Sequence record: MT446387.1
Direction: 5' to 3' (one strand)
DNA from: Escherichia phage TH09
Length of the DNA: 64,000 nt
The notes under the pieces were generated by a model. It saw only the letters and a list, made by a program, of their open reading frames with translations, did no database searches and had not been told where the DNA came from. The position numbers and the translations under genes were made by a program. This document shows, one piece after another, positions 1-64,000 of this stretch. The stretch's first letter is position 1, and every line of letters begins with the position of its first letter.

Positions 1-1494
<1,494 letters not shown>

Positions 1495-1507
1495 TTAAAA
1501 ATCCTTT

Positions 1508-1523
1508 GGGGCCTTGCGGCCCC
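1508..1523 (-). terminator. GC hairpin GGGGCC-TTGC-GGCCCC just downstream of wac
   Basis: Perfect 6-bp GC stem with 4-nt loop directly after wac stop; followed on minus strand by AAAGGAUUUUUAA and gene 13 start. U-tract not immediately adjacent. Confidence 0.35.
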
Positions 1524-1526
1524 ATG

Positions 1527-2990
1527 TTATGCTGGTGATAAAAAGGTAGAAAGTAATACCCATTCGCCGTCTTTACGAACGTAAGCTTGACCATCTTTTG
1601 GAGCTTCAGGAATATAACCTGCTTCTTGTAGAGCTTGAACATCGCCTTGCAGAGAAGATATACTACCTTTGGCTGTATTCACTTCTTGTGTAACTGATGC
1701 AATGTTGGTTTCGTTAGCTTTTATTGAATTGGTTAATCCACGTTCTTCGACAGTTGAACCGTTTGGATTAGTTCCATTTACTAAAGTATTTAATGCTACA
1801 ACTTGCCCTTTAATTCCTGTGCTGTTATTACCAATCTCTACTTGTAGGTTTTGAACATCGTTGTTCAAGCTTGAAACAGAAGTTTCAATTGTAGAAACTC
1901 GGTTTAAAAGAGACCCAGGAGGAGAAGGTTGTCCACCGCTAGAATCAGTTCCAACAATTTGGTTTAACCACGAAACATTCGCTCTTAAACCAGATGAAGT
2001 GTTTTCACCGACGATTCCATTTAAAGATTCGATTGAAGTTGTATTATCTTTGATTTGGCCTTTAATACTCGAAGGAATATCATCTGAACCAATAGAAGTT
2101 TCAATAACGGTTAAACGCTGTTTAATACCTCCACTTTGATTTAGCTCTAAATTAATAGATGCAATACTATCAGTGTTTGTATTAACACTCGTAATAATCG
2201 AATTATTTCCTGGATATCCTATTGAGGTCTTAATAGCACTAATGTCAGACTCAACTGTTGTCTGTTTAGTGTCAATTTCATTTAAGCGGCTGTAAACGTT
2301 TTGTGAAAATGACGGTGGTTTAGGTCCAAGCTCTTCACGGAGATTACCAACTTCAATAGTTAAAGAACCTACATCAGATTCAATAAATTTTGTTTCTAAT
2401 TCGCTTAAACGTATTCCCTGTGAAGTGATGACATCAGTATTATTAATAATGCGATGCTTCATTCCTGTGCTAGGATTTCCTACAACAGGAAGACCATTAA
2501 TATCTTGGCCTGTGTATTGTCCAAGTTCACGCTTTATCCACAGTAAATCATTTCTGATCGTTCTGTATACAGAGTTGGCCTCGGAGTTAAATGGACCAAT
2601 ATCAGCAAGAATGCTGTCAACCGTACTATTAGTCCCATTTAATATTTCTGTATGTTCACTGGTTAGCGTTTTAAGGTCAGAAATATCCTTTTTATTGATA
2701 CTTATTTGGGCCAAAGCTTCAATATCACCAGATACATCTAAGATGCCCTGAATTGTTTTAATATCACTATTTGCGGTTTCTAAAGATGTTTTAAGTATTC
2801 CGATGTTTTTATCAAGAACTTCAACATTTCTTAGTACAGAAACTGTAGGTCTATTCATTGAGCCTTCACTTCCATATTGTGTGTCAGCTCCTAATATTTC
2901 TTCGCCGTTTTTAATCCAGGAAATGCGGCTCTGGCCCTCTGCAGGAGGGCCGTCAACGAATGGTAAGTCATTCAGTACAATATCTGTCAT
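1527..2990 (-). CDS. wac: fibritin (whisker antigen control protein)
   Basis: 487-aa ORF, Ser/Thr/Asn-rich heptad coiled coil ending in foldon [27 protein letters not shown]; T4 fibritin is 487 aa. Confidence 0.95.
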
Positions 2991-4570
2991 TCTTTTACCT
3001 TAATTATGTAGTTTAAAGAAATGTTCCATGGACGTGTTTCATTTCCAATTAATTCAGGACGATTTAGTGTATATTTGGAATTTCGTTGTGATGCTGGGTC
3101 AATTTCATATCCGTCATTGGTGAAATATGAACGGTTATCCCAGTCAAGTCCTTTACGTGTACCAACAAAATTTGATCTACGGGTATTACCGAATGCTCCA
3201 GAATCATCATGCTCACCGAATCCGCCAGCGTGTTTATGATAAGACATCTGCTGTTTTTGCACTTCGCCAACATATCCACCAGTACAACCTACACCTAATC
3301 TAGGCTTACCAAATTGGTCATTACCATTAACATTTGGATTTGTTAAGTGAGAGCCACGACCAGAGCCACGAACAAAAAGACCACGCATATCAGGTAATCC
3401 AGGATTTGATGAGCTTCCGCCGTATCTTGTTCCAATTCTAGAAGCATATAATGGACAATCTGATGCTGAAACAGTTCCGCCATGACAGAAGCGCCAAGCA
3501 TCACTAGGAAGGCTATCAGCCGCCCACATCATAATAGCTCCGACAGGAATAGTTCTATCTATTTCATTCTGCGTTACAACACGCTTACCCTGAATATAAC
3601 CACCGGTCATGTTAACTGTTCCGGTAATATTTGCTCCGCCTGAAGCTATTGTGAGCGTATTATTAATGCGAAGTGTTCCATTAATCGTTTGACCACCTCT
3701 TTGATGGATAACGTCAGCATTCCAAGCTAGTGCTGATGAAGCATCACCTCCACTCTGTGAGCCGGCGGTTGTAGTTAATTTAACTACGCCTCTCATTGAC
3801 GTTGTAGAACCACGACCATTAAGAGTTGCGCCAGTAACCGCAACAGAAGCATTATTCGAGTTAACTTCTGATTGTGTTCCTAATTTAATTACGCCTTTAT
3901 ATTCTTCAGTAGCAGTAGAATTCATTAGCGTATAAGGAGAAATTGCATAGCCTTCTCTTAAGGTTCCTTGACGAACTTGAGCTACTGTCGCTAATTGAAC
4001 AACACCTTGGTCCGATTCGGTAGCTGTGGTTTCAGAAGGAGCGATTTGCGCAATTAGTTTAATAGCTAACTGCTGCGTTTTTAACGGAGTCATCGCAGTA
4101 GTATCATCTGCGCCAGCTAATGCTTGCGGTAGAGATGAAATTTTAATAACTCCATTTGATGATTCAGTTGAAACTCGTGTTTCAAATGCATTATTAAGGG
4201 CAACAGTAAATTTAGCAGGAGTTATAGAAGATTCATTATTAACTCCAGCAATCGCTTCATCATCTGTTGAATATCTTGTTAATCCGTAAACAGTTTCAGT
4301 TGCGTTTGGATAAGATAATCTTGTTGCCAACGTTGCGGGTGTAACTGCTTTGGTATTATCAGTTCCGTCGATAACTTCCTGTTCAGTGGCAAGAAATAAA
4401 ATTCCTTTTGTTGTTGATGATGCATCAGGAACTCCATTTACACCAGCAGGAGAAATGGCTGCTATAGCAGCCTGAACATCAGTAATCTCTGCCGGAAAAT
4501 TTGTACCAGTTGGATCAAATTTTACATAGCGAGATTCATTAGAAACGTGTTGATATGTATTATTACTCAT
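2987..4570 (-). CDS. 12: short tail fiber protein gp12
   Basis: 527-aa ORF, same length as T4 gp12; ATGA overlap with wac; position between 11 and wac. Confidence 0.92.
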
Positions 4571-5226
4571 GCTGTTCTCTCAAAATGATAAAGTACTATT
4601 GGAGTTTGCTGATTATCTAAAGTTACAGTTTGTGCACCAAGCAAATTCCATGTGCCATATCCAGGCTTAGATTCTGAAATAATTTCTTGGGAAATAGTTA
4701 TTCCATATGTGGAATATGTGCTTAATACATGTTTCTGATTATCTAAATAAGTAACTTCTAATTTACTACCATCGGTTGGATGGTCTTTATATGAATTGAT
4801 AGCAGTAAATGACGCAATAGCTTCTTGCAGCGCAACACGAACTTTGGCGACAAACTCAATAGCTGTCATTCCGGTTGTTGCTGAAACTGGAAGACCGAAT
4901 ACTAATACAGTAACAGGAGAACCAGGAGGAAGCGAATCATCTGTTACAGTTCCCGAAAACGCCCAATAATCAGTTTGAGAAACACCCTCAGGAGAAACAC
5001 CAGTTTTATTAGTAATAATTGTACCAACGTCTTTTATAGAAAAATTATGAACATCATTAATAGCTGATTCTACGTTTGGTTCATAAAATCCTTTCGCTAG
5101 TTGAGAAATTGTCACTGACCCAACTGATTGACGATTCATTACATCGATGTCGCCAGTTTTAGGTCTAAAACCAAGAAAATCGGCTAAGCGGGAAATAACT
5201 CCCGCTTTATTATTAAGTAAACTCAT
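4567..5226 (-). CDS. 11: baseplate wedge protein gp11 (short tail fiber attachment)
   Basis: ORF track gives 225 aa from an upstream ATG; ATG at 5226 (MSLLNNK...) gives 219 aa as in T4 and overlaps gene 10 stop (TAATG). Confidence 0.85.
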
Positions 5227-7034
5227 TATGCAATCCTTATCCAACGATAAACTGTAATATATGGTTGAATGTTAGTTATTGATGTTGGCGGAGTGTGAGT
5301 AGAGTTAGTAGATGCTTTAGCTTCACGGTATTTCGTGTAAACTGGACCAGATTCATCTGGATCGTATTGACATCCACCAACAATGACTGATCCATTTTCA
5401 TCAACTATTAGAACTTCTTCATCTGTTTCAGTTGCAGGAAGATTAGCATTTTCCAATGTAACAGAAGTAGAACCACCTGTTCCGCCCGCAGTATGTGAAG
5501 GATTTCCACCCGAATCTAAATCGTTGTTATTTAGAGCAAAGTTAGGGTCCGAAATATCTTCATTCCATCCAACTAAAACTTTTCCTTGCCCAAATAATTT
5601 CCATGAGCCGAATCCCATATATGTAACAGGGTTATTTGGATTAACAGCGTTTTCATATATAGTTCCAATAGGATAAATCGTATCAAAGATATTTGAAACA
5701 GCATTAAATTCACGTTGATAAGATTGAACTGCTTCTACATTTGGCCAACCAATTTTATCGAAGTCTGTTAAATTTACATCACCGGAAATATCTACTCCTG
5801 GTCCTTGCGATACATAGAGATTATCAGTTTCATCAATAATCTCGTCTTTTGTTAATAATGTACCTAAATCATTATTAAACCAGGTGATATTGATAATGTC
5901 GCCATGCTCAAATACTCTATCGAAATGTAAAATTTCCGGTATGCCGTTTTCATCAGTTTCAACTGAATAGTCGGTATGAGACTGTTCCCAAGTTCCACCT
6001 AAAACAGAGCATTCTACTTCATCGTCTGAATCGGCACCGACACAATGAAATAATGGCATTCCAACTGTTCCAGCCAATTCTTGTAAAATTCCATTAAAAC
6101 GGACCTCAAGAGAATTAGGATTAATAGGTTCACCTGGAATTAATCCAAAAGCTGAAAACGGAATTGATTTCATTGTTGATAAATCAGTAACGTAAATGCT
6201 TCCTTCTAAAGAAGTCTTTGACGTTAATTTTGAATCTAACAGTCTAATTTGGCGTCTTGTATATGAACTTCTCCATTGTGATACGCCATCCATAAATGTT
6301 TCAATTTGAACAGTATCACCAATATTACAAGGCTGTCTTAATCGAATATTAAATCCATCAAGAGGAACTAATTCACCTTCGCTTTCGCCCGGAGAGCCAA
6401 AATCGCTGTTTTCACTAAATACATCGCCGTAATACAATTCGTTACCACGATGTTTTACTCTGATGTTATTTACATTATAACTAGTTCCACGGAAAACATC
6501 TAAAAAGTCTGTTTGTCCTTGGACTTCGACTAAAAATTCTTTACGAGCTACATTACTAATGTCTGAACTGGTAATTTTGTCAATTTGCTTATTTTTGACA
6601 TATTCCCAACGTCCTGGGGCGCAATACACTAATTCTAAATCGCTGAATTGAACATTAATTTCAACTGGTACTGCAGACCCTTTAATTGTATCGCCGGAAG
6701 CAGCTACTAATGTAACTGGGTTGACGTTCCATGTAGCAAATACGTCTCTAGCTCTAATTACCTTGTTGTAATCATTGACAGTTCCTTTTGGAAGATTTAT
6801 AGTCACTCTTCCAGAAGAGGTATTAATAGCGTATGATTTTCCCCATTCGGCTTTTAGTGTTTGACCAGATGAAGCATCATAAGTTTTCCAGGCACCGGCT
6901 GAATATGGAACATCTCCATCACCGAGCTCATAATAAAGCTCATCAAAGTTTTCATTTATTTTTATACCACCTTTACGCAGGTAGTCACCGGTACCATCAT
7001 CAACAACATTACCGATATTAATATTTTGTTTCAT
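5226..7034 (-). CDS. 10: baseplate wedge protein gp10
   Basis: 602-aa ORF, length and order consistent with T4 gp10. Confidence 0.92.
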
Positions 7035-7900
7035 TATTGAGCCACCCCGATTTTCTGCGTAGCGATAACTTTAACTGCTGCTCTCATACCGACAGTTGAA
7101 GAACTTATAGTCGCCGTTACATAATTTTCTTTAATACTAAATGCAATGTTAGCGATTTCGTCTTCTTCGGTTTCATTCCCAACTCGCATGACAGCATATT
7201 CAGAAGAAATGACCTCTGAATTAACAGTATCCACAAGAATATTTATTTCTGCTGTTTTAATTTTTCTTCCATCTACTGATTGGCATGTAACTAGCAATTT
7301 AGCCATATTGTATTCAGTGCGATGAAATAGTGGAATATCAACTGATCCGGATGTAGAAATATTCCATGTACCTTCAGCTGGTGATTCCTTTTGGCCAAAC
7401 ATACTTTCAATAGAATAATTCCACACCGATGTAGAATTATCAGATGAAATACAACGTAAAGTAACTTTACTATATGGGCTAGTTACTACTAAATTACCTG
7501 AAACACCTTTAATTGAATCAATCGCTTGAATCGTTAAAGGATTAGTAACTGATATAGATCCATTTGAGTTAATAAATTCAACACAATCACCAAGTTCGCC
7601 TCTTTCAATGATAACTTTAACACCTACAGTAGAGGTATCAATATCATGCCTAGTGCCAACTTTTACTGGAGTTGCGTACTCTGCAATAGAGTGTTTTTGA
7701 TAATATCCAGTAGCATGGATAATTTGGCCATCTGCTCCAGTTCCATTTGCTACTGCCATTTTACGTTGATCGCCAAACGCATTATAAATTGCGTTAAAAT
7801 CACTATTAATTTTATTACCACCGTCGAATAAGATATCACCAGTAGAAGCGTTACCAATTTCGCCGGTATCAATCAATTTCTTTGGTTCTTGAATGAACAT
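7034..7900 (-). CDS. 9: baseplate wedge protein gp9 (long tail fiber socket)
   Basis: 288-aa ORF, length and position consistent with T4 gp9; preceded by late promoter. Confidence 0.92.
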   Translation of the reverse strand: MFIQEPKKLIDTGEIGNASTGDILFDGGNKINSDFNAIYNAFGDQRKMAVANGTGADGQIIHATGYYQKHSIAEYATPVKVGTRHDIDTSTVGVKVIIERGELGDCVEFINSNGSISVTNPLTIQAIDSIKGVSGNLVVTSPYSKVTLRCISSDNSTSVWNYSIESMFGQKESPAEGTWNISTSGSVDIPLFHRTEYNMAKLLVTCQSVDGRKIKTAEINILVDTVNSEVISSEYAVMRVGNETEEDEIANIAFSIKENYVTATISSSTVGMRAAVKVIATQKIGVAQ

Positions 7901-7924
7901 AGCGGTTTCCTTATGAGTTTATAG

Positions 7925-7932
7925 TATTTATA
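7925..7932 (-). promoter_or_regulatory. late promoter TATAAATA for gene 9
   Basis: Reverse complement of TATTTATA at 7925-7932 = TATAAATA, about 25 nt upstream of gene 9 ATG (7900). Confidence 0.7.
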
Positions 7933-7958
7933 AAGAAAAAGGGAGCCCATGGGCTCCC
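7933..7958 (-). terminator. rho-independent terminator after gene 8
   Basis: Palindrome GGGAGCCC-AT-GGGCTCCC (7941-7958) followed on minus strand by UUUUUCUUUA. Confidence 0.7.
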
Positions 7959-7963
7959 TTAAG

Positions 7964-8968
7964 TTAAAATGTAAACAGAATATTGATTTCTTCTGTTTGA
8001 TCCATTGCCATGATAATAGGTGGCCTATTTTCCATATAAATCATTTCGCCCGAATGCCTCATTAAATCTTCCGGATCATAATAATCCTTTTCAGCTTTAA
8101 CGTTTGGGTCATTTGGATGAGCTTTAGCTTCAAGAGGATTCGTGATTATTGATATTTGTCTAAATCCTTTATTTCCCGGCAATGCAGCTTCTGGAAAATA
8201 AACTGAATCTAAATATGCTTTAAAACGGATAGTATTTGCCTTAACACGGTAAATTAATCCAAAATCATCTTGTTGCCAAGTGAGATTATCTTCATACCCC
8301 CATCTAGCCGGGTCTTCTTTTAATTCCTCAGGCCAAGGAACCACGATATATTCATTCGTGCATCTATTTATAGATACATCAGGCGGAATCTCAAAAAGAT
8401 ATTCCCAAACATATCCGTCTCCTGGTTCGATTGTTCCTTCCGCGTCTCCTCGACCTTCAGGAGGAGTCATTGACCTAACAGAAGGAGTCCATTTTCCACC
8501 TAACTTAAGGCATTCATCTTTATCAGTTAAAGATGCTATTGAACACATTCCTGTGTCAGGAACATCTAAACAGCGATATACTAACCAGCCTGCGCCTGAT
8601 TCAGTAGCATTGTAAGGAGCTGAGTTACACACTACAATATCGTTAATTCTAAATGTATATGGATCCGGATATCTAGTATCTCCCCAATCTCTACGAGGAA
8701 TAACTGCATCAAGCATAGATGGAAGAACCTTTACGGTTCCCATCATATGCGTCCACATGTCAGTTACGCCTAATACAGAATCAGTTGGATAAGGTGGAGC
8801 AAAGCCCACCTCATTTTCATTTGATGACCACGGTTCTGATCTTCCAAATGTGATAAAGATAGTGTTTTTATCCGGACCACTTCCAATTGAATTATAAAAA
8901 TTCAACATTTTTTCTGTTCTAAATTTTGAAGTAACTATCGCACGATAGATAACACTTGAATCATTCAT
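7964..8968 (-). CDS. 8: baseplate wedge protein gp8
   Basis: 334-aa ORF, length and order consistent with T4 gp8; overlaps gene 7 stop. Confidence 0.92.
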   Translation of the reverse strand: MNDSSVIYRAIVTSKFRTEKMLNFYNSIGSGPDKNTIFITFGRSEPWSSNENEVGFAPPYPTDSVLGVTDMWTHMMGTVKVLPSMLDAVIPRRDWGDTRYPDPYTFRINDIVVCNSAPYNATESGAGWLVYRCLDVPDTGMCSIASLTDKDECLKLGGKWTPSVRSMTPPEGRGDAEGTIEPGDGYVWEYLFEIPPDVSINRCTNEYIVVPWPEELKEDPARWGYEDNLTWQQDDFGLIYRVKANTIRFKAYLDSVYFPEAALPGNKGFRQISIITNPLEAKAHPNDPNVKAEKDYYDPEDLMRHSGEMIYMENRPPIIMAMDQTEEINILFTF

Positions 8969-11900
8969 CTATTTTAACCTGTGTTGGATTTTCAGGGTCT
9001 CTTGGATTTCCTATATTATCTTTTAGACGTTTATTAACTAAATCTCTAAATTGCGCAAATGTTGTTCCAGATGCGTCAAATAGAGGACTCATTAATTTAC
9101 GTCGTTCAGACGGCAATTGACCTTGAAATATTGAATTGTTATTTTCAGCATTATAGTCATCAGGAAGAGGATATTCTACACCAGCCATTGGGCCAGGCTC
9201 ATAAATTGCTTCGCCTGTTACCGAATCATGCTCAATTTCACCAGTTGGAGTCAATTTAGCTACTCTATCAGCATATTCAGTAGGCAATCCAGAATCCCAT
9301 TTATAGTTTTTGTATTTATTAATTATAGTCTCTGTGTGTTTAAGAGTTAAACCAACATTAATAAACATCGTTAAAAGGGTAATTGCTATAAATCCAAATC
9401 CTACTGGATGAACAAAACGAATAACGTCAGATTTCCAACGAGAAGAAGGTAAATTGGATTTAATTTTCATTACATAATATGATCGACTTCTATTAATATA
9501 GTCTATATTATTTTGAAGCAAATCCTTTCCTTTAACCCCACGAATAATTTCGCCTTCAAAACTAGGAAGTCTTTCTGCTTTAACTTCTTGGCCAGCAATT
9601 AATCGTCCCAAAAGATTATGAATAGTTACGGTCCATTGCAATTTACCATTAGAATAGCTTCTTTCTATATAAGTAACATTACATCTTCCTGTAGCTGTAT
9701 AAATCGTTTGTCCTACTAAGTCTTCAGTCAAAGAATCAGATTGAACGATTATATCATATTCAGTACCAGCCCCAGATTCAATTTCAATTTCAACTTCTTC
9801 ATTATAAAGAACTTTAAAAAGAAACTTGTATGATGCTTCAATTCCTTTAGTAGAATAAAAATCATAGCTACGTGATTCAAAGAATCTCGCAACAGCATCG
9901 CGTTTATCAGCATTTAAATAAATGTTTCTTTTATATATCTCTGACCACAAATATTCCCATGCATGCTCTTCTCGTGGATATTTGTTACGAATTAAATTTC
10001 GTAAATTGTTATACTGAGTTCCATATCCATCAGAAAGATACTGAATATATGCTTCGCAAAATGCCTCAAAATTCGAATCCTGCAACAAATAAGAATCAGG
10101 CATCATTGTGCCAATCAATGGTCTTAAATCAGGGTCAGCCAATCCACGCTCTTCTTCAGGCGACCAAGGAGTTTCATGCTCTTGGTTTTGTAAAAATGCT
10201 TTTAAAAATACTTCAGTTGGCTTCCAAATAATTTCTACTGTATCTCTCACGCGATAGTTAAAATCATAGTAAGAAATTATTTCACCAGAGGCTTTATAGA
10301 AAAGCATCCCAGATGCATATTTTTTAAATCCAGTGAATTTAACATTTGGCATTACTATAGTACAATCGCCATCATCCCAGTATTCATGAACTAATCTATC
10401 TGGTGATGTTTCCGGAATATTTTCTATAACTTTAGTGTATTTTAAATCAGCATAAACTACTACAACCCTATCGGAGTTGTTTATCCAACAGCGTGTGTTA
10501 GATTTTTTAGACCAGTTAAAGAACGGTTCTGCGTAGTATTTCATTGGTTGAGGAGTAAAAGTCTCCCAATCAGATGTTTCATCCGCTATAAATGCCATCA
10601 TATGATAATGCTTATCAGCTAACCATTCACGAGGAAATTCATATTTAACAGCGCCAATTAACTGATATTTTGCTGCAGTTTCAGGGTCATTAACAACATT
10701 ATCACTTAAAAATTTAAAATTACTCGAAGACAGAGAAACTAATTTACCGTCAGTTGACATATTCGCATATCCGGGTTGAATACGTCTTCTTTCTTCTTCG
10801 GTATTACCAAAAACTCTTTTCCATGTTTTTTCGTCATGATTTAAAACATATATTCCTTTATCAGCAGAATCAATTATTTTTGAAGTTCTCGGATTAGCAT
10901 TTAATGTTTCAACTTCACCAATAATAAGAGCAAAAACTTTATCACCAATAGAATCCATTTTATAGCATACTGCTTTAGGATTTCCGGTTATAGTCATTGT
11001 ATCAGGTTCAAAAAGCCTTTCCGAATATGTTGGAGATAATGGATCAGAATCTATAGGTGCATTACTCGTTTTTATGTATCTAACTTTGTCTCTGGCAACA
11101 ACGTAAATGTAATCATCGGTGCAAGTAATAGCTTCTGCAATACGATATACATTCGCTGGTAAAGTCGCGTAAGTGGCAAAAATTTCTACATCAAATCCTA
11201 AATGTAATTGGTCGCCAAGTTTAGCGAATGTTATATCCTGAGAACTAAATCTGACATCGTCAGCTGACCATCTAACATCAGTCGATTTGCGGCCATAGAA
11301 AATCTTGTCGTATCCTAGAACGTATGTTGTGTTCGCAGATTGGTAATATACTGTCTTAGATAAAGGATATCCTACGTGGTCATTGAAGAGCTTTACAGCT
11401 TTCCAAGTTTGTCCTTTATCATTGGATACTTTAACTACAGGTTGATAACGCTCAAAAAGGTATAAAATCCCTTCTGATTCCATCAAATAAACTCGGTTAA
11501 TATCCTTACATACTTGCTGAATAGAACCTTGTATTTCATGATATTCATTTTCACCAATAATAAAATTACTTATTGATGAAACGTCAACATATGATGGGCT
11601 GAATTGGAACGATTCATTCATCAATGCAGCCATTATAGTGTCATTATTAAAATTAACATAGTTAGAATTATTAAGAGTAAATTTTTCCTGAATGAATTTA
11701 TTAGCTAATTGCATTTCAATCATGTTTTGAAATGTATAAGCATTTGTAGCAAAAGTTTCAAACTCTTCGGTATAAATCCAATCAGACTGCTCAAAATCTT
11801 GTGCAGCTGTAGCTACTCTGATAATGTATGATGTCAATGGGTCAGCATCATCAAAAAAGAAGCTGTTATTTGCAGTATATCCTAAGTTAATCCATCTGTA

Positions 11901-12059
11901 TTGATTACTCGGGAGATTTTCCCCCGAGTTTGTTTTTGTCTCAGCGATTTCTACAAAATAGTAGAAATTAACACCAACGTCATCCCAGCGTACTTGCACC
12001 TGATTTGCGGATAACTTGGAAATTCTGAGACTAGTGACTGAAGGTGCTTTTACTGTCAT
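8961..12059 (-). CDS. 7: baseplate wedge protein gp7
   Basis: 1032-aa ORF, same length as T4 gp7; ATGA overlap with gene 6. Confidence 0.93.
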   Translation of the reverse strand: MTVKAPSVTSLRISKLSANQVQVRWDDVGVNFYYFVEIAETKTNSGENLPSNQYRWINLGYTANNSFFFDDADPLTSYIIRVATAAQDFEQSDWIYTEEFETFATNAYTFQNMIEMQLANKFIQEKFTLNNSNYVNFNNDTIMAALMNESFQFSPSYVDVSSISNFIIGENEYHEIQGSIQQVCKDINRVYLMESEGILYLFERYQPVVKVSNDKGQTWKAVKLFNDHVGYPLSKTVYYQSANTTYVLGYDKIFYGRKSTDVRWSADDVRFSSQDITFAKLGDQLHLGFDVEIFATYATLPANVYRIAEAITCTDDYIYVVARDKVRYIKTSNAPIDSDPLSPTYSERLFEPDTMTITGNPKAVCYKMDSIGDKVFALIIGEVETLNANPRTSKIIDSADKGIYVLNHDEKTWKRVFGNTEEERRRIQPGYANMSTDGKLVSLSSSNFKFLSDNVVNDPETAAKYQLIGAVKYEFPREWLADKHYHMMAFIADETSDWETFTPQPMKYYAEPFFNWSKKSNTRCWINNSDRVVVVYADLKYTKVIENIPETSPDRLVHEYWDDGDCTIVMPNVKFTGFKKYASGMLFYKASGEIISYYDFNYRVRDTVEIIWKPTEVFLKAFLQNQEHETPWSPEEERGLADPDLRPLIGTMMPDSYLLQDSNFEAFCEAYIQYLSDGYGTQYNNLRNLIRNKYPREEHAWEYLWSEIYKRNIYLNADKRDAVARFFESRSYDFYSTKGIEASYKFLFKVLYNEEVEIEIESGAGTEYDIIVQSDSLTEDLVGQTIYTATGRCNVTYIERSYSNGKLQWTVTIHNLLGRLIAGQEVKAERLPSFEGEIIRGVKGKDLLQNNIDYINRSRSYYVMKIKSNLPSSRWKSDVIRFVHPVGFGFIAITLLTMFINVGLTLKHTETIINKYKNYKWDSGLPTEYADRVAKLTPTGEIEHDSVTGEAIYEPGPMAGVEYPLPDDYNAENNNSIFQGQLPSERRKLMSPLFDASGTTFAQFRDLVNKRLKDNIGNPRDPENPTQVKIDE

Positions 12060-14038
12060 TGTGATATAGGCTCCAAATCGATAGTTAAGTATTGTGGACG
12101 TAAGTCATTTTCAAATACAATCAGTGAACCATCACGAGTAAAGATAACATCATCGGTTGGGTCAGAATATAATTCAATAGTCTGAACTTCAAATTTTTCA
12201 GATGTTAAATTAATTTTAGCGATATTCCAATAAATCATGTCAGCTGGATAATTTATTTCACCGATAACATAGTATTTGTCGCGTCCATCAGAATTTGCTA
12301 ATTTGTTAAAATCGTTTCCTGTATACGGCTGAATGTTTTCATTTTCTGTAACATCGCCAGAAGCAAATGGACCAATAATAACTTTACCAATTCCTTTAGA
12401 ATCTCGGTCTGTTGATACTATACGAACGTCATATAATACATCTTCTTCTAAACCAGTATCAGGATTTACAACCTTTCGTCCAGAATTAAATGAAAACGTA
12501 TTAGATTCCATAGAACGATCTTTTATTTGATTATTGTATTTAATACCCGCTTCAGGCGTTTTATAGAAGTTTTGTACTTCACGAACCATTTGAATAGTCG
12601 CTGATGAACCAATGACAGAATGATCTGCATCATCTACATATGTCAACATCTTAGATTTAGCGAAAGATGAGTTAAAAATTTCTACGTCTTCGGTATAATA
12701 ACGATCAATTTTATCAATTATTTGACCTTCAAGCCACTGTTCAGATTCTTGCAGCTTATTTAAAGCATATGTGACTTTTAAATTAGTCTTAATAAAAAGA
12801 TAATTAGGAGAAATAATTGATGGTGTAATAGGTGCTAAATTATAATCTTTGAGATAATTTTTAATATCTTCACGCTGCACAGTAGTTAAATACAATCCTG
12901 ATTTAGGTTTAGCAGCAATAAATGCATAACCAGGTTTAGTAGAATCAGTGAAAGTCTGAACGGCTTGAATAATAGAACCAAATCTTTCTGAGACAAATGT
13001 ATCATAATCTGTCGCAGTTACGCATCGTTGCTGGGTTTCGCGTTTAATAGTACCCAATTCGCGAATACGCTCAATATCTTCTGGATCACCGCCACCATCT
13101 GCTCCAACAAAATCTGGGTCATCGTTTGGATTTTCATTAATATTGATGACAGTTATATTTGTTAATGTATCTGCGTATGAAAATCCGACTGCTCCGTTTG
13201 CGTCAGCGCCATTAGTACTGATGTACTCAATGACAATCGTAGAGTTCTGAGTAGGTTTAAGACCTCCGATATAATTAGCGGTCAAAGCTCCTTCAGAAGC
13301 ATTAACAGAAATTTCACCTTCACCAAAATAGAATTCAGTGTTTCCATCAATAGTTTCACGCATATAGTAAATCGTTGATGTTGAACCAGCATGAACCATT
13401 GACTTTCTCGTCCAGTTAATCCATTCCGCTCCATCAACATATAATTTAACCTGGTTTCTATCAATATTTTTATCATAAATGATAATAGGTGTTAATTTAT
13501 CATAAATGATTTCAGTTCTTACTATACGTCCCTGGGCCAATTTTAAACGCGGAAAATATTGGTTATTTTTATCACGAATAGCAATAACGTCTTCGGTAGA
13601 AACGAAGTTATATGGATTAACAGAAGTATCTTTTGCATATGCTAAAAAGCGAGTTCCGCGAGGAATTGTAATGTAATTCCTATTCAATGCGTCGGTGCAT
13701 GTTAACATAATTTCGGTCTGTGCAGCGGATTTTGAAGTAGGTAAATATCCGTTATCTTGTGCAGCTTGAACAACTGAACTTCGTAAGTTAGCAGTACGCA
13801 TAAAGCTTTCATACACAGCAGCATTACCAAACTGTTGAATGTACAGCGTATTATAAGCCAAAAGGTCACACAGAACGTTTAATCTTGAGCCTTCAAAATC
13901 ATAATCCAAAAATTCATTTTGGCCATTAAGCCATTCAATGAGGTTTTGTTTTATTTCAGCAAACGTACCCCCGACGAATATCTCGGGAATAGCATTTGCT
14001 GTTCTTGTTAATTGATAATTTACAGGGGTATTTGCCAT
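12056..14038 (-). CDS. 6: baseplate wedge protein gp6
   Basis: 660-aa ORF, same length as T4 gp6. Confidence 0.93.
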   Translation of the reverse strand: MANTPVNYQLTRTANAIPEIFVGGTFAEIKQNLIEWLNGQNEFLDYDFEGSRLNVLCDLLAYNTLYIQQFGNAAVYESFMRTANLRSSVVQAAQDNGYLPTSKSAAQTEIMLTCTDALNRNYITIPRGTRFLAYAKDTSVNPYNFVSTEDVIAIRDKNNQYFPRLKLAQGRIVRTEIIYDKLTPIIIYDKNIDRNQVKLYVDGAEWINWTRKSMVHAGSTSTIYYMRETIDGNTEFYFGEGEISVNASEGALTANYIGGLKPTQNSTIVIEYISTNGADANGAVGFSYADTLTNITVININENPNDDPDFVGADGGGDPEDIERIRELGTIKRETQQRCVTATDYDTFVSERFGSIIQAVQTFTDSTKPGYAFIAAKPKSGLYLTTVQREDIKNYLKDYNLAPITPSIISPNYLFIKTNLKVTYALNKLQESEQWLEGQIIDKIDRYYTEDVEIFNSSFAKSKMLTYVDDADHSVIGSSATIQMVREVQNFYKTPEAGIKYNNQIKDRSMESNTFSFNSGRKVVNPDTGLEEDVLYDVRIVSTDRDSKGIGKVIIGPFASGDVTENENIQPYTGNDFNKLANSDGRDKYYVIGEINYPADMIYWNIAKINLTSEKFEVQTIELYSDPTDDVIFTRDGSLIVFENDLRPQYLTIDLEPISQ

Positions 14039-14046
14039 TTTAAATC

Positions 14047-14340
14047 CTATTTAATGAATACTTTAGATGATGCCTGAGCCACAGTATCACCGCATGATAT
14101 TGGATCAGCCATTTGAACAGCTTTCTTTCCAGTGACATATACCTTAGAAGTTCTGGGTTGTGTCACTCCGCCATGTGTTTCATATGGCTTTTTAATTTCT
14201 GTATGTTCTGTAATTGGATCACCTGCTACGAGAACAGCAATTCCTCCAGTGAATACTTTACTTTGTGTAGCATTCACAACTGTTGGAGGCCATGCTTCAT
14301 GACCAGCAGTAACACATTTATCATAACTTAATCCTGACAT
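14047..14340 (-). CDS. 5.4: PAAR-repeat spike tip protein gp5.4
   Basis: 97-aa ORF between genes 5/5.1 and 6, same size as T4 gp5.4; small Gly-rich beta protein. Confidence 0.8.
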
Positions 14341-14895
14341 CTATGACCTCTCATACACATAGCTTCTTAATTTATTAGCCCAACGACTCCAATTTCCAAC
14401 TATAGTTTTAGTATAATTTTTAACGAGAGTTTTTCTTACTGGAGCAGGAGGATCTGTCGGTTCAGTAGTATCAGAAGATGACCTAGAATTACTGCCAGAA
14501 CCTCCAGATTCACTTTGTTCTTGGTAGTCATATATTAATGTTACTTCGTAAGTGAATGTCTTCTGGAGATTTTGAGGAGCTTTCCACAAATACAACTGAG
14601 TGTCAGAATCAGTAGGAAGTTCTTCCCATGAAGCAGCAGTTTTAAATTCATCACCTAAACGATATTTCAACGCGTCATTTCCAAAACCAAATACAGATTC
14701 ATACGTTCCGTATAAGCGATTTTCTTCTACTAAAACCCCAGGAGTTTCTTCGTAACTAGTTATATTTATAGATACTAACGTTTCACCTGTTTCTAATTGA
14801 GCGGTAAAGGTGACGTCGATAGAAGAACCTTCCATGGATTCTCCTAAATCAGCGCTCATTGGAAGTATATTAGCCAATGTCAATCCTCGATCCAT
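14341..14895 (-). CDS. hypothetical protein downstream of gene 5 (5.1-like)
   Basis: 184-aa ORF from ATG at 14895 (track starts at TTG 14898); acidic Ser/Gly-rich C-terminus; start overlaps gene 5 3' end; alternative ATG at 14859. Confidence 0.6.
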
Positions 14896-16597
14896 CAATT
14901 GTGTATTGACCAGATGAAATAGAACTCATAGATGCCATTTTTTCTGTCCAATCACCACCAACGTCCCAATCAACTGTCCCAGCAACTTTCCAAGAAAGAT
15001 TTCCATTTACTGTATTAGTCTGATTTCCTTCAACTAAAGTGGTAGCATCTCCTTTAACTGTAATGTCAGCATTACCTTCAACTACAATAGTAACATTACC
15101 TTTAACTAGGATAGTTCCATTACCTTCAACCGTCTTAGTTTCATCGCCACGCACAAATATTGTATTGCTTCCATCTATTTGGTGGAGACGATTATCCATG
15201 TTGTAATAAATTTCTGACCCACCGACGTTAGTCTTTTTATCGCCAGCTACCAAAAAATTACCATCAGCGTTGGTTATATCATACAAATTATCAACAGTTT
15301 TTCTTGTTCTTCTCCCTGACGGTGATACTTCTTCATAAGTCCCAGTTGGATGAACTAATCTATATCGTTCTTGCCCAGGGGTATCATCAAATTCCTGAAT
15401 ATGTCCACTTTCAGTTTCCATTGTATGCACATAAGGATATTCACCTTTATATGAAGAAACTGGTTCTTTGAATAAAATTCTCGAGTCATTTGGAATAGGA
15501 GGGTCAGCAGGGTCAGAAGATTTAGCTACAGTAGCAGCCATTGCTGATAGAGACCTAGCTGGGGTTTTCACTTCAACGCCATATGATTCTAAATTTCCCG
15601 TAAGAATAATCATGGTAACACGGGATGCACGGCCTTTTGTTTGTTGATACCACAATGAATCACGACCAGCTTTATATGCCTTTTCCCAATCTCCGGCTAA
15701 CATAGCAGTTAACATTGTGTTAAATTTAGCTACACCGCCAACACCCATCTGAAATGCCATATTTTCTAATGCCATTTGACGAGAACGATTAACTGCTTGC
15801 CAAACTGGGCCAACTTTAGAATGTGATTTAATGTCACGTTGCATATCAGCCAAATCACGTTCAAATAAAGCTACCGCTTCTTCCATTGTAATAGAACCTG
15901 GATTTCCGGTAATTTCACGACCAACTTGTTTTGATAAAACTTTATTAATTTGAGCCATATCACGAACTGGCTGCTTCATAATAAGATGACCAATACCAAT
16001 TGTCGGATATCCTTCTGTATCCCAATAAACTTTTAGTCTTAATCCTTCATCGCGGCGAAGCATTTCAGCCATTGACATATTTGGATTATCATCAGTTGGA
16101 ATTTCTGATAATGGTCTATCATCAGGATTTATCGCAGTGTCTAGATTGCTATCTTGGATAATATTAGAAGACGAATCATATCCTACTTCTCCGCCTTGGT
16201 TTAATACGTTAGTATCATTTCCTAGACGTCTAGGATATTGTCCAGTTGGATCAGAAAATCCTTCAAGTCTATTCGGTTTTTCGCGAACTATTCCACCATA
16301 CGTGCCAAGGACAATTCCGTTAGTTTTCCATTTGTCTAAAAAATGACCATAAACTCTAGTTCCTTCTACCGGACCAGTAACGGAGCCTCCAATTCCTGAC
16401 ATTGCTGCAGAAGTTATAGGTTGAATAACTGACATCCATGGTAATTTTTCAGTTGGAATACCCATTACATCACCTTGTGCTCTTTGAGGTGGATGCAGAC
16501 CAACAACACGAACACGAACACGACCTAATTTTAATGGGTCCATTCTATCTTCAACAACACCAACAAACCAATTGAGGTTATTACTTATCATTTCCAT
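14870..16597 (-). CDS. 5: baseplate hub / tail-associated lysozyme gp5
   Basis: 575-aa ORF, same length as T4 gp5; central lysozyme-like region (..YWDTEGYPTIGIGHL..) and C-terminal VxGxxxxxV beta-helix repeats. Confidence 0.93.
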   Translation of the reverse strand: MEMISNNLNWFVGVVEDRMDPLKLGRVRVRVVGLHPPQRAQGDVMGIPTEKLPWMSVIQPITSAAMSGIGGSVTGPVEGTRVYGHFLDKWKTNGIVLGTYGGIVREKPNRLEGFSDPTGQYPRRLGNDTNVLNQGGEVGYDSSSNIIQDSNLDTAINPDDRPLSEIPTDDNPNMSMAEMLRRDEGLRLKVYWDTEGYPTIGIGHLIMKQPVRDMAQINKVLSKQVGREITGNPGSITMEEAVALFERDLADMQRDIKSHSKVGPVWQAVNRSRQMALENMAFQMGVGGVAKFNTMLTAMLAGDWEKAYKAGRDSLWYQQTKGRASRVTMIILTGNLESYGVEVKTPARSLSAMAATVAKSSDPADPPIPNDSRILFKEPVSSYKGEYPYVHTMETESGHIQEFDDTPGQERYRLVHPTGTYEEVSPSGRRTRKTVDNLYDITNADGNFLVAGDKKTNVGGSEIYYNMDNRLHQIDGSNTIFVRGDETKTVEGNGTILVKGNVTIVVEGNADITVKGDATTLVEGNQTNTVNGNLSWKVAGTVDWDVGGDWTEKMASMSSISSGQYTIDGSRIDIG

Positions 16598-17171
16598 AAG
16601 ATTTCTCCATTATACGTATAAGGTCGTTCATAAATGAATTGATGTCTGATTTTGCTATTATTTTTATTTGACGAAGTTTTTCATTTTCAAGAACAGCAGC
16701 TTCATACGTATCGACCGCAGCAAGCGCTCCTTCATATTGAGGATATTTTTTAGCTTTATCGCCTTTATCATACCAAACATATGGATTATCATCGTATGAT
16801 ACTAAATTATAAAATTTTTCACCGTTTTCATTCACATGATATACTATTTGGTCTCCACCTACGTTTTTGTATTTTTGTATAGATGCTTGATAAGCAGCTT
16901 CTTGTGAAGTAATCCATCCATAATACGGGTCATAATTATCATTACACATCAATAAAACCCAATACAACTGCGGATTTCCATATATAGCATTTGCTAATTC
17001 TTCCGGGCGTGGTGAACCTTTGATATAGTAAGTGCGTAAGCGATATCCCGCAAGAGCGCGTTTGAAATAGTCTTTATAGTTTCTAAAAATATCTGTCATA
17101 GGAATAGTCGGCGCGTTTTTATTCACCGTTTTGGCCGCATATTCAATCGGATCAAAAAATGTAAAGAGCAT
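16581..17171 (-). CDS. 53: baseplate wedge protein gp53
   Basis: 196-aa ORF, same length as T4 gp53; divergent from gene 4 as in T4. Confidence 0.9.
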   Translation of the reverse strand: MLFTFFDPIEYAAKTVNKNAPTIPMTDIFRNYKDYFKRALAGYRLRTYYIKGSPRPEELANAIYGNPQLYWVLLMCNDNYDPYYGWITSQEAAYQASIQKYKNVGGDQIVYHVNENGEKFYNLVSYDDNPYVWYDKGDKAKKYPQYEGALAAVDTYEAAVLENEKLRQIKIIAKSDINSFMNDLIRIMEKSYGNDK

Positions 17172-17184
17172 GGGCCCTCCTGTT

Positions 17185-17192
17185 TATAAATA
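17185..17192 (+). promoter_or_regulatory. late promoter TATAAATA for gene 4
   Basis: TATAAATA at 17185-17192, 27 nt upstream of gene 4 ATG, with AAGGAG SD; divergent from gene 53 promoter. Confidence 0.65.
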
Positions 17193-17199
17193 TATTATC

Positions 17200-17207
17200 T
17201 ATTTATA
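17200..17207 (-). promoter_or_regulatory. late promoter TATAAATA for gene 53 operon
   Basis: Reverse complement of TATTTATA at 17200-17207, about 29 nt upstream of gene 53 ATG, followed by GGAGG. Confidence 0.7.
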
Positions 17208-17218
17208 AGGAGAATCCA

Positions 17219-17671
17219 ATGGCATATTCTGGAAAATGGGTTCCTAAAAATATATCAAAATATAGAGGTGACCCTAAAAAAATTACGTATAGATCAAATT
17301 GGGAAAAATTCTTTTTTGAATGGTTAGATAAAAATCCAGAAATTATTGCATGGGGTAGTGAAACAGCAGTAATTCCTTATTTTTGTAATGCAGAAGGGAA
17401 AAAACGTAGATACTTCATGGATATTTGGATGAAAGATTCTTCTGGACAAGAATTTTTTATTGAAATAAAACCTAAAAAAGAAACACAACCACCAGTTAAA
17501 CCAGCACATCTAACAACCGCAGCGAAGAAAAGATTTATGAATGAAATTTATACATATTCCGTTAATACCGACAAATGGAAAGCAGCGCAAGCTTTAGCTG
17601 AAAAGCGTGGAATAAAATTTAGAATTCTAACAGAAGATGGATTACGAGCTCTTGGCTTTAAGGGGGCATAA
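17219..17671 (+). CDS. 4: head completion protein gp4
   Basis: 150-aa ORF, size and position (53 | 4-2-3-1) as in T4. Confidence 0.88.
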
Positions 17672-18495
17672 TGGCTATTTTTCAAATAATTAATGAAAGC
17701 ACTCCCCAAGTTCCAAAGGTTAAGCAATCATTAAACGAAAAGAAATGGATTCAGATAGGTCTTGAATACAAAAAGGCCAAAGCAAAAGGAATGACAGGAA
17801 AACAATTTGCTGAAGAAAGAGGAATCAAATACTCTACGTTTACTTCGGCAATGTCAAAATATGCTTCAGGAATTAAAACGGCTGAAAAGATTCAAAAGCT
17901 TGAATCAAAACCAATGAATAAACTCAATAAGCAAGAAAGACAACTGCTTATGATAAATTCATTCAGGCAAACATTGCGTGATAAAATTCGTAATGAAGGT
18001 GCAGCAATTAATAATAAAACCAGAAAGTGGTTTGCTGAAACTATTAAGCAGGTAAAAGGACATAAAGTTGTTCGCCCGCAGCCGGGACGAATATATGCTT
18101 TTGCTTATGATGCTAAACACAAGGAAACTCTTCCTTACTGGGATAAATTTCCTTTGATAATTTATCTTGGTTTAGGTAAGCATAACTTAATGTACGGATT
18201 GAACTTGCACTATATTCCACCTAAAGCTCGTCAGCAATTCCTAGAAGAGCTTCTAAAGCAATATGCAAATACACCTACTATTACTAATAAAACGAAATTA
18301 AAAATTGATTGGAGTCAAGTGAAAGGATTTAGGGGTGCAGACCAAATGATTAAGGCATATATACCTGGTAATATTATGGGTAGCCTTGTTGAAATCGCCC
18401 CGAAAGACTGGGCGAACGTTGTGTTAATGCCACTTCAGCAGTTCGTTTCAAAAGGAAAACGTTTCTCTGCAAACAAAGTCTGGTCAAATATCTAA
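17671..18495 (+). CDS. 2: DNA end protector protein gp2
   Basis: 274-aa basic ORF, ATGG overlap with gene 4 stop; size and position as T4 gp2. Confidence 0.88.
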
Positions 18496-18601
18496 TTCTA
18501 TTATCTTCCATTCTTTTCTGTTGTTTGTTCTAAATGGAATTGAATGGAAGGGACTTAGACCCATTATACCACCAACAGTTATAAAGCATTATGAGGAATA
18601 T

Positions 18602-19132
18602 ATGTCGCAAGCTCTGCAACAAATTTTTAACCAAGCAAATACAACTAACTTTGTAGTATCAATACCACATAGTAATACTACATCTGCTTTTACTTTAAAT
18701 GCTCAGTCAGTTCCTATTCCGGGAATTAGAATACCTGTTACTGATACCGTGACTGGGCCGTTTGGACTGGGCCGAGCACAACGTCCAGGTGTTACATTCG
18801 AGTATGATCCACTCATTGTGAGATTTATAGTTGATGAAGAACTTAAGTCGTGGATAGGAATGTATGAATGGATGCTAGGAACTAGCAACTATCTTACAGG
18901 TGAAAATACTGCTCAAAAAACAGGTCCTGAATACATTACGCTTTACATCTTAGATAATAGCAAAACTGAAATCGTGATGTCAATAAATTTTTATAAGCCT
19001 TGGGTTTCTGACCTGTCTGAAGTAGAATTTAGCTACACAGAAGATTCAGACCCAGCCTTAGTATGCACAGCAACGATTCCTTATACGTATTTTCAAGTAG
19101 AAAAAGATGGAAAAATTATAGCAGAAGTTTAA
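18602..19132 (+). CDS. 3: tail completion / sheath stabiliser protein gp3
   Basis: ORF track starts at 18521; ATG at 18602 (MSQALQQIF...) has GAGGAA SD and gives 176 aa as in T4. Confidence 0.85.
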   Translation: MSQALQQIFNQANTTNFVVSIPHSNTTSAFTLNAQSVPIPGIRIPVTDTVTGPFGLGRAQRPGVTFEYDPLIVRFIVDEELKSWIGMYEWMLGTSNYLTGENTAQKTGPEYITLYILDNSKTEIVMSINFYKPWVSDLSEVEFSYTEDSDPALVCTATIPYTYFQVEKDGKIIAEV

Positions 19133-19156
19133 TGCTTCAGTTTCATGTGTTATAAT
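19132..19156 (+). promoter_or_regulatory. MotA-type middle promoter for gene 1
   Basis: MotA-box-like aTGCTTcA (19132-19139) about 12 nt upstream of extended -10 TGTGTTATAAT (TATAAT 19151-19156). Confidence 0.5.
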
Positions 19157-19181
19157 CTTAACTAAATTTGAGGAGAAACAT

Positions 19182-19894
19182 ATGAAACTAATCTTTTTAA
19201 GTGGTGTAAAGCGTAGTGGAAAAGATACTACTGCTGATTTTATCATGAGCAATTATTCTGCAGTTAAATATCAACTTGCTGGTCCTATTAAGGATGCATT
19301 GGCTTATGCATGGGGTGTATTTGCAGCAAACACTGACTATCCTTGTTTAACTCGTAAAGAGTTTGAAGGAATTGACTATGATCGTGAAACTAATTTAAAT
19401 CTGACTAAATTAGAAGTAATTACGATTATGGAACAAGCATTTTGCTATCTTAATAGTAAAAGCCCAATTAAAGGTGTGTTTGTTTTTGATGACGCAGTTA
19501 ATTTCGTAGCATTTAACAAGATTGCTGACGTTATAAATAATATTGAAGATCAATGGTCAGTCCGTCGTCTGATGCAAGCCCTAGGTACGGATTTGATTGT
19601 TAATAACTTCGACCGCATGTATTGGGTAAAATTATTTGCTTTAGATTATCTTGATAAATTTAACTCAGGTTATGATTATTATATCGTTCCTGATACTCGT
19701 CAAGATCATGAAATGGATGCGGCTAGGGCGATGGGTGCTACAGTAATTCATGTAGTTCGTCCTGGTCAAAAATCCAATGATACTCATATTACAGAAGCTG
19801 GATTGCCAATTCGTGATGGCGATTTAGTAATTACAAACGATGGTTCTCTTGAAGAACTTTTTTCTAAAATTAAAAATACACTAAAGGTACTATA

Positions 19895-19895
<1 letters not shown>
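19182..19895 (+). CDS. 1: deoxynucleoside monophosphate kinase gp1
   Basis: 237-aa ORF with P-loop GVKRSGKDT; position after gene 3. Confidence 0.9.
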
Positions 19896-20592
<697 letters not shown>

Positions 20593-20604
20593 TTTCACAA
20601 AGTT

Positions 20605-20634
20605 GTTTACACGCTGATGAGGTAGTGATACTAT
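20605..20634 (+). promoter_or_regulatory. T4-type early promoter
   Basis: GTTTAC (20605-20610), 18-nt spacer, TGA-TACTAT (20629-20634); upstream tttcacaaagtt element. Confidence 0.55.
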
Positions 20635-20664
20635 TATCTCATCAAAATTAATTAGGAAAATAAA

Positions 20665-20922
20665 ATGAAAACTTTCAAAGAGTTTGCTACAAAAACTACT
20701 ATCACCGAATCTTCCCACGGTATGGAAGTAAAGCTTGGAATGGCTTTAGCTGAAGCTGAGCGTCTTTTCTCTCGTATTAAAGAACTTGCTGCTGCAGTCG
20801 ATCCTTCATCTTTTAAAGGAGACCAAACTAAAGTTAAAGCGCTTTTAGCATTATGCTCAGATGCAGGAGAAATTGCTAAAAATGGTTCTAAGATGAAGAA
20901 ACGATTAGAAGATTTAAAATAA
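20665..20922 (+). CDS. small internal-protein-like protein with capsid targeting sequence
   Basis: 85 aa; N-terminus MKTFKEFATKTTITE|S resembles the T4 IP capsid targeting sequence with an (L/I)xE prohead-protease site; at the ipI position after 57B. Confidence 0.65.
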   Translation: MKTFKEFATKTTITESSHGMEVKLGMALAEAERLFSRIKELAAAVDPSSFKGDQTKVKALLALCSDAGEIAKNGSKMKKRLEDLK

Positions 20923-20934
20923 TTTCACAAAGTT

Positions 20935-20964
20935 GTTTACACAGGGTTTTAGTAGTGATACTAT
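20935..20964 (+). promoter_or_regulatory. T4-type early promoter (duplicate of 20605 cassette)
   Basis: Exact repeat gatttaaaataatttcacaaagttGTTTACac of the preceding cassette; -10 TACTAT at 20959-20964. Confidence 0.55.
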
Positions 20965-20998
20965 TACTCTATCAAAACAAAACCAAATGGAAATCAAA

Positions 20999-21232
20999 AT
21001 GAAAACTTTCAAAGAGTTTATCGCTGAATCTTCTGATGTAAAAGTTGAGTTTATTTACACCGGCAAGAAAGATAAAATGGGTGAAATGCCTCATGGAGTT
21101 CTTCGTGATGCATTAGATAATTTCGGTCAACTCGCCGCAGAAGATTACGGTGATAAAATTGTTGTTACTGGTCCTGCTGCAGTTATTGAAAAATGGGCAG
21201 CAGAAAATAAATCAATTTTTCGTAAAAAATAA
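20999..21232 (+). CDS. small internal-protein-like protein with capsid targeting sequence
   Basis: ATG at 20999 gives 77 aa starting MKTFKEFIAE|SSDVK (track starts upstream at 20933). Confidence 0.6.
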   Translation: MKTFKEFIAESSDVKVEFIYTGKKDKMGEMPHGVLRDALDNFGQLAAEDYGDKIVVTGPAAVIEKWAAENKSIFRKK

Positions 21233-21262
21233 GTTTACTTTTAGATAGGGTAGTGATACTAT
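21233..21262 (+). promoter_or_regulatory. T4-type early promoter
   Basis: GTTTAC (21233-21238), 18-nt spacer, TGA-TACTAT (21257-21262), flanked by inverted repeat gataggg/ccctatc. Confidence 0.5.
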
Positions 21263-21290
21263 TACCCTATCAACTACCGAGGAGAATAAA

Positions 21291-21476
21291 ATGAAACGTT
21301 GTGAATTAATTCGAAATGTTGCTATTGCAATTTCTGCTTCTGCTTTTAGTTTTTCAATGTTTGTTGGATTTATATGCGGATTATTGACTACAGCAGAAAA
21401 TGTGTTTTCGCTTGTAGTAGCATTTTTAATTGGTTTAATCGCTATCGTTATGGATAAAATTTCTAAAGGTGAATAG
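21291..21476 (+). CDS. small hydrophobic membrane protein
   Basis: 61-aa ORF with two predicted TM helices; GAGGAG SD. Confidence 0.55.
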   Translation: MKRCELIRNVAIAISASAFSFSMFVGFICGLLTTAENVFSLVVAFLIGLIAIVMDKISKGE

Positions 21477-21477
21477 A

Positions 21478-21858
21478 ATGTATAAAGTGTACGCGGATTA
21501 TCAGGCTAATCCATCTGAAAAGCCAGATTGCCAAATTGGATGGGCTCATGATACCCTGCTTGAAGCAGTAGATGCTGCTCAAAAATTAGGATATAGTTAT
21601 GTAGATATTGTTCAACCTGGCGGAACAGTTATTACTCTTGAAGAGTTTAATAATATTAAACCAAACTTTTTACTTTTTGCAGGTGATAATTATTATCCTC
21701 GCGGTGGATATGCTGATTTAATCGCTAAAGCCGCTACCGAAGATGAACTCCGTGACATTATCAAAGAAAATGAAAACAAACCAATGTATGGTTTTAATCG
21801 CTTTGATTGGTGGCAAATTGTAAATGCCCACACTCATACTATTGTTGATGAAGGGTAA
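21478..21858 (+). CDS. hypothetical protein
   Basis: ATG at 21478 (MYKVYADYQ...) with AAGGTG SD; track ORF begins at GTG 21469; about 126 aa. Confidence 0.55.
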   Translation: MYKVYADYQANPSEKPDCQIGWAHDTLLEAVDAAQKLGYSYVDIVQPGGTVITLEEFNNIKPNFLLFAGDNYYPRGGYADLIAKAATEDELRDIIKENENKPMYGFNRFDWWQIVNAHTHTIVDEG

Positions 21859-21861
21859 ATA

Positions 21862-22155
21862 ATGATTCTTTATGCTAAAGTATCATCCATTGAAAATGGA
21901 TATAAATATGATCAAGACGCGGCTAAAGCCTTGATTGATGATTATGGCGTTTTAACATGTTTTGAAGTTGAAAAGGTTTATATTGACCGTTCATCTTCTC
22001 AAGTTAAATTATTGAAGGAAGACTGTAAATTTAATACAGTAAATTTTGATTTCTTTATTGAAACAGAAAAAGGTCCTCTTGAATATGATATTTTCAAGAA
22101 TCCTTTGGGTCTTGAATGTATTGAATATACTTACATTAATATGGTGAGTAAATGA
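21862..22155 (+). CDS. hypothetical protein
   Basis: 97-aa ORF, tightly packed with neighbours. Confidence 0.5.
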   Translation: MILYAKVSSIENGYKYDQDAAKALIDDYGVLTCFEVEKVYIDRSSSQVKLLKEDCKFNTVNFDFFIETEKGPLEYDIFKNPLGLECIEYTYINMVSK

Positions 22156-22667
22156 ATATTTGTTTAGGTACTACAATTCCACAGGGTTACGTAATTGATG
22201 TCACTACCTGGGAAAATGATGGTGACAACTATAAAACTAAAACACTGTTTGGCGTAGAAGAGCATGAAATCTTACAATTCCAATATCTTTTAAAGAAGTT
22301 TAAAAGCAGACATTCTAGTACTAAAGCTGAACGTTATTGTGGTAATGGCTTGTTCAGCGAGCAATCGCTTTTTATTTATGAATACTTGGTTGAAGGACTG
22401 TTCTCAGAACAACTTTATCCAGAATTCATTAAAAAGGTCTTTGATATAGAAGTTGACCTTGGTAATAAATCCGAAGAAGACGAAGAACGTGTATTTGACT
22501 TATTCTTTGTGAATGGTAATAAAGTGCTTGAAGGACTTATTAATATTTTAGGCAGTGCTTCTGAGTATTATGATTATGATTTTTTGCGTGTAGTTGAGAG
22601 TGTTAAATACTCTTATATAGAAGAAGAAATTGTTTTGCCGACCGTTAAAATGTTTAATTTGCTTTAA
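22152..22667 (+). CDS. hypothetical acidic protein
   Basis: 171-aa ORF with ATGA overlap to the upstream gene; no recognisable motif. Confidence 0.55.
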   Translation: MNICLGTTIPQGYVIDVTTWENDGDNYKTKTLFGVEEHEILQFQYLLKKFKSRHSSTKAERYCGNGLFSEQSLFIYEYLVEGLFSEQLYPEFIKKVFDIEVDLGNKSEEDEERVFDLFFVNGNKVLEGLINILGSASEYYDYDFLRVVESVKYSYIEEEIVLPTVKMFNLL

Positions 22668-22753
22668 GAATTATTTGTTATTATTAACTCATGCCGCACT
22701 GATTAATACCCTCTATCATCAAGGGTTCTTATTTGAGAGCCTTTGTTAATAAT

Positions 22754-22826
22754 TGGGAATTAGCCAAGTTGGTAAGGCACTGGATTTTGATTCCAGGATG
22801 CAAAGGTTCGAGTCCTTTATTCCCAG
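22754..22826 (+). tRNA. tRNA-Gln (anticodon UUG), no encoded CCA
   Basis: Manual fold: acceptor tgggaat/attccca, anticodon arm ctgga-ttTTGat-tccag, T-loop ggttcgagtcc. Confidence 0.8.
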
Positions 22827-22827
22827 C

Positions 22828-22914
22828 GCGAGAATGGTCAAATTGGTAAAGGCACAGCACTTAAAATGCTGCGGAATGATTTCCTTGTGGGTTCGAGTCC
22901 CACTTCTCGCACCA
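22828..22914 (+). tRNA. tRNA-Leu (anticodon UAA), long variable arm, CCA encoded
   Basis: Acceptor gcgagaa/ttctcgc, anticodon arm cagca-ctTAAaa-tgctg, T-loop ggttcgagtcc, 3' ACCA. Confidence 0.8.
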
Positions 22915-22919
22915 AATTT

Positions 22920-22993
<74 letters not shown>

Positions 22994-23003
22994 ATTTAAT
23001 TTA

Positions 23004-23077
23004 CTCCGTGTAGCTCAGTTTGGTAGAGCGCCTGATTTGGGATCAGGAGGTCCAAGGTTCAAATCCTTGTATGGAGA
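23004..23077 (+). tRNA. tRNA-Pro (anticodon UGG), no encoded CCA
   Basis: Acceptor ctccgtg/tatggag, anticodon arm cctga-ttTGGga-tcagg; 2 nt before tRNA-Ser (dimeric-precursor arrangement known in T4). Confidence 0.78.
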
Positions 23078-23079
23078 CT

Positions 23080-23169
23080 GGAGGCGTGGCAGAGTGGTTT
23101 AATGCACCGGTCTTGAAAACCGGCAGTCGCTCCGGCGACTCATAGGTTCAAATCCTATCGCCTCCGCCA
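23080..23169 (+). tRNA. tRNA-Ser (anticodon UGA), long variable arm, CCA encoded
   Basis: Acceptor ggaggcg/cgcctcc, anticodon arm ccggt-ctTGAaa-accgg, T-loop ggttcaaatcc. Confidence 0.8.
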
Positions 23170-23174
23170 GTTTT

Positions 23175-23250
23175 GCTGATTTAGCTCAGTAGGTAGAGCA
23201 ACTCACTTGTAATGAGAAGGTCGGCGGTTCGATTCCGTCAATCAGCACCA
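23175..23250 (+). tRNA. tRNA-Thr (anticodon UGU), CCA encoded
   Basis: Acceptor gctgatt/aatcagc, anticodon loop ctTGTaa, T-loop ggttcgattcc. Confidence 0.78.
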
Positions 23251-23251
23251 A

Positions 23252-23326
23252 GGCCCTGTAGCTGGAAGGTTCAAGCAAGCGACTCATAATCGCCAGATGG
23301 TGGTTCAATTCCACCCAGGGCCACCA
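23252..23326 (+). tRNA. tRNA with anticodon CAU (Ile2/Met-type; T4 tRNA-Ile position)
   Basis: Acceptor ggccctg/cagggcc, anticodon loop ctCATaa, T-loop ggttcaattcc, 3' ACCA. Confidence 0.75.
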
Positions 23327-23339
23327 AATTAAGAATTAA

Positions 23340-23426
23340 GGGGAGTTATCCCGTAGAGGTAGCGGTGTGGACTGTAAATCCATTGTCATTGCGACTCGGG
23401 TGGTTCGACTCCATCACTCCCCACCA
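23340..23426 (+). tRNA. tRNA-Tyr-like (anticodon GUA), long variable arm
   Basis: Acceptor ggggagt/actcccc, anticodon arm gtgga-ctGTAaa-tccat, 15-nt variable arm, T-arm ggtgg-ttcgact-ccatc, 3' ACCA; not in the canonical 8-tRNA T4 set (memory). Confidence 0.65.
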
Positions 23427-23430
23427 ATTT

Positions 23431-23505
23431 GGATGTGTAGCTCAATGGCAGAGCGATCGCCTGTTAAGCGATTGGTTATAGGTTCGAATCCTATCACGTC
23501 CGCCA
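23431..23505 (+). tRNA. tRNA-Asn-like (anticodon GUU)
   Basis: Acceptor ggatgtg/cacgtcc (one G-U), anticodon arm atcgc-ctGTTaa-gcgat, T-loop ggttcgaatcc, 3' GCCA. Confidence 0.65.
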
Positions 23506-23509
23506 AATA

Positions 23510-23585
23510 CGAGGCATAGCTCAGAAGGAAGAGCAAGGACCTTCTAAGTCCTGGGTCGTAGGTTCGATCCCTACTGCCTCGACCA
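23510..23585 (+). tRNA. tRNA-Arg (anticodon UCU)
   Basis: Acceptor cgaggca/tgcctcg, anticodon arm aggac-ctTCTaa-gtcct, T-loop ggttcgatccc, 3' ACCA. Confidence 0.78.
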
Positions 23586-23902
23586 AACAAGAAGCCGGGT
23601 CGCTACCGGTAAGTCGTCGGACTGATGTTCCCTGGGTAAGGACTGGCATTAACAAATCTTTACGATCGGTTAATGCCCCCTTACATCACAGCAGAAACGG
23701 CGCACCGAATTATCGATTCGAGGAAATATCTTTGCCGTAAGCCGAGTAGCGTTTTTGACGGAACGTTCGGATATGGTTGAGATATGGCCTTTTAAAATAT
23801 TAAGTAGCGTCAACTGCTTAATAACCGGGTTCGAATCCCGGCGTTTCGTACAAACACTTGCCTTAGCAGGTGGAACCCCGACAAGGTTGCCGCAAGGCTT
23901 AG
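23586..23902 (+). ncRNA. structured non-coding region after the tRNA cluster (candidate stable small RNA or degenerate tRNA)
   Basis: About 320 nt with no convincing ORF; 9-bp hairpin ggcattaac...gttaatgcc, tRNA T-arm-like ccgggttcgaatcccgg, then a strong terminator. T4 encodes stable RNAs in its tRNA region (memory). Confidence 0.35.
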
Positions 23903-23928
23903 CCCCGACCGAAAGGTTGGGGCTTTTT
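23903..23928 (+). terminator. rho-independent terminator
   Basis: CCCCGACC-GAAA-GGTTGGGG (8 bp, one G-U) followed by CTTTTT. Confidence 0.8.
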
Positions 23929-23930
23929 GG

Positions 23931-23938
23931 TATAAATA
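23931..23938 (+). promoter_or_regulatory. late promoter TATAAATA
   Basis: TATAAATA immediately after the terminator, 40 nt upstream of the capsid-targeted ORF at 23979. Confidence 0.65.
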
Positions 23939-23978
23939 TAGTAGTATATTAAAACCACGAATTAAAACAGGAAATAAG

Positions 23979-24452
23979 ATGAAATCATATGCTCAATTTT
24001 TAAATGAAGCGGTGTTAAATGAAGCATCTAGCACCGAAATTCAAGCTGTCGCAAAAGCTGCCATTGCCGCGGGTAAATATTCCTATAAAGATGCTTCCGA
24101 TGAATCACGATTCCAATTTGCTCGTGATATGAAAGCCGAAGGATTTACAGGGAATGCAGTTAGTATGGCTTGGAAAAGTTTAGTTGCTACTGGAGCTGCT
24201 TTTGCAAAGGCTTCAGGTAAACCTGCTCCTAAAGCAGATCCTAAAGTCGCACAAGAGAAAAATATTGTTAAAGGAATTATCTCCAAATATGAAGCTATCC
24301 TTAAAGAGCTTTTAGTAATTAAAACTGAAGGCCAAAAGCTAGCTCGTGCTTATAGTTTCAAAGATAACCCACATGTTCACTCTCTTGAATATGTTGAAGA
24401 CATCCAAAAAATTATTAAAGACCGCATTTGGTCTGCTAAACAAATCAAATAA
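23979..24452 (+). CDS. internal-protein-like capsid-targeted protein
   Basis: 157 aa; N-terminus MKSYAQFLNE|A matches the CTS pattern MKTYxEFxxE|A; Ala/Lys-rich; AGGAAA SD; late promoter upstream. Confidence 0.7.
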   Translation: MKSYAQFLNEAVLNEASSTEIQAVAKAAIAAGKYSYKDASDESRFQFARDMKAEGFTGNAVSMAWKSLVATGAAFAKASGKPAPKADPKVAQEKNIVKGIISKYEAILKELLVIKTEGQKLARAYSFKDNPHVHSLEYVEDIQKIIKDRIWSAKQIK

Positions 24453-24461
24453 CATTCTTAG

Positions 24462-24487
24462 CCCTAGCCGAAAGGTTGGGGCTTTTT
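24462..24487 (+). terminator. rho-independent terminator (variant copy of 23903)
   Basis: CCCTAGCC-GAAA-GGTTGGGG followed by CTTTTT. Confidence 0.75.
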
Positions 24488-24570
24488 AGTTTGAATCGCT
24501 CGGAGAATGCTGTTACATATAACAACGTGATAAATAATTAATAACCAATAAATTATTTCAAGGATTTTAA

Positions 24571-25134
24571 ATGAAAACCTACGCCGAATTTTTAACCGAA
24601 GCAGCAAAATTACCATCTGAAGCAGATCTTACTAAAGTATTCTTCCACTTGGACCCAAAAGACCGTGGCGATTTTCTTAAGTGGAAAGCTAAAGCTATTG
24701 AAATGTACAACATCGATAATAGTTCTTTTACAATGAGTCAAGAAAATAAATTCAATAAAGCATTTTTCAAAATTTCTAAGAAATTGGCATCTGGCGCTCA
24801 GGTTCCTAAATCTGCATTAGCTACTCCTGAACGCGCACCTGTTAAAATTTCTAAGAATATGTTCGACACTAAAAAATACGTTAATGCTTTGAATAAAGCT
24901 CTTGATGCATTGGATGATGCAAAGAAGGCAGCCCGTGATCTTCAAGACGTGTACACCGATTTTGATCGTAAAACTAAAGGTTCTATTTCAAATAGCGAAC
25001 GCAATAGTGTAAGTGTTTATTCTGATAGCCTTGACGTTCTTGGCGATGCGTATACTGAAATTAAAAATCGTATTAACACTGCATCTAAGCTAAAAGCTGC
25101 CGCAGAAGCTATAATAACTAAACTAGATAAATAA
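24571..25134 (+). CDS. internal-protein-like capsid-targeted protein
   Basis: 187 aa; N-terminus MKTYAEFLTE|AAK; basic Lys/Ala-rich; size close to T4 IPIII (about 194 aa, memory). Confidence 0.7.
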   Translation: MKTYAEFLTEAAKLPSEADLTKVFFHLDPKDRGDFLKWKAKAIEMYNIDNSSFTMSQENKFNKAFFKISKKLASGAQVPKSALATPERAPVKISKNMFDTKKYVNALNKALDALDDAKKAARDLQDVYTDFDRKTKGSISNSERNSVSVYSDSLDVLGDAYTEIKNRINTASKLKAAAEAIITKLDK

Positions 25135-25142
25135 TTTTAAAT

Positions 25143-25173
25143 CCCTATCTAAATGATAGGGCTTTTTGGCATC
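25143..25173 (+). terminator. rho-independent terminator
   Basis: CCCTATC-taaat-GATAGGG followed by CTTTTT. Confidence 0.7.
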
Positions 25174-25300
25174 TAGGCCTTTCTGGATCTCTCTAGGCAT
25201 CATTTAGTTTCTACCCTTTATAATATATTATCCTATCCTTTAATTGCCCCTTCCATCCCTAGAATTCCCTAAAACTTTTTAAAAAATTTTTCACAAAACT

Positions 25301-25330
25301 GTTTACATCCCTGTTCTTCCATGGTACTAT
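25301..25330 (+). promoter_or_regulatory. T4-type early promoter
   Basis: tttttcacaaaact-GTTTAC (25301-25306), 18-nt spacer, TGG-TACTAT (25325-25330) within conserved GGTACTATACAACTATC. Confidence 0.55.
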
Positions 25331-25373
25331 ACAACTATCAACTACTGATACAGAAAACAACTTGGAGAATGAA

Positions 25374-25637
25374 ATGGATAATTACGGCGAACTGTTCAAC
25401 TTCTTTATGAAATGCGTTTCAGAAGATTTCGGTCGTACAGTGAATGATATTAAAGTTATCGGTCCTGATCATCCGATGTTTGAAACTTACGCAGTAATGG
25501 GTAATGAAGACGGTCAGTGGTATACTGTAAAGGTTGTGATTAACATGTTCACAGCAGAAGGTTATGTTAAACTGTCTTCTAAAGTTTACCATGATAACGA
25601 CGAAATCGCAGAAGAATATTTCAATAATATGAAATAA
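25374..25637 (+). CDS. hypothetical protein
   Basis: ATG at 25374 (MDNYGELFNFF...) 8 nt after GGAG; track ORF starts at TTG 25362; about 87 aa. Confidence 0.55.
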   Translation: MDNYGELFNFFMKCVSEDFGRTVNDIKVIGPDHPMFETYAVMGNEDGQWYTVKVVINMFTAEGYVKLSSKVYHDNDEIAEEYFNNMK

Positions 25638-25692
25638 GTTTACACAGGCTCATGATTGAGATATTATGAGCCTGTAACTTGAGGAGAACATT

Positions 25693-26031
25693 ATGAAACG
25701 TAACTTTAGTAAAGCTTTTTGTAATCGAAATTATTATCCCGAAGAGCTTTTTGAATCTAAGGACTTTAAAGAGTTTAATGAACGTTCTCAAAACATGCCT
25801 GTACAATGGGTGTTAGATTATGCCAATCGTATCTTTGAAGGTGTGCGGGATATTTGTCCTGATGATGAAGCTCCTTATTTTAAAAAGGCTTGGGAGCTCG
25901 CCAATCAAGCATATATCAATGCTTCAGAATCTTATAAAGGTACTGACGACGATTTTATTTTACTGGCTATTAACGATGCTATTATAGAGGCCATCGATGA
26001 CTTTATTACGCTGAATTCAGATGAAGAATAA
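25693..26031 (+). CDS. hypothetical acidic protein
   Basis: 112-aa ORF with GAGGAG SD. Confidence 0.6.
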   Translation: MKRNFSKAFCNRNYYPEELFESKDFKEFNERSQNMPVQWVLDYANRIFEGVRDICPDDEAPYFKKAWELANQAYINASESYKGTDDDFILLAINDAIIEAIDDFITLNSDEE

Positions 26032-26093
26032 GTATACAATCTATCTATTAGAAACGTGATATTATCTAATTATACCGACATGAGGAAACTGTT

Positions 26094-26624
26094 ATGTCTC
26101 TTTATACTGAACTGAATGAAACTTCCGAAAGATCTTTTGATGGTATTTTATCAATAATGCAAAAGCAGGTATTAGAACAGCTTAGTGAAGCCGCAAGCAA
26201 CGGACATAAGGCTTGTCGAATCCCAAGCCCACATCGTCGCCTGTATGAACGCCCTCTTATTAATTGGCTAGAAAGCGAAGGTCTTACGGTTAAGATTTGT
26301 CCTGCCAAATTTGATGTTCCACGTATTCTTAATATTTACTGGGATAAACCGATTGAGAAACCGATTGAGAAAAGTGACCCTTGGGTTGTTAATGTAAAAA
26401 CATGTGATAATGGATGCTCACTTGAGGTGTCTGCTGTAATTAAAGGCACTCACGGTGAAAAATCGTGGGGTTGGCCTGGTAAAAATAAAGAAATCGTGTT
26501 AAGTGTAAAAGCTACTAGTATTAGTACTCCTATAGCTAAAAGCATTATTAATGCTGCTATCGATGAAGCTGAACGAATTTGTAAAATTAAAAATAGTTTA
26601 CATCTCTCAAATAATGGGATATAA
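26094..26624 (+). CDS. hypothetical protein
   Basis: 176-aa ORF with GAGGAAA SD; contains 12-bp tandem duplication encoding PIEKPIEK. Confidence 0.6.
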   Translation: MSLYTELNETSERSFDGILSIMQKQVLEQLSEAASNGHKACRIPSPHRRLYERPLINWLESEGLTVKICPAKFDVPRILNIYWDKPIEKPIEKSDPWVVNVKTCDNGCSLEVSAVIKGTHGEKSWGWPGKNKEIVLSVKATSISTPIAKSIINAAIDEAERICKIKNSLHLSNNGI

Positions 26625-26667
26625 TTCTTCCACAGATTTTAAATCTTAATCAACCTAAGGAAATACT

Positions 26668-27261
26668 ATGAACACACTGAAGAAAATTGTTGAGTTTATT
26701 CGCACTAAACTTGGTTCTGCTATGGCTAAAAATTTATCTGTTGAAGAACAGTATACTGCTGCAGCAGCAAAACTACTTGATAAAATTAAAGATCTAAAAA
26801 CTGCTTCTATTAAATCTATTAATGAAGAAAAACGTATTCGTGAACTTGTTATCGAAAAGAATCGACAAGCCGAATCAAAAGAGCGTGAAATTCGTAAACT
26901 TCTTTCCGAAGGTCAAGATGTAACAATGCATGCTAAACTCGGTTTACTATATCGCCGAACAGCTGAGCAGTTGACTACTAAAGCTGACGGTTATGCTGAA
27001 ATGCGAATTGAAATCGCCAAGAAAGTAGTTGAGTTAGATGATGCCCGTCAAGAACTTGCAGTTAAATTGGAATATATCCGTGAAACTCGTGCGGCAAATG
27101 CCCTTGGAATTAGTACTGCCGATGATGTAGTTGAAATTGCAGCACTGACTAAGGTTGATATTGAAGATACCCTTGCTCGAGTTGAAACCTTTAATGGTAA
27201 TATTTCTGGGGTTGAAACTACCTCTGCCGATGTTCAGGAATACATTAATTCTCTGAAATAA
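26668..27261 (+). CDS. coiled-coil protein, possible PspA/IM30-like
   Basis: 197-aa largely helical ORF with charged heptad segments; C-terminal [10 protein letters not shown] resembles the PspA ARFESFERRI region (memory, weak). Confidence 0.5.
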
Positions 27262-27267
27262 TGATAA

Positions 27268-27281
27268 GGGGCTTCGGCCCC
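27268..27281 (+). terminator. UUCG-tetraloop hairpin (possible terminator or RNA stability element)
   Basis: GGGGC-TTCG-GCCCC right after the ORF stop; no clean U-tract. Confidence 0.35.
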
Positions 27282-27302
27282 TATTACTTGGAGTAAATAG
27301 GA

Positions 27303-27908
27303 ATGAAAATGCAAAGTGATTTCAATTCAATGTTTGAAGAGTTCCAAAGACAAGTTGATGTTCCAGACCAATTACTAAATGCTCTTAAACGCATGGCAGA
27401 AGGACGTAATTACTATTGGAGCTCTTCATATGAAACTGATGAAAGTCTTTCTGGATTTTATAAAGGTAAAAAGTCTTTAATACGTCCTGGAATACTCATT
27501 AAAAGTATTGAATCAATTCATTCATTGACGTGTGATTTTGATGTTGAATTTACTGATTTCATTTCTCCTGAATGGACAGTTTGTTATTTAAACGACGATT
27601 ATGATTATCTTGGCGTTTATAGTTTAAGTGACGCATGGTTTAAACGTAATTTACAAAAGTCAAATTTGTTCTATATTGATACTACGGTAAAATTTCAGGG
27701 AAAGAAATATTTCTTTACTCTTATAGTTGACTCTGAAACAAAATATGAAAATAAGCGTATTCTTAGTAAAAAGAATATCTTAACTATCGTTGATGATCTT
27801 TTTGATAAATTCGTGGAAAATCCTAATTTTGAAAGCGATTTATTATTAGAAAAATTTGTTAAGGAATGTAGAGAATATGTCAAAGCCATCACTATACCTT
27901 CCAAGTAA
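27303..27908 (+). CDS. hypothetical soluble protein, first gene of junction-motif array
   Basis: 201-aa ORF; C-terminal ...EKFVKECREY overlaps the start of the next gene. Confidence 0.6.
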   Translation: MKMQSDFNSMFEEFQRQVDVPDQLLNALKRMAEGRNYYWSSSYETDESLSGFYKGKKSLIRPGILIKSIESIHSLTCDFDVEFTDFISPEWTVCYLNDDYDYLGVYSLSDAWFKRNLQKSNLFYIDTTVKFQGKKYFFTLIVDSETKYENKRILSKKNILTIVDDLFDKFVENPNFESDLLLEKFVKECREYVKAITIPSK

Positions 27909-28269
27909 ACCTGTGAAGTATGAACTAAAGCGTCAGCTAATTCCTACTGATGTATTAATAGGTCCTGTGACAGCTATATCATTTGTAATTCTATTGATTG
28001 TTGGAATGGTTATAGACTTTATGACTGATATTGAATCTGGCGTAATATTTTTGTTAGTATTAATTCTTCCATTAGTAGTTCCATTTTTATTGGTACCTGT
28101 AAATTGGGTAGGATATTGGTATCAAGGAAGGCATTATCGTAAACGTGTACGTGAATGGAAAGCTCAGTGTAAAAAGATTAAAAAGGAACACCAGCTTAAA
28201 CTAAATATGTATGAATTTAATGAAATTATGAAATTTGTTAAGGAATCACGATGCAAAAGCCAAAACTAA
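27877..28269 (+). CDS. small membrane protein (array member 2)
   Basis: ATG at 27877 (track starts at TTG 27856); about 130 aa, two predicted TM helices, C-terminal ...MKFVKESRCKSQN. Confidence 0.6.
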   Translation: MSKPSLYLPSKPVKYELKRQLIPTDVLIGPVTAISFVILLIVGMVIDFMTDIESGVIFLLVLILPLVVPFLLVPVNWVGYWYQGRHYRKRVREWKAQCKKIKKEHQLKLNMYEFNEIMKFVKESRCKSQN

Positions 28270-28625
28270 ATAAAGTCAAATATTCTTTTTCTGAGTCATT
28301 TTTAATTTTTGCTGTGGCGTTGGCTGCAGCTCTTGCTGGTAGTCTTATTGGATTAATGATTGACTGTATTATTTTAAACATCCGCAGTAACGTCAGCGGT
28401 ATAGTAGATATAATAGAAGTTTGGAGTGAACTTCATTATACTATAGCGATTTCATTATTTTCATTCTTTGGTATTATTTTATATTTTCATTATGATAATT
28501 TTAAAATAAATTGGCAAAGAAAAAAGGATTACAAAATACAATTAAAAGAATATAATAACTACATGTCTTATATTGAAAATGAATCAATGAAAGAATTCGT
28601 GAATGATTGTAGGAAAATCAAATGA
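28251..28625 (+). CDS. small membrane protein (array member 3)
   Basis: 124 aa, two predicted TM helices, C-terminal ...KEFVNDCRKIK; start overlaps previous gene. Confidence 0.6.
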   Translation: MQKPKLNKVKYSFSESFLIFAVALAAALAGSLIGLMIDCIILNIRSNVSGIVDIIEVWSELHYTIAISLFSFFGIILYFHYDNFKINWQRKKDYKIQLKEYNNYMSYIENESMKEFVNDCRKIK

Positions 28626-29106
28626 TTTTAAAAACTCGCTGGTATGATTTAGATGATGGGGACGATGGCATTTCAGTCGATAGAGTTGACTGGAGCGGCT
28701 GTTCTGAAGATACAAAGAAACGATTAATTAGGGAGTTTAGAATGGGATATCAAGCAGTTAAGCCATCTACTGTAACAGATGATAAATTCGTGTGTATTCA
28801 AAATGGTCGTGCTAAGTTAACGAACGCTGATTGGTTCACAGATAAGAAGGTTATTCTGTGGTATATTATTAGTTTTCCTGTGACATCATTTGTATTTTGC
28901 TTCTTTGGAGAAAGTCCAGTAGGCAGAACGGAAGATTGGATTCTTTTAATTATACTTGTTAATATTTTTACAGCAGCAGTACTATCAGGAATATGGTGCG
29001 TGTTCATTGAAATGCCATGGCGGTTACGTAGGCAGCAAAAGATTTTTGATGAAAAGAAATATACTCAAAATTTAAATAATTTTATCACTGAATGCAGGAA
29101 ATTAAA

Positions 29107-29110
<4 letters not shown>
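28622..29110 (+). CDS. membrane protein (array member 4)
   Basis: 162 aa, soluble N-domain plus two TM helices, C-terminal ...NNFITECRKLK whose codons form the SD for nudE. Confidence 0.6.
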
Positions 29111-30079
<969 letters not shown>

Positions 30080-30083
30080 AGTT

Positions 30084-30113
30084 GTTTACTTTCTCCTAGA
30101 ATTGTGATAGTAT
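30084..30113 (+). promoter_or_regulatory. T4-type early promoter upstream of denV
   Basis: GTTTAC (30084-30089), 18-nt spacer, TGA-TAGTAT (30108-30113). Confidence 0.5.
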
Positions 30114-30138
30114 ATTCACAGTTAATTGGAGGGATAAA

Positions 30139-30555
30139 ATGACTCGTATTAATTTGACTTTAGTATCTGAACTTGCTGATCAACATTTAATCGCAGAATA
30201 CCGTGAATTGCCGCGTGTTTTTGGTATAGTTCGTAAGCATGTGGCAAACGGTAAGCGCGTTAAAGATTTTAAAATATCTTCCGAGTTTATTTTAGGTTCT
30301 GGTCATGTTACGTTCTTTTACGATAAGTTAGAATTTTTGCGAAAGCGTCAATTAGACATTATAACGGAATGCTTAAAACGCGGGTTCAGTATAAAAGATA
30401 CTGAAGTTCCTGACATCAGCGATATTCCAGTAGAATGGAAAAATGATTATAATCCATGCAAATCAGCTATTAAATTGAGTCAACAACGACTTGATGAAAA
30501 AATTTTAATGAAACCACATTGGTATAAGTATTACGGTAAAAATATTTACATTTAA
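30139..30555 (+). CDS. denV: endonuclease V (pyrimidine dimer DNA glycosylase)
   Basis: 138 aa, [17 protein letters not shown]...WYKYYGK; size and sequence consistent with T4 endoV. Confidence 0.93.
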
Positions 30556-30564
30556 AGGAAACAT

Positions 30565-31038
30565 ATGAAAACATATCAAGAATTTATCACTGAAGCAGCT
30601 ATTAATTCTCAAATTATTGCTGAATCTTTTACTGATCTTTTGAAATTTAAAAAAGGTCAAAAAATCACTGCTGTATTGGATGATGGTACAGAAGTTGAGA
30701 TGGATGTACAGGGATATAATTATGCAGTAGATGGAAAATTGTATAATAAATCTCATGCTAAATTTGATTCATTTGACGACTTTGTTAATACAGTTGAAGA
30801 TGAAAAAACTCGTCGATCCATTGCAACTGGTGATGCTAAGGTTCTTATGGCACATGGTCATGAACGCATTCGCGCTAAACAGAATAAAATGGGCGAAGAT
30901 AATTTCGCATTAGTTGGTTATCAATCTGGTAAACAAACTTATGGTTATCAACGTACTGCTACCATGTATAATAAAAATGGTAAAATTGCCTTTGTGAATA
31001 GTAAAGGTTCTATTCAGTACGTTAAATCGTTCAAATAA
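30565..31038 (+). CDS. internal-protein-like capsid-targeted protein
   Basis: 157 aa; N-terminus MKTYQEFITE|AA is the canonical CTS decapeptide with LxE|A site; remainder unlike T4 IPII/IPIII as far as I can recall. Confidence 0.7.
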   Translation: MKTYQEFITEAAINSQIIAESFTDLLKFKKGQKITAVLDDGTEVEMDVQGYNYAVDGKLYNKSHAKFDSFDDFVNTVEDEKTRRSIATGDAKVLMAHGHERIRAKQNKMGEDNFALVGYQSGKQTYGYQRTATMYNKNGKIAFVNSKGSIQYVKSFK

Positions 31039-31179
31039 TATGGGAACAAGCTGGACCTCATGATTCTGTGAGGGATTCCCGCCAACCTGTGATAAGGTCG
31101 AGCCTGAGTGCGGTAATGGGTAAATACAGAAATGGACAATTCATGCGCCACGGAATGGCCCAAATTTAGAGAGAATAAA

Positions 31180-31722
31180 ATGAGAACATTTTTAACTGGT
31201 CCTTATCTATCCCTGATGAATGCTTTTATACACCATTCTGATGCTAGAGTAGAAGAAATTTGTAATAGTGGATTTTATGTACCTGATTCGTCGCATTTAT
31301 TTAAAGAATATTGTACACTTCGACTAGATGGTGGACGTCAATCCGGTAAATCAATTGCTGTGACTAACTTTGCTGCTAATTGGCTGTATGATGGCGGAAC
31401 AGTTATTGTTCTTTCTAATACTTCAGCTTACGCTAAAATTTCTGCAAATAACATTAAAAAGGAATTTTCGCGTTATTCTAATGATGATATACGTTTTCGT
31501 TTATTTACTGATTCTGTGCGCAGTTTTATTGGTAATAAAGGAAGTAAGTTCAGAGGTTTATCGCTTTCGCGAATTTTGTATATAATTGATGAGCCTGTCA
31601 AATCTCCTGATATGGATAAGATTTATAGCGTCCATATTGACACTGTACACTACTGCTGTAATAGTAAATGTTGCATTGGTGGTATTACTCGTCCACAGTT
31701 TTTCGTAATCGGAATGCAATGA
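31180..31722 (+). CDS. small P-loop NTPase
   Basis: ATG at 31180 with GAGAGA SD (track starts at 31132); Walker A DGGRQSGKS and Walker B-like ILYIIDEP; Cys-rich C-terminus. Confidence 0.55.
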   Translation: MRTFLTGPYLSLMNAFIHHSDARVEEICNSGFYVPDSSHLFKEYCTLRLDGGRQSGKSIAVTNFAANWLYDGGTVIVLSNTSAYAKISANNIKKEFSRYSNDDIRFRLFTDSVRSFIGNKGSKFRGLSLSRILYIIDEPVKSPDMDKIYSVHIDTVHYCCNSKCCIGGITRPQFFVIGMQ

Positions 31723-32048
31723 TGACAGACACACAGCTTTTCGAATATCTCTATTTTTCGCCAAAAACTATTAAAAATAAATTGGTAAATCATTTTGAAA
31801 TTTTGGCAAATAATAACATTTTAAGCGAATTTTATCCCAAGCAATACAAATTACAAAAAGGCGTATTCAAAGGATGCAGAGTTTTGTGCACTGCTCCTAA
31901 TGCACGGCTAATGAATAAAATTCCATATTTTACCATGGAATTTATTGATGGGCCTTTTAAAGGACTAATCACCCAAAGTTTAATGGCATATGATTCTGAG
32001 CCATTTTTAATTAAAGAACAATCTTGGATAAATTTATTTTCTAATTGA
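31719..32048 (+). CDS. hypothetical protein
   Basis: ATGATGA overlap with upstream stop; [10 protein letters not shown]...; about 109 aa. Confidence 0.55.
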
Positions 32049-32055
32049 GGTTTAT

Positions 32056-32418
32056 ATGAAAGCATATCAAATTCTTGAAGGCACACATAAAGGTACTATT
32101 TATTTTGAAGATGGTATTCAAGCACGAATTATTGTCTCTAAAACCTTTAAAGAGGACTCTTTTGTAGACCCAGAAATTTTCTACGGTTTGCATGCCCGTG
32201 AAATTGAAATTGAGCCACAGCCTACAGTTAAAATTGAAGGTGGTCAACACCTGAACGTTAACGTTCTGCGTCGTGAAACTCTGGAAGATGCAGTTAAGCA
32301 TCCGGAAAAATATCCGCAGCTGACCATCCGTGTATCAGGTTATGCAGTTCGCTTTAATTCTCTGACTCCGGAACAGCAGCGCGACGTTATTGCTCGTACC
32401 TTTACTGAGAGCTTATAA
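32056..32418 (+). CDS. autonomous glycyl radical cofactor (GrcA/YfiD-like)
   Basis: 120 aa; C-terminal half [60 protein letters not shown] carries the glycyl-radical motif RVSGY and closely matches E. coli GrcA (memory). Confidence 0.85.
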
Positions 32419-32639
32419 TGGCAAAGATAATTATTGAAGGTTCTAAAGATGTGCTAAATGCTTTCGCCGAGTGGTTTAGTAATTCAGGCGAACAGCAATT
32501 TAACGAAGCGTGGAATATGGGTGATATTGATGGAATTTATCCTACGACAGAAATTTCTGTTCAGGGATATGGCATTCATGAACCTATTCGTTTAGTTGAA
32601 TATGATTTATGTACTGGTGAGGAAGTCAAATATGATTGA
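32418..32639 (+). CDS. hypothetical protein
   Basis: 73-aa ORF, translationally coupled (TAATG) to the GrcA-like gene. Confidence 0.55.
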   Translation: MAKIIIEGSKDVLNAFAEWFSNSGEQQFNEAWNMGDIDGIYPTTEISVQGYGIHEPIRLVEYDLCTGEEVKYD

Positions 32640-32898
32640 AGATATTAAAGGTTATAAGCCGCATACCGACGAAAAAATCGGTAAAGTAAATGCTATTAAA
32701 GACGCTGAAGTTCGTTTAGGACTTATCTTTGATGCTTTATACGATGAATTTTGGGAAGCATTTGATAGCTGTGAAGATGATGAACTCGCGAAGAATTACG
32801 CTGAAAGCCTCGATCAGTTAACTATTGCTAAAACGAAACTCAAAGAAGCCAGTATGTGGGCTTGTCGTGCAGTGTTCCAACCAGAGGAAAAATACTAA
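32632..32898 (+). CDS. hypothetical protein
   Basis: ATG at 32632 ([11 protein letters not shown]...) with GAGGAAG SD; about 88 aa. Confidence 0.55.
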
Positions 32899-33176
32899 TG
32901 GCTCAATTAAGTGCAGGGTTTGGTTATGAGTATTATACTGCACCTCGTCGTGTATCTGCCGCTCCTAAGAAAATTCAAAGTCTTGATGACTTCCAGGAAG
33001 TAGTCCGTAAAGCTTTTCAGGACTATGCACGTTATCTTAAAGAAGATTCACAGGACTGTCTCGAAGAAGATGAAATTGCTTACTATGAACAGCGTCTTGA
33101 ACAGCTTAAAAACTTGCATGAGGTTCGTGCAGAAGTTTCAAAGTCTATGAATAAATTGATTAGATTTAAAGAATAA
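32898..33176 (+). CDS. hypothetical protein
   Basis: ATG at 32898 ([13 protein letters not shown]...) with GAGGAAA SD; about 92 aa. Confidence 0.55.
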
Positions 33177-33178
33177 CT

Positions 33179-33208
33179 GTTTACTTTTCCTCTTGACTGT
33201 GGTATAAT
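33179..33208 (+). promoter_or_regulatory. T4-type early promoter upstream of regB
   Basis: GTTTAC (33179-33184), 18-nt spacer, TGG-TATAAT (33203-33208). Confidence 0.6.
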
Positions 33209-33235
33209 TTTTCTATCAGTTAAGAGGAGAATAAC

Positions 33236-33697
33236 ATGACTATCAATACAGAAGTTTTTATCCGTCGAAATAAGCTTCGTCGTCATTTTGAGTCGGAGTT
33301 TCGTCAAATTAACAATGAGATTCGTGAGGCATCAAAAGCAGCAGGGGTCTCATCGTTTCATCTAAAATATTCTCAGCATCTTCTTGATCGTGCAATTCAA
33401 CGGGAGATTGATGAGACATATGTTTTTGAATTATTCCATAAAATAAAAGACCATGTTTTAGAAGTTAATGAATTCCTGAGTATGCCTCCGCGTCCTGACA
33501 TTGACGAGGATTTTATTGATGGGGTTGAATATCGTCCTGGACGTTTAGAAATCACAGATGGAAATCTTTGGCTTGGATTTACGGTTTGTAAGCCTAATGA
33601 GAAGTTCAAAAACCCGTCACTTCAATGCAGGATGGCAATTATCAACAGTCGTCGTTTACCAGGAAAGGCTTCTAAAGCAGTAATTAAAACTCAATGA
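33236..33697 (+). CDS. regB: site-specific endoribonuclease RegB
   Basis: 153-aa basic ORF with GAGGAG SD; size and context match T4 RegB. Assigned from size/position and partial sequence memory. Confidence 0.7.
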   Translation: MTINTEVFIRRNKLRRHFESEFRQINNEIREASKAAGVSSFHLKYSQHLLDRAIQREIDETYVFELFHKIKDHVLEVNEFLSMPPRPDIDEDFIDGVEYRPGRLEITDGNLWLGFTVCKPNEKFKNPSLQCRMAIINSRRLPGKASKAVIKTQ

Positions 33698-33704
33698 GGT
33701 AAGC

Positions 33705-34250
33705 ATGAGAAAAGCACTACTCGCTGGTCTATTGGCCATTTCAATGATGGCACATAGCTCCGAGCATACTTTCAGTAATGTCCAACTCGATAACATGCGT
33801 TACGCGTATCAATTCGGGGAACAGTTTTCTAAGGATGGAAAATATAAAACACACAAAAATATCCACAAGAGCGGATTAGGTCATATAATGGCTGCTATTT
33901 TATGGCAAGAAAGCTCTGGCGGAGTTAATTTAAAATCTAAACCAAAGCATCACGCCTACGGAATGTTCCAAAATTATTTGCCTACTATGCGAGCAAGAGT
34001 TAAGGAACTTGGTTATAATATGACCGATGCTGAAATAAAAAGAATGTTGAATAAACGGTCCAATTCAGCTTCCTGGGCGTACATTGAACTTTCTTATTGG
34101 TTAAATATACATAAGGGCGATATAAGAAAAGCAATATCCTCTTATAATTCGGGATGGAATGTTAAAGCAGGTTCTAAATATGCTTCTGAAGTCCTAGAAA
34201 AGGCTAATTACCTTAAAAATAATAAACTTTTGGAAATAGTAAATGACTAA
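33705..34250 (+). CDS. secreted lytic-transglycosylase-like protein
   Basis: 181 aa with N-terminal signal peptide MRKALLAGLLAISMMAHS; LWQESSG and YNSG motifs reminiscent of SLT-type transglycosylases. Confidence 0.55.
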   Translation: MRKALLAGLLAISMMAHSSEHTFSNVQLDNMRYAYQFGEQFSKDGKYKTHKNIHKSGLGHIMAAILWQESSGGVNLKSKPKHHAYGMFQNYLPTMRARVKELGYNMTDAEIKRMLNKRSNSASWAYIELSYWLNIHKGDIRKAISSYNSGWNVKAGSKYASEVLEKANYLKNNKLLEIVND

Positions 34251-34584
34251 AATTTTGGTTTTATGTATAGGATTAATTTCATTTTCTGCGTTAGCAGATA
34301 CATCATATACTGAAATTAGAGAGTATGTAAACCGTACTGCAGCGGATTATTGCGGGAAAAATAAAGCATGCCAAGCTGAATTTGCGCAGAAATTAATATA
34401 TGCATATAAAGACGGAGAAAGAGATAAATCAAGCAGATACAAAAATGATACACTGTTAAAACGATATGCTAAAAAGTGGAATACCTTAGAATGTTCAGTT
34501 GCGGAGGAGAAAGATAAAGCCGCTTGTCATTCAATGGTTGACCGTTTGGTAGATTCTTATAATCGAGGATTGAGTACTAGATGA
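34243..34584 (+). CDS. secreted Cys-containing small protein
   Basis: 113 aa with signal peptide MTKILVLCIGLISFSALA; four Cys. Confidence 0.55.
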   Translation: MTKILVLCIGLISFSALADTSYTEIREYVNRTAADYCGKNKACQAEFAQKLIYAYKDGERDKSSRYKNDTLLKRYAKKWNTLECSVAEEKDKAACHSMVDRLVDSYNRGLSTR

Positions 34585-35060
34585 TTGTAAAATATATCAA
34601 GGGCGATATTGTCGCCCTATTTCTTCAAGGTAATATTATTGCGCACGGGTGCAATTGTTTTCATACTATGGGTTCAGGTGTAGCGGGTCAATTAGCAAGA
34701 GCCTATCCCAAAATTTTAGAAATAGATAAAACCACTACTGAGTACGGTTCTCGTGATAAATTAGGCGATATGTCTATTGTTTTTAAACATAAACCTAATG
34801 GTTTTGGCATATGTTATAACTTGTATACGCAATACGAACCAGGTCCTAATCTTGATTATGGTGCTTTAGTAAACTGCATGATAGAATTAAATCTACAGGC
34901 AGAAACCCTTTTGTTTAAACCGGTAATTTACATTCCACGCATAGGTTGTGGTATTGCTGGCGGCGATTGGGATAAGGTTTCTAAATTAATCGACATGTTT
35001 ACTCCTGATATTGATTTAATAGTGGTGGATTATGAAAGTACATTACCCGCATCCGTTTGA
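34581..35060 (+). CDS. macro-domain-like protein (ADP-ribose binding/processing fold)
   Basis: 159 aa; KGDIVAL..NIIAHGCN...GSGVAGQLARAYP and IPRIGCGIAGGDW resemble macro-domain GDIT..AIVNAAN..GGGVDGAIHRAAG and ISTGVYGYP motifs (memory). Confidence 0.6.
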   Translation: MIVKYIKGDIVALFLQGNIIAHGCNCFHTMGSGVAGQLARAYPKILEIDKTTTEYGSRDKLGDMSIVFKHKPNGFGICYNLYTQYEPGPNLDYGALVNCMIELNLQAETLLFKPVIYIPRIGCGIAGGDWDKVSKLIDMFTPDIDLIVVDYESTLPASV

Positions 35061-35244
35061 TCCTAAAAACAAAGCAGTAATTATTCGTCAATGGGAACGC
35101 ATTTGCCGTACTAAATGTCCAATTAATAGTCCACATGATGTAGATAAAGACTACATTGGAACATTCGTTGAATATACTTTTATTGATAAGAAAGGTCGTA
35201 AACAACATGTAGAAGAATATTGCTTAAAGGTTACATGGTTATGA
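35032..35244 (+). CDS. hypothetical small protein
   Basis: 70-aa ORF overlapping the macro-domain gene 3' end. Confidence 0.45.
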   Translation: MKVHYPHPFDPKNKAVIIRQWERICRTKCPINSPHDVDKDYIGTFVEYTFIDKKGRKQHVEEYCLKVTWL

Positions 35245-35447
35245 GCCAAACTAGTATTCTTAAAAATGCCCACTGTGAAAAGTGTAAGTGGCCTGTTGTT
35301 TTTGCTTTATGCAACGATGAAATGGCTTGTGATTTCGATTATTGGTGCTATTGTTCTAATAAAGGATGCATCAATCATAAAGGTGAAGGATTTTATTCAG
35401 GATTTTATCCTTATCCTGATTTCGTTAAAGAAGGTAAACCAAAATGA
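35235..35447 (+). CDS. Cys-rich small protein (possible zinc-binding)
   Basis: ATG at 35235 after AAGG (track starts at TTG 35220); about 70 aa with CxxC...CxxxxC...CxC...C pattern. Confidence 0.5.
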   Translation: MVMSQTSILKNAHCEKCKWPVVFALCNDEMACDFDYWCYCSNKGCINHKGEGFYSGFYPYPDFVKEGKPK

Positions 35448-35629
35448 ATAATTTTGAGTTACAATACGAAGTGTTACGTGAGCTTGATAATTTAATTGAA
35501 CTCGCTGTTAATAAAGGTTTTGCCATTGGAATCGGTCAAAAAGATACTGGTCATTTAACTATGGAAATATTTAAGCAAAAGCGAATTATTTTAAAACTCC
35601 TGGAAATTAATATATATGAGTCTGAGTAA
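35444..35629 (+). CDS. hypothetical small protein
   Basis: 61-aa ORF coupled by ATGA overlap. Confidence 0.5.
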   Translation: MNNFELQYEVLRELDNLIELAVNKGFAIGIGQKDTGHLTMEIFKQKRIILKLLEINIYESE

Positions 35630-35801
35630 AGAACAAAAAGATAAATTGTTTGAGCTTATCCATGAACTTCTAGATGAGCATATAGAAGCAAACACTTTTT
35701 ATGATGAATACGGCCCGCTATCTCCAGAACAGCAGGAAGAATTTGCTGATCGGTTTGATAAGAAAGAAAACGAATTAATAGCTTATGTGAATACGCTTTA
35801 A
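35616..35801 (+). CDS. hypothetical small acidic protein
   Basis: 61-aa ORF directly upstream of tk. Confidence 0.5.
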   Translation: MSLSKEQKDKLFELIHELLDEHIEANTFYDEYGPLSPEQQEEFADRFDKKENELIAYVNTL

Positions 35802-35810
35802 GAAGGTGAT

Positions 35811-36392
35811 ATGGCGAGTTTAATTTTTACTTATGCAGCAATGAATGCTGGAAAATCTGCTTCTCTTTTGACTGCTGCACATAATTATAAAGAACGTGGA
35901 ATGAGTGTATTAGTTCTTAAGCCTGCTATTGATACTCGCGATTCTGTCTGTGAAGTTGTTTCTCGCATTGGAATTAAACAGGAAGCGAATATTATTACAG
36001 ATGATATGGATATTTTCGAGTTCTATAAATGGGCTGAAGCACAAAAAGATATTCATTGCGTATTTGTAGATGAAGCTCAGTTTTTAAAAACTGAACAGGT
36101 GCATCAATTAAGTCGAATTGTTGATACATATAATGTTCCTGTTATGGCTTATGGATTAAGGACTGATTTCGCTGGAAAATTGTTTGAAGGTTCTAAAGAA
36201 CTTTTAGCGATTGCAGATAAACTTATTGAACTAAAGGCAGTTTGTCATTGCGGCAAAAAAGCGATTATGACAGCTCGATTAATGGAAGATGGAACACCAG
36301 TTAAAGAAGGTAATCAAATCTGTATTGGTGATGAAATTTATGTTTCTTTGTGCAGAAAACATTGGAATGAATTAACTAAAAAGCTCGGTTAG
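35811..36392 (+). CDS. tk: thymidine kinase
   Basis: 193 aa; P-loop YAAMNAGKS, FVDEAQF, C-terminal CxCG...C zinc motif; same size as T4 Tk. Confidence 0.93.
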   Translation: MASLIFTYAAMNAGKSASLLTAAHNYKERGMSVLVLKPAIDTRDSVCEVVSRIGIKQEANIITDDMDIFEFYKWAEAQKDIHCVFVDEAQFLKTEQVHQLSRIVDTYNVPVMAYGLRTDFAGKLFEGSKELLAIADKLIELKAVCHCGKKAIMTARLMEDGTPVKEGNQICIGDEIYVSLCRKHWNELTKKLG

Positions 36393-36434
36393 TGTAAAAG
36401 TTATAAATAGGTTTATCTAACTAAAGGGGTATAT

Positions 36435-36647
36435 ATGCTACAATTAACTGAAAAGCAACTTCGCAATCTTACTGTGCTTCAATTAGATGAAATTCGTAGG
36501 GAAGTTGGAAATATCATTTCAGCTTTGCGTCGAGAAGTATCACTCAACCAATCTCCGGCAGACTATACTAGATTGCGAAATTTTGAAAAATACCTTGATA
36601 AAGTTAAGGCCGTGCATCGGCATAAAGTAAATACAGGACAAAAATGA
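36435..36647 (+). CDS. hypothetical small protein (rI.-1 position)
   Basis: 70-aa ORF between tk and rI. Confidence 0.5.
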
Positions 36648-36659
36648 TAGGAGGCCTTT

Positions 36660-36953
36660 ATGGCCTTAAAAGCAACGGCACTATTTGCCATGCTAGGATT
36701 GTCATTTGTTTTATCTCCATCGATTGAAGCGAATGTCGATCCTCATTTTGATAAATTTATGGAATCTGGTATTAGGCACGTTTATATGCTTTTTGAAAAT
36801 AAAAGCGTAGAATCGTCTGAACAATTCTATAGTTTTATGAGAACGACCTATAAAAATGACCCGTGCTCTTCTGATTTTGAATGTATAGAGCGAGGCGCGG
36901 AGATGGCACAATCATACGCTAGAATTATGAACATTAAATTGGAGACTGAATGA
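36660..36953 (+). CDS. rI: lysis inhibition regulator rI (antiholin)
   Basis: 97 aa with N-terminal signal/anchor MALKATALFAMLGLSFVLSPSIEA; size and position next to tk as in T4. Confidence 0.85.
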   Translation: MALKATALFAMLGLSFVLSPSIEANVDPHFDKFMESGIRHVYMLFENKSVESSEQFYSFMRTTYKNDPCSSDFECIERGAEMAQSYARIMNIKLETE

Positions 36954-37336
36954 AATTCAGCGACTTTTCACAAAGTGGAAAACCTTCAAAGGCAGATGAA
37001 TACTTAGGTTTATTAATGGCTGCACAAGCTTATTTTCATTCTGCACATTTTGAAACTAAAAGTTATGCTAGACACAAAGCATACGATTTTATTTTCTCCG
37101 AGTTGCCAGATTTGATTGATAAATTTGGTGAGCAATATTTGGGGTATTCTGGTAGAAAATACACACCTTCAATTCCAGATGCCAGTAAACTTCCTACCGA
37201 CACAATTAAAATGATTGATCGCATACTAGACCAATCTAACAGCATTTATAAAGAAATGCCTCCAGCCATTCAAAGCACGATAGATGATATTACTGGAATG
37301 TTTTACCAGAGTAAGTATCTTCTTTCCCTCGAATAA
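36950..37336 (+). CDS. hypothetical protein (rI.1 position)
   Basis: 128-aa ORF with ATGA overlap to rI, ending before a strong terminator. Confidence 0.6.
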
Positions 37337-37340
37337 CATT

Positions 37341-37364
37341 AGTCTCCTTCGGGAGACTTTTTTC
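37341..37364 (+). terminator. rho-independent terminator
   Basis: AGTCTCC-TTCG-GGAGACT followed by TTTTTT. Confidence 0.85.
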
Positions 37365-37373
37365 ATTTTACCG

Positions 37374-37403
37374 GTTTACTTTCCGTTTGAGTTGTGGTAC
37401 TAT
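37374..37403 (+). promoter_or_regulatory. T4-type early promoter
   Basis: GTTTAC (37374-37379), 18-nt spacer, TGG-TACTAT (37398-37403) within GGTACTATACAACTATC. Confidence 0.55.
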
Positions 37404-37431
37404 ACAACTATCGAATAAAGAGGAGAACATC

Positions 37432-37620
37432 ATGAAAATTGAAGCACTCAATCAAGAAGGAAATATCTACGTCATCATTAATGGTGATTTTTTCGTCGAC
37501 ATGGATGAAGTTACTAGTGAAGAACTTGTTGAAGTTTTGAAGAAACGTTATAATATGTGTGATGAAGCTGCAACGCATATGGCGTGTGCAATATTCTCTC
37601 TGTCATATGTGGTGGAATAA
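37432..37620 (+). CDS. hypothetical small protein
   Basis: ATG at 37432 with GAGGAG SD (track starts upstream at 37387); about 62 aa. Confidence 0.55.
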
Positions 37621-37823
37621 TGATTAGTATAGAGCAAGCAGATAAAATCAAGGAATTAGTGGCTTCAATTCGTAAAGCAGATGAAGAGCTGATTGACTTT
37701 GCTTGGTATTCATCGGGTATTTCGAATAAAGGCATTAAAGACTTTGAAACTAAAGTTGATAATGCTTTAGAAGCGTTAGATATGTTTCTTGATGAAATTA
37801 TCGATCATAATACGAGAGTTTAA
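37620..37823 (+). CDS. hypothetical small protein
   Basis: ATG at 37620 overlapping previous stop (TAATG); [11 protein letters not shown]...; about 67 aa. Confidence 0.5.
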   Translation: MISIEQADKIKELVASIRKADEELIDFAWYSSGISNKGIKDFETKVDNALEALDMFLDEIIDHNTRV

Positions 37824-37825
37824 TT

Positions 37826-38020
37826 ATGCTAACACGTGAACAGTTTGAAAAAATCATTAAATTAGCACGTGATATTGAAATAGATTCATACCAATTGGCA
37901 GTTGAACATTGTGAAGGATATTCATATGATGGTATAGAAGCAGCTAAAAAGGATTTGGACAAATCTAAAGCTAAATTAGTTCAATATCTTGAAATGATTA
38001 GGTGGAATAATGAAAACTGA
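37826..38020 (+). CDS. hypothetical small protein
   Basis: 64-aa ORF, TAATTATG coupling to previous gene. Confidence 0.5.
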   Translation: MLTREQFEKIIKLARDIEIDSYQLAVEHCEGYSYDGIEAAKKDLDKSKAKLVQYLEMIRWNNEN

Positions 38021-38183
38021 AAAGCAGATGTTTTTAATGAAGCTAATTGAAGAATATGCTAATGCAGTTTCTGACTATGAGTATTCTGCTCGGGAAAGAG
38101 GTACGGCTTTCGCAAAGGAAGAAATGAAAATCATGGTTGATGCTCACACAAAGCTTCAGAATTTTATTGAAAACGTCATTTAA
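38010..38183 (+). CDS. hypothetical small protein (below ORF-track cut-off)
   Basis: 57-codon ORF from ATG 38010 (MKTEKQMFLMKLIEEYANAVSDYEY...), overlapping the previous gene end. Confidence 0.4.
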   Translation: MKTEKQMFLMKLIEEYANAVSDYEYSARERGTAFAKEEMKIMVDAHTKLQNFIENVI

Positions 38184-38347
38184 TGGTTTACAAGTTGGCA
38201 AGGTTATGGTATAGTAATCTTGTCAACTGTCAAGGAGAAGAGAATGAAAATTTTGTTTGTTGTGTATGTGATGATTCAATATAATTACCCAATGTTTACT
38301 TATAATCTGGTGAACAACATTATTGATATGATTCAGAGGAGTATACA

Positions 38348-38893
38348 ATGATGAGTGAGGCGAAACGATTAGTATTAGAAGTTAGTTCACTTTTTGGTGA
38401 ATTGGCTATAGAAAAAGTAAATAATATGTATCGTTTGACACAAGAAGACGATATGCTATATTTTACGCCTAACGAAATTGTTCGTTTAACCCAAATTGAA
38501 AATTCTTATACTGATAAAATTGTAAGCATTAATGATGAGCATAAAATTCATTTCTATTCTTTATGCCCAGGATTTAATATTGAAAGCGAGTCAATATGCT
38601 TATCAATTAATAATTGGGATAATTTTATAACTAAGATTAAATATTTTTATTATTCTAATGAAAGAAAACATAGTTTAAAATGGTTTAAAAATTGCAATGC
38701 TATTATTACTAACGCTTGCAATCAGAATGATGAAACTGTTTTAAACGTATCAAAATGTTATGAAGATGGAGATGTCTTAACTATTCGTCAAATTGATGAT
38801 TCTCGAGCACATATTGTCACATTTACCAAAGACGAAGCTATTGCACTAAAGACTTATCTTGATTCTGTTATTCCAACTATGATTTCAAAGTGA
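38348..38893 (+). CDS. hypothetical protein, paralogue A of tandem pair
   Basis: 181 aa with GAGGAG SD; shares GFNIE(S/D)E.., ...SN and C-terminal K(T/Y)YL..V.P(T/S)M with the next ORF. Confidence 0.6.
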   Translation: MMSEAKRLVLEVSSLFGELAIEKVNNMYRLTQEDDMLYFTPNEIVRLTQIENSYTDKIVSINDEHKIHFYSLCPGFNIESESICLSINNWDNFITKIKYFYYSNERKHSLKWFKNCNAIITNACNQNDETVLNVSKCYEDGDVLTIRQIDDSRAHIVTFTKDEAIALKTYLDSVIPTMISK

Positions 38894-38899
38894 GGAAAT

Positions 38900-39421
38900 A
38901 TGTTTATTTCAAGTGGAAGCGGTTTAATTCGTGTTGAATTTAAAAATGACATCTTCCTTAGTCAAGGAGATGATATTATTAAAATGAGTTATGACGAAAT
39001 CAAGAAAATTTGTCATACTCTTGAAAGCCGTGGAAAAGTAAATGCTGTTATTGACATCGGTGATTTATGGGTAACTCTTTATGAAGTATCCGAAGGATTT
39101 AATATTGAAGATGAAAATAACATCTTAGCTATTGATAAAAGAACTGATTTGCTTGATGTATTAAAAGCCTATGAACAGTCAAATGGTGGAAGAAAAGCTG
39201 TATTGATTTATCAAAAACCGCATTCATGTGGAACTGCTTCAATCATTTCAAATATTGAAGGCGAAGCTGATACTTATATGTGTGTTTTAAAAGCTGGTGG
39301 TGACCGTCATCCGGATTTTATTTCTATTCGTCAAAACAATGAAGAAATTTCATTATCAAAATCAGAAGCTGAAGCGATGATTAAGTATTTAACAACCGTT
39401 ACGCCTTCAATGAAAGGATAA
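38900..39421 (+). CDS. hypothetical protein, paralogue B of tandem pair
   Basis: 173 aa; alignable to 38348 ORF over central and C-terminal regions. Confidence 0.6.
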   Translation: MFISSGSGLIRVEFKNDIFLSQGDDIIKMSYDEIKKICHTLESRGKVNAVIDIGDLWVTLYEVSEGFNIEDENNILAIDKRTDLLDVLKAYEQSNGGRKAVLIYQKPHSCGTASIISNIEGEADTYMCVLKAGGDRHPDFISIRQNNEEISLSKSEAEAMIKYLTTVTPSMKG

Positions 39422-39423
39422 TT

Positions 39424-39885
39424 ATGATTATTAATGAAAACTCTTGGCACTATAAATTATTCAAATTGTTTAACGATGAATGGCAACGACCTAAGACACT
39501 ATGCGTATATTTTTGGTCTATTGCCATTCCTATATTTTTCGTTTCTATTTTTGGGTGTGCTATACTCGTAGGGCTAACAATTATTTGTGCAGAAAGCCTA
39601 CAACGTTGGCTTATTTTCGGTAGTTTATGGACTCTTCTTCCATCAGCATTTATACTTGCGCTTTTGGTTGTTTTACTTATTATCGGTTCATTTGTTATTC
39701 CTGCACATTTGCATGAAAAATATAAAGATTATAAATGGAAAAAGGATTATGCTTTACACGTAGAAAATATTGATAGGGCGTATAAAGGTTTACCTCCTAT
39801 TCAACCCAAGAAATCGGTTATCGTTGAATTTTTAAAAGCTCGTAAAGCTAAAGTATGTCCTGTTATTGAATATAAGGCTGAATGA
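39424..39885 (+). CDS. integral membrane protein
   Basis: 153 aa with three hydrophobic helices; coupled by overlaps to both neighbours. Confidence 0.6.
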   Translation: MIINENSWHYKLFKLFNDEWQRPKTLCVYFWSIAIPIFFVSIFGCAILVGLTIICAESLQRWLIFGSLWTLLPSAFILALLVVLLIIGSFVIPAHLHEKYKDYKWKKDYALHVENIDRAYKGLPPIQPKKSVIVEFLKARKAKVCPVIEYKAE

Positions 39886-40895
39886 TGAAAACAGTAATGA
39901 AAAGCTATTTTGGTAGTCATCTTTATGGAACTTCTACCCCAGAATCTGATGTAGATTTTAAAGAAATCTTTGTTCCTCCTGCTCGCGATATTCTTATCGG
40001 AAATGTCAAAGAGCACATGAGTAAAAACACTAACAACACATCATCTAAAAACACTAAAGATGATATTGACCATGAACTATACAGTCTTAAATATTTCTTT
40101 AAATTAGCAGCAGATGGTGAAACTGTAGCGTTGGATATGCTTCACACTCCACCTGAACTAGTGGTTAAATCTGATTTGCCTGATGTGTGGAAGTTTATTC
40201 AAGACAACCGTTCTCGTTTTTATACGACTAACATGAAATCCTATTTAGGATATGTCCGCAAGCAAGCTTCTAAATACGGTGTCAAGGGTTCTCGTTTGGC
40301 TGCATTACGTGATGTATTGAAAGTAGTTAATCAAATCCCCGAGCAATGGGTTGATTACCAAGAAGACGGTTCCATTAAGCAGCGTCGCACTAAAGTTGAA
40401 GATATTAAGCATCGTCTTCCAGAAAACGAATTCTGTGAATGGGTGTTCCATAATCATGAGAAAACAGGTCCACAAACGTTCTACACTGTATTGGGTCGTA
40501 AATATCAGACAACGCTTTCTCTTATTGAGCTTAAGCAGTCTTTGAATAAACTTGATGCTGAATACGGTGAACGTGCTCGTAAGGCCGAAGCCAATGAAGG
40601 CATTGATTGGAAAGCACTAAGTCATGCTTGTCGTGGTGGACTCCAACTATTGGAAATTTACAAAACTGGTGACTTGGTTTATCCACTCAAAGATGCTCCA
40701 TTTATTCTCGACGTGAAGTTGGGTAAACATCCATTTAAAACGGTTCAAGAGTTTTTGGAAGATGTGGTCGATCAAGTAGAAGCAGCATCTACTGAAGCTT
40801 CTAAGAACGGTATGCCTAAAACAGTAGACATGAGTTTCTGGGATGACTTCCTTGAGAAGGTCTATCTTGAAAACCACCGAAGTTATTATAAATGA
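39882..40895 (+). CDS. nucleotidyltransferase-like protein (pol-beta superfamily signature)
   Basis: 337 aa; N-terminal FGSHLYGTSTPESDVDF (GS-x10-DxD) plus downstream acidic cluster KDDIDHE; followed by strong terminator. Confidence 0.6.
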   Translation: MMKTVMKSYFGSHLYGTSTPESDVDFKEIFVPPARDILIGNVKEHMSKNTNNTSSKNTKDDIDHELYSLKYFFKLAADGETVALDMLHTPPELVVKSDLPDVWKFIQDNRSRFYTTNMKSYLGYVRKQASKYGVKGSRLAALRDVLKVVNQIPEQWVDYQEDGSIKQRRTKVEDIKHRLPENEFCEWVFHNHEKTGPQTFYTVLGRKYQTTLSLIELKQSLNKLDAEYGERARKAEANEGIDWKALSHACRGGLQLLEIYKTGDLVYPLKDAPFILDVKLGKHPFKTVQEFLEDVVDQVEAASTEASKNGMPKTVDMSFWDDFLEKVYLENHRSYYK

Positions 40896-40897
40896 TA

Positions 40898-40921
40898 GGG
40901 AGCCTTCGGGCTCCCTTTTTT
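40898..40921 (+). terminator. rho-independent terminator
   Basis: GGGAGCC-TTCG-GGCTCCC followed by TTTTTT. Confidence 0.85.
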
Positions 40922-40945
40922 ATTTCAAAAATTTTTCACAAAACT

Positions 40946-40975
40946 GTTTACAAGCATAAAGCTTTATGGTACTAT
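40946..40975 (+). promoter_or_regulatory. T4-type early promoter
   Basis: aaaaatttttcacaaaact-GTTTAC (40946-40951), 18-nt spacer, TGG-TACTAT (40970-40975) within GGTACTATACAACTATC. Confidence 0.55.
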
Positions 40976-41013
40976 ACAACTATCAAAACAAATGAGTAAA
41001 TTGGAGATACAAA

Positions 41014-41214
41014 ATGACTACTTTGAATAAACGTTTCGGTAAAGCTAAATCTGGGTGTGCAGCTGAACGTCGTTATGTTTTCGCTCAGTTAGAAGATGTA
41101 GAGTATCAGATTAATCAAGTTCACATTACTGGTATCGAGCCTATGTGTGGCCTTGAAGCTCTTCGTGAAGTTCGTGACGGGTATCGTCGTGCCATCGAAG
41201 AAATGTCAAAATAA
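41014..41214 (+). CDS. hypothetical small protein
   Basis: 66-aa ORF with GGAG SD, first gene after the early promoter. Confidence 0.55.
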   Translation: MTTLNKRFGKAKSGCAAERRYVFAQLEDVEYQINQVHITGIEPMCGLEALREVRDGYRRAIEEMSK

Positions 41215-41271
41215 GTATACAAACTGATAGGACTATGTTATAGTAGTCCTATCAAATCAAAGGAGAATAAA

Positions 41272-42240
41272 ATGAAAACTGTAACTATCAATAAGGGTAT
41301 CTACTTCGGTAAAGAAATCTCTGGAACTTTTGAGCTCTTAGGTGAATGGTTCCCAGATAATGCTCCGGTGGATGCACAAGGAGATGGTAAAGTTTTTGTT
41401 GAAATTGACGGTAAGCGTCGCGGTGTTTGGGTTTACAAATCAGACATTTCATATGATGGTGTAAAAGTTGAAGAAGTTAAAGAATCATATGAAGATATGA
41501 AAACCCGCATTAATAAAAGATTTAATGTTATGGGAATGATGACGAATGGTATTATTAACGGAAACATTCGTTCATTAATTATCTCTGGTGCGGCAGGCAT
41601 TGGTAAAACGTATTCTTTAGATAAAGCTTTAAATAAAGCAAATGATATTGGATACATTGAATATAAAAGCATTAACGGTAAAATCTCTGGTATCGGTCTT
41701 TATGAACAGCTCTGGAATAATCGTGAAGAGAATTCTGTCCTTTTGATTGATGATGTGGATGTTTTCTCTGATATGGACATTCTTAATCTTTTGAAAGCTG
41801 CTCTGGACACTGGAGAGACCCGTAAAGTCTGCTGGAGCACTGCATCTTCTTACTTAGAAGAAAAAGGCATTGAGCGTGAGTTTGAATTTAAAGGAACGAT
41901 TGTTTTTATCACAAACGTTGACATTGACCGCGAATTAGACCGTGGTACTAAACTTGCTCCACATTTACAAGCATTAGTTTCCCGCTCGGTTTATTTAGAT
42001 TTGGGTGTTCACACTAATGAAGAAATTATGGTCAGGGTTGAAGATGTTATTCTTTCAACCGACATGATGCAAAAGCGTGGTCTTTCTGATGAAGAAACTT
42101 ATAAAGCATTATCATGGATGAAAGTCAATGTTAATCGTTTACGCAATGTTTCACTGCGTACTGCTCTTTATCTTGCTGACTTTATTATGACCGACAAAAA
42201 TGGTTGGGAAGAAATTGCTGAGGTTACTCTTCTGAAATAA
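41272..42240 (+). CDS. AAA+-type ATPase
   Basis: 322 aa; Walker A GAAGIGKT, Walker B VLLIDDVDVF, sensor-like FITNVD; GGAG SD. Confidence 0.65.
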   Translation: MKTVTINKGIYFGKEISGTFELLGEWFPDNAPVDAQGDGKVFVEIDGKRRGVWVYKSDISYDGVKVEEVKESYEDMKTRINKRFNVMGMMTNGIINGNIRSLIISGAAGIGKTYSLDKALNKANDIGYIEYKSINGKISGIGLYEQLWNNREENSVLLIDDVDVFSDMDILNLLKAALDTGETRKVCWSTASSYLEEKGIEREFEFKGTIVFITNVDIDRELDRGTKLAPHLQALVSRSVYLDLGVHTNEEIMVRVEDVILSTDMMQKRGLSDEETYKALSWMKVNVNRLRNVSLRTALYLADFIMTDKNGWEEIAEVTLLK

Positions 42241-42341
42241 TTCATAAGAGGCCTTCTATGACAAAAAGGCAGTTCAGAAATAGATTATATGGACTGCCAT
42301 TAAAAAGATGACTAGAATTAAACTGGTAAATGGAGGTAGTG

Positions 42342-42644
42342 ATGTTATACTCAAAGGCTCGTGAAATTTACGAAACTAAAATTAAAGAAGCAGTATTTCA
42401 GTTCGCAACAACGATGCGATGGACAAATGATTGGGAATACTCCAAGAATCATAAGAAGCCCTTGGTGACAAGAAAGGCTCATATGTTAGTGTTAATAGAC
42501 CGTGAGCAGATTAAAGCCCGAGAAGCCCTCCAGAATCATAAAAAGGCTGCCTTTGAATGGTTTATGGATAACACTGCTCCTGAGACTAAGAAAGCAGTGA
42601 GTGCGTGGTTCAGTGGAAAAAATTGTGAAAGAAGTTTCTTTTAG
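42342..42644 (+). CDS. hypothetical protein
   Basis: ATG at 42342 with GGAGG SD (track starts at 42330); about 100 aa. Confidence 0.55.
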   Translation: MLYSKAREIYETKIKEAVFQFATTMRWTNDWEYSKNHKKPLVTRKAHMLVLIDREQIKAREALQNHKKAAFEWFMDNTAPETKKAVSAWFSGKNCERSFF

Positions 42645-42646
42645 TT

Positions 42647-42676
42647 GTTTACAATACCGTTCCTCTGTGGTACTAT
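42647..42676 (+). promoter_or_regulatory. T4-type early promoter
   Basis: GTTTAC (42647-42652), 18-nt spacer, TGG-TACTAT (42671-42676) within GGTACTATACAACTATC. Confidence 0.55.
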
Positions 42677-42704
42677 ACAACTATCAACTACGGAGGAACA
42701 CAAA

Positions 42705-43232
42705 ATGAACGCTAAAGATATTTTCAACCTGGTAAATTACAACGATGGTAAATTTAAATCAGAAGCACAAAGCAAGTTCTTTAATGACATCTCAATTGGA
42801 GGTGAAATCACTGTTGATGGAGGACAAATTTACAAATCCCGTTGGAATTGGATCGTTATTATTGACGAGATCGGTATTGTAGAAATTTACAAGAATACGA
42901 ATAAAAATCGTACATTACACTGGTCTCGTGATACTAACGAACAGTACAAAAAGGATAAAGCATCTAAATTATCTCGTGTAACTCAAGAAGATATTGAGTT
43001 CATCAAGAAAGATATTTTGATGTATGATAACTTAATTGCTGAAGAGCAAGCTGTTATTGATAAATTTGACGAGATTAAAGCTTCTCGTGAAATTCCTGAT
43101 TTTATGAAAGAATCAGTAAATGAACGATACAATCTCATTTCAGAGCGTATTGAAACTTACAAAAAGCAAAGAGCTGAACGCCAGAACACTCTTCGGAAGT
43201 TTGAAGAACGGTTAAAGACGGTACTCGCATAA
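42705..43232 (+). CDS. hypothetical protein
   Basis: ATG at 42705 with GGAGG SD (track starts upstream inside promoter); about 175 aa, helical C-terminus. Confidence 0.55.
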   Translation: MNAKDIFNLVNYNDGKFKSEAQSKFFNDISIGGEITVDGGQIYKSRWNWIVIIDEIGIVEIYKNTNKNRTLHWSRDTNEQYKKDKASKLSRVTQEDIEFIKKDILMYDNLIAEEQAVIDKFDEIKASREIPDFMKESVNERYNLISERIETYKKQRAERQNTLRKFEERLKTVLA

Positions 43233-43287
43233 CCGCTTTATACCAAGGATGGTATAATGGTTCTAAGCCCTTTTAATTGAGATTATT

Positions 43288-43695
43288 ATGAAACAGTTGA
43301 TAATTAAAAGATTGAATTTATTGATATGTTGTTTATGTATAGCAATTGCATATGGTTATTATGCTATTAATGATTATATGCATTATAAAGATTATGATGT
43401 TACTGTAGTTAATACCTTTACAGGAACTCAAGGAAAGGGGTCTAGTTTATCGTTTATTGCCGTATATGAACTAAATGACGGTTATAGATTTAGCGAATAT
43501 ATTTCACCGGAGATGTATTCTTCAATAGAAAAAGGTGATAATATTACTGTAAGTTTACGTCCTTTCGACGTAAAACAGACATTGTTTGATAATATTGTTT
43601 GGTTCTTTGGAATGGTATTAGTTCAATCTGTGTGTGGTGCTTATATAGTCTGTTCCATCTTATTCTGTATATTTAGTAAAATTGAAATTGAGTGA
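43288..43695 (+). CDS. membrane protein
   Basis: 135 aa with N- and C-terminal hydrophobic helices; upstream tggTATAAT extended -10-like element. Confidence 0.55.
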   Translation: MKQLIIKRLNLLICCLCIAIAYGYYAINDYMHYKDYDVTVVNTFTGTQGKGSSLSFIAVYELNDGYRFSEYISPEMYSSIEKGDNITVSLRPFDVKQTLFDNIVWFFGMVLVQSVCGAYIVCSILFCIFSKIEIE

Positions 43696-43702
43696 GGAAA
43701 AT

Positions 43703-44590
43703 ATGTCAGTAGTAATTAATAATGTCAATGCAGTAATTAAATCTTTAGTTAATAAAAAATTGAATGAATGGACTGTACTTCGTCGTGGAGAGCCAGATAA
43801 ATTTTTTCATAGATTTAACCCAACTTTGGATTTGAATGTTATTGACAGAGATGTTCATGCAGAAATTTTAGATAAGTTTAAAGTTGATATTGGATTTGGA
43901 TTAGAAAAACATTTACAGCGAACAAACGGATCTGGAATGAGTTTATCTAATCGCATTATGAAAGCACTTAATAAAATTGGAGCATTGTCTCGTATTAACG
44001 CGAGTGAAATCCTTCGCAATTATAATAAAGGATACGACCTTTATGGTCGACTAATGCCGAAATTATCATTTGACCAAATGATTGCGGATTTGTGGGAAAA
44101 TCAACGACGATTATTAGCATTAGGCGCTCGATTAGCTAAAGGTCTAGATAAACAAATGATTTTTAAGACCAATAATACAGAAGACCTTAAATGCTTTAAA
44201 TTTAGTATTCGCGGAGATGATTATTACATCAGAGCTCGCTCTACAGATTATGTTAATATGGGGCATCATCTCTGTTTAGCTTTTGAAGTTTTAAAAGAAG
44301 TCGGAACATTAGAATATTCATCTGGTGCAAAATGTCCAATTGGTTCAAGTTGTATTTTAATTTATCGCCCGGATGAATCCAGTTCAACTAAATTGCCTAC
44401 AAAACCTGTACCAGTTCGTAGTAACGAAAAACATTCTGAACAAATTGATTATTTTAATAAGCAAATTGAAGAGCTGAATATTTCTATTCAACAGTATGAC
44501 GATGAAATTTTCAGACTATCTGGATTGAGTAGTAAAGCTAAATCTGAGCGTGAAAAATTAATTAAAATTGTTGATTTACTTAAATCTTAA
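43703..44590 (+). CDS. coiled-coil-tailed protein, paralogue 1 of 4
   Basis: ATG at 43703 with GAGGAA SD; about 295 aa; C-terminal heptad segment ...EQIDYFNKQIEELNISIQQYDDEIFRLSG... Confidence 0.6.
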   Translation: MSVVINNVNAVIKSLVNKKLNEWTVLRRGEPDKFFHRFNPTLDLNVIDRDVHAEILDKFKVDIGFGLEKHLQRTNGSGMSLSNRIMKALNKIGALSRINASEILRNYNKGYDLYGRLMPKLSFDQMIADLWENQRRLLALGARLAKGLDKQMIFKTNNTEDLKCFKFSIRGDDYYIRARSTDYVNMGHHLCLAFEVLKEVGTLEYSSGAKCPIGSSCILIYRPDESSSTKLPTKPVPVRSNEKHSEQIDYFNKQIEELNISIQQYDDEIFRLSGLSSKAKSEREKLIKIVDLLKS

Positions 44591-44598
44591 GGAACACT

Positions 44599-45624
44599 AT
44601 GAAAACTCGTTCTCAAATTGAAGATATGGTTCGTAATGCCAGCTATACTCGTGATGTTATGACATTTTTGTGCCAAAATAATTTAGACCCTGATAAAGTT
44701 AATCGTGATATTCACTTTAAGTATATGAATAGCAGTGAATGGTTACGTCATTTTGATAAAGCTGGATATATTACACAAATGACTGCTCGTGAGCAGCTCA
44801 CCGATTTCTGTAAAACTATTGATTATAAAAATCCTCTATTTGTTCAAGGCGTCGGTCAGAGTAAGGTTGATTTATCAACAGGATTTTTTAATCCAAATCA
44901 TTATCGTCTTGAATGGAGATTTATTGCTCTATTCCGTAAACAATTAAAGCAAATTTTGTCTACTGCTAGTCGATTAAAAGGCTCTGATATTAACTTAAAG
45001 AATTTGAAATTTGATGGTTATACTCTTCAGATGGAAGTAAGACCGTTAAAAGAAAATAATAGAACTGCACGAATTAGCTTTAAACCTAATACAAAAAATT
45101 CTCTTTCAATTTGTGAATGTCTTAAATCACAGTTGACAGAAGCATTTAAGTATATGGATGTTGTTGCTGCTGTTCAATCTAAGATTTTACCTCGTTTTGA
45201 ACGATTTAAATTAGACACAACAACATATGAACTTGATATGGTTGTTTCATTTAAATATGATTTTTTGAGAAAGGACGAAGTCCCGCAAGAGAAAAAGCAG
45301 GAAGTACAAGATAACTTAAATTTAAATTTATCCAATTACTTATCAAACGATCCTAAATTTTGGATGTATAGTTCAGGTAATAAAGATGCATGGAAATTTA
45401 ATAAAGTGAATTTTCTTCCTATTGAAAATCCGAGTCTTAAACCTGTTGAAAAATGGCATGCAGATGCGATTGAGAAGTCTATCAAGGCAGTAGATGATGA
45501 ACTCGTTAAAGCAACTAATGAAGTGCTAGAAGCTGAAAAGATGTTGGAAAAAGCTCAAGAAAAAGTCAAAAATCTTACGAAGCAACGTTCTAAACTGAAC
45601 AATGCACTAAATGCACTGAACTAG
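44599..45624 (+). CDS. coiled-coil-tailed protein, paralogue 2 of 4
   Basis: 341 aa; C-terminal coiled coil ...DDELVKATNEVLEAEKMLEKAQEKVKNLTKQRSKLNNALNALN. Confidence 0.6.
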   Translation: MKTRSQIEDMVRNASYTRDVMTFLCQNNLDPDKVNRDIHFKYMNSSEWLRHFDKAGYITQMTAREQLTDFCKTIDYKNPLFVQGVGQSKVDLSTGFFNPNHYRLEWRFIALFRKQLKQILSTASRLKGSDINLKNLKFDGYTLQMEVRPLKENNRTARISFKPNTKNSLSICECLKSQLTEAFKYMDVVAAVQSKILPRFERFKLDTTTYELDMVVSFKYDFLRKDEVPQEKKQEVQDNLNLNLSNYLSNDPKFWMYSSGNKDAWKFNKVNFLPIENPSLKPVEKWHADAIEKSIKAVDDELVKATNEVLEAEKMLEKAQEKVKNLTKQRSKLNNALNALN

Positions 45625-45653
45625 TTTACTTTGCCACAAGGATGTGGTATAAT
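45624..45653 (+). promoter_or_regulatory. T4-type early promoter
   Basis: GTTTAC (45624-45629, overlapping upstream stop), 18-nt spacer containing hairpin ccaca-AGGA-tgtgg, TGG-TATAAT (45648-45653). Confidence 0.6.
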
Positions 45654-45681
45654 GTTCTTACTTTCTACTGAGGAGATTAAT

Positions 45682-46683
45682 ATGACTCGTAACGAATATA
45701 TCAAATCATTCAATAGCGTTATTGATGATAAAGCTATACCGATGTTTGGTCAAAATATCGTTCTTTCTATTATCAATCAATGGCTCAATAGTGTTGATGC
45801 AAGTATTGTTTCTTCTACTAAATTTATTCATGAAATTCGTAAAATTTCTAGCCGTGTAGATAAAGATGTTATCAAGAAAACTTTTAAAGAGTCTCGTCTT
45901 CTTTCATATTTGGTTAATCGGGATATTCTTGGTAATTTTGGGAAAGAAATTAAACGAACCAAAGATGTAGTAGGATATAATTGGTTCGGTGATGTTAATT
46001 CTTATCATCTTAATAATAAAGAAGACCCTGAGAATATTTTTACTCGTCGTTGGATTAGTAATTTCAGACTTTTCAAAGGACAAATTCTAAAATCAGCTTC
46101 TAAATTATGTTATGGCGATTATCGTCAAATTCATCCTTTGGCTTCTGATATGATTATCGTAAAAGAATATGAGCTTGATGAAAATAAAGTAGCTATTTTT
46201 GTGAATTATGGATTTTTTACACCAAACGCTAACCAAAAGAATATTAATAAATTTTTCTCAATTGCTAGCACTATAACTCGTCAGTTAGAGACTGCATTAC
46301 TTTGTATGGAAACAGTAGAAAATATTCATACATATCCTTTTAAGAATATATGCGGATGGGAAGGATATAAAATTGTAATTAGTCTTCGTGAAGTGAAATG
46401 TGCTTATTCACTGACTGATAAAGAAATTTACCAACAAAAATGTGATGAAATTGTGAATACTCCTAAAGAAGAAACTACCCTTGAGGAATTAATGGAATGT
46501 CTTGACGATTCACCTGAATCGGTAGAAATTCGTCCAGAAGTTATTGCACTAGAAAAAGCTTATAAAGAAGTTCTAGAAATTTCTAATAAAGCGCAGAAAG
46601 AATATGAGCAGGCTAAAAAGATTTGGGAAGAATCTGTCAATCGCTTGGATCGTCTTGAACAAGCTTTACAGTTAATTAAGTAA
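45682..46683 (+). CDS. coiled-coil-tailed protein, paralogue 3 of 4
   Basis: ATG at 45682 with GAGGAG SD (track starts inside promoter at 45631); about 333 aa; C-terminal coiled coil ...ALEKAYKEVLEISNKAQKEYEQAKKIWEESVNRLDRLEQALQLIK. Confidence 0.6.
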   Translation: MTRNEYIKSFNSVIDDKAIPMFGQNIVLSIINQWLNSVDASIVSSTKFIHEIRKISSRVDKDVIKKTFKESRLLSYLVNRDILGNFGKEIKRTKDVVGYNWFGDVNSYHLNNKEDPENIFTRRWISNFRLFKGQILKSASKLCYGDYRQIHPLASDMIIVKEYELDENKVAIFVNYGFFTPNANQKNINKFFSIASTITRQLETALLCMETVENIHTYPFKNICGWEGYKIVISLREVKCAYSLTDKEIYQQKCDEIVNTPKEETTLEELMECLDDSPESVEIRPEVIALEKAYKEVLEISNKAQKEYEQAKKIWEESVNRLDRLEQALQLIK

Positions 46684-46735
46684 TTTAAAGCCAAGGATGG
46701 CTCGGAGCATAAATCATTAACCAAGTGAGAAGAAC

Positions 46736-47665
46736 ATGAAAACTCGTAAACATTACATTGATTATTTTGACAGTCTTATTACTAAACATCGTAATTATCA
46801 GATCGGACACAGAGCAGTAATCAATAATATTCTTCGTGATTTCCTTCAATATGTTGGCCAGGAAAATCATATCTGTAAAGATACTCAAAACGCTTATTCT
46901 CATTCGTTAGGTAATTTGCTTGAATGGTTTAAACGTTCTCGTATGTTATCTTCTACTGTAGCTCACGATAACATTAAAAACTTTATGAAGCCGAGCTTTA
47001 TTAAATCTGAGACATCTATAACCGATTTGGTTGAATTTACTATTGTTAACGATGTTAAAAAGACTCATTTGGCTGATTGGTTATCTACCATTCCTGAAAC
47101 TAAATTTGCTGATAAATTTGCTTGTCAATTCAATGACCAAGTGAATATGCTTTTTAAGCATGCTCGCAAACTGTTTACCGCGGGTGATGACCGTACAAAT
47201 ACAGTTCATGTTAAGGACTGGGTTATTGCTGATGAAGTAACACACAAGCCAGGTGGTTCATCAGTATTAATTAATATCCAGGTTCCTTATTATTACTCAC
47301 GTAATCTCGGCACCATGACAGCTAAAGAAATTAATAAGCACAACAAAACTATTCGTTCGTTGTCTTATAAACTCCGCATGATGTTAAAAATTATGGACGT
47401 AGTGGAAATGTATGACGAAACCGAAGATAATGGTTCAATGTTATACAGTTCACGCATTCTAATTAAACTGAAGAACCCTAATACATATAAGACAGTTGTA
47501 AAAGAGCCTAAAGTAGAAAAGGTTGATAATCTGAGTGAAGAACGTGAATATCTCAATGCCCGTTTGATTGAAGTTGAAGCCCAAATTGCAGAACACACCA
47601 AATTGTTAAAAGCTCTTAATGCAAAAGCAAATGGTTTACGTAATGCTATTGAGGTATTGAAATGA
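46736..47665 (+). CDS. coiled-coil-tailed protein, paralogue 4 of 4
   Basis: 309 aa; C-terminal coiled coil ...[44 protein letters not shown]. Confidence 0.6.
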   Translation: MKTRKHYIDYFDSLITKHRNYQIGHRAVINNILRDFLQYVGQENHICKDTQNAYSHSLGNLLEWFKRSRMLSSTVAHDNIKNFMKPSFIKSETSITDLVEFTIVNDVKKTHLADWLSTIPETKFADKFACQFNDQVNMLFKHARKLFTAGDDRTNTVHVKDWVIADEVTHKPGGSSVLINIQVPYYYSRNLGTMTAKEINKHNKTIRSLSYKLRMMLKIMDVVEMYDETEDNGSMLYSSRILIKLKNPNTYKTVVKEPKVEKVDNLSEEREYLNARLIEVEAQIAEHTKLLKALNAKANGLRNAIEVLK

Positions 47666-48051
47666 AAAAGCGTTTATTAGAAGACATTGCAGCTTCAAGT
47701 AATTCCAGTTTAATTAAAATTATTATGGCTGGTGAGGAAGATGATATGGAAATGCGTGGAAAGATTCACGGCTGCGACGATTTAGATTTTAAACCTCCAG
47801 CATGGGATGCTATTATGGTTATGGTTGAACGACGTGAAAGAGCTTCTAAAAACGTTCCTAATTGCCCTGAATGCGGTACTGAACAAGTTCAATTGATTAA
47901 CTGGCGTAAACCAGAGCTTGAATATAAATGCCGTCAATGTAAACATAAATTCAGTAAGCATGCTCCGGAAATGGTTAAATTGCCTGACTCTACTGAGTTC
48001 TTTAAAGAACTTGTGAGTGTTCAACCAATGCCTAATAATATTTTGGATTAA
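47662..48051 (+). CDS. zinc-ribbon protein
   Basis: 129 aa; CPECG...CRQC motif; ATGA overlap with upstream gene. Confidence 0.55.
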
Positions 48052-48053
48052 AA

Positions 48054-48296
48054 ATGACCAAGCGTAAAGAATATATGGAGACTGCTGAAAAGGCAGTCCG
48101 TGAATTAGCAATAGCTTATTATAATGAACACGGTAAATTTCCTGATAGATGCAGCGTGCTTAAATCTGCTTTAACTCGTTCATACAAAAATATGCTATCA
48201 GAAGTAAGTGATATTATATACAAACATAAAGAACAAACAGGCCAAAGTCTTGATTACGATGAGACTTTTAAACAAGTACTAGGAATTAAGGAATAA
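48054..48296 (+). CDS. hypothetical small protein
   Basis: 80-aa ORF immediately upstream of nrdC. Confidence 0.55.
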
Positions 48297-48297
48297 T

Positions 48298-48561
48298 ATG
48301 TTTAAAGTATATGGTTATGATAGCAACATCCATAAATGTGTGTATTGTGATAATGCAAAGCGTCTTTTGACCGTGAAGAAACAGCCGTTTGAATTTATCA
48401 ACATTATGCCGGAAAAAGGTGTTTTTGATGATGAGAAAATCGCTGAGCTTCTGACTAAACTAGGTCGTGATACTCAAATCGGCTTGACAATGCCCCAGGT
48501 ATTTGCTCCTGATGGAAGTCATATTGGTGGATTTGACCAACTGCGAGAATATTTTAAATGA
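48298..48561 (+). CDS. nrdC: glutaredoxin/thioredoxin NrdC
   Basis: 87 aa, MFKVYGYDSNIHKCVYCDNAKRLL... with CVYC redox motif; same size as T4 NrdC. Confidence 0.93.
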   Translation: MFKVYGYDSNIHKCVYCDNAKRLLTVKKQPFEFINIMPEKGVFDDEKIAELLTKLGRDTQIGLTMPQVFAPDGSHIGGFDQLREYFK

Positions 48562-48773
48562 TGCTCGAAGGAACTGACTATATTCATGATTACCGCGGAA
48601 GCGCGGTATATGTAGGTGATGAAGTTGCAGTTTATTATGGGTATGGAACTTTGATGACAGCCAAGGTTATTCAAATTAAAAATAACCGTGCTAAACTTGA
48701 AGTTTATTATTCTAATGGCGAAAAGTCTATTTCTAAGTGGAAATATGGCGATTGTATGGTTAAACTGGGGTAA
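48558..48773 (+). CDS. hypothetical small protein
   Basis: 71-aa ORF, ATGA overlap with nrdC. Confidence 0.5.
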   Translation: MMLEGTDYIHDYRGSAVYVGDEVAVYYGYGTLMTAKVIQIKNNRAKLEVYYSNGEKSISKWKYGDCMVKLG

Positions 48774-48775
48774 AT

Positions 48776-48946
48776 ATGATTTACGATATTAGTGTATCAA
48801 GAACTCCGTCAATGGTTACTATTCCAGCCGAAGAACTAGATCGTCTTCAGAAAATTGAAGAACTTCTTTGGGAAATTGAATGTGACCTGCCATCGGGGCT
48901 AGAATCCTGGATTGATGATGAAGAACTTAATAAATTGCGAAATTAA
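48776..48946 (+). CDS. hypothetical small protein (below ORF-track cut-off)
   Basis: 56-codon ORF from ATG 48776 (MIYDISVSRTPSMVTIPAEELDRLQKIEELLWEIE...). Confidence 0.4.
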   Translation: MIYDISVSRTPSMVTIPAEELDRLQKIEELLWEIECDLPSGLESWIDDEELNKLRN

Positions 48947-48956
48947 TTGGTGAAAA

Positions 48957-49277
48957 ATGACTATTGAAAATAAATTAGATGTTGATGCAGTTCTGAGCGA
49001 AATCATTGAAGACCATGATGCATTTTCGGAAAACTATGATTTCGATTTTTCCGATTATCTTAAACCTGTCGAAATAGAAGACTGGGTGCAAGATGGTAAA
49101 TGTCAATATCGTCAGTGTGTTTACTTTAGTCCAAAACATAATGTACATGTGGCTGTAAATGAATCTCGGTCAGGTTCTTATCATTCTGACTGGTATTATG
49201 CAGTTCCGACTGTTGAACTAGTCGAGCCCCATGAACGTGTAGTAACTCAGACAGTACGAGAATGGATTACGCTATAA
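48957..49277 (+). CDS. hypothetical acidic protein
   Basis: 106-aa ORF. Confidence 0.55.
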   Translation: MTIENKLDVDAVLSEIIEDHDAFSENYDFDFSDYLKPVEIEDWVQDGKCQYRQCVYFSPKHNVHVAVNESRSGSYHSDWYYAVPTVELVEPHERVVTQTVREWITL

Positions 49278-49400
49278 AACCTTGGTGGGCGGCTAGATGG
49301 GAAACTGTAGAGCCAGAGCCGGAAGAACCGGTTTACACTGATGAAGAAACAGTATATAATGAACCAACGATAAATGACTTAATTGATATGGAGATGGGAC

Positions 49401-49886
49401 ATGATTACAGTAGATAAGTGGTTTAGAATTAATCGTGCTGATACAGGGCTGTGTAATTACTGGCCGGAACTTAGTGCAGGTACTGTCTTTAAAGTTCGTG
49501 AACTTGCAAAAGAATGTGAAGATGATATAGAGCCTGATACTGGAATTATTGAAATTGAACTTTCTGATGGAAAGATTATTAACATCTACGATAAGCCAAT
49601 TACGTATTGGTGCTTGTGGAATACTGAATCAGTAGAAAATGGCGAAATTGAAGAAGTTGTAGATAGAACTAATCAAGTTGTTCAGAAGCCTAAAGCTGAT
49701 TTTCAAGGTGAACGTATTTCATACGCATTAGCTAAATTAGCTGCACAAGAAAATAACGATGGCTATGAAGGAAATTTAATGCAAGCTGCCGCAGAGTACA
49801 TTGAATGGCTTGAAACTCAAATTTCTTTTTCTGACCAAAAGATTCGGCAATATAAGCGATTGAATCAAATGTTTTACAATACTTGA
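49401..49886 (+). CDS. pin: protease inhibitor Pin-like protein
   Basis: ATG at 49401 with GGAG SD gives 161 aa (T4 Pin size, memory); position between nrdC and 49 as in T4. Confidence 0.6.
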   Translation: MITVDKWFRINRADTGLCNYWPELSAGTVFKVRELAKECEDDIEPDTGIIEIELSDGKIINIYDKPITYWCLWNTESVENGEIEEVVDRTNQVVQKPKADFQGERISYALAKLAAQENNDGYEGNLMQAAAEYIEWLETQISFSDQKIRQYKRLNQMFYNT

Positions 49887-49927
49887 AAATAATAAATACC
49901 CTTATCTATTTAAGGTAAGGGTTTATT

Positions 49928-50401
49928 ATGTTATTGACTGGCAAATTATATAAAGAAGAAAAACAGAAATTTTATGATGCACAAAATGGTAAATGTTTAA
50001 TTTGCCAACGAGAACTAAATCCTGATGTTCAAGCTAATCACCTCGACCATGACCATGAATTAAATGGACCAAAAGCAGGAAAGGTACGTGGATTGCTTTG
50101 TAATCTCTGCAATGCCGCAGAAGGTCAAATGAAACATAAATTTAATCGTTCTGGCTTAAAGGGGCAAGGTGTTGATTATCTTGAATGGTTAGAAAATTTA
50201 CTTACTTATTTAAAATCCGATTACACCCAAAATAATATTCACCCTAACTTTGTTGGAGATAAATCAAAGGAATTTTCTCGTTTAGGAAAAGAGGAAATGA
50301 TGGCTGAGATGCTTCAAAGAGGATTTGAATATAATGAATCTGACACTAAAACACAATTAATAGCTTCATTTAAGAAGCAGCTTAGAAAGAGTTTAAAATG
50401 A
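49928..50401 (+). CDS. 49: endonuclease VII (Holliday junction resolvase) gp49
   Basis: 157 aa; zinc/H-N-H-like CLIC...HLDHDH...CNLCN; same size as T4 gp49; ATGA overlap with nrdD. Confidence 0.9.
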   Translation: MLLTGKLYKEEKQKFYDAQNGKCLICQRELNPDVQANHLDHDHELNGPKAGKVRGLLCNLCNAAEGQMKHKFNRSGLKGQGVDYLEWLENLLTYLKSDYTQNNIHPNFVGDKSKEFSRLGKEEMMAEMLQRGFEYNESDTKTQLIASFKKQLRKSLK

Positions 50402-52215
50402 CAATTGAAAAAGAAATTGAAGGATTGATTCATAAAACTAATAAAGACCTTTTAAACGAGAATGCTAATAAAGATTCTCGTGTTTTTCCAACTCAACGGG
50501 ACCTTATGGCTGGTATTGTGTCTAAACACATTGCCAAAAATATGGTCCCGTCTTTTATTATGAAAGCGCATGAAAGCGGAATTATTCATTTCCATGATAT
50601 TGATTATTCCCCTGCTCTTCCATTTACTAATTGTTGTTTAGTAGATTTAAAAGGAATGCTTGAGAACGGATTTAAGCTTGGCAATGCGCAGATTGAAACT
50701 CCTAAATCAATTGGCGTTGCTACTGCAATTATGGCACAAATTACTGCGCAAGTTGCTTCCCATCAATATGGCGGAACGACTTTTGCGAATGTAGATAAAG
50801 TACTTTCTCCTTATGTTAAACGCACCTATGCAAAACATATTGAGGATGCAGAAAAATGGCAAATCGCTGATGCGTTGAATTATGCTCAATCTAAAACAGA
50901 AAAAGACGTATACGATGCATTCCAAGCTTATGAATATGAAGTAAATACTCTCTTTAGTTCAAACGGACAAACACCTTTTGTAACAATTACATTTGGTACA
51001 GGAACTGACTGGACTGAACGAATGATTCAGAAAGCAATTCTGAAAAATCGTATTAAAGGTCTCGGTCGTGATGGGATAACTCCTATTTTCCCTAAGCTTG
51101 TTATGTTCGTTGAAGAAGGTGTTAATCTTTACAAAGACGATCCGAACTATGATATTAAACAGCTTGCTCTAGAGTGCGCAAGCAAAAGGATGTATCCTGA
51201 TATTATTTCAGCTAAGAACAATAAAGCTATCACCGGCTCATCTATTCCTGTTTCTCCAATGGGTTGTCGTAGTTTCTTGAGCGTATGGAAAGATTCGACT
51301 GGCAATGAAATTCTTGATGGACGTAATAATCTCGGTGTTGTAACACTGAATCTTCCTCGTATCGCGTTAGATTCTTATATTGGAACACAATTCAATGAAC
51401 AGAAATTTGTTGAATTGTTCAATGAACGAATGGATTTATGTTTTGAAGCATTGATGTGTAGAATTAGTTCCTTAAAAGGAGTTAAAGCGACTGTTGCTCC
51501 TATTCTTTACCAAGAAGGTGCATTCGGGGTTCGTCTTAAACCTGATGACGATATAATTGAGTTATTTAAAAATGGCAGAAGTTCAGTGTCTCTAGGATAC
51601 ATTGGTATTCACGAATTGAATATTCTTGTCGGTCGTGATATTGGACAAGAAATTTTAACTAAAATGAATGCTCATCTTAAGCAGTGGACTGAAAGAACTG
51701 GGTTTGCTTTTAGTTTATATTCGACTCCTGCTGAAAACCTTTGTTATCGCTTCTGTAAACTTGATACAGAAAAATATGGAAGCGTAAAAGATGTTACTGA
51801 TAAAGGCTGGTACACTAATAGTTTCCATGTTTCAGTAGAAGAAAATATTACTCCGTTTGAAAAGATTTCTCGTGAAGCGCCATATCATTTCATTGCGACA
51901 GGTGGTCACATTTCTTATGTTGAACTTCCTGATATGAAAAATAATCTAAAAGGTCTTGAGGCCGTATGGGATTATGCTGCACAGCATTTAGATTATTTTG
52001 GTGTTAACATGCCAGTAGATAAGTGTTTTACATGCGGAAGTACTCATGAAATGACTCCTACTGAAAACGGATTTGTTTGTTCTATCTGTGGAGAAACTGA
52101 TCCTAAAAAGATGAACACAATAAGAAGAACATGTGGTTATTTGGGAAATCCGAACGAACGCGGATTTAATCTTGGCAAAAATAAAGAAATCATGCATAGG
52201 GTTAAACACCAATGA
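50398..52215 (+). CDS. nrdD: anaerobic ribonucleoside-triphosphate reductase NrdD
   Basis: 605 aa, uninterrupted; C-terminal zinc ribbon CFTCGS...CSICG and glycyl-radical motif RRTCGYLGNP. Confidence 0.95.
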   Translation: MTIEKEIEGLIHKTNKDLLNENANKDSRVFPTQRDLMAGIVSKHIAKNMVPSFIMKAHESGIIHFHDIDYSPALPFTNCCLVDLKGMLENGFKLGNAQIETPKSIGVATAIMAQITAQVASHQYGGTTFANVDKVLSPYVKRTYAKHIEDAEKWQIADALNYAQSKTEKDVYDAFQAYEYEVNTLFSSNGQTPFVTITFGTGTDWTERMIQKAILKNRIKGLGRDGITPIFPKLVMFVEEGVNLYKDDPNYDIKQLALECASKRMYPDIISAKNNKAITGSSIPVSPMGCRSFLSVWKDSTGNEILDGRNNLGVVTLNLPRIALDSYIGTQFNEQKFVELFNERMDLCFEALMCRISSLKGVKATVAPILYQEGAFGVRLKPDDDIIELFKNGRSSVSLGYIGIHELNILVGRDIGQEILTKMNAHLKQWTERTGFAFSLYSTPAENLCYRFCKLDTEKYGSVKDVTDKGWYTNSFHVSVEENITPFEKISREAPYHFIATGGHISYVELPDMKNNLKGLEAVWDYAAQHLDYFGVNMPVDKCFTCGSTHEMTPTENGFVCSICGETDPKKMNTIRRTCGYLGNPNERGFNLGKNKEIMHRVKHQ

Positions 52216-52682
52216 ATTATGATAGATTTTATCCTTGCGATTTTGTTAATGGCCCTGGTTGCAGGGTCGTTCTTTTCGTTACAGGTTGTTTGCATAAATG
52301 CGAAGGGTGTTATAATAAATCAACATGGAATGCTAGAAATGGTATTCCATTCACTGGAGAGACACTAGAGCAATTAATTGAATGTTTGAATAATGATTAT
52401 ATAGAAGGATTAACTATAACTGGGGGTGACCCTCTTTATCCTGATAACAGAGATGTGATTCATTGCATTGTTCAAACAGTAAAAAATCTTTATCCCAATA
52501 AAAGCATTTGGTTGTGGACAGGATATAAATTTGAAGATATTAAACAACTAGAAATGCTTAAATATGTTGATGTTATTATTGATGGGAAGTATGAGAAAAA
52601 TCTTCCGACCAAAAAGCTGTGGCGAGGATCAGATAATCAGCGACTTTGGTCAAATACCGATGGGGTGTGGAAACATGATTAA
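52212..52682 (+). CDS. nrdG: anaerobic RNR activating enzyme NrdG (radical SAM)
   Basis: 156 aa; CxxxCxxC motif GCLHKCEGCYN; ATGA-coupled to nrdD. Confidence 0.93.
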   Translation: MNYDRFYPCDFVNGPGCRVVLFVTGCLHKCEGCYNKSTWNARNGIPFTGETLEQLIECLNNDYIEGLTITGGDPLYPDNRDVIHCIVQTVKNLYPNKSIWLWTGYKFEDIKQLEMLKYVDVIIDGKYEKNLPTKKLWRGSDNQRLWSNTDGVWKHD

Positions 52683-52796
52683 ATTGAATTATATTATGGA
52701 CACTATAAATGATATGATTTTTCATTTTGGTCCAGAATTTTATTCGCAATATAGTTTAGTGCTTATCAATGCTTGGTTAATCAATTAAGGGTAAAT

Positions 52797-53009
52797 ATGT
52801 ATAAATTTCGTAAAGGTTTAGCTGATTTTCTTACAACCGTAACATTCTTTTTGTTTATGGCAGTTGGAGCTATTTTCCTTATTCCTTTTATTGCTATATT
52901 TTTCGTGATTAGTTTGATTTCTCCAGAAAAAGGACTATCTTCTAGTGAGTTCAATGAGCGTCTGGATAAAATTACTAATAAGCTGAATTCTGCTCTTAGT
53001 AAGGAATAG
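52797..53009 (+). CDS. small membrane protein
   Basis: ATG at 52797 with AAGGGT SD (track starts at 52773); about 70 aa, one long hydrophobic segment. Confidence 0.5.
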   Translation: MYKFRKGLADFLTTVTFFLFMAVGAIFLIPFIAIFFVISLISPEKGLSSSEFNERLDKITNKLNSALSKE

Positions 53010-53011
53010 TT

Positions 53012-53320
53012 GTGAAACAAAACAAGATTGAAGTCTATGGAATTCCAGATGAAGTAGGTCGTTGTCCTGGATGTCAATCAGTTACAAAACTTCTAAAGGA
53101 GCTCAATGCTCCTTTTACTTTCTATAAAGTTCTTACAAATAATGGTAAGATTGAGTATGATCGTCCACTGATTGTATCTCTTGCTAAACGCGCTGGATTC
53201 ACATCTCTTAACATTCGTTATCCAGTCATTTTCATCAATGATTCTAGACAAAAGAACATTAAACACTTCAAAGAAACTCTCATTTCACTTGGATATGATA
53301 GAGATATCATAGAAGACTAA
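53012..53320 (+). CDS. NrdH-like glutaredoxin-family redoxin
   Basis: 102 aa from GTG start after AAGGAA; CPGC redox motif (GRCPGCQS). Confidence 0.7.
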   Translation: MKQNKIEVYGIPDEVGRCPGCQSVTKLLKELNAPFTFYKVLTNNGKIEYDRPLIVSLAKRAGFTSLNIRYPVIFINDSRQKNIKHFKETLISLGYDRDIIED

Positions 53321-53323
53321 GAC

Positions 53324-53345
53324 GGGCCCTCTGGGCCTTTCTTTC
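53324..53345 (+). terminator. rho-independent terminator
   Basis: GGCCC-tct-GGGCC followed by TTTCTTTCTT. Confidence 0.6.
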
Positions 53346-53418
53346 TTACATTCTGTATATTACCATTCTAAGCTATCGTTCCCTTCTTATCATTCCCTAA
53401 AATAATTTTCACAAAGTT

Positions 53419-53448
53419 GTTTACAACAAGTTCAAACCGTGGTATTAT
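53419..53448 (+). promoter_or_regulatory. T4-type early promoter
   Basis: aataattttcacaaagtt-GTTTAC (53419-53424), 18-nt spacer, TGG-TATTAT (53443-53448). Confidence 0.55.
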
Positions 53449-53478
53449 TAACATATGAATTGCCTTTGAGGATTTGAT

Positions 53479-53661
53479 ATGGTTGTGGTTGATAAAGAAA
53501 TTAAAAAGGGACAATATTATTTTATTAATGGTAATGTTGTTCGTGTTACTTACGTAAATGGTTATGATGTTTATTATCTTATACTTAAGTTACATAAACA
53601 CATGATTTGTGATCGTGCTGTATTTAGTTCAGTTGCTAAGGAAATTAAACTCCATGGGTAA
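53479..53661 (+). CDS. hypothetical small protein
   Basis: 60-aa ORF with GAGGA SD, first gene after early promoter. Confidence 0.5.
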   Translation: MVVVDKEIKKGQYYFINGNVVRVTYVNGYDVYYLILKLHKHMICDRAVFSSVAKEIKLHG

Positions 53662-53947
53662 AACGTATCGTCGTAAAGACTTGAAAGTTCGTGATTATGA
53701 CTATTTCGGAAAGCGTAAAGCCCCTGATGGGGTAAGTCATAAAGATATGGTTGAAAACATTTTTCGCTCAGATAAATGGCGTAGAATGAAAGGCATTGAT
53801 TCAGAAGTTAAAGATGAGCTAAATCGCCAATTACGTGGTGAAGTAAGAAAGTTGAAAAAATCAGTTTACATTGACGATGATTTTGATTACAATACATCTC
53901 AACGAGTTGCTAAGCGCAAATCAAACGAGTGTTATCGTTACAGCTGA
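53654..53947 (+). CDS. hypothetical basic protein
   Basis: ATG at 53654 (MGKTYRRKDLKV...) overlapping previous gene end; about 97 aa. Confidence 0.5.
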   Translation: MGKTYRRKDLKVRDYDYFGKRKAPDGVSHKDMVENIFRSDKWRRMKGIDSEVKDELNRQLRGEVRKLKKSVYIDDDFDYNTSQRVAKRKSNECYRYS

Positions 53948-53954
53948 GGAAAAT

Positions 53955-54086
53955 ATGAATATCAAACGAATGCTTTTTAAGCAGGGGTTATACACTTTAA
54001 ATGTTACTCCAAAAGGCGATACAACTAAGTGGTCAGTAAATGACTGGATTAAATTTATTGATGAAAATGGTAACTGGAAAATTTAA
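53955..54086 (+). CDS. hypothetical small protein
   Basis: 43-codon ORF from ATG 53955 with GAGGAAA SD (track offers a longer upstream-start version). Confidence 0.4.
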   Translation: MNIKRMLFKQGLYTLNVTPKGDTTKWSVNDWIKFIDENGNWKI

Positions 54087-54287
54087 ATGAATCCTGAATC
54101 TAAATTATCGCAACGAATTGCTGAAGCTCGTCGTCAGTTCTTTGAAAATATGATAGCCCAAGGTATTGATGACGAAGTTTTTCTAAACTGGTTTTGGAAT
54201 CACAAATATTCAAAATGCTCAGGAGCAATATTAATATCAGCCGCAATGATGTACGAAGGCTGGAAGGGTGCCAAACAGTTTAGCTAA
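54087..54287 (+). CDS. hypothetical small protein
   Basis: 66-aa ORF, ends at a UUCG hairpin. Confidence 0.5.
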   Translation: MNPESKLSQRIAEARRQFFENMIAQGIDDEVFLNWFWNHKYSKCSGAILISAAMMYEGWKGAKQFS

Positions 54288-54304
54288 GGGCTTCGGCCCT
54301 TTTT
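54287..54304 (+). terminator. UUCG-tetraloop hairpin / terminator
   Basis: AGGGC-TTCG-GCCCT followed by TTTTGG. Confidence 0.55.
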
Positions 54305-54339
54305 GGATAATAAAATTTTAACGCAATTGAGGATAATGT

Positions 54340-54666
54340 ATGACTATTCAAATTAAAAACGCCATCAATTCTTATGCATATGATAAAGTAGTTTCTTTGC
54401 TAGAAAAAGGCGATATTGTAACTCCTCAAAGTTTGGATAAATGGGAAAAAGAGCTTCATCAGACGATGAAACAGAATGATCAGAAGATTGGACGCAACAC
54501 TATCCGCGAATTGTTGGTTCAATATATCTTGTCAGAATTTGATGTTAAAGCTTTTGGCGTAGAATCTAAAGCTTATCAAAAACATGAAATTTCCGATAAA
54601 ACTATTCGTCGTATGAAAAATCAACGCAAGAAAAAATTTGCTGACCTGAAAATTACTAAGGTATAA
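54340..54666 (+). CDS. hypothetical protein
   Basis: 108-aa ORF with GAGGA SD. Confidence 0.55.
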   Translation: MTIQIKNAINSYAYDKVVSLLEKGDIVTPQSLDKWEKELHQTMKQNDQKIGRNTIRELLVQYILSEFDVKAFGVESKAYQKHEISDKTIRRMKNQRKKKFADLKITKV

Positions 54667-54668
54667 TT

Positions 54669-54884
54669 ATGAACGAAGCTCTTATTAACGATTTGCGTCT
54701 TGCCGGATATGAAGTAAATACAAATGGCATTGGTTTAACTCAAATTGAAGGAAATGGATTCATCCTTGAGTATGAATTTAGCCAATGGTGGTTATACGCT
54801 AATTACGGCGAATTGATTGAATACGTCGACCAATTTGATTCACTAGATGCAGCTCTCGAAGCGGCTAAGTTGATGAATGTATGA
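54669..54884 (+). CDS. hypothetical small acidic protein
   Basis: 71-aa ORF. Confidence 0.5.
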   Translation: MNEALINDLRLAGYEVNTNGIGLTQIEGNGFILEYEFSQWWLYANYGELIEYVDQFDSLDAALEAAKLMNV

Positions 54885-55150
54885 AATTTATTAATATTTC
54901 TATTACTATTGAAAATTATGGAATTTTCTATGTTGACCAATACATGAAAATTTCATTTTTCCCAAATAAGACTGGTGTTGGATATTGGGAAAGCCATGTT
55001 TCTGAATTAAATGAAAGCGAATATGCTAGCACACATGAAAAGTTTTTAGACTTTTTATATCATGCTGATTTAACTAGTCATTATATAGATATTCATGAAT
55101 TTAAAAAGATGATGGAAAAAGTGTTCCAAGCATACTGCTTACTTAGATAA
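54881..55150 (+). CDS. hypothetical protein
   Basis: 89-aa ORF, ATGA overlap with upstream gene. Confidence 0.5.
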   Translation: MKFINISITIENYGIFYVDQYMKISFFPNKTGVGYWESHVSELNESEYASTHEKFLDFLYHADLTSHYIDIHEFKKMMEKVFQAYCLLR

Positions 55151-55228
55151 CTGATATCCTCTATGCTTTAAGATAGATCTTCAAATATTATGATATAATA
55201 GATCTATGAATTGAGCTAAGAGGTGAAA

Positions 55229-55786
55229 ATGTCAGAAACTAAGCCTAAATATAATTACGTAAACAATAAAGAGCTTTTACAAGCTATTATTGATTGGAAA
55301 ACAGAATTAGCAAATAATAAAGACCCAAATAAAGTAGTTCGTCAGAATGATACTATCGGATTAGCCATTATGCTTATTGCAGAAGGCTTATCTAAACGTT
55401 TCAACTTTTCAGGATACACCCAGTCTTGGAAACAAGAAATGATTGCAGATGGTATAGAAGCTTCTATTAAGGGGCTTCACAATTTTGATGAAACGAAATA
55501 TAAAAACCCACATGCGTATATAACTCAAGCTTGTTTTAATGCATTCGTCCAGCGTATTAAAAAAGAACGTAAGGAAGTTGCAAAGAAATATAGTTACTTC
55601 GTTCACAATGTCTATGACAGTCGTGACGACGATATGGTTGCGTTAGTAGATGAAACTTTTATTCAAGACATCTACGATAAAATGACGCATTACGAAGAAT
55701 CAACCTATAGAACACCCGGGGCTGAAAAGAAAAGTGTTGTAAACGATTCTCCTAGTTTGGATTTTTTATATGAGGCTAACGATTAA
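55229..55786 (+). CDS. 55: late-transcription sigma factor gp55
   Basis: ATG at 55229 with AGAGGTGA SD gives 185 aa ([24 protein letters not shown]...), size and sequence consistent with T4 gp55. Confidence 0.92.
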
Positions 55787-55988
55787 CCTCTCCGGATTCT
55801 TGGAAGAAATACCTGAAGTTGAAGCTATTCCCTATTTGCTTAAAATGTATCTCAGGGAAGTTTTAGCTCTTGACATTGATATTGATCCAGAAAATCCGTA
55901 TGATACCGCTTTTAAATCTAATGGTGTAGAATTAAATTACAGGTATCATTTAACAGATGATGATTTTTATTTTATATTAGAGAAATAA
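55770..55988 (+). CDS. hypothetical small protein
   Basis: 72-aa ORF starting inside the gene 55 3' end; no clear SD. Confidence 0.4.
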
Positions 55989-55989
55989 T

Positions 55990-56307
55990 ATGACTGATAA
56001 ACCCGAAATTAATGATGAAGTGGAAAAGCTTATTTCTTCTATTGAAGAAAAGAACCGTCTTGAAGCAGAAAGAAAAGCAAATAAGTTATTGTCTAAAAAC
56101 AAACGCGAACTGAATCGTCTTTATAAGCACGCTCAGATCGCAGCTGAAAACAATAATTTTGCTCAATACGAATATGCTATCAAGAAAAGTCGGGATATTC
56201 TAAAACAGCCATATAACGATGAACTCATCAGTATTCTTTGGAAGACTACTAGATCGCAAATTGAGGATATGATTGATGCTTACACACGTAAAATTCAAGC
56301 GTCTTAA
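55990..56307 (+). CDS. hypothetical coiled-coil protein
   Basis: 105-aa helical ORF. Confidence 0.55.
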   Translation: MTDKPEINDEVEKLISSIEEKNRLEAERKANKLLSKNKRELNRLYKHAQIAAENNNFAQYEYAIKKSRDILKQPYNDELISILWKTTRSQIEDMIDAYTRKIQAS

Positions 56308-56479
56308 AATTAATGCAGGATTTACTGAATCTTTGAATGGTCATCTTTGTGTGAAAATTTCTGAAAAAGAATACCATGATAGTTCAATTAAAGAAGTTAA
56401 TCCTCCTATTGTAAGAGCAGACCCTAATATGAAAGTGTGGGTTGATTCTTATCAAGTCAAAAAATGGTGGCAGTTATGA
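56273..56479 (+). CDS. hypothetical small protein
   Basis: 68-aa ORF overlapping upstream gene by 35 nt in another frame. Confidence 0.4.
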   Translation: MMLTHVKFKRLKINAGFTESLNGHLCVKISEKEYHDSSIKEVNPPIVRADPNMKVWVDSYQVKKWWQL

Positions 56480-56482
56480 AAG

Positions 56483-56656
56483 ATGAACATCCAGACTTCT
56501 GAAATAGATTATAATAAAATTCGTTCCTCTAAAGAGGAAATGATGAGACGCTTTAAAGAGTCTCATGATAAAGCTAAAGCAGAAGGAACTATAAAATATA
56601 AGCGCATAAAATTTAAAAGTTCTAACGAGCCTCTGTATGGCGTATTATGCGGATAG
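56483..56656 (+). CDS. hypothetical small basic protein (below ORF-track cut-off)
   Basis: 57-codon ORF from ATG 56483 (MNIQTSEIDYNKIRSSKEEMMRRFKESHDK...); ends at a UUCG hairpin. Confidence 0.35.
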   Translation: MNIQTSEIDYNKIRSSKEEMMRRFKESHDKAKAEGTIKYKRIKFKSSNEPLYGVLCG

Positions 56657-56722
56657 GAGCTTCGGCTCCTATATTGCTTTATAAATTTTTGGTAAAATAA
56701 ACCAAAACAAAGAGGATATTAA

Positions 56723-57925
56723 ATGAAAGTATGTATTTTTATGGCTCGAGGTCTTGAAGGTTGTGGTGTAACAAAATTCTCACTCGAGCAACGTGATTGG
56801 TTTATTAAAAATGGTCATGAAGTAACTTTGGTTTATGCTAAAGATAAATCATTTACTCGTAATTGCGCGCATGATTATAAATCATTTTCAATTCCGGTTT
56901 TATTGGCAAAAGAATATGATAAAACACTTAAGCTGGTAAATGATTGTGATATTCTAATTATCAATTCGGTTCCTGCTACTTCGGTTGAAGAAGACACGAT
57001 TAATAACTATAAAAAAATTATTGATAACATTAAACCTTCTGTTCGTGTTGTAGTTTATCAACATGACCATTCTTCTCTTTCTTTGCGTCGAAATTTGGGA
57101 TTAGAAGAAACTGTTCGTCGAGCTGATGTTATTTTTAGCCATTCTGATAATGGTGATTTTAATAAAGTTCTGATGAAAGAGTGGTATCCTGAAACAGTTT
57201 CTCTGTTTGATGATATTGAAGAAGCGCCGACAGTATATAACTTTCAGCCTCCGATGGATATTGCGAAGGTTCGATCAACCTACTGGAAAGATGTTTCTGA
57301 AATTAACATGAATATCAACCGTTGGATTGGTCGTACTACTACATGGAAAGGTTTTTATCAGATGTTTGATTTTCATGAAAAACATCTTAAACCTGCAGGA
57401 CTAAGTACTATTATGGAAGGTCTGGAACGTTCTCCAGCGTTTATTCCTATTAAAGAAAAAGGAATTCCATACGAGTATTATCGTCTTCATCAAGTAGACC
57501 AAATTAAAATTGCTCCTAATTTGCCAACGCAAATTCTTGACCGTTATGTAAATAGCGAAATGCTTGAACGCATGAGTAAATCCGGTTTTGGTTATCAGTT
57601 GAGTAAGTTGGATAAAAAATATCTACAACGTTCTTTAGAATATACTCATCTCGAGCTTGGTGCATGTGGAACAATTCCGGTATTTTGGAAATCTACTGGC
57701 GAAAATTTAAAATTCCGTGTTGATAATAATCCTTTGACCTCGCATGATAGCGGTATCATTTGGTTTGATGAAAATGACATGGAATCAACATTTGAACATA
57801 TTAAAGAACTGTCATCTGACCGAGCTCTTTATGACCGTGAGCGAGAAAAAGCATATGAATTTTTGTATCAGCATCAAGATTCAAGCTTCTGCTTTAAAGA
57901 ACAGTTTGACATTATTACAAAATAA
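56723..57925 (+). CDS. a-gt: DNA alpha-glucosyltransferase
   Basis: 400 aa; size and sequence consistent with T4 alpha-gt (remembered only approximately). Confidence 0.9.
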   Translation: MKVCIFMARGLEGCGVTKFSLEQRDWFIKNGHEVTLVYAKDKSFTRNCAHDYKSFSIPVLLAKEYDKTLKLVNDCDILIINSVPATSVEEDTINNYKKIIDNIKPSVRVVVYQHDHSSLSLRRNLGLEETVRRADVIFSHSDNGDFNKVLMKEWYPETVSLFDDIEEAPTVYNFQPPMDIAKVRSTYWKDVSEINMNINRWIGRTTTWKGFYQMFDFHEKHLKPAGLSTIMEGLERSPAFIPIKEKGIPYEYYRLHQVDQIKIAPNLPTQILDRYVNSEMLERMSKSGFGYQLSKLDKKYLQRSLEYTHLELGACGTIPVFWKSTGENLKFRVDNNPLTSHDSGIIWFDENDMESTFEHIKELSSDRALYDREREKAYEFLYQHQDSSFCFKEQFDIITK

Positions 57926-57939
57926 AGGGCTTCGGCCCT
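57926..57939 (+). terminator. UUCG-tetraloop hairpin after a-gt
   Basis: AGGGC-TTCG-GCCCT immediately after stop codon; short T-run. Confidence 0.45.
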
Positions 57940-57964
57940 TTAGCTTTATACGGAGTTTGATATA

Positions 57965-58105
57965 ATGATATTTCTTGGATATGTGATACTTTTTCTTGCA
58001 TTTTATCTATTCACTAGAGCATGCTGGATTGGTTTCTTTAGCACTCCAGATGGATTTATTTCAATAATTTTATTTTGCATTTCAATGACGGTTCTTGATA
58101 TATGA
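57965..58105 (+). CDS. small hydrophobic protein (47.1 position; below ORF-track cut-off)
   Basis: 46-codon ORF from ATG 57965 with GGAG SD; two hydrophobic segments; ATGA overlap with gene 47 start. Confidence 0.4.
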   Translation: MIFLGYVILFLAFYLFTRACWIGFFSTPDGFISIILFCISMTVLDI

Positions 58106-59121
58106 AAATTTTAAATTTAGGTGATTGGCATTTAGGCGTTAAAGCCGATGATGAGTGGGTTCAATCTATTCAGTTGGATGGAATTAAACAAGCAATAGAA
58201 TATTCTAAGAAAAATGGAATTACTACATGGATTCAATACGGCGATATTTTTGATGTGCGAAAAGCAATCACACATAAAACTATGGAGTTCGCTCGTGAAA
58301 TAGTTCAAATGCTTGATGATGCTGGTATTACCCTACATACTGTTGTAGGAAACCATGATATGCACTTTAAAAATACTTTAACTCCAAATGCCTCTACTGA
58401 GCTTTTGGCTAAATATCCTAATGTTAAAGTATATGATAAGCCTACTACAGTAGATTTTGACGGGTGTTTGATTGATTTGATTCCTTGGATGTGCGAAGAA
58501 AATACTGGTGAAATTCTTGAACACATCAAAACTTCATCTGCTTCTTTTTGTGTTGGTCACTGGGAGCTGAATGGATTTTATTTTTATAAAGGAATGAAAT
58601 CTCACGGTCTTGAACCTGATTTCCTTAAGACTTATAAAGAGGTGTGGTCTGGTCACTTCCATACTATCTCTGAGGCTGCTAACGTCAGATATATTGGGAC
58701 ACCATGGACACTAACTGCAGGTGACGAGAATGACCCTCGTGGGTTCTGGATGTTTGATACAGAAACAGAACGAATGGAATTTATTCCAAACAATACTACC
58801 TGGCACCGTAGAATTCATTATCCATTTAAAGGAAAAATTGACTATAAAGATTTTACAAATCTATCAGTACGTGTTATAGTAACTGAAGTAGACAAAAATC
58901 TGACGAAGTTCGAATCTGAACTAGAAAAAGTTGTGCATTCATTACGAGTTGTGTCAAAGATTGATAACTCTGTCGAGTCAGATGACAGTGAAGAAGTTGA
59001 AGTTCAATCTCTTCAGACGTTGATGGAAGAATACATTAATGCAATTCCAGACATCACTGATTCTGATCGTGAAGCACTTATTCAATATGCAAATCAGTTA
59101 TATGTAGAGGCAACACAATGA
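58102..59121 (+). CDS. 47: recombination endonuclease subunit gp47 (Mre11-like)
   Basis: 339 aa; calcineurin-like phosphoesterase motifs (LGDWHLG, GDIFD, GNHD); same size as T4 gp47. Confidence 0.93.
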   Translation: MKILNLGDWHLGVKADDEWVQSIQLDGIKQAIEYSKKNGITTWIQYGDIFDVRKAITHKTMEFAREIVQMLDDAGITLHTVVGNHDMHFKNTLTPNASTELLAKYPNVKVYDKPTTVDFDGCLIDLIPWMCEENTGEILEHIKTSSASFCVGHWELNGFYFYKGMKSHGLEPDFLKTYKEVWSGHFHTISEAANVRYIGTPWTLTAGDENDPRGFWMFDTETERMEFIPNNTTWHRRIHYPFKGKIDYKDFTNLSVRVIVTEVDKNLTKFESELEKVVHSLRVVSKIDNSVESDDSEEVEVQSLQTLMEEYINAIPDITDSDREALIQYANQLYVEATQ

Positions 59122-59381
59122 CTTTTGATGAATTTAAAAATGTTATGATGAGTCAGCATTTTGAATGCGAAGTAAAAGATGATATTGGTCATAAAGAAAT
59201 TATTGAATATTGGTTTGAACCGCTAGAGGTTGAAGATAATTGTATTAAAAAGGTTACAGTCTGCACTGACTGGGCTGTATCTTTTAACTTCAACATTTTA
59301 GATAATGACACACCTAAATCATTGCGAGATATGGCTGTATCTTGTATTAAGGATGCATACTGTGAAGTTTTCGACATTTGA
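59118..59381 (+). CDS. hypothetical small protein (46.1 position)
   Basis: 87-aa ORF, ATGA overlap with gene 47. Confidence 0.55.
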   Translation: MTFDEFKNVMMSQHFECEVKDDIGHKEIIEYWFEPLEVEDNCIKKVTVCTDWAVSFNFNILDNDTPKSLRDMAVSCIKDAYCEVFDI

Positions 59382-59568
59382 CATTAATGATGAATTCATA
59401 GCAAATATTGATTATACCGAAGAAGATTCTAGATATGTTGGAATAATTTATATTACATCAAAAACAACACAAGGTGTTGTTTGCGTGGCTGAATTTGATG
59501 AATACTTTTTAGATTATGATGATATGATAGAATGGTCTAAAAGATACATTAAAAGGAATCTTTTGTGA
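59353..59568 (+). CDS. hypothetical small protein (46.2 position)
   Basis: ATG at 59353 (track starts upstream at 59305); about 71 aa; start uncertain (GTG at 59362 also possible). Confidence 0.4.
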   Translation: MHTVKFSTFDINDEFIANIDYTEEDSRYVGIIYITSKTTQGVVCVAEFDEYFLDYDDMIEWSKRYIKRNLL

Positions 59569-61247
59569 AGAATTTTAAACTAAACCGAGTTAGGTATCAA
59601 AATATAATGTCAGTAGGTGGAAATCCTATTGACATTCAATTAGATAAGGTTCAAAAAACTCTTATTACTGGACGAAATGGCGGTGGTAAGTCTACTATGT
59701 TAGAAGCCATCACGTTTGGGCTTTTTGGCAAGCCATTTCGTGATGTAAAGAAAGGTCAATTAATAAACAGCACAAATAAGAAAGAACTTTTAGTTGAACT
59801 GTGGATGGAATATGATGAGAAAAAGTACTATATCAAAAGAGGACAAAAACCAAACGTTTTCGAAATCACCGTTAACGGTACACGTCTTAATGAATCTGCC
59901 AGCAGTAAAGATTTCCAAGCAGAATTTGAACAGCTTATCGGAATGTCATATGCCAGTTTCAAGCAGATTGTTGTCCTTGGTACAGCAGGGTATACCCCTT
60001 TCATGGGTTTGTCGACCCCTGCGCGAAGAAAGCTTGTGGAAGACCTGCTTGAGGTAGGAACATTAGCTGAAATGGATAAGCTTAATAAAGCACTAATACG
60101 TGAATTAAATTCACAAAACCAAGTGCTTGATGTTAAAAAAGATAGTATTATCCAGCAAATTAAAATATATAATGATAATGTTGAACGCCAGAAAAAATTG
60201 TCTGGTGACAACCTTACTCGTCTACAAAATATGTATGATGATTTGGCAAAAGAAGCTAGAACGCTAAAATCGGAAATAGAAGAAGCTAATGAAAGATTAG
60301 TTAATATTGTTTTGGATGAAGACCCGACTGATGCATTTAATAAAATCGGTCAAGAAGCAGTTTTAATTAAATCAAAAATTGACTCGTATAATAAAGTCAT
60401 TAATATGTATCACGAAGGTGGATTATGTCCAACCTGTTTGTCACAATTAAGTTCCGGCGATAAAGTTGTTTCTAAAATTAAAGATAAAGTTTCTGAATGT
60501 ACGCATTCGTTTGAACAGCTTTCAACGCACCGTGATAATTTAAAAGTTCTTGTTGATGAATACCGAGATAATATTAAAACCCAACAGTCGTTGGCAAATG
60601 ATATTCGCAATAAAAAGCAATCTCTAATCACGACGGTAGATAAAGCTAAAAAGGTTAAAGCGGCTATAGAAAAAGCATCTTCTGAGTTTATTGACCATGC
60701 TGATGAAATAGCACTGCTTCAAGAAGAACTTGATAAAATTGTTAAGACAAAAACTAATTTAGTAATGGAAAAATACCACCGAGGAATTTTGACTGATATG
60801 CTCAAAGATTCTGGTATTAAAGGTGCTATTATTAAAAAGTACATTCCATTATTCAATAAGCAGATTAACCATTATCTTAAAATAATGGAAGCGGATTATG
60901 TGTTTACATTAGATGAAGAATTTAATGAGACAATTAAATCCCGTGGTCGTGAAGATTTTAGTTATGCTTCATTTAGTGAAGGTGAAAAGGCACGAATCGA
61001 TATTGCTCTTTTATTTACTTGGCGTGATATTGCTTCTATTGTATCTGGTGTTAGTATTAGTACATTAATACTCGATGAAGTGTTTGATGGGTCATTTGAT
61101 GCCGAAGGTATTAAAGGTGTAGCTAATATTATAAATTCAATGAAAAACACTAATGTTTTTATAATTTCACATAAAGACCATGACCCGCAAGAATATGGTC
61201 AGCATCTTCAAATGAAGAAAGTTGGTCGATTTACTGTAATGGTTTAA
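59565..61247 (+). CDS. 46: recombination endonuclease subunit gp46 (Rad50/SbcC-like ATPase)
   Basis: 560 aa from GTG start after AGGA; Walker A GRNGGGKST, long coiled coil, signature/Walker B ILDEVFDG near C-terminus. Confidence 0.93.
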   Translation: MKNFKLNRVRYQNIMSVGGNPIDIQLDKVQKTLITGRNGGGKSTMLEAITFGLFGKPFRDVKKGQLINSTNKKELLVELWMEYDEKKYYIKRGQKPNVFEITVNGTRLNESASSKDFQAEFEQLIGMSYASFKQIVVLGTAGYTPFMGLSTPARRKLVEDLLEVGTLAEMDKLNKALIRELNSQNQVLDVKKDSIIQQIKIYNDNVERQKKLSGDNLTRLQNMYDDLAKEARTLKSEIEEANERLVNIVLDEDPTDAFNKIGQEAVLIKSKIDSYNKVINMYHEGGLCPTCLSQLSSGDKVVSKIKDKVSECTHSFEQLSTHRDNLKVLVDEYRDNIKTQQSLANDIRNKKQSLITTVDKAKKVKAAIEKASSEFIDHADEIALLQEELDKIVKTKTNLVMEKYHRGILTDMLKDSGIKGAIIKKYIPLFNKQINHYLKIMEADYVFTLDEEFNETIKSRGREDFSYASFSEGEKARIDIALLFTWRDIASIVSGVSISTLILDEVFDGSFDAEGIKGVANIINSMKNTNVFIISHKDHDPQEYGQHLQMKKVGRFTVMV

Positions 61248-61290
61248 ATTTATAAGAGATTATGCTTTAATTTATTAGAGTATAATCTCT

Positions 61291-61491
61291 ATGGAGGAAA
61301 ACATGGAATATTCAACTGGACAGCATCTATTAACTATTCCTGAAATAAAACGATATATTCTGAGAAATAATTTTTCTAATGAAGAGCATATAGTTACTGA
61401 ATCTATGCTTAGGAATGCATTTAAAGCAGAATATACAAAAATAATGTCCAATAGAAATGAAGCTTGGACTGTTACTGATTATTATGACTAA
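61291..61491 (+). CDS. hypothetical small protein (45.2 position)
   Basis: 66-aa ORF with GGAGG SD. Confidence 0.55.
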   Translation: MEENMEYSTGQHLLTIPEIKRYILRNNFSNEEHIVTESMLRNAFKAEYTKIMSNRNEAWTVTDYYD

Positions 61492-61500
61492 AGGTGTATT

Positions 61501-61890
61501 ATGACTAAAATTACTGTGAATTATACTGTTGACGTAAAAGATATTCAGCCAAAACACGTGCGTTCTGAATCAAATCCACAAAATCAAAATAAAATTCGTC
61601 GAGCATGGGTTTTGTCTCTTTCTGATAACGCAATGGAAGTTATTCAGAACAAAATTAAATCTGCACCTGCTCGTCATGCGTATTATGAAGCTATCGATCG
61701 TGAAGTAAGTAATAAATGGATTGAACTAATGCGCAAACATACTGCAGAATCCCTAAACGCCGGTGCTAAATTTATTATGACTTCATGCGGTGAACGTTTA
61801 GAAGATGATTATTGCGGTAATGCAGATGAACGTCTAATTGTTGCTGCTCAAATTGTTGCGGAAACAATTGCGGCTGATTTTAATCGTTAA
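61501..61890 (+). CDS. rpbA: RNA polymerase binding protein RpbA
   Basis: 129-aa ORF between 46 and 45, same size and position as T4 RpbA. Confidence 0.8.
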
Positions 61891-61945
61891 TTGCTTTATT
61901 AAATTAGTTATAAAATTAAATCTCATTTGAATTGAAGGAAATTAC

Positions 61946-62632
61946 ATGAAACTGTCTAAAGATACACTGAATATTTTGAAAAATTTCGCTACTATTAACT
62001 CTGGCATTATGCTTAAATCCGGTCAATTTATTATGACTCGCGCAGTTAATGGTACAACTTATGCAGAAGCAAATATTTCTGACGTTATTGATTTTGATGT
62101 AGCAATTTACGATTTGAACGGTTTTCTCGGTATTCTGTCTCTAGTTAATGATGATGCAGAAATTTCCCAGTCAGAAGATGGAAATATTAAAATTGCTGAT
62201 GCCCGCTCAACAATTTTTTGGCCAGCAGCCGATCCGAGTACAGTAGTTGCTCCTAATAAACCAATTCCATTCCCGGTAGCATCTGTTGTTACTGAAATTA
62301 AAGCTGAAGACCTTCAACAACTGTTGCGTGTATCTCGTGGTCTGCAAATTGATACAATTGCTATCACGGTAAAAGAAGGTAAAATCGTAATTAACGGTTT
62401 TAATAAAGTAGAAGATTCTGCTCTGACCCGTGTTAAATATTCTTTGACTCTTGGTGATTATGATGGTGAAAATACATTTAATTTCATTATCAATATGGCA
62501 AATATGAAAATGCAACCAGGAAATTATAAACTTCTGCTCTGGGCAAAAGGTAAACAAGGTGCTGCTAAATTTGAAGGTGAACATGCGAATTATGTAGTAG
62601 CTCTTGAAGCTGATTCTACCCACGATTTTTAA
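61946..62632 (+). CDS. 45: sliding clamp gp45
   Basis: 228 aa, MKLSKDTLNILKNFATINSGIMLKSGQFIMTRAVNGTTYAEANI...; matches T4 gp45. Confidence 0.95.
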   Translation: MKLSKDTLNILKNFATINSGIMLKSGQFIMTRAVNGTTYAEANISDVIDFDVAIYDLNGFLGILSLVNDDAEISQSEDGNIKIADARSTIFWPAADPSTVVAPNKPIPFPVASVVTEIKAEDLQQLLRVSRGLQIDTIAITVKEGKIVINGFNKVEDSALTRVKYSLTLGDYDGENTFNFIINMANMKMQPGNYKLLLWAKGKQGAAKFEGEHANYVVALEADSTHDF

Positions 62633-62634
62633 TA

Positions 62635-62650
62635 AAGGGCTTCGGCCCTT
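62635..62650 (+). promoter_or_regulatory. UUCG-tetraloop hairpin in the 45-44 intercistronic region
   Basis: AAGGGC-TTCG-GCCCTT directly after gene 45 stop, followed by TATAATTTAC and the gene 44 SD; no U-tract, so more likely an RNA structural element than a full terminator. Confidence 0.4.
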
Positions 62651-62683
62651 TATAATTTACACTAAAACTTGAATGAGGAAATT

Positions 62684-63643
62684 ATGATTACCGTAAATGA
62701 AAAAGAACACATTCTTGAACAGAAATATCGTCCATCTACTATCGATGAATGTATTCTTCCCGCCTTTGATAAAGAAACCTTTAAATCTATTACAAGTAAA
62801 GGTAAGATTCCACATATTATTCTTCATTCTCCTTCTCCAGGAACAGGTAAAACAACTGTAGCAAAAGCATTGTGTCATGATGTAAATGCTGATATGATGT
62901 TTGTGAATGGATCAGATTGTAAAATTGATTTCGTTCGTGGTCCTTTGACTAATTTTGCCAGCGCCGCTTCATTTGATGGTCGTCAAAAAGTAATCGTTAT
63001 TGATGAATTTGACCGCTCAGGATTAGCAGAGTCTCAGCGACATCTTCGTTCCTTTATGGAAGCTTATAGTTCAAACTGTAGTATTATTATTACTGCTAAC
63101 AATATTGATGGTATTATTAAACCGCTTCAGTCACGCTGTCGAGTTATTACATTCGGTCAACCAACTGATGAAGATAAAATTGAAATGATGAAGCAGATGA
63201 TTCGTCGATTGACTGAAATCTGCAAGCATGAAGGAATTGCTATAGCTGATATGAAAGTTGTAGCAGCTTTGGTTAAAAAGAATTTTCCTGATTTTCGTAA
63301 AACTATTGGCGAGCTCGATAGTTATTCATCTAAAGGTGTTTTGGATGCTGGTATTTTATCACTGGTTACTAACGATCGTGGTGCTATTGATGATGTTCTT
63401 GAGTCTCTCAAAAATAAAGGTGTTAAACAACTCAGAGCTTTAGCACCAAAATATGCAGCTGATTATTCGTGGTTCGTGGGTAAACTTGCCGAAGAAATCT
63501 ATTCACGTGTAACTCCGCAAAGTATTATTCGTATGTACGAAATTGTTGGCGAAAATAATCAGTATCATGGTATTGCAGCTAATACTGAGTTACATTTAGC
63601 ATATCTTTTCATTCAATTGGCATGCGAAATGCAGTGGAAGTGA
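62684..63643 (+). CDS. 44: clamp loader large subunit gp44
   Basis: ATG at 62684 with GAGGAA SD gives 319 aa ([22 protein letters not shown]...); Walker [15 protein letters not shown] box, SRC motif. Confidence 0.95.
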
Positions 63644-63644
63644 T

Positions 63645-64000
63645 ATGAGCTTATTTGAAGATGATATTCAATTAAACGAGCATCAAGTTGCTTGGTATTC
63701 AAAAGATTGGACAGCTGTCCAATCCGCTGCTGATTCTTTTAAAGAAAAAGCTGAAAATGAATTTTTTGAAATAATTGGAGCTATTAATAATAAAACTAAA
63801 TGCTCTATTGCTCAAAAAGATTATTCAAAATACATGGTTGAGAATGCATTATCACAATTTCCTGAATGCATGCCAGCTGTATATGCTATGAATTTAATTG
63901 GATCAGGTTTAAGTGATGAAGCCCATTTTAATTATCTGATGGCTGCTGTTCCTCGGGGTAAAAGATATGGTAAATGGGCAAAACTGGTTGAAGATTCTAC
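63645..64000 (+). CDS. 62: clamp loader small subunit gp62 (5' part; continues beyond window)
   Basis: ATG at 63645 overlapping gene 44 stop (TGATATG); open to window end; position after gene 44. Confidence 0.85.

Follow-up and report, generated by a model that had tools for sequence, protein, structure and literature searches.

The tandem genes nrdC.6–nrdC.3 of Escherichia phage TH09: strongly diverged copies of one ancestral gene and their proposed counter-defence role

Described anti-defence genes and the nrdC.6–nrdC.3 locus

T4 is the best-studied phage, with about half of its genes having no assigned role. Its gene nrdC.5 counteracts the SIR2 defence Dsr1 (Srikant, Guegler and Laub, eLife 2022; PMC9391042): when supplied from a plasmid, nrdC.5 by itself allows a T4 deletion mutant to plate again on cells carrying Dsr1. 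T4 can do without the nrdC genes on laboratory hosts, and evolved T4 lost them at no cost on MG1655 (PMC9391042); which other nrdC genes the T4 evo 3 deletion removed was not found in that paper. Hence, the statement of an earlier note on this DNA that the T4 block has no known function is outdated for nrdC.5, while the literature searched contains no later work on nrdC.3, nrdC.4, or nrdC.6. Another factor, gp49.2, encoded by a neighbouring gene, inhibits OLD (PMC13096335). In Bacillus phages, DSAD1 is described as an inhibitor of the DSR2 sirtuin; it attaches to the sensor region, in competition with the virion protein that activates DSR2.

The window analysed here is the whole stretch of 64,000 nucleotides of Escherichia phage TH09 (MT446387.1); the phage is a Tequatrovirus, with 99.2% DNA identity to a member of this genus. 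Four tandem ORFs start at 43703, 44599, 45682, and 46736 on the + strand, with the C-terminal sequences quoted in the earlier note, and its placement of them at the nrdC.3–nrdC.6 positional block of T4 holds by both identity and synteny. They are the orthologues of nrdC.6 (43703..44590, 295 aa; phrog_2257, E 3e-153; 99.0% identical to T4), nrdC.5 (44599..45624, 341 aa; PF23882 (DUF7235), E 1.2e-122; phrog_2351; 96.2% to T4 NrdC.5), nrdC.4 (45682..46683, 333 aa; phrog_1435, E 6e-168; 98.2% to T4), and nrdC.3 (46736..47665, 309 aa; phrog_1435, E 2e-116; 61% to T4/T6 NrdC.3), all on the + strand. The genes are co-directional, with 8, 57, and 52 nt between them. They belong to the early nrdC region, and their order there, nrdC.7-nrdC.6-.5-.4-.3-nrdC.2, is the same as in the annotation of RB6 and VR5; the gp49.2 gene lies a few genes downstream in the same transcription direction. 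No additional family copies were found in the 64-kb window.

NrdC.5 scores 409.7 bits against the DUF7235 model PF23882 (aa 1–341 on profile positions 1–307 of 307; gathering score 30 bits), and NrdC.6, NrdC.4, and NrdC.3 do not match this model. Precomputed Pfam assignments place PF26897 on all NrdC.4 homologues and PF26899 on all NrdC.6 homologues. Pfam searches at E up to 10 yield no informative match beyond DUF7235 and indicate no mechanism, and PDB sequence/profile searches and PADLOC-type annotation yield nothing pointing to one; PDB matches to designed helical repeat proteins were rejected as helical low-complexity noise. For the phage tail terminators (lambda gpU, GTA, SPP1-type, and others), which were also compared as a known system, Pfam yields no match to any such family at E up to 10, and the genes are located in the early nrdC region, not in a tail gene module.

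The gap between nrdC.5 and nrdC.4 contains a T4 early-promoter-like site, GTTTACTTTGCCACAAGGATGTGGTATAAT (45624..45653, + strand), which matches the consensus at 10 of 12 positions and carries an extended -10 TG. Its layout is GTTTAC-N17-TGGTATAAT, with the inverted repeat CCACA-AGGA-TGTGG in the spacer. This is the sole consensus match in the 11 kb between 40 and 51 kb, and it is conserved in 9 Tequatrovirus loci; the site is a candidate for the early promoter that had been attributed to the third copy.

Common ancestry of the four genes

Pairwise similarity of the N-domains is as low as had been noted: by BLASTP, only NrdC.4 and NrdC.3 are significantly linked (27.5% over 160 aa, E 6e-7), and both match the phrog_1435 HMM at full length. 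In the first hhalign comparisons, performed with family-only alignments, NrdC.5–NrdC.4 was marginal (51%) and NrdC.6 gave nothing. The later alignments also included NrdC.5-like genes of Dhaka-, Gapriver-, and Mosigvirus and single-copy genes of Kanagawa-, Mosuguk-, and Marfavirus, and only due to the addition of these genes did the profile links become convincing. Here, NrdC.4 and NrdC.3 are linked at 98.5% (E 3e-15; N-domain only, 98.5%); NrdC.5 and the combined NrdC.4+NrdC.3 profile at 97.6% (E 3e-12, 256 colinear columns), with 93.8% (E 2e-7) for the N-domains of NrdC.5 and NrdC.4 only; and NrdC.6 and the merged profile of all other subfamilies at 97.1% (E 6e-11, 233 colinear columns). The colinear profile similarity is hence not confined to the tails but covers the N-domains; NrdC.6 is the most divergent paralogue, NrdC.3 being the closest paralogue of NrdC.4. 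In addition, an HMM built from the single-copy proteins of other genera matches exactly NrdC.5 (6e-9), NrdC.4 (3e-6), and NrdC.6 (4e-6) among the 90 ORFs of the window.

The AlphaFold2 models of NrdC.6 (pLDDT 78.5) and NrdC.4 (pLDDT 83.7) show an identical order of elements, in which a helical N-part is followed by a beta-hairpin/helix/beta-hairpin domain, then by a disordered linker, and finally by a long C-terminal helix. In NrdC.6, the helical part spans aa 1–150, the beta-hairpin/helix/beta-hairpin domain aa 165–221, and the disordered linker aa 227–242, followed by helices 241–271 and 277–294. In NrdC.4, the helical part is accompanied by an additional three-strand insert (aa 88–110), the domain spans aa 158–235, and two helices at 246–275 and a linker precede the helix 285–332. 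In Foldseek searches of BFVD, both models match the same six proteins of T4-like phages, namely those of PM2, IME523, Acj9, Acj61, Mineola, and P545 (E 1e-4 to 6e-8, except for P545 with NrdC.6, E 0.049); in the same searches, neither model matched the other's subfamily by name. Two motifs occur colinearly in the helical N-part of the family members, namely LSxxxAxxxLxNF/Y and A-[SR]-[RK]-L-x2-G-x-D, and the tail ends with (Q/N)R-x-K-L-x2-A-[LIM]-x2-L-[KN].

Given the profile–profile comparisons, the HMMs of single-copy relatives, the matching order of secondary-structure elements, and the common Foldseek targets, nrdC.6, nrdC.5, nrdC.4, and nrdC.3 descend from a single ancestral gene, from which the copies have diverged very far. 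Every family member appears to keep one plan, with a helical N-part, then a small beta-hairpin/helix/beta-hairpin domain, and a flexible linker that leads to an amphipathic heptad helix of 35–55 residues. We propose to treat the four as a single NrdC.3–.6 superfamily; the similarity of the N-domains is significant by profiles, with the merged profile needed for NrdC.6.

NrdC.6 requires separate consideration, since it is linked to the family through intermediates and the merged profile; direct hhalign comparisons with NrdC.5, NrdC.4, or NrdC.3 are not significant (E 0.003–0.3), its N-domain matches the Kanagawavirus group over just 34 columns (76%), and chimeras occur inside the block, so that modules are swappable. 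It might then be no true paralogue, with a similar tail acquired by convergence or recombination and only three related genes in the block. However, the N-domain of NrdC.6 alone matches the merged profile at 94.7% (E 6e-8, 112 colinear columns), with 0.2% for the reversed control and 0.7% for an unrelated neighbour family; its elements follow the same order as those of NrdC.4; the six Foldseek targets are common to both; and the single-copy HMM recovers it. A non-paralogous NrdC.6 is therefore already disfavoured, and we regard it as very unlikely.

C-terminal heptad helices and evolution of the block

The C-terminal heptad helices span aa 239–295 of NrdC.6 (44417..44590), aa 287–341 of NrdC.5 (45457..45624), aa 285–333 of NrdC.4 (46534..46683), and aa 259–309 of NrdC.3 (47510..47665), all on the + strand. 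A scan scoring heptad a/d positions, with 100 whole-protein shuffles per protein as the control, identifies aa 239–273, 287–341, 286–333, and 259–309, respectively, each region scoring above the maximum of all 100 shuffles. When anchored at the C-terminus, one heptad register is common to all subfamilies; in this register, hydrophobic residues occupy 71–86% of a positions, 85–98% of d positions, and 0–56% of other positions. The tail of NrdC.4 is modelled as a single 48-residue helix (285–332), and the helix of NrdC.6 is broken at G-L-S-S. The a/d periodicity thus covers at least four heptads within a predicted helix. Of the coiled coil of 50–60 aa noted earlier at each C-terminus, the heptad helix stands and the uniform length does not: the tails measure 35–55 aa, and that of NrdC.6 is kinked.

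From the heptad pattern, the tails are predicted to form coiled-coil oligomers. Between pairs of the four paralogues, they have only 6–9 identical residues of 45; the tails are related through the register and the terminal motif, not through overall sequence. The same register and the similar terminal motif, together with the co-directional, tightly spaced (8, 57, and 52 nt) genes that are co-transcribed as early genes, would also fit four subunits of one hetero-oligomeric complex, assembled via compatible C-terminal helices and acting jointly on a single target. However, NrdC.5 by itself was enough for the T4 deletion mutant to plate in the presence of Dsr1, related phages function with one, two, or three members, and the low identity of the tails fits homo- rather than hetero-association, so that a joint complex seems quite unlikely.

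The family occupies a fixed genomic slot just upstream of nrdC.2 across Tevenvirinae genera, with one copy in Kanagawa-, Mosuguk-, and Marfavirus, 2–3 in Mosigvirus, three in Dhaka- and Gaprivervirus, and four in Tequatrovirus. This series of one to four copies in a fixed slot, together with the profile homology, supports the old tandem amplification followed by divergence that had been suggested from the sequence. The comparison across T-even phages that the earlier note proposed shows that both copy number and sequence vary between relatives. A conserved 256-aa protein upstream in the single-copy genera was considered and is unrelated to the family. A search of 1.84 billion representative proteins with the NrdC.4+NrdC.3 profile yields only 10 matches, all from phages and including the bridging Marfavirus protein P0234; no cellular relatives are found among these representatives.

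Gene-wide Nei–Gojobori dN/dS, calculated against 10 Tequatrovirus loci, is everywhere below 1 (0.01–0.37). The nrdC.6–nrdC.3 block evolves faster than its neighbours (0.1–0.37 vs. 0.02–0.1), and at this gene-wide resolution the 10 loci show no signature of positive selection or an arms race. Hence, the presumed diversification stands as relaxed or mosaic evolution, and not as positive selection. The block is indeed mosaic, with chimeras occurring within it. nrdC.3 of TH09 is a deep allele, 61% identical to NrdC.3 of T4/T6, with a variable central cassette (aa 69–262; 46940..47521, + strand) that is 46% identical to T6 and 80% to Mosigvirus FL18; against T6, the flanks are 94% (aa 1–68) and 83% (tail) identical.

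The dominance of purifying selection, the conservation of one copy across many Tevenvirinae genera, and the genetic character of the evidence for NrdC.5 acting on Dsr1 would be compatible with a role in host takeover or housekeeping, e.g., modulation of a host pathway, the relief from Dsr1 being an indirect side effect. However, laboratory hosts do not require the phage to carry these genes, their loss from evolved T4 had no cost on MG1655, copy number and alleles differ strongly between close relatives, as is typical of accessory host-range genes, and the adjoining genes encode anti-defence factors; we therefore consider such a role unlikely.

Proposed function and comparison with known systems

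The reading we prefer, with a probability of about 0.6, is a paralogous, Tevenvirinae-specific early anti-defence family with differing targets, arranged as tandem duplicates upstream of nrdC.2. It is proposed because nrdC.5 counters Dsr1, gp49.2 inhibits OLD, the family is confined to phages, and the block is fast-evolving and mosaic; for NrdC.6, NrdC.4, and NrdC.3, a counter-defence role is what we infer. The proteins would be held in coiled-coil oligomers by the C-terminal helix. Through their diverged N-terminal and central parts, they would bind different immune sensors or effectors of the host and so block them; this would occur early in infection, before the virion proteins to which sensors of this kind respond are made late in infection. 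A more specific variant, in our view rather improbable, is that of early decoys, where the central alpha/beta domain would mimic a tail-terminator-like virion fold on a coiled-coil oligomer and occupy TPR-type sensors of the Dsr1/Avs class before the late structural proteins, each paralogue or swappable cassette (as in NrdC.3) being tuned to a different receptor.

The finding that nrdC.3–nrdC.6 form one family, with an anti-Dsr1 phenotype already known for one member, turns three "hypothetical" genes into concrete counter-defence candidates. The domain plan, with variable N-terminal and central parts and a constant, predicted oligomerising tail, may guide experiments, and the series of one to four copies with the swappable NrdC.3 cassette offers a natural system for the expansion and retuning of anti-immunity genes. 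In practice, this bears on which hosts can be infected by T4-like phages used in therapy.

The closest described system is NrdC.5 of T4. The TH09 gene at 44599–45624, in the same position and with 96.2% protein identity, is its orthologue, and the other three TH09 genes are diverged paralogues; the T4 study (PMC9391042) addresses NrdC.5 only, by a genetic test, and does not cover the paralogy of nrdC.3–nrdC.6, the domain plan, or the coiled-coil tail. As a phage protein neutralising a SIR2 NADase defence, DSAD1 resembles NrdC.5, and DSAD1-style binding of a sensor is a plausible model for the action of NrdC.5 on Dsr1; however, it comes from Bacillus phages, is described there outside any tandem paralogue array, and is likened to NrdC.5 by function alone. 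The dmd-tifA-adfA "anti-TA island" and gp49.2 are likewise early, non-essential, fast-evolving accessory genes of hyperplastic regions, but encode small unrelated proteins, not a four-member multi-domain paralogue family. Tandem host-range gene families and gene accordions, exemplified by the amplification of K3L in poxviruses, are the remaining parallel. Here, as in the amplification of tifA in T4 (PMC9391042), the likeness is in tandem copy-number change at an accessory locus under defence pressure, followed by divergence; the nrdC.6–nrdC.3 duplications, in contrast, are ancient, with paralogues at most about 25% identical and shared across genera, rather than recent identical repeats.

The nrdC.6–nrdC.3 block and the site preceding nrdC.4

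The window is a genome segment of a Tequatrovirus (T4-type); its region 43600–47700 shows 99.2% identity with Escherichia phage JLBYU22, and 462 phage records cover at least 80% of it. Four co-directional ORFs are found here: nrdC.6 (43703–44590, 295 aa), nrdC.5 (44599–45624, 341 aa), nrdC.4 (45682–46683, 333 aa), and nrdC.3 (46736–47665, 309 aa), with products denoted C6, C5, C4, and C3. The block is flanked by nrdC.7 and nrdC.2, followed downstream by nrdC (48298–48561), gene 49, and nrdD. Gene names are taken from the RB6 and VR5 annotations and from a comparison to a T4 derivative; together with protein identities to T4 of 99.0% (C6), 96.2% (C5), 98.2% (C4), and 61.2% (C3), they bear out the assignment of the block to nrdC.3–nrdC.6 of T4 made in the earlier note. 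All four genes are known T4 ORFs, one with a published phenotype. Databases divide the proteins among three or four families, C4 and C3 sharing one PHROGs family, phrog_1435. Just downstream, the alleles of nrdC.2 (47662–48051) are very deeply diverged between Tequatroviruses that are otherwise close (dS as high as about 1.2, dN/dS 0.17–0.32), and the gene varies in length (129 aa in the window, 122 in T6).

The 57-nt gap before nrdC.4 contains an early-promoter-like site, GTTTACTTTGCCACAAGGATGTGGTATAAT (45624–45653), the sole match to GTTTAC-N15–17-TGnTAnAAT in window 40–51 kb; it fits the T4 early promoter consensus. The site is kept in nine Tequatrovirus loci, and is not present at the loci of other genera compared. 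The early promoter ascribed to the third copy is retained as a candidate, based on consensus match and conservation. A 7-pair inverted repeat, TGCCACA-AGGA-TGTGGTA (45632–45649), fills the spacer of the site and is kept together with it in the nine loci; it may act as an operator, form a structure at an RNA 5' end, or be coincidental.

Common descent and domain plan of the four proteins

BLASTP finds only the C4–C3 pair (E 6e-7), in agreement with the little pairwise identity noted earlier. With family-only alignments, hhalign yields 98.4% for C4–C3 and 51% for C5–C4, and no match for C6. Later alignments were enriched with syntenic genes from other Tevenvirinae. Here, C5 matches C4+C3 at 97.6% (E 3e-12, 256 colinear columns); the single-copy group (Kanagawa-, Mosuguk-, and Marfavirus members) matches C5 at 95.5%, C4 at 70–92%, and C6 at 94.7% (E 6e-8); and C6 matches the merged profile of all other subfamilies at 97.1% (E 6e-11, 233 colinear columns). 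With the tails removed, the latter match is still 94.7% (E 6e-8, 112 columns), the controls giving 0.2% (reversed columns) and 0.7% (an unrelated neighbouring family). An HMM built from the single-copy proteins alone matches exactly three of the 90 window ORFs: C5 (6e-9), C4 (3e-6), and C6 (4e-6). Two motifs are seen by eye in the aligned cores, LSxxxAxxxLxNF/Y (C6 95–107, C4 74–86, C3 71–83, C5 58–70) and A-[SR]-[RK]-L-x2-G-x-D (C6 142–149, C5 123–130, C4 139–146). Profile alignment of the N-domains, proposed as a check in the earlier note, links C4–C3, C5, and tail-less C6, and common ancestry of all four proteins is well supported and highly probable, C6 being the weakest link. That C6 is unrelated to the others, as the family-only comparison might suggest, is very unlikely.

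In a heptad a/d scoring scan, each protein has a C-terminal region scoring higher than any of its 100 whole-protein shuffles (C6 239–273, C5 287–341, C4 286–333, C3 259–309). Sequences of five subfamilies, anchored at the C-terminus, share one register, with hydrophobic residues at 71–86% of a and 85–98% of d positions versus 0–56% elsewhere, and a similar terminal motif, ...QR-x-KL-x2-A-[LIM]-x2-L-[KN]. AlphaFold2 predicts the C4 tail as a single 48-residue helix and the C6 tail as a helix kinked at GLSS, both after a low-confidence linker. These results bear out the description of a heptad coiled-coil tail. Tail identity among them is only 6–9 of 45 overall.

The AlphaFold2 models of C6 (pLDDT 78.5, pTM 0.66) and C4 (pLDDT 83.7, pTM 0.66), structure prediction being another suggested check, have the same element order: helical N-part, beta-hairpin, long helix, second beta-hairpin, disordered linker, and C-terminal helix; C4 additionally has a three-strand insert (88–110) and two helices (246–275). 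In Foldseek searches against BFVD, C6 matches nrdC.6 relatives first, then PM2 (3e-7), IME523 (7e-7), Acj9, Acj61, Mineola, and, weakly, P545. C4 matches one C3 (fPS-65, 4e-8), these same six proteins from PM2 to P545 (6e-8 to 1.5e-5), and proteins of further T4-like phages infecting Acinetobacter, Erwinia, Serratia, Yersinia, and Aeromonas. There is also a weak fold signal resembling tail terminators. Consecutive UniProt accessions E5E4A1/E5E4A2 (Acinetobacter phage Acj61) and E5EYP0/E5EYP1 both match C4 in each pair, which suggests independent tandem pairs in distant T4-like phages.

Copy number, alleles, and rearrangements

Dhaka- and Gaprivervirus have three members, C6, C4, and a C5-like gene (22–27% identity to C5); Mosigvirus HY126 has C6-like, C5-like, and C3 genes, and Mosigvirus FL18 only two members. 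One member of 309–338 aa, directly upstream of nrdC.2, is found in Kanagawavirus (IME523, PEi20, Kosakonia 305), Mosugukvirus (PM2), and Marfavirus (P545, Marfa). The number of copies climbs from one to four across genera within one genomic slot, as predicted by the old tandem duplication proposed in the earlier note. Assembly of all four proteins into one hetero-oligomeric complex, to be weighed with the common tail register on one side and the loci with one to three members on the other, is quite unlikely. The family is tiny and phage-restricted, the C4+C3 profile finding only 10 representatives among 1.84 billion proteins. A conserved 256–261 aa protein a few genes upstream in the single-member genera (loci L007 4247–5017, L008 4269–5042, L009 4458–5243, L010 3916–4686) is unrelated by hhalign and was rejected as a relative. 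In FL18 (locus L003, 8898–10389), gene 49 and an nrdG-like gene are separated by two homing-endonuclease genes, and no nrdD annotation is present in this stretch, which looks like a local replacement.

Against 10 Tequatrovirus loci, dN/dS is 0.01–0.17 for C6, 0.11–0.23 for C5, 0.16–0.31 for C4, and 0.05–0.37 for C3, with no gene-wide positive selection found in any of them; compared with 0.00–0.12 for the neighbours nrdC.8, nrdC.1, and nrdC, this indicates relaxed constraint. C3 occurs as deep alleles (dS about 1). Identity of the window C3 to T6 is 94% in aa 1–68, 46% in aa 69–262, and 83% in the tail, while the centre (46940–47521) is 80% identical to C3 of FL18, whose N-terminus is only 68% identical. 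Judged from these identities, C3 is a mosaic with a swapped central cassette, exchanged between genera. The centre is likewise 46% identical to T4. Other rearrangements include P0056, a 299-aa C5/C3 fusion with nrdC.4 deleted (aa 1–129 being NrdC.5 145–273, the remainder NrdC.3 from about aa 139), found on three contigs, one of them a 167-kb genome, and P0122 of Shigella phage Sf25, an NrdC.6 variant of 378 aa in which an internal stretch, aa 176–258 (the beta/alpha/beta domain), is duplicated in tandem.

Counter-defence as a proposed family function

The absence of a known function stated in the earlier note no longer holds: an evolved T4 mutant with a deletion is unable to plate on ECOR17 or on MG1655 with ECOR17 dsr1, and T4 nrdC.5 alone on a plasmid restores plating (Srikant, Guegler and Laub, eLife 2022, PMC9391042). 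Our literature search found no work on nrdC.3, nrdC.4, or nrdC.6. A 2026 preprint (PMC12803255) reports that the phage major capsid protein is recognised by the TPR sensor that Dsr1 shares with Avs7, and that tail terminators and further virion folds are sensed by other Avs families. A few genes downstream of the block, gp49.2 of T6 is reported to inhibit OLD, and its locus to be open to segmental amplification (PMC13096335); in the window, small ORFs between nrdC and pin (48558–49417) occupy the 49.3–49.1 positions.

Building on the demonstrated paralogy, architecture, and copy-number series, and on the published nrdC.5 phenotype, we propose, with a probability of about 0.6, that NrdC.3–NrdC.6 are paralogues making up an early counter-defence family, NrdC.5 against Dsr1 being the one documented case. 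The constant coiled-coil tail would oligomerise each protein; direct binding to different host immune proteins would be the task of the N-terminal and central parts, which have diverged. C6, C4, and C3 may also have anti-defence roles. Restored plating might also reflect an early function other than defence, affecting Dsr1 indirectly; this we consider unlikely. New here are the grouping of the four proteins as a single family with a defined domain plan, the rise from one to four copies across genera, the mosaic NrdC.3 cassette, and the weak tail-terminator-like signal. Accessory anti-defence genes of phages that have expanded through duplication are a known kind of system, of which nrdC.3–nrdC.6 are candidate members.
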